A stretch of 64,000 nucleotides of DNA from Pecten maximus. Taxonomy: Eukaryota. The stretch spans positions 29,574,001 to 29,638,000 of the forward strand of contig NC_047031.1 in NCBI RefSeq assembly GCF_902652985.1, written 5' to 3'. A program made the translations under genes and the position numbers. Below, in pieces: positions 1-64,000 of the stretch. The notes beneath the pieces were generated by a model that saw nothing but the letters and a program-made list of their open reading frames with translations, was not told the origin of the DNA and searched no databases. Position 1 is the first letter of the stretch; every line of letters begins with the position of its first letter.

Positions 1-13030: not shown

Positions 13031-14825
13031 ACTGTTTTGTTATCGCCAACAGTTGTTGATATCCATTTTGATTTGAGAGCATTTTGCAAAAATATGAATA
13101 ATTGTTTTGTCGGATAAAAGAATTCGAGGCTTTTTAAGATTTCAGAAAAAAATGAATTTCAGCGATCCCTTTTCACACACAACACAGATCCGCACAGGTC
13201 TGCGAGCTTTTCCTGTTTGGACTAAAAACGGAAATAACACAACTGTTGCATGTTTCAATTGGATTACCACAAGGAAGTGCCATAACAAATCAAATAAACG
13301 CTATGTGCATGTGAGCTTTTAATTTCTACCGGGCAGAAGTGAGATGTGTACGATCTGTTTATTTGTACCAGACAGAGGTTAGATGTACATTTGTATGTGA
13401 TCTGTTCATTTTTCCTGCAGCCAGAAACCGAATTCATTCTTGTTATATGTGTTTAAGTGACTGACTAGTTATACAAAAAATATTTATTAAACATCTTTTT
13501 TAAATGCATCAGCTATCAGAAAGTATTTACATGAAGATTTTATTTCTGCCTTTTATAGTTCAAAATGAATTAAAGATTTCTGCATGATATTGTTCAGGGC
13601 AAGTGACAATAAAAAGAAAAGAATACTATATGAAGGAAACCGTAATTATAACTCAAACACGTACAAGGAATGAACGATTGACGTTTATCACTTAAATTAA
13701 AACATAAATATATACAGTACATACATGTACAATATGTACTTTTATATACCAGTTTGTATAACTTATGTATTTTTTTTTTATTTCAGTACCAATGAATCTA
13801 ATGACATATACTTCTTTTCTTTTCATATATCTTACTCGAAAATCAAGGTAAGTGACTTTTACATTTAACCTTTTTTCCACCTTCACTTTATTTCGAAGTC
13901 TCCCCCCTTACACCGAAACATATGTATCCATGTATGTCTGTAAAAACGAGATATTTCATTATATATTTTTGTTTTCACGCCACCTGTATATATCCAATAA
14001 AAATCCTCTATCATCACTAAAAGATGAAATATAATTCATGGACGTATGAACTGGTTTGAAGATAATAACTCCTGTTTTACAAAGAGTGACAAATATAAGA
14101 TGAAGAAAAGCGCGCTGCTATTTACGTCAATCTTAATCGAGATTTGAAAGTATTTGGACAAAAAACGTAACGACGTTTAAAGGAAACAAATCTGGGGTAT
14201 ACAACTGAATTTTGAAGGAAAACTAGTAGTGGGGTTAGGACGAGAAGTCTACTGTGTGTATTTTACTGTCTTTACTCAGCAGAATTGTTTTCCTCTCAAC
14301 CGTTCTGTGATTACAGTGCCGCGTCCGACTGCGTATGATTGTGATAGTAACGGAAGTTTGAAGTCCAGACGTTATAAATCTTCTGTTTAACCTAAAAGAT
14401 ATTAAAGAAACGACCTTTTTAATCAAAATGCTTTCTAAGAAATCAGCAACTGACATATTGCTTTAGTTTCCCTCATTTGTAAATAAATATAAATGAATCG
14501 TTAATTACTGTTTGCAATTTACTCCAAAAGGACGCTACAAACAAAATCTTCGATAGTTTCAAATAATAATTTTAAAATAAGAAGCGCACAATTCTTCAAT
14601 GACGGCGAGTTTGAATTGGTTGTGAATATAAGCGTTGCTTTTAACAATGCATTTCACCAATGTTTTCAATTATATCGAAATAGACTCTCACGTTAATTCA
14701 TTGCCTGTTTGGCATTTACCTTTCAAAACAATTTGTAGCTGGCTTATATTATTGTAAAATGGATTCCAGGACTTATGTCATAGACATTTTGACTCGCATG
14801 GCTGAGGCAGTTAAATCTAAGCAAA

Positions 14826-15036
14826 TTATATCTGTATGCCCCCCTCGTGAAATGAGGGGAGAGTGGGTATATAATGTTACCCATGTCCGTCCCGTCCCGT
14901 CCCGTCCCGTCCTCGTCCCGTCCCGTCCCTCCCGTCCCGTCCCGTCCCGTTCCGTCCTCGTCCTCGTCCCGTCTCGTCCCGTCCCGTTCCGTCCTGTCCT
15001 CGTCCCGTCCCGTCCCGTCCCGTCCCGTCCCGTCCC
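14826..15036 (+). mobile_element. Helentron-associated (HINE/DINE-1-like) element end with (CCCGT)n microsatellite
   Basis: tatgcccccctc..gagggg..gggtata stem followed by ~150 bp of (CCCGT)n/(CTCGT) at 14885-15036. A terminal stem plus GTCC-type microsatellite is the DINE-1/HINE arrangement. Confidence 0.6.
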
Positions 15037-16014
15037 GAAGCAATGTAACTATGTAGCGTCTGCCTCTATAACAAGGAGATCATTAACAGGTTTGACCGAC
15101 AGTAATCTACATATTGGATCCATTGCAGGTTTGTGGTATCAGACAAAGCATCCGCTTCGATTGTTTTGAAGATTTGTGGAATATGTTTATTTACTTTGTT
15201 TGACAATTGAATGTAAAATGTTGGAAATAATTTTTAGGCATTTCCTTTATGTATTATTTCTATGAACAATGAAAATAATGATTACAACGATGAACTTCCT
15301 CATAAACAAGCCGCAAAGGACACATAGTGTGTGGAACAATTCCTTTTGAGTAGTGACTATAAAGACATACTGTAAGTCTTTCTTGCTAAAGATGGTGATA
15401 GAACCGGAAATCTGTCGAATAGTGGAATGTCTGCAACTCTCACGTGATTTTATTCGGTAATAACTGCATTCGCTATGTATTTGAACGATCACGGCGACCG
15501 CTGCTCGAACAAATATGCCCTCAAGATAGATAGAAAATAAATGTCTACCGCCCCTTATATCGCGCCAAGACAAAACCAGTATTGACAGATAGCTATACGG
15601 AGACTATCAAGGCATTTATGAAGTTGTAAATTAAGATCATAACTACAGACCAATAAGTGGAATGAAGAAACGGCAAATTTTCCTCGGTTTGTTTTTTGTC
15701 GACGTCACAAGGATTGTCTATTAATGGTGATATATTTCTACCATTATAAACGCCACGCGACTGTCTGGTCAGTCTCCAGAAACAATCGCTGTGACTTTAT
15801 GTCCAGTTATGGCACATGGACATTAACACATCGGCAATGTCCGGGCCATATATACATCTTTTCTGGCGTTTATGGAGTGGTTCTGATCGGTCTCCTAATG
15901 ATTGGTTATTCTAACGTACACCTAGTCTAACGTTGCTGTTTAAGAAGTCCAGTGAACATTCTGATCGACTCATCAACGAAGAGGTGGCTCAACGTTGGAC
16001 TAGCTACACAATTT

Positions 16015-16290
16015 CTATGAGTACGTTTATAGAAGCTAGTGATTAAAAGGTCCTTGAACTTGCGAGATATATTCTACCTGTTGTGATAAACTCTTCATTG
16101 TACTTAGCGTCGTATAGACACAAAAACAAGTCAGGTAACAGATGAGAGTAGGTTGTTCCCATTGGTATGGCAATAGACTGTAAAATCTGAACACCAAATT
16201 GAGAGTTTAAACTGAACATTGTATAGACATATAAGGCAGTTAAATTTAGATAGGACTTATATATGTATGTTTCTCGAATCCTTGACATAT
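16015..16290 (-). pseudogene. Decayed Penelope-like element reverse transcriptase fragment
   Basis: Minus-strand translation QFGVQILQSIAIPMGTTYSHLLPDLFLCLYD resembles the PLE RT motif (FG..I.QQ..GIPMGT..APLLADLFL..YE). It is followed out of frame by TCT ATA AAC GTA CTC, where YIDDVL is expected. Confidence 0.75.
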
Positions 16291-18289
16291 TGTATTTTAG
16301 GGTTTCTTAATAATACCTGTCCAAATATCATTTCTGTGTCTAGAAAACTATCTCCAAAATCATTCCCCAAAATTTCCATACATAGTTAACTGAAATTTTA
16401 ACTGAGTTCCGAACGAAAACGCACGAATCCTGGTCTCAAATATCGGAGGCAAAAACTTATTTTTCATTCTAAAATAAGGTTTTGTCATAGATTTTCATGA
16501 CGTGTTAAAGTAACGGTTGTAAAAGTTATGAAACTATTTTGTCGTTATACACTTGTCTGGAAATGTCAATGGACAATCTTTGAACTACGATATAATACCT
16601 GTAACTTACCTGACATATCAATAAATACCAACATGAAAACATGGATATGATGTGTTTTTGCGGATGACTTTTAAATCTCTCTAAAGCTTGATCTGTTGGG
16701 TTTTGACGGCTTTGATATACGTAAAAAAGAACTCATAGAGTGATACAAACAACATTTTCTCAATTGAAGTAAAAGGCAGATGAAGTTCTAGATAAAAACA
16801 GCTGAAGTTCTAGATAAAAACAGGTAGAATTATAGATAAAAAATATATTAAGTCATAAATAAAAACAGAAAACAAGTTATATGACATGGCAAAGAAGAAA
16901 CGATCAAGATAATGTGAAACAGTTGTTTTAAATCTTCGCGATAGACATTATAATTTAAAATTTATTGAAAACCACGTGTGCATATCGGACCGACATGCAT
17001 GTTTCGGATAAAATGACCCTTCCTTTATAATAAGATTAAATGCAAAGCATTATAATTCCACTAGTGTTATAGTGACTGACTAATGACACAAATTTCCCCA
17101 GAAAATAGAGCTGTGGAATCAGCGAGGAGTCCAGGCCTGGCAATAATGCATTGAATAATGATATATGATATCGAGGCCTTCAATGACCAGGCCAATCTGG
17201 GAGGGGTCATGTTCCCGCAATTACCGTCAGTAATTTGATGTATTTATGGTAAAGAACGACCATTCATAAACACAATAACTGAATTTATTATTCTTTATTG
17301 AACAAATATATTTACAATATAGGCGAATTATGTGTTCGTCTGTACTTACCAATACACCTCAATATGGCTTCCTGCACTTTTCCTTTCCCGATTTATATCG
17401 TCGCGACTTCGACAGAGCGTTATCTATCATTAAAAGATAAATCAGGAGGAAAAACTATCCTGGAATTGCTCCTTGTCTGGCGTGGAGCGGATGGCTTCTT
17501 TGGAGCCTGAAAAGTAAACACCGAGATACAAAATAATATTATTTCTAATGATTTAAAGTCTTCATTGTCGAAATAGTCTTATGGGTGTAATATTGAGGTA
17601 TCAGAAATCCAATGATAAATGAATAACTACACATAACAACGATATACATAAGAAAGAAGTACAGCTGTATTGAAACCCAAACTGTTGACGAGATCAAGTC
17701 TTTAAAATCATTTGTCAGAACACATCTTGTCATATCCATGATTGCATGTCGGTAGCCATAGATCTATCAGGGTAGTAGTTCAAAGTTTGTCCATGATTTC
17801 TTAGAATAAATCTTGAAGCAGTTAACTGTAGTTGTTTTATTTATACAAATATGTGGTATACTATTTAACATATGCATACATTATAGTAGACACCAGTGAC
17901 AACGTGATCTATTTATTGATCGAGTAGCTAGGGGACTCTCACTGATATTTATTATATCCCCCAATTATTAAAAACAGTGCCTAAGCCTCCATCAAAAATG
18001 TATGCTTTGGACGATAAGGGCATAAGTATATATATGCATGTGAGTCTCTTCTCACTTTGTTTATATATTTGCTACAGAAAAAAACACCCTTTGTATTATC
18101 TATTACCTAATTTGCATGTGTTTACAAGAAAGGATTATGTTAGAGAATTGAAACAGACCTGATATAGTAATTTCAACAAACAGTTGAGACTGGCGTGTGG
18201 TTACTAAGGAAAGTGTCATTTTCTTTAGTCAGTCTTTGTAATGTATTTGATTAAGCTCACGATTTAAACAATTAGTATCAATAGATAGC

Positions 18290-18725
18290 TATTATATAAA
18301 AAGTGCCCTTGTCTGAGGGGAATATGGAGGATTGTTTCCCCGAGGGAACATTATCTTCCCGAGCCGATAGGCGAGGGAAGATAATGTTCTCGAGGGGAAA
18401 CAATCCTCCACATTCCCCTCAGACAAGGGCACTATTTATTTTATTATACCGAATAGAAAAATGTTCTAGTGAAAAAATCTGTTTTATCTGGTACAGTTCT
18501 CTTTATCTATGTAAAACTACACTGTTGCGTTTGTATGAATTGTCTCCCTTCTCAATGTTCGGGATTTTCCGTAAGAAACAATCGTGCGTTTTCGGGCGGA
18601 GCGGGGAACATTGCAATATCCCACGGCAATGTTGACCGTTGTTTCTGACACTGCATATTGTTTCAGGTCATGTGATTAGGAATTGACCAATAATAAGGCG
18701 AGAATCTTACATAAGGTATAATAAA
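18290..18725. mobile_element. Non-autonomous DNA element containing a 132-bp hairpin
   Basis: 59-bp arms at 18302-18360 and 18375-18433 are near-perfect inverted repeats; additional inverted pair ttattatacc (~18441) / ggtataataa (~18715). Confidence 0.7.
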
Positions 18726-19169
18726 TATAGATTTGCATATCGGATGAAAACAGGGACATGAATTCCTCTCGGTAACCACAACATTGAGGAATTGTCTCTG
18801 TAATATGATGCATATTTTGAGTATGGGCTGATCGTCTGCATTTGATTTGCGTTTGATCATATCAACACTGCTCAAAATCGAATAAACGAAAGCCATTATA
18901 CTGGAAATCTATACATCTGGTGTATTTAATGATAACAAATTGACAGTCTAGATTTCAGAAAATTGACAAAATTAGATATATGACAAATCGGTTCAAAGAA
19001 AACAAGTTTTTTATAAATGTAAAATAAAGAGTATTGATAACCTATCGATATAATATTTCATTATTTCGTTAAGTTACATTTGACATATTAAGACCGATCC
19101 AATGCCGGAGTAGACGTGAACGCTAGAGATATAATTTTTTTATTTACTGTATACGTGTATAACTTTATT

Positions 19170-19680
19170 CACACGTATAATCTTGGGAAAACTCTGTTAT
19201 TTCAGGTTTTCCTTTTTGTATAATCTTGAGCAAGCCATGCCAGTAAAGGTTACACTTTTTGTAAAGTCTTGGGAAAGCCCTGTTGATGGAGGGTTTCCTT
19301 TGTTGTTTTTTTGGAAAAGCCATGTTGGTACATGTTGTCCATTTTATATAATCTTGGAAAAGTTCCACAGGAAAAAAAAACCCTTTTTGTATAATCTATG
19401 GAAAACTCTTGTTATTTGAGGTTTTCCTTTTTATATAATCTTAAGCAAGCCATACCAGTAAAGTTAACACTTTTTGTATAATCTTCAGGAATCCATGCTG
19501 GTAATGTTTACACTTTTTGTATAGTTTTGGGGAACGCCCTGTTGATGGAGGTTTTCCATTTTTGTAATCTTGGAAAAGCCGTGTTGGTACATGTTTGCCA
19601 TTTTGTGTAATCTTTGAAAAGTTCCGCTGGTAAAAATTCCTTTTGTATAATCTTGTGAAAATTCTGCTGGTAGAGGTTTT
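19170..19680. repeat. Degenerate ~43-45-bp tandem repeat (ttttgtataatcttgg.aaa....tg.tg..ggtt), ~12 copies
   Basis: Recurrent tttgtataatctt anchor. Confidence 0.85.
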
Positions 19681-21499
19681 GTTACATGTGATTAAGATGC
19701 CTAAACTGATCAAACTTATTATATTATAGCATATACATTCTTGTATTTCATATTTGTATCTTTAAGAATTTATGTTACATTGTAACTTCATAGTTATCAC
19801 CCTGGGTTCCTACTAATCTTCTTAATGTTTAGATCCTTTGAATAGTACAAAAGTAGAATAAATTTCAAGAGTGCCTTCAGTATTTCGGTAAAGTTCTTTT
19901 AGAATTGAATAACATTACTTGTCGTCTGCTCATCTCGGAAGGTGATGATGTGAGGTTTCCCTCCATGTCTGTGGCGGACATCGTTTTCTTTAATTACCTT
20001 TCTCATTGATATACCAGACCAATGTCCCCTCCTCAGCCTAAAGAGTACTTCCGTTAAATCTGAAGTAATTAGCGTGCGGGGCACGGCGACAACAAGGTGG
20101 CCGTTGCCATGATACTTTACGGAATGTTCGGTCTTCAGCTTGATCCGGCCAGTTGTTGGTTTATTATGGTTTTCCGTTTTCACGAGAGTAAATTATCCTC
20201 GGAGGTGTTCACAGGCTCAAGCTTTCGAGAACCGCTGTAAAGTGCTAAATAAATGAAGGTATTGACGGGGTACGGTAATATGACACTACTTTAGGTCATG
20301 ATATTCTGATAATGGGAAATCTTAAGGTAACTATGGAAACAGAGTCATAAACGGGTATTGGACCGGACGTACGACTGTAAATGAAAACATATTCTTAGAT
20401 ATTAAAATCATATGAAGACAATGTTTCCATGTGATGTTTCTGTCATATGATAATGTTTATTATATCATTTTATATTTTTCACGTGCTGTTTGTTTGTTTG
20501 CTTGGATGATCGCCTGGTGAACCACTTGAATTGTAGTAGATAACGGCTACTTCACTGAAGATCACAAAACAGCCACCGCCGCCTCATGCTGTACAGGTGC
20601 TGTCGGGGTAGAATGCATAGACCAAGTACACATCCAATGAAACTCAGATCAATATGTGATCTAGGGCTCATCGTATCGGTTGAACTGGTATTGCGTATGA
20701 TAAAATTTTCTTTTATTTTTACTTCAAATATGAAATAGATCAATTTTTTTCGGCCATTATCATCACTGGCGAGTCCTCTATGACGATAATGCAGTGTTAT
20801 ATTAATCATGTGATTGATACAGTACCGATTACTTATTCCAGAATTGTGGTAGGGTGTTGTTTCTATGCTTGTCTTTTGTAAAGAAAAACGATATTGATTA
20901 AATGAAAATAAAAATGTAAGTGAATTCTTTACAAAAATAACCCGTGAGGAGATCAACTATTTAAGATTTTAGTTGTAATAATTAATAATCAATAATCATT
21001 TAGACTATATTATAATTTCGAAAGTACCTTAACCTTTGACCTGTACTCGAGCCAATGGTATACAAGCTTTAAGATAATGATACACACATGATAATGTTCA
21101 CCGGGGATTAACGTCGACGCCATCACGAACATTTACATGTAGTTTTAATTAGTAATACACTAATTACATGTGGATAGTTAAATTATTTAACAATGTGTGA
21201 ATCATTATAGACTATTGGGGATTATATTTCCGGAAGTATCTTAATTGTGGTAGTTTATCGAGCCAATAGTTAGAAATAACCTACCTGTCATGTGCACATT
21301 GACAATATGTACAGGGATGAACGTCAACTTCAACATTAATGTACAGTACATGTACTTGTAATGAATAATAAACTTAACACAACCGTGGATCTACATTGAC
21401 CATGGTGTACTTCTATAAATGAAGAAAGATGGCGAGTGTGCTGCTGTTAAGTATCATTTTTAAATTACTCTCTTTTATATCGGTGATTGTATCACAGGT

Positions 21500-21615
21500 G
21501 GGGATTGCAAAGACCAGGCCGGGACTCTAACCCGGAACCTCTGTACTACAGGCGGACGCTCTAACTATTTGGGTTCCATGGCCACTGGTGTTCAGCCTAG
21601 TCAAGTACCGCTAAA
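21500..21615 (-). mobile_element. tRNA-like repeat fragment
   Basis: ccgggactctaacccgg..cgctctaact is the reverse complement of B-box and A-box regions; shares flank with 32765-32882. Confidence 0.55.
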
Positions 21616-21682
21616 ACTGTGTTCGAAATGTACAGCTGACACCCAAGTGGGCATTCTGTTGCATGGGGAAATGTATCAAATA

Positions 21683-21906
21683 GGGGCCGCGGTGGCCGAG
21701 TGGTTAAGGTGTCCCGACACTTCAACACTAGCCCTCTACCTCTGGGTTGCGAGTTCGAAACCTACGTGGGGCAGTTGCCAGGTACTGACCGTAGTTCGGT
21801 GGTTTTTCTCCGGGTACTCCGGCTTTCCTCCACCTCCAAAACCTGGCACGTCCTTAAATGACCCTGGTTGTTAATAGGACGTTATCAAACAAAAACAAAC
21901 CAAACC
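21683..21906 (+). mobile_element. Full-length tRNA-derived V-domain SINE with 13-bp TSD
   Basis: A box (TGGCCGAGTGG), B box (GAGTTCGAAAC), V-like core GGTTTTTCTCCGGGTACTCCGGCTTTCCTCC, tail ATGACCCTGG.TGTTAATAGGACGTT, and a CAAA-rich end. TSD aatgtatcaaata at 21670-21682 and 21907-21919. Confidence 0.93.
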
Positions 21907-22059
21907 AATGTATCAAATACCGTTATAGGAAATGCCCTAATCAAAACAAATACGTCCTAAAACTTCCGACCCTGCAAAGGATATCACGTGATAGTGTGAG
22001 TAGTGTCTACTCTTAGCCTAAACTAACAGGAATACTAATTGGGAGACTAGTATCCATGG

Positions 22060-22465
22060 TGACTGATCTCTAGAGAGAACGTGCAATTTAGATCTTCGTA
22101 TGACTCTCTAAAAACGTATCAAGGAAATTAACATTCATCAACATATCGAAGTGTCGGCCCCGATGTTCATAACAAAAAAGTCCCATCTCCATATGCTATA
22201 CGAAAAGACGTAATCGATCCTGGTCGATGTACTTGGTGGTTCCCTTGTCACCGCCCTAGTTATCGTTTTTAGAATGTGACATGACCTTGATTTGACCTAT
22301 ATTTGTATGGCAGGTGAGGCAGATGAATCAGAAGACGTTTACCATTCCGGGGCACTTGGTCCTATCCCCCTTGTACTTCATTAAGGGTGTGTGTGATGCT
22401 ATACAGTATTGTCCATACTTTGCTTTCTGGTTATCAAGTTTGAGTTAAAACTACAATCTTGTTAA
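22060..22465 (+). mobile_element. Penelope-like element 3' remnant
   Basis: gtggttcccttgtcacc..gatttgaccta..tttgtatggc..gatgaa.cagaagacg.ttac...ccgg.gcac.tggtc, shared with 24430-24620. Confidence 0.6.
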
Positions 22466-22865
22466 CATGTCGATATTCTCATAAACCAAGGTGCTGAAAC
22501 CACGTAATGTCCCCGTTAAATTCCGGACAATTTCCATTTTGCTGTTGGTGTCGATGATAATAGCTTTCACAAACAAATTAACGTTTTCATTAGTAACGCC
22601 TGCGTTGCTACGACTATGTTTTAGACCGGTCAGATATCCGATGTATCACTGTTAAATGTGGCATGTAAAATGCACGTACTTTAAATTCCATGTCGATCAA
22701 TTATCACCTTGTAATCTGTGGTTACACATGTCGGTATCCGGACTGACAATTTGAAATATCACCAGGATTTCGTGACGTTTTCTAGGATCTTCTTTCTGCC
22801 AAGCGCAACACTTTAAAATAATGCGTTGGAGTAAAGACCATGATTCACCACATGCTGTCTTGGAT

Positions 22866-23279
22866 TAACTGATCACCGAGCCAGACTTTGGCTGAGGAAC
22901 AGACTATCACCGAGTTAGACTTTGGCTGACTAACAGTCTACCACCGAGCGAGACTTTGACTGACAGACTATCGCCGAGCGATACATGGACTGATTAACAG
23001 ACTATCACCGAGCGAGTCCTTGAGGAACAGACTATCATCGAGCGGGACTTTGACTGACAAACAGACTATCACCGAGCGAGACTTTGGCTGAGGAACAGAC
23101 TATCACCGAACGAGACATTGACTGCTAACAGACTATCACAGAGCGAGACTTTGACTGACTAACAGACTATCACCGAGCGGGACTTTGACTGACAAACAGA
23201 CTATCACCGGGCGATACTTTGACTAACAAACAGACTATCACCGAGCCAGACTTTGACTAACAAAAAGACTATCATCGAA
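22866..23279. repeat. ~34-bp minisatellite (AACAGACTATCACCGAGCGAGACTTTGACTGACT), ~12 copies
   Basis: Recurrent cagactatcaccgag anchor. Confidence 0.92.
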
Positions 23280-24329
23280 TGAAATGATCAAATTTAAGTT
23301 TATTTTTGTTCTCCTTTTTTCATTGGTGCCTTTTCCCTTTTTAATTTTTGCCAGTACGGATCTAGTGGTGCTAGGGAACCCGACATCTGTGTCACTTCCT
23401 GGATGTTTTCTGTCGTGTGTACCCTATGATACCGTCGATATTCGGAAAGCGCCCGACTTCTCTTCCCACAAACAAAACATTTAATCGAAAATGGATGATG
23501 TTATTGTATTAATCCCGCCATTTCATACTCGCATATATCTACTGGATCGAATAGGCCTATGTGGATAAATAGATTGGATATCAATTCATCATTTCCCGTT
23601 AACCTGAAATTGACATGCATTAGAATTCTATTTTCCAAATCGATGGATGTTATCATATCCGGAATTCTACTGGGGAGCGATGTTTATCAGAAGTTTGCGA
23701 AGCAGAACATTATTTTATTTGACATGCACTTGGGTTTTCTATTCATATGTGGTGTTAAAGCATGTTGATGACTCCATTCGTATTTCGTCACATACACGTA
23801 GCATTTGATACAGTTTCAGAGTATTGTTTTCATTGATTTTAAAACATTAAGTCACTTAAACTGTACATTTTATACCCATTAAACGGTGACCTCTTTTAGA
23901 TAGTTAAATGGTTTAAAGATTCAGCGATTCACAAGCCTTTACACGAAAAACAATTCTATAAATACAGGTTTTCGGGTTTAAAAAACTGTTTACTTCAATT
24001 GATGTCTTTAAACAATGCTACGAATGGTCAGAAGAATGAGTGCGAGTGACGAGTCCATCGCGCTCTACTTATGAACATTTACCTATCAATTCTTGTAGGA
24101 CCTGTAATATATTCTCACACCATGGCTGCGGACACTTTAACTTTCGTAATTAATGAAAAGTCTTAGCTTTATGATTTATTTAAAAGAATACGCCTCAGGG
24201 GATCATACCATCCCCTCGCGTCAACTAAATATATTTGGACGTGGAAGGTGACGTTAAATCTGAAACCAAACGTTACATAATTGGTGGGCGCCGTCTTTAT
24301 TTAACCTTGGTTTTCAGGTTGTTAAAGAC

Positions 24330-24710
24330 CACGGGAAAGTTTAATGGTTGACATCATGGCCATATTTGGAAGTGTTCTACTTCCTTGTGCGACAGAAAGT
24401 CAGACGTGTCAATGCACGTTGATATGCCTTGTGGTTCCCTGGTCACCACCATAGTTCTTAATTTGAGATTGTGACTAAAACCTGATTTGACATAGATTTG
24501 CATGACGGGTGTCGCTGTGACCTAGATCTGCATGGCGGATGTCGCTGTGACCTAGATTTGTATGGCGGGTGTCGTTGATGAAACAGAAGACGCTTACTCT
24601 TCCAGAGCACCTGGTCTTGTTTGTAAGGGTCACATTGCTAATCTATATTTGTGTGCGCTTTAGTTAGAATTACATATTTTTTATTATGTCGGTATTCGCA
24701 GTTGTTTCCT
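24330..24710 (+). mobile_element. Penelope-like element ORF end and 3' region, with internal 30-bp triplication
   Basis: Translates GKFNG*HHGHIWK (compare KFYGRHH in PLE ORF C-termini); gacctagatttgtatggcgggtgtcg x3; gacgcttactcttccagagcacctggtc. Confidence 0.65.
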
Positions 24711-24904
24711 TTGACCTTGATTCATATAGAGTTTGAATCAATCAAGTTAGCATTATATAAATGTTGTTTACTCCAGATAAACACGCTACCTTTGTATATG
24801 TTAATAACACTGTATTTGTCTTCTTTTTAAATTGATTCATCAAAATTCATTAAAATTATTTGATATATTGATACATGTTAATCATATATTGGCTGTTTTC
24901 CACC

Positions 24905-25140
24905 AGATCGACAGTGCGCCAATCGAAGAGCGATCATTTTGTCGCATGGCGCTTTGTTAGTCTCGCATGACACACTGTATTTCTTGGATTGGCGCACTGT
25001 CGCTCTTCGCATGATACACACTGTCGTACTTCGCCTGGCGCATTATCGCTCTTCGCTTGGCGCATTGTCGCCCCTCGCTTGGCGCATTGTCGCTCTTCGC
25101 TTGGCGTAGGTCGCCCTTCGCTTGGTGCATTGTCGAATAA
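24905..25140. repeat. Second copy of the 22-bp unit element (inverted unit, then ~9 direct units)
   Basis: cgacagtgcgccaatc followed by repeated cttcgcttggcgcattgtcgc. Confidence 0.8.
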
Positions 25141-26099
25141 CGTGTATCATAATATCAAATAAGGCTGATAATTCAATTGGTGCAATGTCGAGCTGTTGCA
25201 TTTTACGACGTTAGAATCTTTTTCATAAAATCGCTGAGTATTTCAAATCCTTATAGAACTAAATATGAAGTTATGGACTGCTGTCTTAGTGTAGCTTAAA
25301 TTGATATGATCCTATGGAAACTCAGCTACGTTGAAACTAATACATCAGGGATGTTACTGAACATATCAATTCACATGTAGCCAATTGAACCCCTACCGAT
25401 GCCCTTGGTTTTGCACTAATACAGAAAGTCATTTGGGGTTTGGAACAAATGAATATTTTGGTTTGAGAACAAATTATTTCCAGATATACAGCTATGCTGA
25501 TAAGAAAAGATTGAGAATGCTCTTAAAGCGATGTTTGAAATTAAATTAGCGAGTGCTAAGTGTTGATTTGGCGTTAAGTGTGCTCACTAATTATGTTATA
25601 ACATCCCGCATTACCTGTACACGCCCTCAATGCCTTCCATCCAAGGCTCACTGCCTCCAATCAAACGCTCCCCCATGATGTACTTGTAGTACCTGACGCC
25701 AGTATCATACTTGTTTAAGTTCGTTCTGTTTGTAATACTGAAATTAATGTAAACAAATATCTTAAGTTCTGAAGAAGCCCTTCATGACACAAAGGTATTG
25801 TGGTACATGATATTTTTGCTTATTTATTAATTCATTTTCTACAATTTGTATTCATTTTATTAGGTTCGTTTTAGCTATCTTCTAATTAAAGAGAGATATA
25901 TATTTGATAGATGTCTATGCGTTTTGGCTGGTAAAAGACTTTTATTGATATACAGCTGTAGAAGCAAATGCGAAGTTTGTAATATGAACAGATAATAAAC
26001 AACTTAAATTGATCGGTTTGTAGAATACATACAATTGTAAATATTCCCAATCAAAATGCATCTTATAATTACAAATAATCGTTTTCATTATTTTACCAA

Positions 26100-26203
26100 T
26101 GGCTGTGATATGTTCGTGTTTGTCTCCATGTGATATTATGGAACTGATACTTCAGCTAAACATACTGCCGAGGACACCGAGCAGGACACCCCACCTGGTC
26201 CCC
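26100..26203 (-). mobile_element. Meta-like SINE core fragment
   Basis: catactgccgaggacaccgagcaggacaccccacctggtc. Confidence 0.6.
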
Positions 26204-26385
26204 GTTTATTTTTCTTCAAGTGCAATTTTTAAACCATTTCATGAAATATGTAAACATACACCAAACAAAAAGTAAAACGATAGACAATCTATACGTTATC
26301 ATATAATAGACATTCATTGTTATTGATATATCAGGGGGTGAGGACAGAATGGAATAATATTCATAACTGGACAGGTGTGGATTGA

Positions 26386-26885
26386 TTTTGTTTTGTTTAA
26401 TGTTCAATCAACAGCTATGTTCAATTAAGGACGACATCCTTGTGTATGAATGGTTTGGTTTGTATTGTTTAACGTCCTATCAACAACTATGGTCATTAAG
26501 GACGGTCTCTCCTGTGAGTGTATGGTTTGGTTTCGTATTGTGTAACGTCCTATCAACAATTATGGTCATTAAGGACGGTCTCCCCTGTGTGAGTATGGTT
26601 TGTATTGTTTAACGTCCTATCAACTGTTACTGTAATATAAGGACGGTCTCCCCTGTTTGGGTTTGGTTTGTATTATATAACGTCCTATCAACAGTTAAGG
26701 TCACTTAAGGACGGCCTCCCCTGTGTGGGTATGGTTTGCTTTAGTATTGTTTAACGTCCTTTCAACAACTATGGTCATTAAGGACGGTCTCTCCTGTGAG
26801 TGTATGGTTTGGTTTCGTATTGTGTAACGTCCTATCAACAGATAGGGTCATTCAAGGACGGCCTCCCCTGTGTGCGAGACGCATG
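26386..26885 (-). repeat. Tandem array of SINE 3' tails, ~70-bp unit x7
   Basis: Unit tggtttggtttgtattgtttaacgtcctatcaacaactatggtcattaaggacggtctcccctgtgtg matches the reverse complement of the SINE tail at 21850-21906. Confidence 0.9.
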
Positions 26886-28767
26886 CGGGGCCACGGGTAC
26901 AATTATAATCCTAATTGCAGGGTTTGAGAGACAAGTGGAAAGGAATGTAGTCCTTGTTAACATGCCAGTAAAGAATCTAGGAAAAGTGTATACGGTTTAG
27001 GATTAGGTATTCGATGATGGAGATGAGTGAAAGTTGAAAGTTGACCAGACGGAAATAGTGAGCAGTTCAAATTAACTGTCTCTCCTACGGGAGAATGCGT
27101 TTTATCAGTCGTAAATGTTACAGCGTCACTGTGATATTGATGCGACATTTGTTCATCAAAACGTTTGTAGTGCATGCCAGCGACTAAGTACCATCTTGGG
27201 AAATCAAGTGAGCATAAGGTATTGGTTTAAACTAATAAAAATCACGACATTAAAGTGGATTCCGGAATTCTTTGACATCGAAAAGCCAAGTCAAAGGGTA
27301 TCGCTCCGTCATTTATCATTATCCTCATTAAACTTCGGTCTGGCGACGGAAAGGACATTTTCCGGAAATGTATTCCGTGTCGAGGTTTATATATGACTTT
27401 GTCTTTCTACATTAAAGAGATATTTATTATCTGAGTTTTTAAATGAAGATACATATAGTTTTGTACTAATGAAACTTTGAATAGACTACTTTTTTAGAAT
27501 GATGTACACGTTACTTGTACATTTCAATATTAGGCAAGTCTTTTTTAGAATTTTTGAGTATATTTATAGTTATTGGTAATGATAACACTTTAAATCTTCC
27601 GGATTTTAATAAATCCTATGCTCGCCGTCAAATCATGATGCGGACGTCCGTTCCCCACCTCTTTGTGTTTAAACAGCGGATGATATGACTAAATATGACG
27701 ATGGCCTCATTTGATACACATAGAGTGTACACATGACACACCCTTGGTGTTTCATCATATACTCTATTGTATGTGTGCCTCCGGTCTAGGTGTCTGTGGT
27801 TGCTAGAATTGAAATTTGTTTGAAAATGCAGTGTACGAGTCTCTTAGCGACTTTAAATTTTCAGCTCATTATTACTTTGACGCTAATAACGTGCCATTTT
27901 ATCCAAATACATGTTCCATCGTACGTTTCACCACTACTCGTTTAGTTTAAATATGTACGATGTCAGCCTAATATTAATTTCATTATACTTGAAAAAGGTC
28001 GTTTGCAGCATCGTATTATTTTTTTCAATAATAAAGAACACACGTATTACTGTTGTCCCCATTGTGATGTCACATACATAGAGGAAAGACACAGGAAGTT
28101 CATCTGCAGCCATTTTTGTAGAGTTAAAAATAGACACAGAATACATAGAATCGAACAACTTTGTTTACGTGATGTCGAGTCAATTAAGCTAATTGATTGT
28201 TTTTTTCGACCAATACGTTCAGTCAATAAACGATTAAATGTTCACGATGGCTTAAATACGAATTTTACGTTTTATCTATTTTAATCATACAGTTTCCAGA
28301 ATTCACAAAAATAATGAAACCTTCATTCTTTATAGTACATCAGTATATTTTTCCCGTTTGGCCGGCGAAACAGTTCCGATGCGACACACAGCTGCTGTGT
28401 TCCCGGGGGCGGCGTTAATATTATTTTTGTGTTAAACTTCAATTACAAGTGATAATATCACCAAACCCGTTTTTAAAGTTACATATCAGCATAAACATCT
28501 CGACACATTGACTATATTACGATTTAATCTGTATTTGACGGCTAATTGGATATTGTTTATTAATGAAGTGTTAGTCTCCCGTTCATCCAGGCTTGGCCAT
28601 CCCCACACAAATGTACATATGTCAGATCCTAGCCCTTATCGTTAACCGTTAACCGGAACTTCAGTAGCGAGTACCCGTTATACATATCGTGTCAATCGTG
28701 TATATTTTTCTGATAACTGAAATATATCATGATAATGTTGAGATCAGTTGACAAATGGAAGACTACG

Positions 28768-28920
28768 TAACCATGTCACCTAGGCGGCCTGGTTCGATTC
28801 CTAGATCGGACGTGAGTAGGTTAGGGGTCACTTGCGCAACCACGTGGGTTTTCCCCGAGTGCTCCAGTATCCTCCTACACTAAGATCCCTTACGCGCTTC
28901 CATCCGGGTCAACAGATATG
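28768..28920 (+). mobile_element. tRNA-derived SINE, second V-like family
   Basis: B box GGTTCGATTCC and core ccacgtgggttttccccgagtgctccagtatcctcc; homologues at 33920-34010, 57185-57358 and 58575-58730. Confidence 0.75.
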
Positions 28921-29016
28921 ATTAATATAAGTTGATATAACCTGTTCACAATTATCGCAAAATAAACGTAAATTACAATGGAGATGAGAGCTTTGAGGGT
29001 ATGAATTTTATACATA

Positions 29017-29300
29017 TACTGTAAACCTCTTAGAGTTAGCGAATACTTACTTTCGCAAACTTGACTCTTCCGACTTGTTCGCAAATAGTTGGTTTCAGTA
29101 ACGCTGATAAGAAAATTACTTTTAATTCGCTAATTATGAACTCTACACGACTTTTATAAAGGTAACCAATAGTGTGGTTGTTATCCAAAGGTATTATTTT
29201 CGTAAAAATTATCGCGAAAAATTTGAATTCGCGATTTACTCTCCACGCGTATCACGAGAAAAAAAATCAAATTAACACGAAACATTAATGATTCACAGTA
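29017..29300. mobile_element. MITE with TA-flanked short TIRs (TACTGTAAA ... TTCACAGTA)
   Basis: Terminal inverted repeats and internal ttcgc/gcgaa motifs. Confidence 0.6.
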
Positions 29301-30611
29301 CAAGGGACACGAGAGGGCGTCTCTACAATATTGTACTATAAATAACTAGTTTTCAAAGATTGTCGTCTGTACTGTAGTGAAATGGTAAGGTTCACGTTTC
29401 TCAAATAGTATAGTTCACCAACCGTATGTGATGACGTCACACAACAATGCAGTGAAATCAAACGTGTTACACGCCATGTCAATAGATAAAATCGTCACGA
29501 AATTCTAATGAGTTATCATTATTATTGAATATAGATTGGAGTCCCCCAGGTAGAAATACCAGGTTGTGATGTATCCGTCAACACCACGGACATATCCAGG
29601 ACATCCGGGAATAATTAAAGCATTGTTATTGGACATCGAATCATCAGAAACCACATTAATTTGAGCAGGTTGTGTTTGCACGGCCATACTTCAAAGCATT
29701 TTATAAATGAGGGTGTCTCCTTTTCAAACAATATGCTTAAAGACGGTAATAATAAAGGTTCCGGAAAAATAACCAAGCAAAGGTCGGAGTAAATCTTCTC
29801 CGTGTTAATAATGGCACTCGAAGCTCCCTACCTGGCGTTCAACACTCAATGGTATGCACGAGGAAACATTATCGGCACATTCTGGCGTCAGTTTAACGGA
29901 GTGGGAGGGATGCCATGTCTGTGTTACAGTGACGTAACATTACAGTATAGAGGGTAGTATTTAATTTACATCTCATGGTATCAAATCAACCTTTCCCACA
30001 CTGCCATCATTATATATTTCATTAATTTACTGCATGTTGATGTAGATAATCACTCGTTGTTATAGAGGGAACTTCTCCAATGTAATCTCATTATTTTCAC
30101 AAACACAGTGTAACTCTCAAGAGTTATGCACTTCTTTCAACACCGAATACTTCTCTTTCTGTAAATAAATAAATTATTGTTTGACATTTAAGTGGGGGAC
30201 TTGTAAGAGTGCAAAGGGATTACTAAACGAATTCCCGATATAAGGGGAAATGTAAGGCGTTGTAAATCAAATAATGGATTGTTTTCATGTCTGGTTAACT
30301 GCCTCGTAAGTCCACAGCTATACGGAATTGTTGATAATCTGTCATTTACATTCACAGAAGAAACTAATTATGATCATATAATACAATAAGGTCGTTCGAT
30401 TTCTTCATTGTGATACGTCAGTAATGTTCAAATATATATTATGTGTTAAGAAGTTCTCCATAAAACACTGAGATGAAACTACCAAGAATGCAATCCGGGT
30501 CATAGATCGCTAAAAAAAATGATAAAAATTAAATAACAATAAAAAAATATCAAAGAAGGAAAAAGAAAAGAAGTAATAGATACTATAATAGTACATCATG
30601 GCTTTGTAAAT

Positions 30612-32257
30612 GTGAGTGCAACTAGTATCTGCGTGTAACTATGATCTGAAAGTAACTAGTATCTGCGTGTAACTATGATCTGAAAGCAACTGGGATCTGA
30701 GTGTAACTATGATCTGAGGTGTAACTAGGTCTGAGTGTAACAAGGGTTTGAGTGTAACAAGGGTTTGAGTGTAACAAGGGTTTGAGTGTAACAAGAGTCT
30801 GAGTGTAACTATGATCTGAAAGTAACTAGTATCTGCGTGTAACTATGATCTGAAAGTAACTAGTATCTGCGTGTAACTATGATCTGAGGTGTAACTAGGT
30901 CTGAGTGTAACAAGGGTTTGAGTGTAAATATGATCTGAGGTATAACTGGGGCCTGAGTGTAACTAGGGTTTGAGTGTAACAAGGATCTGAGTGTAACAAG
31001 GGTCTGAGTGTAAATATGATCTTGGTGTAACTAGGATCTTAGTGTAACTAGGGTCTGAGTGTAACTAGGATCTGAGTTTAAATATGATCTTAGTGTAACT
31101 AGGCTCTTAGTGTAACTAGGATCTGAGTGTAACTAGGCTCTTAGTGTAACTAGGGTCTGAGTGTAACTAGGATCTGAGGTGTAACAAGGATATTAGCGTA
31201 ACTAGGATATGAATGTAACTAGGATTTTAGTGTAACTAGGATATGACTGTTACTAGGATCTGAGTGTATCGATGGTTTGAGTGTAACTAGGATATGAATG
31301 TAACTAGGATTTTAGTGTAACTAGGATATGACTGTTACTAGGATCTGAGTGTATCGATGGTTTGAGTGTAACTAGGATATGAATGTAACTAGGATTTTAG
31401 TGTAACTAGGATATGACTGTTACTAGGATCTGAGTGTATCGATGGTTTGAGTGTAACTAGGATATGAATGTAACTAGGATTTTAGTGTAACTAGGATATG
31501 ACTGTTACTAGGATCTGAGTGTATCGATGGTTTGAGTGTAACTAGGATATGAATGTAACTAGGATTTTAGTGTAACTAGGATATGACTGTTACTAGGATC
31601 TGAGTGTATCGATGGTTTGAGTGTAACTAGGATATGAATGTAACTAGGATTTTAGTGTAACTAGGATATGACTGTTACTAGGATCTGAGTGTATCGATGG
31701 TTTGAGTGTAACTAGGATATGAATGTAACTAGGATTTTAGTGTAACTAGGATATGACTGTTACTAGGATCTGAGTGTATCGATGGTTTGAGTGTAACTAG
31801 GATATGAATGTAACTAGGATTTTAGTGTAGCTAGGATCTAAGTGTAACTAGGGTCTGAGTGTAACTAGGATCTGAGTTTGAATATGATCTGAGTGTAACT
31901 AGGCTCTTAGTGTAACTAGGATATGAATGTAACAAGGATCTGAGGTGTAACAAGGATATTAGTGTAACTAGGATCTGAGGTGTAACTAGGGTCTGAGTGT
32001 AACAAGGATATGAGTGTAACTATGATCTGAGTGTAACTAGGATCTGGTTGTAACTAGGGTCTGAGTGCAACTAGGGTCTGAGTGTAAATATGATCTTAGT
32101 GTAACTAGGATCTTAGTGTAACTAGGGTCTGAGTGTAACTAGGGTCTGAGTGTAACTAGGATCTGAGTGTAAATATGATCTTAGTGTAACTAGGATCTGA
32201 GTGTAACTAAGGTATAAGTGTAACTATGATCTCATTGTAACTAGGATCCTAGTGTAA
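30612..32257. repeat. 17-bp satellite (TGAGTGTAACTAGGATC), ~95 copies, with a central 85-bp (5x17) higher-order repeat
   Basis: The variant tgagtgtatcgatggtt recurs at 31261, 31346, 31431, 31516, 31601, 31686 and 31771 (85-bp period). Confidence 0.97.
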
Positions 32258-32764
32258 GTAATTATCTATTTCTTCCGTTTTGTTACCTTAAGAACATAGC
32301 CATAACGAGGTCACATTTTTTTTTGTTCTCCACTCACTCAGCGTTACACCACATCCTAGGCAAATATTTCCTGTTTTTGTTTGTTTGTTTTTGTTTGATA
32401 GGTTTGAATTCTAGGACGGATATTGTGTTATTGTTTTAATCAACACCGGAAATGTATGAAAAGTTTCCTATAAAATCTACAGCATATTTCATTGATGTGA
32501 CGTTTCAGCTATGGTAGTTTAAGGATTCAGTGATTATTATTGTACAATTGCGTACTTCTATATACATGTACGTTGTATTTTTAGGATGACCTACTAATTT
32601 GAATATAAATATGTTAAGCGGTTCATGTAACGTATGACGTTGCACGCCCAGACCCTTTACATATACTATCCTCATAACATGATTTGACTTTGGCAATATA
32701 CTTGTTGCCATACATTTCCCACTAATGTCATTTGTGACGTCACACTTATAATTATTACATAAAA

Positions 32765-32882
32765 ATGCAATAACAACACCGGGACTCGAACCTGGGACCT
32801 CCGAACTTTAAATGGGCGCTTTAAGCATTTCAGCTACCTGGCCCTCCGAGCGTTCAGCCCAGTCTATTTCCGATATAACTAC
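32765..32882 (-). mobile_element. tRNA-like repeat fragment
   Basis: ccgggactcgaacctgggacc (reverse-complement B box) ... cagcta (reverse-complement A box); flank cgttcagcccagtc shared with 21590. Confidence 0.6.
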
Positions 32883-33919
32883 ATCGTAAACATTTTATAT
32901 TTGAATATTCTGACTGTTGAATGGCGCAGAGGGTAGCGTATTACATTTATGTAGATTTAACATGTCAGCAGGGGACCAGTTTCCCAATCGAATGTGAATT
33001 GGTTGAGGATAACCTCCCAGACCTAGTCTGTTTTCCATGTTATCCTGGTTTTCGTTTCTTGACCTCGTGTGATAGATGCCGGGTCGACCAGGTGCTACAA
33101 GCCCAGGGCTTACTTATTCCCTATGGCTGTATTCGGATACATACGTGGAATTGCTGTTTTGAATATTGCACTTTTTTCCAGATGAGTTAAGCATCTGGGT
33201 TACTAAAACAACTTATGCATTGGATTTAAGGATTAAGGTAACTGGTATCTTGATGAACAAAAATCTAACTGGATATAAGTGTTCGTTTAATGTCGCACTG
33301 TTAACTGATTTTTATAGTTTGTATACATTAACTGCCCGAGCAGTTTTAGCACAACGCTAGGTTTTGCCTTATTATCATAATACCATTCATATCTAATTTT
33401 GAATCTTGCAATAATTCCTTTGATGTGTTAATGACGTATTTAAGATGGCAAACCGATTTGTGAATGTATTGCTTAAAACTAAAGCAATCTGTGTGTTTAT
33501 TGGTAATGAATGCTATACACTGCATAAATATGTATTGACTTCAGATCAAATCTGACGCGAGTATTAACAACTGATTGTGATGGGCTGTTTTGCTAGTGCG
33601 AATATCATATGCATACCTGCTTTGAGGGGCGTATTGCTACAGAACTTTGATTTTATCTCGTGGCGTACATTTTAATGACACGCATTGATATAAATCTGAT
33701 TTAGATATTAACGTAAACGTCATACACTGTTGCGTAGTAATGAACAGTTTCAGCTATTCCTGAAATTAAAAAAAAAATCAAACGGTATAACTAAAATGTT
33801 TCATAATCTTTATGTATTAAATCACAACACTTCCCACATAGTTCTGAGACGGGTTCTGTTAACTTTACTAATCATTCCTGTTGTTCCTGGTCGAGGTGAG
33901 GTCGGAAACTCACTATGTT

Positions 33920-34010
33920 AGGAAACCTACGTGGTCTGATAGCTGATCTCCGTTCATTTCCAAGTCCGGGGAATTGAACCACGGTCATCTAAAGGTCAAA
34001 GGGGTTATGT
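33920..34010 (-). mobile_element. Second V-like SINE family fragment
   Basis: aaacctacgtggtc...ccggggaattgaaccacggtc. Confidence 0.55.
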
Positions 34011-34679
34011 GAAGAGTTGCATACATTGAATTACATGATAAGACATGTCACTGGTGTTCAAACGAAAACAATAGGGAGAATTGGAAGGGATAGAGAAAAA
34101 AGAGTATGTAGGAGAGAAATGGATTATAAATAGAAAAATCATAAAGCAAATAAATAAATGAATGAATGAATACATAAATACAAAATAAACAAATGTGGTA
34201 TGAATAAATAAATAATAATAATAAAACAAAACAAACTGTACATATCAGTTTGAATGTTCTTAATGTCACAGAAAACACAAAGATAAACCCGTGGTTAAGT
34301 TAACATCCAGTAGACTATTTACACATTATGATTGATGTCATAAGCTAACCATACTTTGCTCGCCGTAGTCACGGTAAAATAGTTATACATAGCTCCACGA
34401 ATTAAAGCTGGTGAGCGTATTTAGATATTATCTATCTGTTATGTGAATTAAGAGTATAAATGAATATAATTATTTAATACTAAAAACTGCACCCCTTCAC
34501 GAGACTGACTGACACACGCTGGGTAAGAAATTAAAACTATCAACGTGAGGTACAGTAGTCGGGAGGTAGATATAATGACCTGTAAGTGATTAAACATGTG
34601 CGTACTATTATAATAAATTTAATTAAAGTGCCTGATTGTTATAAAAGGTGGATCAATTAACCGATCCGACCATTCTTCG

Positions 34680-34710
<31 letters not shown>
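34680..34710. repeat. Poly-C tract
   Basis: 31 consecutive C. Confidence 0.9.
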
Positions 34711-35459
34711 TATTGTTTGTTGTTCTTGTGTTTTGTTTTTGTTTGGTATTGTAGTGCGTCAGACGATTAACGCATACGGTATATATCCACAGACTTCAGA
34801 CTACGAAACTAAAATATACTATTACCACTGAAAAATAAACAGCCAACTCTGAGGAAATAATATAGGGAAATAACAGACATACAGCTATAATTTATCTTAT
34901 TTGCGAATTGCTTTTCAGAAACAGCTGCTCCACGAAATCTTTGACACAAACTTGCATTTAGATTTTGAAAAAAAACCCATAATATTCAAAGTTAGCCTAT
35001 TATATTTCATTTGTGTTCATATCCAAGCCCCTCCCTCCTTGTTTTGTTGCAAAGCATAACCTCGCGTATATGTAGGAACCAGAAGAGTCCATTAGTCACT
35101 AGATTAGATCAGGTCTTTGCAATGTTCCACAAGAATCGCAATCCTTGGTGTCATGCATTGAACGCCATTGTTGTCGACAGTTCTGTTACACTTACCTCTA
35201 AAACAAAAGACTTAGTCTTTTGGGAACCAACCGTCTTAAATTCGCAAAATTAAAATACAATGATCTCCAAATTATGTCACGGCCAATATTCATTGCATTA
35301 TATTACTGCACTCATGTGCAGAGCTAGGTAAATTTTGAGCTGCTACCATGAATGGGCCGTGTTAATTGATGATTACCACCCGTCTCTGTAGTCTTTTATT
35401 GATATTGAACAACAGTGAATACCCAACTAGCGAAACAGTAATTCTGACCCATAATCCAT

Positions 35460-36055
35460 AAAACGGGAGCAAAAACAACAGAGAATACCGACATAATAAC
35501 TAAACCATAATCAAAGATAGATACTACGAGAACCAATATACTGAGTTCCTTGAGGAACTACGGGATAAGACCAGGACCTTATTCATGATCATAAGTTAAA
35601 CAAAACAAGGTACTCTGATGGTGAGTGTGCCTTCTGCTTCCTCCACGACACCCGCCAAACAAATATACAATATTTTTGTAGGTCAAATTGACGAAACCCT
35701 CCATACAATTTTAGCTCATATCGACGACATCCGCCAAACAAGTCTAGGTCAAATCGACGACACCCACAATACAAATCTAGGTCAAATGGATGTAAACCGC
35801 CCTTCAATCCAGTTCAAAACGATGACACCCGCCATACAAACCTGGGTGAAATGGAGGAAACCCGCCATACAATTCTAGTTCAAATCGACGACACCCGCCA
35901 TACAAATCTAGATCAAATCGACGACACCCGGTACACAAATCTAGTTCAAATCGAGAACAACCGTCATACAAATCATGATAAAATCGGTAACTCCCTCCAT
36001 ATAAATCTTGGTCCAGTCTGGTCCACCTCACATACTCAAAATGAGAACTAGGAAT
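35460..36055 (-). mobile_element. Penelope-like 3' region containing a 33-bp tandem array (~11 copies, 35644-36014)
   Basis: Unit AAATCGACGACACCCGCCATACAAATCTAGGTC is the reverse complement of the segment triplicated at 24488-24575; flanks match the same family. Confidence 0.8.
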
Positions 36056-37544
36056 ATGCACAGTGAAACAACACCGTTAATACGTACAAAGATATCTTTA
36101 AAAAGACAATAGTTAAGTATAACAATATATATTGTAATTGACCCAGTGATCATTAAACTTATGACATAATACATCTGTTTTATTCTTCTTGAAAACATAA
36201 GTGATGCAATGAAATAAACGTGTATTGTCAAAGATGTGTAACTATTTAAATGAAAATAGATACATATTAGCGATCTAATTGTCAAAGGTGGTCGAGTGGA
36301 GTCGTACTTTGCACTCAATACACCTATACTAATACTACTTAGAGAGAATGGATATATTCACTTTAACCAAACATGCCACTGTAACTGTGATAAGATGGTA
36401 TCTGCTTAATCCAGACCGGTATCGATAGCTCTTAACAACCGCTATGAATGGCTTGGTCAATTGGCCAATGACAATTCCGTGTGTTGCAACGAATGAGAAT
36501 TGCTTCCGGAATTTAGACCATACGAACCTCCTCTCCATCGGTTGCCATGCTGAAGGAGGAAGGCGAATGTTTAGAGAAACTTAATTAATTGAAAATTCAC
36601 ACCAGACATATCCCATATCCCTATAATCAAAATGGCCACTGGCTATGTGACCGTTCTTTTGTTGTGTTTGTGTTTTACTTGCGGACGTCCTGTTTTAATT
36701 AATCAATCTTTTTCCTAGCACGTTTCTATATAAATCCGGAAATCGAGTCCGCTTACCGGATCCTTATCAGTATGTATCACATTGTTCATTAACATCCTGA
36801 GGCACTGGACTGGTTTGATTTGGAATTTAGAGTACACAATTTTTTCGTCCTGTGTAATTGTTTAGTATATTTCCCCATTGTTTCGAGTTTTTATTGTGTG
36901 TATTTTTGTCACTGTCAATTAAGAAAAGGGATTCCAGAAACATTTTAGCAAATGGTTTCCGGCCAGAATAATGTTTTAGGAATTATCTTAAAGGGAATTA
37001 TCAACAGCCTAAATAAAACGAACATTGATACCAGGATCGTTATTGTATTCTTTTCTAAACTACAATGACGACTTCAAAGACATAACATGTGTTAAATTGG
37101 ATTGTGACAAGAGAGTTTTTTTCTAACGCCAATTGATAGACAGGGCGATGAATACAAATTCATACAAATCATACCGACTCGTTAAAAACAAACCTTCTTA
37201 ATCCTGTTGCAATACAGATTGTCAGTCAACTTCCCTGTTTATTTGTCACATAATACAGCTACACTAATCCAGTTGTCCTAATATCCGTCATCATAACATG
37301 CGCTGTCGACAGTGTAATGGACCGGAAGGTATATCATCAAGGTGGCTCAATCCGGGTAGCCACCGCCGTTAACTGACCTTATTCTGACATGCAGGACAGG
37401 CCTATGGCGGTGTCATTATAACGGACAAGAGGAAGACCTTATCATGTATGTTGTTTTTTGTGTGTGAAATTGCTCTTTAAGACAGCTCCGGAGTTAACCT
37501 TGGGCAAATAGGAAGCTTCATTAAATTACCTTATTGTGAAGTTT

Positions 37545-37710
37545 CTGATACGACAATGCTGTTTCGGTGTCAGTATAATAGAACTGAAGTGATGTCATAC
37601 CAATGTGCCTGTGACATGCATTTTCAGAGAAATCGCACTTCAAAAGCAAGCCGCCCTTAAATCCATTCCGTTCCGCCTAGCACAGTCCTTAAATGACATT
37701 AGACAGGACA
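37545..37710 (+). mobile_element. Meta-like SINE remnant
   Basis: cggtgtcagtataat...gtgcctgtgacatg...cag.g...gcac followed by the tail gtccttaaatgac. Confidence 0.55.
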
Positions 37711-37774
37711 ACGGTTTGGGTTTTATTGTTTAACGTAAAAAAAACTATAGTAATGGCCTCCCTGTCTCTGAGAT

Positions 37775-38065
37775 TTGCTTGCTTGTTTGTTTGCTTGTTT
37801 GCTTGACATATCACAACTGCCAGGGTCATTTTTAGGAGGGGTCTCCTTGTAGTAGTTGGTAAACAACATACGGAAGACTCGTCACATGGCATCAAGAACA
37901 ATATGGCTTAAAGTGTTTTCCCAAAGACACAACCTAGACAACACAACCTAGACAACACAACGGTCCGTTTCTCAGCTTCCCGAGAACAATAAACCGACAC
38001 AGGTACGAAGCGTTACACCACTAACCTCGGATCCCTCGGATCTTTACCTGATGTTACGTGGCGGC
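37775..38065 (-). mobile_element. CORE-like SINE remnant
   Basis: Tail gccagggtcattt plus ggcttaaagtgttttcccaaagacac (CORE-domain-like); homologous to 48765-48985. Confidence 0.6.
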
Positions 38066-38092
38066 CACTGTCTGCGAGGTACATTCCCGAAT

Positions 38093-38380
38093 TTTGGTTT
38101 TTTGTTTGGTTTGTATTGTTTAACGTCCTCTCAACAGGTAATGTCGTTTAAGGACGGCCTCCCTGTGGGGGTATGGTTTGGTTTGTATTATATACCGTCC
38201 TATCAACAACTATAGTCCTTTAAGACGGCCTCCTGTTTGTGCGATATTTAGTGTGTGGTGAGTGTGTTAGTGTTAGTGTCTGTATCCTTGTGATAGTGCG
38301 AACTGATACCAGCTATACATTGTTACCACACTGAAGCATACTAAGGACGACACCCATCAGGATAGCATGGTGTCCCGGTG
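38093..38380 (-). mobile_element. Meta-like SINE with duplicated tail
   Basis: Two tail units, then ccttgtgatagtgcgaactgat..cactgaagcatact..gacaccc. Confidence 0.7.
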
Positions 38381-39076
38381 GCAGTGTAATGTAGCGGGAT
38401 ATGTTCTCCTATGTACCTGCGGTATCACATTTTAGTGAAATTCTACTACGAAACAGTCCTATTGTCTCATTCAAGTAGACAGCTTGTTTGGCTTATCCCA
38501 TTGTGTTGATTAAACATTCAACATTTACGGCTGACCGATATTTCTCATTTTTTTATTCGTCCCTTCAGGTCTTCAGTTTTACTCTCACAGAAGTTGATTT
38601 TAAGATGTACAATATAATCTTGTTTTTTTTATTGCTTTAACATTGTCTTTTGAAAATAAATTCATGGTTAACGACTTAATGTACTGTAATGTACAGAAAA
38701 AGCTGTCTGAGCGTTCTCTTCTTTTCTAAAAGCCATAAATGTATAGAACTCAGCTCCGAGACTATACTGATGCGAAAGTCCTTTGGCATATGTCAGGCGA
38801 TCTTTGAAAATCTGATATGATGGCAAAGGCTACAGCAAGGTTTACACTATAAATCAGCAAACCCTGTGGGAGACATCTTAACACTGTGTCTGCGACACTA
38901 AGACACGAGATCTCCCCCAGAGTTGGTATGACTTATATTATCATGTGTCATTGTCCCTGTACATCAAGATATCAAGATAACGCTAGCTATAATTATATAC
39001 TTCTATCATATATGCTATTAACTTCAAATCAATAAAGAATGTAGTGAAGAGAGGAATCATAACGGAACATAATGAT

Positions 39077-39078
<2 letters not shown>

Positions 39079-39154
<76 letters not shown>

Positions 39155-39155
39155 G
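39079..39155. repeat. (AG)n microsatellite followed by a G run
   Basis: Directly visible. Confidence 0.95.
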
Positions 39156-40096
39156 GTTGTTACTCTTAAAAATGGTTTTAAAAACACTTAGGAGACTTTG
39201 TCCTGATAAGTCCGTATAACCGAGAAAAAAAAACCTAGTTATGGCGATATATTTTGTTAAACAGGTCAAAATCGTCATTTTGACTGGGCGTTTCTGTCTA
39301 AATAATCGGTTTAAAGAGTTAAAGCTTAAATCTTAAGAGCCGAGATTCGAATTGATAGTGCCACAGACCGCTCACGAGAGACGTTTGAAATTGGTGCCTT
39401 TTTTCAGTTTCTCTTCAGTAGAAAACAAGAGTTACTAACATGCTTGTTCTGGCATGACAGTATACACGTAAATTGTGTTCTGTAACATAGAGGTTAGCTT
39501 ATTTATCCATGTTAAAATGTTCTGTCAAACTGTTATCAAACTGTGAGGTCGACGATACTTAAAGTATCAAATGACACATTGACATGTTATGAAAGATTAA
39601 TGCGATTTAGAATAAAATCTTGTCAATGGCTCAGATCAAGTGACTGTGTTTGCATTTGATAGCACTTATCCAGGAGTGAAATGCAAAACATTTTATTACG
39701 TCACGATACTTATCTCATCGATGTCAATAAAAGTACATCATATAATGAATTTGAAATTTTGTGATAATAAAATGTATTGTGATCACTGATTGTAATGTCA
39801 TTTGGAAACCTAGGACTATATAAAGAGAGGAGTATACGAGGCAAACCAGACATGGCAGAACCAAAAGGCCGGAAGTCTAAGAAAAAGTTAAAAAAGTGTC
39901 GTTAATTAATGTCTGCCTTTTGTTTGGCCGTGATGGAACTTAAATTTACCATGACTTGTATGCCACATTTACATGTACACATGTTTTTATACTTTTTTAA
40001 ATCCAACATTTTGCACCTCCACATCCAGATTTAGACATTTCTTTAAACATATTTTGGCTTTTTGGTCGCCTCCCATGACCACTTTAGTCCCTCAGA

Positions 40097-40136
40097 ATTA
40101 CTGACGAGTCCCCGAGGGATGAAACAGCTGTATGAT
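40097..40136 (+). ncRNA. Minimal type-I hammerhead ribozyme (Penelope-associated type)
   Basis: ATTA-CTGACGA-GTCCC(CGA)GGGAT-GAAA-C(AGCT)G-TA-TGAT: CUGANGA and GAAA boxes, 5-bp helix II, palindromic ACAGCTGT helix III, GUA cleavage triplet, and 4-bp helix I. Confidence 0.72.
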
Positions 40137-40349
40137 GCAGTTTAATTCATTTTTTACCTTTTGTATCAAACTCTCCCAATCTAGATTTTGCTATTTCCCA
40201 ATTAAGGTCCCGCTTTTGCCTTCTAGGTATCAATACGCTGAACCTTTAGCATCTCTGACGAGTTTACTTCATCTGTGCTTTACTGTGTCTATTTATATTT
40301 TGATATGTTGAAAAGGTGCTAATATCTTACAGCCTTTTTTACTATTTTT

Positions 40350-40412
40350 TGCATGAAAGATGTTGTTGACGAATCAAAAGACGCTTAACATTACGGAACA
40401 CCTGGTCTCTTC
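40350..40412 (+). mobile_element. Penelope-like 3' fragment
   Basis: tgttgttgacgaatcaaaagacgcttaacattacggaacacctggtc matches 24570-24617. Confidence 0.55.
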
Positions 40413-41194
40413 CCTCTTGTTTTTAAACAATATCAGTGTCAAATAATATTGACCTTCCATCCAGTACCACGCCTTCTGTCAGGAAACACATTATCCTAAG
40501 AATACCAATAATATCCATTGTACGAATAGCATAATCGCTCACTCACGATCTTTACTTCTCCACATACACACATATTGTGATAAAACTTCAATAATATATC
40601 AGACCATATACATGTATACATATTTTATTATCGTTTGTTTTATTCTATACTCTTCATTAGTCTTGTTTTTGTGTCTTCTGACGACTGAAGTATATATGCA
40701 ATGTAGATATTGAGAAATATATACACTGTACCTTCTAAAATTCTCCTCTTAATGCGTTTGTGAAAGTCGGAATCCGTATGGTACCATTCAGTTCACTCTT
40801 AACTTCATGCATTGCCATTTCTCAGTAAAGCCTTAGTTCTGAAGTGTTGACAGACGCCTCAGTAGCAGTGTGCAGTCCTTTGTTTTGTCTGTCTGTTAGA
40901 TGACGCACATATCATAAATCTTGATGACATCGATTGTCCAGCATGAAGCCTTCACGGACTGATATGTATCCTCTCTGTTAGACATTCAGATACATATTTA
41001 AGGAACGTGTCTGGTATTTTTTACCATTTTCTGTGATACAATTCTTGGTGTTCACGTCACAAAGCAAAAAGATTTTGTATCAATCTAGCTGGTAACTTAC
41101 CCAACTCCTTTATTCTTTTAAAAAAATAAACAAGCAAAAATATAATAACGAACGACGTGAATATACACAATCACATTCAAACTTGTTGAAAAGG

Positions 41195-41229
<35 letters not shown>

Positions 41230-41239
41230 CCACCACCAT

Positions 41240-41272
<33 letters not shown>
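41195..41272. repeat. Compound trinucleotide repeat (CAT)11(CAC)3CAT(CGT)5(CGG)5CGT
   Basis: Directly visible. Confidence 0.95.
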
Positions 41273-41273
<1 letters not shown>

Positions 41274-43167
41274 AAATGATACATATGTGAGAAACACGTC
41301 TGATATTTTCTATCATTATCTGATTTTAATACGTACATTTGTACGATGACAAAATGAAACATCTCCAACTACAGGCTCATTCGGTCAGGCGTTTGTCTTC
41401 CCGCAAGTTCAGTAGAAGTAGACAATGGCGTTGTCATAACAATAAGGCCAAGATATAAGTTTATCGTTGTTTAATAAAATCGATAGAAGACATCAGCATA
41501 CATCAAAGAAACATTTACAAAGAGAAATGTTAATCTTTGAACTTATCACATTGGTACTATTCTTTTAGATGACATTTCATACCAGCACACGGCATAAGAA
41601 CAGAAAACATACCGTGTGACACCAAACGTAGTGTTTCAAACACAAAGCCCTCAATGCATTAGTCTTTGATATGGATTTTTCGTCCGCAATGTTTCACTAA
41701 TCGTAGTTTGTCTTATTCCAGGATAATTTGGTATGAAAGAAATTACTCCATAGCTATGTAAATGTCATATTTTTATTTTTGAGAATGTGACTAAACCCGG
41801 GTTTGACCTACAATGTAGATTGGAATGACGGGTGTCTTTGGCAAAACAGAAGACTCGTACATAACGTACTTCAGTATTAATCTCCTTGCACTTTTTCTAG
41901 TGTCTCCATACAACTATATATTTATGGTTGTCACAGTAGCACTTAGTTTGACGGTATTTAAATAAAATAACTGCAGAAGACACTTCGATATATTTGTTTT
42001 ATATAAACTTGTTTGCTGGGCAATTATTTTTGAGGTATATAGCGAAATTCGATCCCTCGGTAATATACAACTGTACGGTTTTGCTATAATTTGTTCGTAA
42101 TTTACCATCGACTTTCACACTAATCGACATTACAAACACGTATCAGGAGACACAAAGAGCTACATTTGTAAATATCTTGACAAGTATTGTAACCCGGTAT
42201 TACCAATACTACCAAATAGTACTCACTCAATTCAGAAGCTCATTTCCAGGATCTAATAATGTGGTTAAAGCCACATAACAGATGCTGGCATTTTTATATA
42301 TTTACATTTGCTCCGCATTTCCCCATTGACACAATGCTAAGAGGCAGTTGCCACCATACACCTACAACACCCAGTGCCTCAGGCTATAACACCCAGTGGG
42401 TCATGTGACATTAAAAAAGGCGGGATTTTTTTTTTGTTGGTTCAGTTTTTTTCAAAGTTGACGGAAATGGTAAGTCAATGTAAATATAAGTATTGAACAG
42501 TGGTTTTAATGTTGTTATAGTCGATATGGCAGCAAGATAGATGGTGGGCAAATGTGGCATGTTCATTGCTTAAACATTTTCACCACTGAAAAATTATAAT
42601 TTGTTATTGTTAAAATGCTGATACGGTTCTAAATATACACCATCTTGACATACTTGTATCTAATGAAGAAATACTTACTGTTACATTTGTCCTACTTTAG
42701 TAAACATTCTACCACATGTGACAAAATTTGTGTTGAATGTAACCGGTACTTACGGTAAAAAAAACCGATAACTTAATCATTATGTTCCCCTACAGAATGG
42801 GGACATGTGTAACACATGTTGTGTGTGGTATATTCTTTCCACTCGACTTAATTCAAATATATCAATAAAAATGGGTTTTCAATTAGACCTGTATACAAAT
42901 AATAAGATCTAAACATGCAAAACATTTCAATCCTACCTTCCTATTTAGCATTGACATATGATCGATTGACATTCATTTTGCATGTTAATCTAGGACTTTT
43001 GTTTTAACGTCCTATCAACATCAATGGTCATTCAATATGCTGGAGTGTAGTCAATGTGCTTTGGAAGCTGTGGTATATCTGTGTTTGTCTCCTTGTGGTA
43101 GTGAAAACCTGACTTCGCTTACTCAGTTGGTCTAGCGTGTTATAATGAACAGTAGGGATTTGTTGAA

Positions 43168-43542
43168 TTTTCGACATAGCCGTATATTATTCTTTTGGCC
43201 CCGGATATGACGCGACAGGCGGCGTTACTGGTCATGATGAAGTATGTGATTGGTCATGATCAATGAAGCGGTAAATGCAAAATGCAGGTATACAGTTAAA
43301 ACGAAGCAAATTTAAAATTGAATGCAAGCTGAATAAGTGGTTGTATTTTATCAAATGACACTTAATAAAATTATATTCCTGATTCAAATGCCGTCTAATT
43401 ATCATCGAAAATTATTCAAACTGATATACTTTTGTTATTCGTGCTGAAACGCATTAGTCCGTTAGTTTATTTCACCACCAGTTTCACTTTATAACCACCA
43501 GCAACTCTGCCGTTTATCTTTTTTAAAGATATTTCTTGTTTT
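43168..43542 (+). mobile_element. ~375-bp HINE/Helentron-like non-autonomous element, copy 1
   Basis: Reverse-complement homologue at 47636-48010; subterminal inverted repeats (cg.catag / ct.tgccg), 3' hairpin tatcttt..aaagata, and CTTGTT end in T-rich sequence. Confidence 0.75.
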
Positions 43543-44219
43543 ACTTTTGATGTTGAATTAATTACATACCGTTTATAAGTGAACTTTTCATTCGTTCATC
43601 TTGATAGTGATGGTATTATTGTACATACCTATGCAGTACGTGATACTAGGGCAGTTAATAAAATGAAAATGCGCTCTTCATATATACCTGTTCAGTGAGA
43701 CATTTTACCCTGCAAGTAGGTTTACGTTTTGTTCAACCAATTGAAAGATTTGTATGAGGCTACTTAATTTCTTACTTCCAATCTCTTCTTTAGAACGGTC
43801 TCAGTTTTGGCCTAAAGATGAGCGTTCCAATTAGGTGTACTGGTTCTGTGCTCTGGTCGAAACAAACCCAAGTCTGTAAATACCACATTCTACTTGATGT
43901 TAATATGTTAAATTAGCAGGAAACGTCATGACAACTTTAACATTTGCAATTTGGCGGTACCAGAGCGTCCATCAGGTATACATTATTTCAGCAAGATAAC
44001 ACTATACTAATAGTAAAAGCGTTTGTAAGAAGCTCCACCTTCGAAGACATCGTCTCTTAATTATCTTCCTGAGTTGATGGCAGTTAAAACAATTCCAAAC
44101 AAAACTAAGAACATCGTATCATAACGGCTGATTTTCAAGGCTTCTTTGAATCAAACATACCTGGTAATACCGTACCAGTTTGTATTTTCTATTAATCTTA
44201 AAGACGACTTGCCTATATA

Positions 44220-44592
44220 TACTTATCAAAAACTTGTGCAGGTATGTTGTAATTTTGTGGTATATGGACTGATTAGCTATGGTCGAGTTATAAATAGTTA
44301 TGAAAATATGTACAGGTATGTTGTAGTTATGTGGGATTTGACCGATGGTAGGACTGTATAAGATTATCAAAACTTGAACAGGTATGTTATAGTTATGTGA
44401 GTTGTGAAATCTTCACCGAAGGTTGGGCTATATATTATTATCAAAACTTGTACAGGTATGTTGTAACAATGTGGAATTTGACCGATGGTGAACTGTATAT
44501 AATTATCAAAATATGTACAGATATGCTGTATTTATGTGGAATTTGGATTCATTACCGATGGTTTGTCTTTATATAATTATCCAAACTTTTGC
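44220..44592. repeat. Degenerate ~65-75-bp tandem repeat (ttatcaaaacttgtacaggtatgttgta...accgatgg), ~5.5 copies
   Basis: Anchors at ~44223, 44298, 44364, 44438, 44503 and 44577; long and short units alternate. Confidence 0.85.
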
Positions 44593-45517
44593 CTGTATAA
44601 TGATCATTCACTTGTCACGATAGCTTGTAAAGTATGGATGATAACTTTGTTGTTATCTATGAAATAGTCAAACATTTTTGAACTAACATACTAGTAGCGA
44701 TTCATGGACACCTTATCATACAGGAAATTGATTTGTTTATATAAATCATCTTGACATCAATTCCTTTTGTGTTCACTTTATCATTGTATATGTAATAATT
44801 TAATATATACAAGGTCATTAACATGTCATTATAGACCTAACTGTTATGTACATACACAATTAAAATTCTTTCTACTCACACAGTAAATTACACCAGGAAA
44901 CATTTAACCTTTTGGGTCAACAACTCATAGTGTGTGTGATAATACGTATAAGTAAAGTATAGCGAAACAATTGACGGAAGAAGAAAGACTCGTGCCCAGA
45001 CCTTACCTCTTAAAATTCTTTTTATATCGGAATTGTTCTAAAGTATCTGTTGAATGAGTCAAGCAACATTATTTTTCTCCTTTGTACCTCGGTTTCATAC
45101 TGTTTTTTTTTTTAAATATTGTCTCACACCATCTTCATTTTTCTTGTATTCCCTGCATCAGATGTACATAGTGGTTGGTTTAGTTTTCAATGGTCAGACA
45201 AATGTGACATGACGTCTCCAGTAGCGATATTTCACGTCATATTGATAACTAATAGTATAAAGGAAAGTTTGTAAGTGTTTTTACTGAATCAAAATGTTTC
45301 AAACAAATGAGGAAATTGGAGCAGCTAATAACTCGAATACAATTCCAAGGATGCTATCGTCGAATAGTGCAAATGCACTCATCTACGGAAAACAACAGGA
45401 AAAGAACATACACTTGTAATACATATACATAACAGGTCGTATATTTATAAACCTAACAGTTGTCATTCAAGTACTACATATTTTGATACATTTGAAGACT
45501 TAATGCCTAGTTGTTTG

Positions 45518-45519
<2 letters not shown>

Positions 45520-45574
<55 letters not shown>
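45520..45574. repeat. (AG)n microsatellite
   Basis: Directly visible. Confidence 0.95.
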
Positions 45575-45576
<2 letters not shown>

Positions 45577-45837
45577 AAAAGCTGCACTGGCAGTCGTGTA
45601 TTAATAAAATGGTATTGGTGTTCTAGCCATGAAGACATAAACAGGAAGTACTGGCAATGCGTACAAACTAAGAGTGCTGCACTCGGTGTAAACATCCAGA
45701 TATATACAAGTGTAAACCTGATATTTCTATAATTCATCATCCTGCATTATCAAACGAAAAACCTTAGATGATTTATGATATGTAATTAATTAAATTATAA
45801 CTCAACATCAGTAAAATTAAAACATCATTTATATTTT

Positions 45838-45839
<2 letters not shown>

Positions 45840-45879
<40 letters not shown>

Positions 45880-45983
45880 TCTCCTTTTCCCCTCTCTGTC
45901 TTCCTTTCTCTTTTTCCCTCTGTCTCCCGGTCTCTCTCTGTCTCTCTATATCTCCCTCTCTTTGTGTGTGTGTCTCTCTCTCT
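45840..45983. repeat. (CT)n microsatellite with degenerate pyrimidine-rich extension
   Basis: Directly visible. Confidence 0.9.
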
Positions 45984-46339
45984 GAACATGGTGAAACTTT
46001 TAAGAACTATTGCAAGCTTGTGTTATCACTAAATCAGAAAAAACAAGGTTTACCAAAAACTTATTATCACAGATGATTTTGTAAGGCATTTGTGGATTAC
46101 TTCAAGCTTGGGTTATGGTAATGCATTGCTCTTCGGTGTATCTGATAAACAAACTCGCAGCGTACAGAGGGTCCAAAACACTTCAGCAGACCTGGTTATC
46201 CGACATATCACACCAGTGCTTTATTCAGGTCAATGTGCAATACTTTGATGTGCATACACAAGGTATCAAACAAACCAGTTCTTCCGCAGTTTTTATAGGA
46301 GCTAGCTTCACGATTACTTCTATCAGAGACAGAACCATT

Positions 46340-46555
46340 TGATTTGGTTTATTTTGTTTAACGTCCTATTAACAGCCAGGGTCATTTAAGGACGTGCCAG
46401 GTTTAAGAGGTGGAGGAAAGCCGGAGTACCCGGAGAAAAGCCACCGGCCTACAGTCAGTACCTGGCAACTGCCCAACATAGGTTTCGAACTCGCGACCCA
46501 GAGGTGGAGGGCTAGTGGTAAAGTGTCGGGACACCTTAACCCCTCGGCCCCGGCA
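46340..46555 (-). mobile_element. Near full-length V-domain SINE (same family as 21683-21906)
   Basis: Reverse-complement match along the whole length; possible degenerate TSD agaa(c/t)catt at 46331 and 46561. Confidence 0.92.
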
Positions 46556-47635
46556 GAACTAGAATCATTGTACTCTCGTTTCGCAACTTATTGTAATATG
46601 TGTTATGGAAAGGCAGCAACTACTTTTTGGAATGGCTCACTGTTAACTACCAGGAATTGAAACATCTAGCCAAGTTAAAAAATTATATGAAAATCTTGAT
46701 ATTTTCGTCATTTTGAGAACTGAAAACGTCAATCGATGTTATTAAACGCATCTGTGGTTTATATGTATACGTTATTCGTGTTATGTACATTGTGTATAGC
46801 TAGGAATATTAGCATAATATGCAATTTGAGAGCATTACAGTAATTTAGCAAATTGGATAATGCGTTATATAAATGTTTACCATTATTATTGTAATTGTTT
46901 AACGTCCTATTATCTAAATAATGCTATTTATTTTCACTTTAATATCATGTCGTAGACACATTATATAATTCGCATGGCGTTTATCCTCTCCTTGATAATG
47001 ACGCCGAGATGTGCCCGTTATATAACATGTTACATACATATATAAATGTCATATTGAGGACCCCAATTCTTCATGGCCATGAGACAGAACCAATGATATT
47101 CCAATAGATGGCATCGTGTATAGCTAAAGGCCAAAAGTAAGACAGACAGTTAAAAAGAGATGACCTGTTTTTCGAAAGAAGGAAAGCATGAGATCCTAAT
47201 ATTTAGTCGCCTCTGACGAATCATGCGATTGGGTATCTCACTACTTGGATGAAGATTTCCAATATTTTTAACAATCTGAGTTTCTATTGAAAAAAACCCC
47301 AACAAAACAACAACAAAAAGCTTTTATTTACATATGTGTTCCTTTACTATTCATCAAAATAAACACATTCTTCCCGTCGTGTGATACCGCAACCAGCATT
47401 CATAGTATATATCTGAACTTCCGCTGAACCTCAACCACGATATCTATAGAAGCATAACAATGATTCATTATAACTGTAGGGCATACCATGCTAGTTTTCT
47501 TTAACAATAGAACAACGTTAACAAAAAACTCGAGAACGGATGATAGGAAAAAGACATATTAAAAATGAGAATACCGACATTGTGACGAAACCAATATTCC
47601 AACTCAAACTCGATATATAATGGCAAGATATGAAT

Positions 47636-48010
47636 AACAAGAAATATCTTTAAAAAAGATAAACGGCATAGTTTTAATGCTGGTCGGTTATAATGTAAAA
47701 TTGCTGGTGAAATAAATCAACGAACTAATACGTTTCAGCACGGATAACAAAATTGTATCAGTTTGAATCATTTTTGGTGATAATAAGACTGTATTTGAAT
47801 CAGGAATATAATTTTATCAATGTGTCATTTGAATAGATACATTCACTTATTCAGCTTACATTCAATCTTAACTTTGTTTCGTTTTTATCTGAATATCTGC
47901 ACTTTGCATTTACCGCTACATTGACCAATCACATACTTCATCTTGACCAGTAACGCCACCTGTCGCGTCATATCCGGGGCAAAAAGAAAAGTATACGGCT
48001 ATGCCGAAAA
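47636..48010 (-). mobile_element. ~375-bp HINE/Helentron-like element, copy 2 (inverted), apparently inserted in a Penelope-like remnant
   Basis: aacaagaaatatctttaaaaaagataaacggcatag ... cggctatgccgaaaa; PLE-like pieces on both sides (47560-47630 and 48040-48105). Confidence 0.75.
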
Positions 48011-48764
48011 AAATATATTTCCATTGAGACCCTTGACAAAGTACAAGACCGAGTACTCCAAAATAGTAAGCGTCCTCTGCTTCATTGATGACACCAGCTG
48101 TCAATCAGGGAATAAAATGTCTAACTTTAAATCAATAAAATGAAACAAAATATCGATTAACATAGAGATATTGAAAGACGGTACAAGGTGCGATAAGAGA
48201 AGGATTTTCTGCGTCGTCAACGACACACGTAGAACAAATCTAGGCCAAATCAAGTTTACGTCTCATACAAGCAGTTCTATTTATTTTCAATATCATCCAC
48301 TTTATTGCAAAAAAATCTTTTCTTGACGGTACTGATGGTTTTCCCAGTTTTGACAAGGTAAATTGATCCCTCTCCAGAATCAGTTCTTCCGTTTTCATAT
48401 TCCAAAAATAAATGAAATATTCGTAAAAATGATGTCAACATGGCAGGAATATTACGTGAGATGTATAATCGGGATTAAATTAATATTCTTCTGACAGATT
48501 ATTGATATTTGACAGTCATGCAGATTAAAACAATTCGTGCAAAAAACAGCTTCATCAGAGGGACGCGTACAAAACAAGGGAAAGGATTACCAGTGATATT
48601 CAATCGGGGAACTAGAGCCGTGTATATATTTGGTATTAACTGGTTCAGGAGTAAAGGTACGCGTACCTTCAAATATTACCTGCTTTAAATAAGTTCTTCC
48701 TTGATGTAGAATTTGTAGAATTAACAGACGTTTGCATTATCAGAGTTAGGTTATTTTAGTTAAT

Positions 48765-48985
48765 TTGTTAGCCTGCTTTATTACCCCGTTAACAACCAGG
48801 GTCAGTTTTAGTCTGTGTTTCCTTGTAGTAGTTGGTGACTACCTCACTGAACAATATACTGAAGGCCCGTCGCATTCCATCTACGACAGCACAGACCGGT
48901 TAGTTTCTCAGCTTTATGAAAAATACAAACCAAGATATAATCGAACCACGCACCAGGGATCTTATATGAGGTTACGTGGTTCTAA
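48765..48985 (-). mobile_element. CORE-like SINE remnant
   Basis: ccagggtca..tccttgtagtagttggt...gtttctcagctt...ggatctt...gttacgtgg, shared with 37775-38065. Confidence 0.6.
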
Positions 48986-51900
48986 ATCCTATAAGCTATA
49001 GCTGCCAAATAATTTGGGCTCTAAAAAAGGCCCAATATACAATGTATGTGCCAAATTAAAACCACGACACAAGATATATGATATCTATGCGTATTTTAAG
49101 ATAGACGAATAGATATTACAAATGCGATTCTATGTAAAATGAATAATTTAGAGTAATAATAATTATCTATTAGCACAACAACATTCAAGACTACACTTAT
49201 AGTGTTATCACATTGGAATGCATCACCTATCTAACCTAGTCACTAGACTACTGGCAAAGATGTCATCAATACCAGTATAGCTAGTGGATGACCAAGTCAG
49301 AATTCTATAGACAGCCGATGGTCTCGTCTCAAGGGAAACAGAAGCTCTATCTGTAAAAGAGTCGAACTCCAAACTAAATGTCAAATGTAAGGTCGTTCCT
49401 ACGCCGTTAAAATTGGACTGTAGTGGGACAACAATAGGAAAGAAGAAATATGATCCCAAATGTTATGGCGTCCTACAAATTGTTAACAAAATGTAGAACG
49501 TCCTACCTGCGGGATGCAAAAAAACAAAACAAAATAGATATATAAATTAATCACCCAATTCAAAAGACATGAGACTTATTGATACAAAGAAATAATACCG
49601 CCTGATGATACAGTAGTAACTTGAACTTGATGACATATGATACATTAGTTATTCTTTTAAAACCTGTGGGATTGAAACTAAAGCAACGCATCTGAAACGT
49701 CCAAATAAAAACCACCACCTGAAAATGCCATATAAATCGTGAGTCTGCACACACGGAAGGCTGAAATATAATAATGTCGTTATTCCCAGCCTGTATATAA
49801 TATATCCCTGAGGCCAGTTGAACATTAAGTTACAAATTAAGTCCTTCACCACTGCGGTACTTAGATGGCCTTGCCCATTCCATAAGGACCCTATGTACGT
49901 GTGCGTGTGTGTTTTAAGTGTGTCCCCTGTACAAGTTTAGTGCCTGACACATAAGCCCCACACGTTACTTACTGATGTAGAATGACAACCTAACTTAATA
50001 CATACCTTGTCGCATAATCGGTTAACACACTGGGAAAATACGTAAGTGTAGCATGTATTAAGTGTTTTATTGGATATAAGTCAAGGGGAGACAGTTTAAT
50101 ATACAAGTATAACACGTTACGAATGTTTAAAGAAATCAAGTATTGTGCTAATTGCTGTATGTTAACACATATAATGATAGTGAGTCATTAAAAAGTAAAA
50201 CCGTATACATATATTATCACATTTTAGCATACGTTGTAAGTGTCTGGAGAGGTATGCTAACTAACGACATGTATTTTAGTATAACAACACTCCGTAGATA
50301 TCGAACGTCTGTATGGTTGATTTATCTCCTAATTAAGTGGTGAAGGTTCGTTTTTGAGGATTTGCTTTTGAAATGGTGTACATATTAAGAACATATTTGG
50401 ATTTCGGATACACTGTGTCGTTATTATATTAGGTACCGTTTCTGATACGAACTCAAATAGAGGTGGATTATACAATTCTAAAAAAAAATCCAAAGTGTCT
50501 AAAAATAGATTTATATACATCCTGCTTTGAAATATTTTATTTAAAAAGGATCTTATAACATTTAGCGGGCAACCAACCTCAGAAAACAGACGAAGATTTT
50601 GAAAGTGCATATTGTATGTGTTACCAAGCTTGTTAACAAACTACTGACTGGTACAGACAGCCGCGTTAGCAGTCTTAGATTCATAAGTAGGCTGCGAGGA
50701 ATAGCAGGACAGTGCGTACAAATGTTAATTCCTGATACAACCAGCCTACTACAGTGACGGCGTGGTACAATTCAATCCTTCTCCGGATTACTGACGACGA
50801 GAAGATCTAGATCTGTTTAAGATCAGAGAAGTAGAGCCATACCTGTTATCGAGATAACGTGATATATTGGTGGCCTTTTTACCTGTAGTATCTCGTAATA
50901 ATTACGTGCGTAGAGTTTAAGGTATCCACACGTTACCTGGTCAGACAATTTGTATGTTTTATGAATAGTGTTATACAACCCTGGAAGGTTCGAGAATCTA
51001 TTTATATACCATATCAAATGTTGTCGTCAGGAAAAATAGCATAGCTAGATATGATCAACGACAAATTTATTCAAACATTTTGTTCATAATAATTTCCGAC
51101 TCGCTATAAATAACAGTCCTAAGTGCCTATCTGATACTGGATCGTTTCTCTCAGTTCGAATATTTTTTTAAAATTATTTGTTTACCTAATTGGGATGGAT
51201 GAATGGTAAGGATTTAAAGGTTTTCATGAAACTAACTATAACATATTAAATACTATACGACTACTTTACGAAATTGACTTAGGTTTCTTTAAGGTGACAA
51301 GCATATCTAATACATAAACTTATCACACCTGTAATTACAATGAACAGGTGCCAAGGTATACTAGCAGGTATTTTTGTCTAAATCTCTTCATATTTTCCAG
51401 TATCACATTTCTACTGAAATATTCTTAAAAATATCCATATTAAGTTAAATTGTATAAACAAGGAGCAACTTACGAAAGGCGACTTCGTTAATTGATCGTC
51501 AACATGACTAAGCTGATATCTATAGAATGAATAATTTATTCCAATCACGATTGAAATATCGTATCTTCAAAGGAAGATTATGACTAATAGGTTATTGATA
51601 CGACATATGCGGTAATCTTAACACCATTTAAATTCCGTATAATTTAAAATCTGAATGTTATGATAAAAAAATGTTTACTCAGGACAATTATTAAAATATT
51701 TTTTTTATATTTTTATTAATAAATTAATACAGAACACGGATAACATTTTGTACATACATCAGCAAATCATTGCTCAAGTGTTATTAATCAAACACACACT
51801 ATAAATTCCTCATCTTCTGTAAATAGGACAAAAGCATTTCCCATAACGCAAATTTAGTCTAATACTCTAAGCTCTAAACCTCACATCCTCAATGCGAGCA

Positions 51901-53739
51901 GCCATTCCAGGCACTTGATAGACAGGAAGTGTCTATTTATACATACATACATTTATAAATACACTACACATGTGTACAACATATGTTTTACACACCGGGA
52001 TTTAATTTCTTTATTTACATCTGAAACCACTGATCCGTGACATATGCCATTTCCTGCTCTGCATCGCTGAACAGTTGTTATTGGATAGCGATCATATATA
52101 TATACATATCATATTATCTGTTTACATTGTAGAATTAGTTGTATTTCCACATCTGACAGTTCTATCCATTGTAAAATTTTATATATAGATACAATTACTA
52201 TTTGTGGTCCATGTTATCGAAGGTAAATAAATCACAAAATCAATCTATCCATCAATCGACTCCGCATATACAGTGACATTGTAGAAGTCTAGTACTAAAC
52301 ATATTCATTGATTCGTATATTTCAACGATATCTATTTCTATATTTGACATTGGACTGTTTCCTATTCCAGTTAGAATAGAAATTTTTCCGCCATATGTTC
52401 CTGAACGGAATTGCGGGCATGTCACGTAATATCCGTAGGGAACCTTAATCCAGGTTTATTTAAATATTGCACAAAAATCTATGAATGCAATTTAATCTAA
52501 CGAGAAATGTACGTGAACGGAATATAATGTGATAGACATCATCGAGGTATCGTATTGTTACGTAGAACAGGTTATTCAAAAGAGCGAGGATATATTAGAA
52601 TGGAACTTAATTCAATTATAGTTTGAGGTTAGTTCAAATTGTTCAGGAAAACACAATAATATTAATGACAAAACCAATGCTGGAAACTAAACTTGATTCT
52701 GAGTTGGAAATAAATAATAGCGGATAGAAAATAGGAAATAATGAATAGCGAATAGAAAATTGGAACTTTTGTCTACGGTGTGTCACGTTAAGTTTTGACA
52801 GATCTGAAAACAATAACACTGTAACAGTGGCGTAGGCATATTCGGTATAATCAACTTAAACTTAACTTAAGCTATAGAAACAATAGAGCATTACGTTCAG
52901 ATTAACCCGAATTGTTTCATTTCTAATCAATGTAAAAGTAGATTTTAAATAATCTATTCCATAAGAGGTCGTCTGATGACAAGCTATGATACTTTAATGG
53001 GGAGACATATAATTGGAAATGTGATAGTATTGGCGACATACTTAGTAAAGGTATCACCTATGTTTTCAGTCGGTGATTACATAATCTAAACTTCCGATCA
53101 TTATAGATCCATGGTGATATGATTGGATGACATTATATACTTAACCACTGCTGTAATATCCTATTTTGACATTTGAGTGACAGAAACCTATATGAAAGTG
53201 TTCTATTATAGAATACGTGAATATAATTGGATCATTGGATCTTAGGCATCAAAATGATAATATGACATCAGTAAGCTGTGCCTGGTGATATATTCCAGAG
53301 GTTGATGACATTGTTAGACTCGAGAGCGTTTAACCCAGTCAGACTTAAAGAAATATATCATTACCGGTGTTGAGTAAACGGAGAGTTATTGACAATTGTT
53401 AGGGAACGTTCTTTTACTCTACAGTCAAGAATTTATAGATTTAAAAGCAAGTGCAAATATTGAATTTAAAAAGGGAGCTTCTTTTATCGTCATTTCCTTC
53501 AGCACATAACGGTTTGAATTCCTACATTCTACTTATCTGGACAAGTACTGTGTCTGTCTTTCTTTATGTTAACTGTTATGTTTGTTGTTTTTTTATTTGA
53601 AAAAAATATGATTGTCGTTCTCAAATGGTACATATATGGAATGCTTGCAGTCCTCTGTCGACGTCTTACTGTGTCTCGTTATTGTGTCAATTTAAATAAC
53701 TAGTGATAGCGTTCATATCGTTGAGACACGTATCCTAAG

Positions 53740-54228
53740 TGACGTTATTCACGAGCGATAGCCGAGTCCGTGATACACATATACTCTGTGTTTACACCGC
53801 GTGGATAGGCTAGTGGAAGGCCAGAGAGTCCTGTGTCACTTCATATGGCGCGCGCATACGCTAACATTCAAACCGGAGCATGGTACAGGAACGATCCGGA
53901 TCAGCTTAGAATCGGTCAAAGATACCTCATGAAGGAATTTGGAATGTGAATTTTCGTGATATTACTTGTAGCTTTAATGCTATATATGTTCAGCATGTGT
54001 TTTTGAGGAGCCGACAGTAATACGTCGTGAAGTGCTACAAAACACTCGAGGATATGTTACAGGACACACGTGTATAAAGGAGATAGTATCGACACATGGG
54101 AGTTACCAAATCTGTGAATAAACAACAGTGTAAACAAGTCGACAAAGTTGACAAATGTGTCAATACTACCTGTTGGTGTTAAATATCGGTACACAATGTG
54201 AAGCTGGGATGTTATAAAACCAACCAGG
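53740..54228 (+). promoter_or_regulatory. Candidate promoter and non-coding 5' exon of the NPR-like gene
   Basis: Locally CpG-richer patch (ATGGCGCGCGCATACGC at ~53845), donor-like CAGG|gtaagg at 54229, and acceptor-like ttctgtgcag| at 55351 upstream of the ATG. Inference only. Confidence 0.3.
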
Positions 54229-55481
54229 GTAAGGCAGATCGGTTAATAAGTTTAGTATATAGTAGTAGGTGTCAGGACGAATTAAGTGTTTAACATAACA
54301 AATCTAGACCAAATTATACAGGCAATCGGTATGATGTTTGATGACACGCTCTATTGGTGTTTGATGGTTAAGTTACAAGCTGTCTCACACGATTGATTGA
54401 CACCTTTCTACCTGGTTAAAGACACGTGTTAGATGGATAAATATCAGTCAGGGGTGTTAATGATATTTCCGACCGTTTAGTTTTCTTATTTCAATACCGA
54501 ACAATATTATTTGATATTAATTTTTAATTATCTTTTGTTTTAGATAAAGAATCATAAACATGGAATTTTAACCCATCACGTGACTTATACCTATGGGTAT
54601 TTAATTGATACTCCTACCGTTTAATCGTATCAACAGGGCCGGTATCATTACATATCTTTATGATTTCTCTTTTCATTTTTTATATATTATTTAACAGTTT
54701 TTGCGTCCGTATGTTTATTTTTTAAACCTTGATTTTTTATACCAAGATTTTAACAGAAACTTGCCTAATTTGAATATATCTTAAAATGTTACGTTTTATC
54801 ATCTAGACTACAACGATATATATATATATAGTTATATCCCAAGGCCAAATTTGCTACCTCATCTCGCAAAATCTATAACAGAACGATTGGATATATACAG
54901 TAATTACCTACTCAGTTTAGTTTATATTAACCCCTTTATAGTATAACAGTCCGACAGGACAGACAATTCAGCGTTTCGTTTACGATACTGTCATTGTTTT
55001 AATTGATTAAATTGATGAACATCGTGTCTACATATAAACGGGTCGGGCTATATTAAAACCATATTCCTGTTAACACCTCCGATTGTGTTTATCAGAAAGT
55101 ATACGTCTGATGTAGTAGTTCATATACACAATTTGTCGTCGGCAGATGATAACGCAGGTGAAAGTCAGTTTCATCAGAAAGCTTATATACTATTTAACCA
55201 GCCACGTGTTATAGAGTGGCAGTGTTATTTGTCTTTGCCGCCTGTCCGTGAGTAAATCGGAACGTTGGTTCGTTCCACAAGCTCTTGGCTGCCAATACAG
55301 GATTCATTGCTTGGAATTCTATCATTCTTTCTGGAGTTTGATTCTGTGCAGGAACATATGTGTGAAAAGTGCAATGAAGTGTTTGATAAGTGTGTGTTTT
55401 ATGACTTAAAATTGTGATAACCAAAGAGGAATATTCAAACGGATTAAGTTGCTGCTGTAAATCTTATGTGATTTTGCACGT

Positions 55482-56196
55482 ATGATACCACACATCATGG
55501 GGCCGTGTGGGGAAATATGGTCACTTCCGGTATTGCTACAAATGACCATGGTCATAGTAACACTTCTTCCAGGGGTGGAACTCAGTAAAATTGACGTGAA
55601 AATTGCGCTGATGGTACCAGAAAAACATTTATATTTTTCACGAATGATGGTCGAACCAGCAATAGAGGTAGCAATTGAAGAGGTTGGAAAAAGAGAGTTA
55701 CTTCCCTTCCACAGATTAAACGTAACCAAATACAACACACAGTGTGACTCCGTAAGTGCCCCGGTGGCAGCCTTCCGTTTCATGGATGATGGGGGTCATG
55801 CCTTTTTCGGCCCCGTTTGTGATTACAGTCTAGCTGCCGTTGCTAGGTACGCTCCATCATGGGGTCTTCCAGTTGTCTCCCCTGGGGGACTTGCGGAAGA
55901 CTTCTTAGACAAAAAAGTGGAATATAAAACGCTCACTCGTATGGGAATGGCTTTTGACTCTATGACGAGATTCATTCTTGCCGCGATCGCCCATTACCGA
56001 TGGCCGAAACTGAAGCTTTTGTATGACCCTAATGGTCAGAACGCAATTTCGGACCGGTTCTGCTTTTTAGCAGGATCTGCATTAATAAAGGAGATTCGAA
56101 CCAAAAGGAAGGACATGACAGGGGAATATACACTGATAACAGGCCCTTCCTCGTACAACAAGATTCTTCGGGAGGACGTTGGTGCCAAGTTTTCAA
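55482..56196 (+). CDS. First coding exon of an atrial natriuretic peptide receptor-like / receptor guanylyl cyclase family protein (signal peptide + ANF_receptor periplasmic-binding-protein-like ectodomain)
   Basis: 244-aa ORF with a hydrophobic N-terminus (..WSLPVLLQMTMVIVTLLPGVELS) and family motifs PAIEVAIE, QCDS, AFFGPVCDYSLAAVARYAPSWGLPVVSPGG, EYKTLTRMG, HYRW, RFCF. Homology ends at a canonical donor TCAA|gtaagt (GT at 56197, phase 1). The start may be ATG 55497 (catcATGG). NPR-A/B versus NPR-C type cannot be resolved from the ectodomain alone. Confidence 0.93.
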
Positions 56197-56955
56197 GTAA
56201 GTTGATTTTAACATAAACTTAAGTCAGTGCCTCCTCTAGGATCTGAACCTGGGACCTATGGCTTACTAGTCTTAAACGTAACCAATCAAGCTACAGATAA
56301 GTTCCCTCAAGCCGTGCGGTATTTTGCCGCTTGTCTTTAACAGGGTTTCATTTAAATCATACTAAAGGCGTTAACATTAATATCTTCTATTATGTTTTCC
56401 TCACATATGGAAACATTAAAACCATGAAAATACCATGCATACTATCATTAAATGATATAGAATAGAAATGCATATGTATGTATGCACTAATTTAGACAAA
56501 TTATGATTTAAAAAATAGAAATTTAAAAAATGGCTTTACAATTGATTGAAAATAGCAGTCGGTCGAAAATATTACTTAATAATGCGGATCACGTAAAAAC
56601 CGAGAGTAAATATCATATCGGATCAAAAAATATTAATGTGTAAAGTATTAATGTGTAAAGTATTTATGTGTAAAGTATTTATGAAGTAAAGATTAGAAAC
56701 CTGCATCTAACACTTCGCAGTCTTTGTTACCAAAATATTTGCATACGCAAATTTCCATTCACACCCGACGACGACAACAACATAGAATTGTATATGGTTT
56801 TTTTTATACATAAGATATATACATCTCTTAAAAACAATAATGTGTAATGATGTCAAATATCTGACTAAGCTTATATATCTTACAGCAATTAAATCATGCA
56901 CTTGTCGATGCATATTTATCCAAACATAAATTCATAACTCGCTTATTCAAGACAT

Positions 56956-57081
56956 GGGGGCCGCAGTGGCCGAATGGTTAAGGTGTCTCGACACTTTATC
57001 ACTAGCCCTCCACCTCCAAAAACTGGCACATCCTTAAATGACCGTGGCTGTTAATTGGACGTTAAACAAAATAAACCAAAC
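56956..57081 (+). mobile_element. Internally deleted V-SINE in intron 1 of the NPR-like gene, with TSD
   Basis: Head and tail match 21683-21906 but B box and core are absent; TSD tattcaa(g/t)acatg at 56944 and 57082. Confidence 0.9.
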
Positions 57082-57184
57082 TATTCAATACATGATCTCT
57101 AAACTGTTACGTTTCTGTTCGTGAATTTAACTATATCTATTTTACAACAAACGAAATACATGCTATATCAACTAATGTTAACCA

Positions 57185-57358
57185 CGCTTGGTGGCCTGGA
57201 CGTGTGAATGGTCTTAATGTGGGAGGTAGTCAGAATTCACGATGAAAACCCGTGTGGTCATGCAGGTGACTCTACACCTGTTCATGTTTTAACGAGGAAT
57301 CGAACCTCGGTCACACAAATCAAAGGCGAGTCGGTTACCACCGCGCCGTCCAACCAGC
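57185..57358 (-). mobile_element. Second V-like SINE family copy
   Basis: ggtcttaatgtgggagg..gaaaacccgtgtggtc..gcaggtgac..gaggaatcgaacctcggtc. Confidence 0.7.
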
Positions 57359-57870
57359 TGAAAGTCGGTATTTAACTTCAATAGATATATAACTATGTAT
57401 GTTACTATAAAGCTCAAGTCTAATAACACCGATAGTCAGTTTATAACGAATGTGTCCTGATAGGGACGTTAAATACTCAGATCGCTAATTCAGTTAGGAT
57501 ATTTCCAAGTACCAACTATATTTATCTATCGACAAACCGGATAAACTTAAACATGCTAGCTTCGAGTAAATGTGCAATGTATTAATCACTGTTTACAAAA
57601 GGTTTGTCCGGTTCTATACAATCATATACATGTACATTTTGTGTATGTACGTGAGTTTCAAGTGTTTTATGGTTTAGAGAAAATTAATAGCATTCTGTAT
57701 AGATATTCAGTCACAATTGCGGAACATTTAAGATTTATAAAAATGAACTTGGAATTGTAAATCTTATCATGGAGACATTATACGTATTGTTGATATGCTT
57801 GTTTGAAAATCAAATATTTGCTTGATGCCCTTTCTTTTGAGTTAAAATCGAACGATACTTAATTTGAATA

Positions 57871-58031
57871 TATAGTTAAACCTCGTTATCCCAAAGCCAA
57901 TGGGGTCTATAAGACCTTCGATATATCTACTTTAGTCGAGGTAACCGAGTGTATTCTACATATAACTTTTACCGTCGGAACTGAATTCGTGATTCTTAAG
58001 CATGATATTCGAGTTCAAGAGTTCGACTATG
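57871..58031. mobile_element. TA-flanked Tc1/mariner-type MITE remnant
   Basis: Imperfect TIRs tatagttaaacctcg ... gagttcgactat. Confidence 0.45.
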
Positions 58032-58454
58032 TTTTGAATGTACAGAGTTCATACGGCGATCAAAGATTACTCAAACATAAAGTTCTAATAACTGGTAAAT
58101 ATCATAAAAATTAAAAACAAGTGTCTCTGGAGAAATGTTTTAAACAAATGTGTACCTTTTCTGGTTAATCTGCGAAAGTTAAGTGTATAACCACGACACC
58201 TAGCTGTTAATAATTAACAGACTTTGTCTTAAATCTAGACATTATAACTAGCAGTAAATTGAGCTTGATGGTCTTCGTTTCAATGATATGTCTGATGATA
58301 CATTGAAATATAGCGTGAAATAATCTAATGTTGTAACTTAGCAGGACAATTCTCTTCAACTACTGACTGGTAACCTGTCTAAGAAAATGCATCCTCATAG
58401 CGACTTATTCTCATCGTGTTTTAAATTGTATGAGAGGCAACTACATGTAACATT

Positions 58455-58730
58455 CAGTTTTGTATGGCGAGCGTTATCGAGGACGCAGAAGACGCCTACC
58501 CTCATGGAGCTCCTGGTCTGATAACACAAGTTTTTGTTGTTGAAAACTTCATGTCAACTTATATTTATTACGCTTATCGGCCCGGATCAAAGCATGTGAT
58601 GGGTCTTACTGTGAGAGAAAACCGGAATAATCGGTGACCCCATTCATTTTCACGTCCGATTGGGGAATCAAACCCCGGTCGCTAAGGTGAAAGACACGTT
58701 TGATACAACTATGTCTCCCGAACACCCTGA
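58455..58730. mobile_element. Penelope-like 3' fragment (+) adjacent to a V-like SINE remnant (-)
   Basis: ttgtatggcgagcg..gcagaagacgcctaccctcatggagctcctggtc, then cacgtccgattggggaatcaaaccccggtcg. Confidence 0.55.
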
Positions 58731-59597
58731 TGTTTAGTTCAGACAACTGTTTCATGCTCAGAGTTAAATTACACCATGTCTAGTTGGAATACCATTAACC
58801 AAAGTATATTCAGGGGATAATATAGGAGAGTATGAGAGAGATCTATCAATTGTAACTCTCATATGTGATACATATAATCTAGCATCCGTGTGAGGGAAAG
58901 GTCAGATTAGTTCACCATTTTAACATTAATATATACGAGTGACGTTTGGCAGTCCGCATTCTATTTTTCTCTTTGTCTTCAGAATATGAGACATTGAGGA
59001 GAGACGCGACACTTTGATTCAGACCTGAATGGAAAATAAAGAACACTACATACACTTTTATGGAATCAGGAACAAGTATAAGGGATGTCTGCTTCATCAA
59101 CGATACCCGTCATGTCAATCCCTGACTAATCTATCTGATGATCTGATGTCTATTATTACAACTAAAACATATTTCATTGTCCTTTGCTTACCCATAGATC
59201 ACACAGGCATGTCAATCAGGCTTCTTAGCATGCAGTAGTCAAGGCCAAACGTGTAGCGAAGCTGTTAAACAGGAAAATTTTTTTTTCTAGTATATCAGTA
59301 TAAAAATAGTCTGATTCATTAAACTTATTGGTAGGTTCAGAATACCATCATAATTAACAGTGCCTCAATAACGTGGTTCAATTACTTGGTATAAATGAGA
59401 CCAATGAATAATTTAACAAGCATGGCCTATATGCTAGTCTTTCCAAACATGCCAAGCAGCGTTGCAAAGCATAATTAAAAGAAATGGAATACATGTTGGA
59501 GACGAAATCATCAAAGATTTCAATGTTGGAGCAAGTCCTAAACGACTTCCGACACTCGTGGCATCACAATTTGTTGAACTGAGCAACTCAATGTCGC

Positions 59598-59878
59598 CGG
59601 AATTTGATATGGATAGGTCAATAGTTTGTCAGTCCGTCCGTCATAAACGATTGTCGGTATTTGATTAGGGGAGATCAATAGTCTGTCAGCCACGTCCGTC
59701 TACAAATATTGCTGGTATCTTAAATTTGTAGGTCAATAATCTGTCACTCCGTCCGTCATTAAACCTTTTCAGCATTTGATATGGAGAGGTCAATAATCTG
59801 TCAGTCCGTCCGTTTACAGATATTGCTGGCATTTGATATGGAGAGGTTAATGATCTGCCAGTCCGCTCTTCTGTAGAT
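59598..59878. repeat. Degenerate ~57-bp tandem repeat (atttgatatggagaggtcaataatctgtcagtccgtccgt...), 5 copies
   Basis: Recurrent ggtcaata.tctgtca.tccgtccgt anchor. Confidence 0.85.
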
Positions 59879-61614
59879 GTTTGTGTGAAAACGGATGTTC
59901 TTTTCAAAGTTATACTTTAATCCCAATCTCTGTTAGAATTTAAGAGAGCAATACTGCTACGTTATTAGTGCCGAAATCAGTTGTAAACTGTTCACTATTT
60001 TCTTATATATTTCGAATGCTGTTATAATTCATGTTTTATAAACTAAATTTTAGTCCATATGCCACTTGTTTATTGAAGATATTTTCAATTGAATCGGTAC
60101 ATTTTACCGTGTCTTGCGCAGGTGATTGATTCCTTGGTTTAGTATTGTTTTCAGAGTTCTGCGTTAATGACCGCGTTATATACTGTTTTATGTACAGTCG
60201 GGGAGTATTAAGTTCCCTGACAGTTCTAGTTATCACTACCGTCAGTACAACATTGTTCATTATTTCCTTATCTTTCGGTTTACTTTACGCTCTGCTCTAC
60301 AAACTGAAATATTACATAACAATAATACTACGGATTCTTGTGTAAATAATATCTTCACAACATACTCTTATTTCACTAGAGAAAACAGAAGTGGTAGAGT
60401 TCTACATCCAGAATCAATAAATGAATTATACACACTGCAGAAGGTAAACTGTACTTGGAAGCAATGCATTGAATATTGTAAATAAAAGAAGCTTTCATAC
60501 AATATGTTTTATAAACGAGTATAAACAGGACAATCTGAGCTTGTACACGATCTTTGTGATACATGTAGTATGCCTGCTGGTATTTCTGCAATGAGGTGCA
60601 CTGGTCATTTGACTAAAGAGTGTGACAAATTAAAGTCAATTAAACGTCAGGTGTTAATCGAATATTTGTTGTAATATAACACAATATATTGACATTCATT
60701 CCCATTTTTCTGTATTGTTCTAAATTTAATCTTACCATCAAGACATATCGTAAACATGACAATTATAACACTTTTATTTATAGCTTTTACATTCTAGAGA
60801 CATGAGGTCAGTCTATGTATTGTCCGTTTTTGTTTTGTTTTGTATAAAACCTGGAGATGTGAGTAACTCGTAACAAATTAAAACATATATACGGATTTTA
60901 ATCACGGCATAGTCATGAAAAATTTTGAAATCGTAGATTATGTCATATACTTAAAGACAAAATTGAGTTGATTAAAAAATAAAGATAGTGGCTCTTTCCC
61001 CTTTAAGTAAATAACTTGATTTTGCCAAACATGATTAAAGGAATGATATTAGACCGCGGTGAAATGGAGTTTGTTGCGAATAGTTTGCCCTGGTTTAGTG
61101 CCTGCTCGGCTATTACGGTAGCCATCAGCCGCGAGGGCGCTTAACGAACTGTACTATTGAAATCAATTTAGGCTATATTATATCACAACAGCGCACCATT
61201 GTCCCGAGCACGCACGTGCAGGGCGAGAGTCATAACATTGTTTGGCTTTTAACGTGACTGTCTAGTGAACCAATCTATAGCCATTTAATAATTCAGAATT
61301 CGCTGAGCTTTTGTTTGTTAGTGAGAGCATAGCCCTGTGTGTATTTGAGCTTGGCTAAGGAAATTTAATCGTTTCCGTCACATTAACCTGAAATCATAAT
61401 GTTTCACTTACTATAGTAAAAAGTGAATAACTCTTTTTTTTTGTATATTATTGTTAGTTGAAAGGAATCGATAGAAGTTATTCAGGTTAGGAAATTTTCG
61501 AATGCAGTTTTATTGTCAGATTGTTTCTTTTATCGAAACACTGATGTATAGATAATTATCATCGATGTCTTATCTCCCGATGTATGTAATAAAGGTTTCG
61601 ACATATTAGATTTC

Positions 61615-62104
61615 GGTCAGTATTGTAATGATGATGGTCAGTATTGTTAATGATGACGGTCAGTATGACGGTCAGTATTGCTAATGATGACGGTCAGTAT
61701 AGTTAATGAGGACGGTCAGTATGACGGTCAGTATTGTTAATGATGACGGTCAGTATTGTTAATGATGACGGTCAGTATTGTTAATGATGACGGTCAGTAT
61801 TGTTAATGATGACGGTCAGTATTGTTAATGATGACGGTCAGTATTGTTAATGATGACGGTCAGTATGACGGTCAGTATTGTTAATGGTGACGGTCAGTAT
61901 GACGGTCAGTATAGTTAATGAGGACGGTCAGTATGACGGTCAGTATTGTAAATGATGACGGTCAGTATTGTTAATGGTGACGGTCAGTATGACGGTCAGT
62001 ATTGTTAATGATGACGGTCAGTATAGTTAATGATGACGGTCAGTATGACGGTCAGTATTGTAAATGGTGACGGTCAGTATTGTTAATGATGACGGTCAGT
62101 ATTG
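61615..62104. repeat. 22-bp minisatellite (GACGGTCAGTATTGTTAATGAT) interspersed with 12-bp truncated units (GACGGTCAGTAT)
   Basis: Directly visible. Confidence 0.96.
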
Positions 62105-64000
62105 GTAAGGATGAATCGTTTCGGGTGCTCCTATCATTTAATAAAACCGTTATTATCGACATCACGATCTCACTGGAAAGTTGTTGCTTCCTTTTGGGAC
62201 TTAAAGTCAAAAGTGTAGGATACTTGTTGCTATGGTCGGAGGTCCCGTTTTTACCTTCCTAGTTCCCAATTTGATGACGTACCTGAACTCAGATTTGTAA
62301 CACTTGATCTGATAGGGCGTTTTTACTGTGCTAATTTAGCTTTAAGTTAATATTTGGTAGGTTCGGTACTGAATAGACACATTTTGGATACATTTACAGT
62401 TTAATCTAACTGTAATACCACCGTTGTAAACGGTTCCGACCCGATTACATAGAAAATGAGCAAACCTATTTATAGTACAAATTTATAGATGAGCGTTATA
62501 AAAACACTGTTTAATAAAATAGGGAATGATATTGAGGGTGAGCGGTGGGGGTTGGGGGTGTATGTCGATAACTTGGTAATGTTTGTGTGAACGATAAAAA
62601 TGATAAGTTACTCCAGCAGTGACCGTTGGGCGAAGTAATTTAACGAATCGCAGACCAAATTTACGATTCTCACAAAAAGTCAGTTACGCATACACCCGAC
62701 TTCGAGACACTCTCTACAGAGAAATCACCCCTATTAAGAGGTCATCTCTATCCAGTGTCCAATCAAACGACCACGTGCGTTACCAGGCCACCTCTTCATA
62801 AAGACCACCTCTGATTAGAGACCTCAGGTGACAGTGAATTAGTACGTTATATCTCACCTGCGATAAGAGGATACACTGCATTCAATGTGGATGTCTAGCA
62901 AGTAGACATTCCTGTGTCGTCAACATTGTATATCATGATCGGTATAGCTACTTAACAACGTGAAACTTGTCCCTATTAACGGTCAAAATATTGTGAGATA
63001 TTCTGTATTCAAGTTGTCGAGAACACCACTTGATAAGCTGTGCTGTGTCTGCGGCATGCGGTACTCAGTTTAATCCCAGTTTGTTTGCAGACTGAAAATA
63101 TAGCTGTTTGATTTTTGTTCGATTTATGCCTGTTATAAGCATTACGATGACTTTATTAGCACCGTGATCCTGTATTACAAGGTATTTTATGGCCGCGGAT
63201 TTTATATGGATATTACCTTTATTGTGGACGTCTATAATATCGAGATATAACCAATGTTTATATAATGTAAAATGGCCTTGTGTACAAGTGTTCGCGGTGT
63301 ATTATTATTTTTTATTACTTATTTTAATACTTGAATTTCATTTGAATTTCATAGGTGTAGATTTTTTTGGATATCATATTCATTTCCCTTTAAGCGACCA
63401 CTTCAGACTGTAAATATCTTACTTACGTTGCAAATAAAAACCAGCATTTAGTAACAGCCTTCTTTTATTTCGCAAGTGCGTACAGTAAACCATTCAAGCA
63501 ATATACACAATACATTTAACATACTATAAAATGGGACCCAGAAACAAGTTGTTGAACCTATGTAAATCTGCTTACTAAGCAGAAATTAAAGTGGTGACAG
63601 GGGTTTATTTCACAAAATACAAACCTACAGGAAAATCTTACAGCATTGATTAAATACGTGAGCAGGAGATCAGAAGAGAAAATTCAAAGGAAAAAGGATA
63701 GGGAAGGGGAGGGCGAGCATTTACCCGAGTTTTTACTCGTACAGGAGTTATCAAATTACTGAAGCTGTAGAAACGCTGCTAGTAGCTATTAACCAATATT
63801 TGTATCTGACACAATTTCAGTCTGCTGTGTTTGATGTAATTGTGTGTACTGTAATGTTATTACTGTCTTATCAGTTCAAATAGTAAGTTATTAATGGTTC
63901 CGAATTACGTGTTATAGACCCTATTCCGTCATTGTATTATACAGGACTGAGGTGTTGTGAAACCATCTGTATTGTGATGCATCTTAATGTATTTTGTGAT

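Follow-up and report, generated by a model that had tools for sequence, protein, structure and literature searches.

Hammerhead ribozymes have been described in two kinds of metazoan retroelement with which the present locus can be compared, non-LTR retrozymes and Penelope-like elements (PLEs). Mussel retrozymes are 350–390 nt long (PMC7229834), and retrozymes have been reported along with their solo derivatives, the shortest units measuring 51 bp (bioRxiv 10.64898/2026.07.22.740005). Their copies are explained by a reverse-transcription model (PMC7229834; reviewed in PMC7761336). PLEs carry minimal hammerheads in which helix II has 7–8 bp, helix I is short and one base is left unpaired ahead of helix II; these motifs sit in the pseudo-LTRs (pLTRs) of ORF-bearing elements and are expected to act as dimers (PMC4209133). 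The folding of dimers through helix III is classical (PMC6155905), and the triplet GUA is found in natural hammerheads (PMC1636495).

The window analysed here, a 64,000-nt stretch of the Pecten maximus genome, contains a type I hammerhead at 40095–40138 of the + strand. We consider with good confidence that it belongs to a decayed copy of an old, dispersed 396-nt repeat, most likely a fossil non-LTR retrozyme, and that this copy probably no longer cuts. Its core strands, CTGACGA (40101–40107) and GAAA (40121–40124), flank a helix II formed by GTCCC-CGA-GGGAT (40108–40120). The palindrome ACAGCTGT occupies 40124–40131, the GUA triplet ends at A40132 and helix I pairs ATTA (40097–40100) with TGAT (40133–40136). 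Inspection of the letters found each part exactly where the initial annotation had placed it. The CUGANGA, GAAA and NUH core strands and helices I–III are all present, the 12-nt core is intact, and the cut is predicted after A40132, immediately downstream of the palindromic helix III strand (ACAGCUGU at 40124–40131, +). A second CTGACGAG lies at 40255–40262, and a repeat-derived sequence, which we refer to as the tail, begins at 40348.

The Rfam covariance model RF00163 (Hammerhead_1) aligns end to end (model positions 1–45) with 40095–40138 at 26.1 bits (E 0.0031 in 4.5 kb searched), a match that supports the proposed hammerhead but does not reach the gathering score of 34 bits. A score under the cut-off would suit a chance match, as would two other results: the loose core-only pattern is common in the window and not significant (10 matches against 5.6 expected, with 18 of 100 shuffles reaching 10), and the minimum-energy fold of a 53-nt piece with the motif is not a hammerhead (z of only −1.39). 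A strict descriptor combining the core with 4 bp of helix II, the helix III pair and 4 bp of helix I points the other way, since its one site in the window is this hammerhead and it finds none in 200 locally shuffled windows. Homologous copies, moreover, reach up to 42 bits with RF00163. The existence of a homologous family already refutes the chance reading, to which we give virtually no weight, and the motif is real.

A BLAST search of the 918 Mb genome with 39900–40500 returned 553 candidates; the 40 that were scored match only ~40005–40175, at 72–88% identity. Another part of the unit gave 302 candidates. Walking out through the copies yielded a consensus unit of 396 nt with 37% GC, in which the longest stop-free frame has 53 codons. 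RF00163 matched 29 times among 72 genome-wide candidates scored, 21 of them above the cut-off. The original identification of a true type I hammerhead with a palindromic helix III in a retroelement-type repeat is supported. In the consensus ribozyme, helix I has 6 bp and is predicted to extend further beyond an internal loop, helix II has 4–5 bp, and helix III consists of 2 bp capped by AGCU. On sequence grounds the family is old, dispersed and non-coding. Its copies are mostly 75–90% identical to the consensus outside arrays, and their decay is flat, with the ribozyme region at 0.84 and the other bins at 0.80–0.89 in 29 loci picked without the ribozyme. An intact core was found in 0 of 15 copies picked without the ribozyme and in 7 of 26 ribozyme-picked copies. 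Minisatellites have also arisen elsewhere in the unit, with periods of ~50, 58, 15 and 74 bp (L074, L082, L083, L021, L026 and L097).

The ends of the copies are informative about how the family spread. A fixed 3′ end lies 94 nt downstream of the predicted cut site, and copies end within ~20 nt of that position in 44 of 79 distinct loci and in 31 of 50 ribozyme-picked loci. The 5′ starts are scattered, with no defined 5′ end among the 79 loci. Several copies (L003, L007, L014, L019 and L043) continue beyond position 1, where the end of a further unit is joined to them head to tail. Copies of more than one unit number 8 of 50 among the ribozyme-picked loci; the automatic count for all loci, 27 of 79, is inflated, since 29 loci came from a junction-spanning query and some alignments contain long gaps. 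No long arrays of whole 396-nt units occur within the 3-kb loci, which mostly hold one or two units. Target-site duplications were not found among these old copies with uncertain 5′ ends (at least 8 nt shared in 1 of 27; control 1.9%). A comparison of the unit with the DNA upstream of four U2 and nine U1 loci, made without a shuffle control, gave only short AT-rich matches to an snRNA-type promoter. For the retrozyme circles in the literature, extensive self-pairing is predicted, whereas the circle of the consensus shows no unusual degree of structure (z −0.97, 60 shuffles); this fold and the lack of target-site duplications count against a retrozyme.

The unit and its head-to-tail copies fit the non-LTR retrozymes, which are non-coding low-GC units of ~150–450 nt with one canonical type I hammerhead and head-to-tail copies. 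From known retrozyme biology, tandem units would have been transcribed and then cut after GUA, best as dimers paired through the palindromic helix III, and the cut units would have been ligated into circles. A borrowed reverse transcriptase, probably of Penelope type, may have copied the circles from a fixed site, which would produce 5′-truncated and more-than-unit insertions. Reverse transcription that starts at a fixed point on circular or multimeric RNA would be expected to leave this pattern of constant 3′ ends, ragged 5′ ends and insertions longer than one unit. The earlier suggestion of a retrozyme remnant is therefore the best reading, given the family unit, its canonical hammerhead and this pattern of ends. 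As a genomic example for the retrozyme model, the family offers a constant priming end, 94 nt away from the cut site, together with more-than-unit copies.

Internal minisatellites, a 3′ end rich in T with an 8-bp palindrome close by, and the lack of target-site duplications recall non-autonomous Helentrons (HINEs; PMC4067079), in which case the hammerhead would happen to be the central repeat of such an element. This reading we hold to be extremely unlikely. Neither the subterminal inverted repeats (12–15 bp) nor the defined 5′ end of Helentrons is present in the consensus and the 79 loci, and the only inverted repeats of at least 8 bp in the consensus are three self-palindromes.

The initial annotation had called the motif a minimal hammerhead and attached it to a Penelope-like tail. 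Neither description is supported. A minimal PLE-type hammerhead was rejected, as the consensus helices of 6, 4–5 and 2 bp have the canonical architecture (PMC4209133), there is no extra base before helix II, and the PLEs of this genome carry minimal motifs of their own. Elements with RT plus GIY-YIG ORFs of 780–792 aa exist there, and our descriptor found hammerhead-like motifs in both terminal repeats of three of them (L158 at 220 and 3860; L159 at 681 and 4824, − strand; L160 at 703 and 4426, − strand), with a U3-A8 core variant in L159 and L160. The descriptor alone also placed hammerhead-like motifs in the PLE families L168, L172 and L174, and Rfam detected no hammerhead in 20 + 20 GIY-YIG regions. 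Another GIY-YIG element, with a 755-aa ORF (L157, L162 and L164; preceded in L157 by a 465-aa ORF), forms clusters within ~60 kb of the ends of large contigs (G000 C9, C6 and C2), with no hammerhead seen.

The presence of such PLEs, the relation of retrozymes to pLTRs (bioRxiv 10.64898/2026.07.22.740005) and the 5′ truncation, incomplete tandems and short overlaps between termini that are hallmarks of PLEs (PMC8557442) would agree with the 396-nt unit being the pLTR of an extinct autonomous PLE, its copies being 5′-truncated ends and partial tandems. We regard this origin as unlikely. Copies that continue past position 1 run into the 3′ end of another unit and never into a shared ORF remnant, the ribozyme is canonical rather than minimal, and no attachment to an RT plus GIY-YIG ORF, nor any common flanking ORF, was found in the family copies. 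The family profile had no match at E<1 in 30 + 20 GIY-YIG regions (50 of the 150 listed, mostly young families), and a 15-nt similarity after the ribozyme in such regions is at chance level (E 1.5–5).

The tail itself (40348–40450, +; profile E 1.5e-19) is a 5′-truncated piece of an unrelated, very abundant repeat that abuts the 3′ end of the retrozyme family. With 2797 candidates genome-wide and 17 profile hits within the window, it is a separate family that follows the hammerhead repeat in only 1 of 61 other loci, and its position exactly at the 3′ end may reflect chance or a common preference for T-rich sites. The tail family runs upstream into broken coding-like sequence with no Pfam match and no tblastn match to PLE proteins with a C-terminal endonuclease (EN). 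The tail may be the end of a Naiad-type PLE. Naiads are described as being without canonical hammerheads (PMC8557442). Tandem repeats of 30 and 33 bp at 24488–24574 and 35679–36013 of the window also derive from the tail family. A further tandem array, at 7165–7806, comprises a 53-bp unit in 12 copies, organised as a 159-bp higher-order repeat (99%), and the start of the 53-bp unit resembles the 5′ part of a tRNA or SINE.

At the window locus, the fossil retrozyme is represented by two tandem pieces. The first, a 5′-truncated piece with the hammerhead, spans 39973–40175 (+; nhmmer E 8.8e-45 with the family profile, with BLAST copies in the genome). It is firm from 40009 (consensus 176–345), with a weaker match back to 39973, and is 86% identical to the consensus over 167 nt. 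The second, more decayed piece (40173–40350, +; nhmmer E 8.7e-10 and alignments) extends from consensus 184 to the family 3′ end and contains the second CTGACGAG within an internally deleted copy of the unit. Some 32 nt are gone after CTGACG, removing helix II, GAAA and helix III. The annotation had correctly reported this second motif and its loss of the rest of the core, but as the catalytic half is deleted it is no dimer partner; with GAAA and the palindrome lost, no dimer can form in cis at this locus. Two consecutive units with complete ribozymes, the criterion of Li et al. (2026) for an active element, are absent here. As judged by their junction, the two pieces are a local duplication or a template jump and not read-through of a circle, because consensus 345 is joined to 184 rather than 396 to 1.

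The ribozyme of the first piece differs from the family consensus at 40096, 40099, 40112, 40113, 40116 and 40120. These 6 changes in 44 bases match the divergence of the whole copy, and three of them weaken helices I and II. The G-C pair with which the family closes helix II on the core side is replaced here by a G10.1-U11.1 wobble (40108/40120), helix I contains an A.G mismatch and a U.G wobble, and loop 2 is altered. The consensus combines the G10.1-C11.1 pair with a stable helix I; the window copy has neither. Its active monomer fold has a probability of 3e-7 and that of the consensus 3e-4, a difference of ~1000-fold in which only the ratio is meaningful, as the nearest-neighbour model omits tertiary contacts and the consensus monomer is also low. 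Other pairings are favoured in the predicted fold. Given the wobble, the damaged helix I and a tandem partner without its catalytic half, cleavage appears unlikely and the copy is probably silent. The fold model and these lesions argue against the proposal that the copy may still self-cleave.

A working ribozyme kept to cut a + strand transcript, such as a long leader of the receptor gene downstream, seems very unlikely on the same grounds: the changes track copy-wide divergence, three of them weaken helices, there is no dimer partner and the predicted fold favours other pairings. An intact 12-nt core, rare among single copies (0 of 15 in the unbiased sample), and a receptor exon on the same strand speak for such a role, but this copy was noticed because its core looked intact. 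The receptor exon lies 15 kb downstream. It is a spliced coding exon (55497–56196, +) with an ANF_receptor domain (PF01094, E 1.5e-22) and resembles natriuretic peptide receptors; it encodes a hydrophobic N-terminus and splices onward, with a loose end at 56196 in one contig. The annotation was right about the location of this exon, but no link to the hammerhead emerged: no contig joined the exon to anything upstream, and nothing indicated transcription of this copy or selection on it.

No RNA data were listed for 39960–40340. In four contig sets, two of them from runs only presumed to be RNA, 211 pieces align with 39200–41150 at 80% identity or more, none at 99% or more and three at 95–99%. 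Most carry the consensus bases at 40112 and 40120, which indicates that they come from other family copies, and some lie inside long contigs. Most unique parts of 39200–41150 are uncovered in these sets, a gap that does not argue for silence. Copies of the family and array junctions are present in the contigs of all four runs, where circles are indistinguishable from arrays. The window locus is an ordinary fossil copy, one of hundreds, and its family is new but of a familiar kind.

Many other family members contain, inside the 396-nt unit, head-to-tail repeats of the ribozyme itself with a 49-nt period. We counted 278 units of exactly 49 nt in 29 loci and 437 exact copies of a 37-nt array junction genome-wide (reversed control, 0). 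Arrays were seen in L020, L032, L038, L044, L057, L101, L196–L200 and others, with up to >40 units. That loci which are not linked have the identical junction implies that the mobile ancestor already possessed two or more ribozyme units. A sub-lineage with such units in a row probably existed, and the units later expanded at the DNA level into the 49-nt arrays. Growth at the DNA level is indicated by variants common to the units of an array beyond the star expectation (18 of 20 arrays), dead variants among them (none of the 17 units of L020 is intact), and by the minisatellites in other parts of the unit. At the outer end of helix I, 29 of 39 single copies have a G-C pair; array units have A with U in 171 of 278 and G with U in 53 of 278, which looks like a single compensatory event.

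Owing to the palindromic helix III and to a junction that closes helix I, 49-nt type I units could be read as chains of type III hammerheads. In the predicted minimum-energy fold, two consensus units form a double hammerhead, at the centre of which lies a closed type III motif of 57 nt (−19.6 kcal/mol) with closed helices I and II, an open, stable helix III of 8 bp and a full core. The type III fold of the consensus has a probability of 0.60 in the dimer and 0.24–0.31 in longer arrays; the type I fold within a single unit stays at <1e-6, and a dimer of whole 396-nt units is at 7e-7. In real arrays, 73 of 212 adjacent 49-nt pairs keep the core and so contain two consecutive complete ribozymes, but only 9 of these 73 reach a type III probability of 0.05 (median 1e-4). 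Two-unit pieces for which the type III fold is predicted with high probability lie in L057 (near 1299), L040 (near 1446) and L038 (near 1593), in oriented coordinates. The Rfam type III model RF00008 gave 24 matches among 66 scored, the best at 47.1 bits, under the cut-off of 48.5; all 15 that were fetched, from 13 distinct places, lie at array junctions.

It is possible, though doubtful, that the family spawned ribozyme-only minisatellites that act as chains of type III hammerheads, hundreds of sites of which would cut sense transcripts and could release 49-nt monomers or circles. If true, tandem duplication would have converted type I hammerheads into type III ones naturally, within the genome of an animal. 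The arrays offer a cheap test of whether tandem duplication makes an efficient cis-acting type III ribozyme from a weak, dimer-dependent type I, and of whether such arrays trim host RNAs. Full-text searches of part of the literature returned no description of arrays of bare ribozymes that form type III motifs; published supplements may list the family or its arrays.

With the minimal hammerheads of PLEs, the Pecten family shares type I topology, a palindromic helix III, an expected action as dimers and mostly dispersed single motifs; it lacks their long helix II, short helix I, unpaired base and ORF-bearing element (PMC4209133). It more closely resembles the metazoan non-LTR retrozymes (Cervera and de la Pena, 2020, PMC7229834; Li, Clavereau and Pollet, 2026) in its non-coding, low-GC unit of a few hundred nt, its canonical type I hammerhead, its monomers and tandems, and the PLEs in the same genome, and solo monomers have been described there too. 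Unlike those retrozymes as described, the Pecten family, known from DNA copies, is old and decayed, consists mostly of one or two units, has yielded no target-site duplications and is predicted to form an ordinary circle fold, and in many of its copies the bare 49-nt ribozyme is arrayed internally. The available part of the preprint on retrozymes describes neither arrays of the 49-nt type nested in a larger unit nor a type III fold (bioRxiv 10.64898/2026.07.22.740005). The pairing of tandem copies through helix III recalls the double hammerheads of the newt satellite and ASBVd and the type III hammerheads of plant satellites and viroids (PMC6155905; PMC1636495), and the predicted dimensions of the array junctions, 6 bp/5 nt and 4–5 bp/3–5 nt, are like those of natural type III hammerheads. 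In contrast to these systems, the Pecten copies adjoin without a spacer, so that the predicted type III motif arises from head-to-tail type I units in an animal genome.
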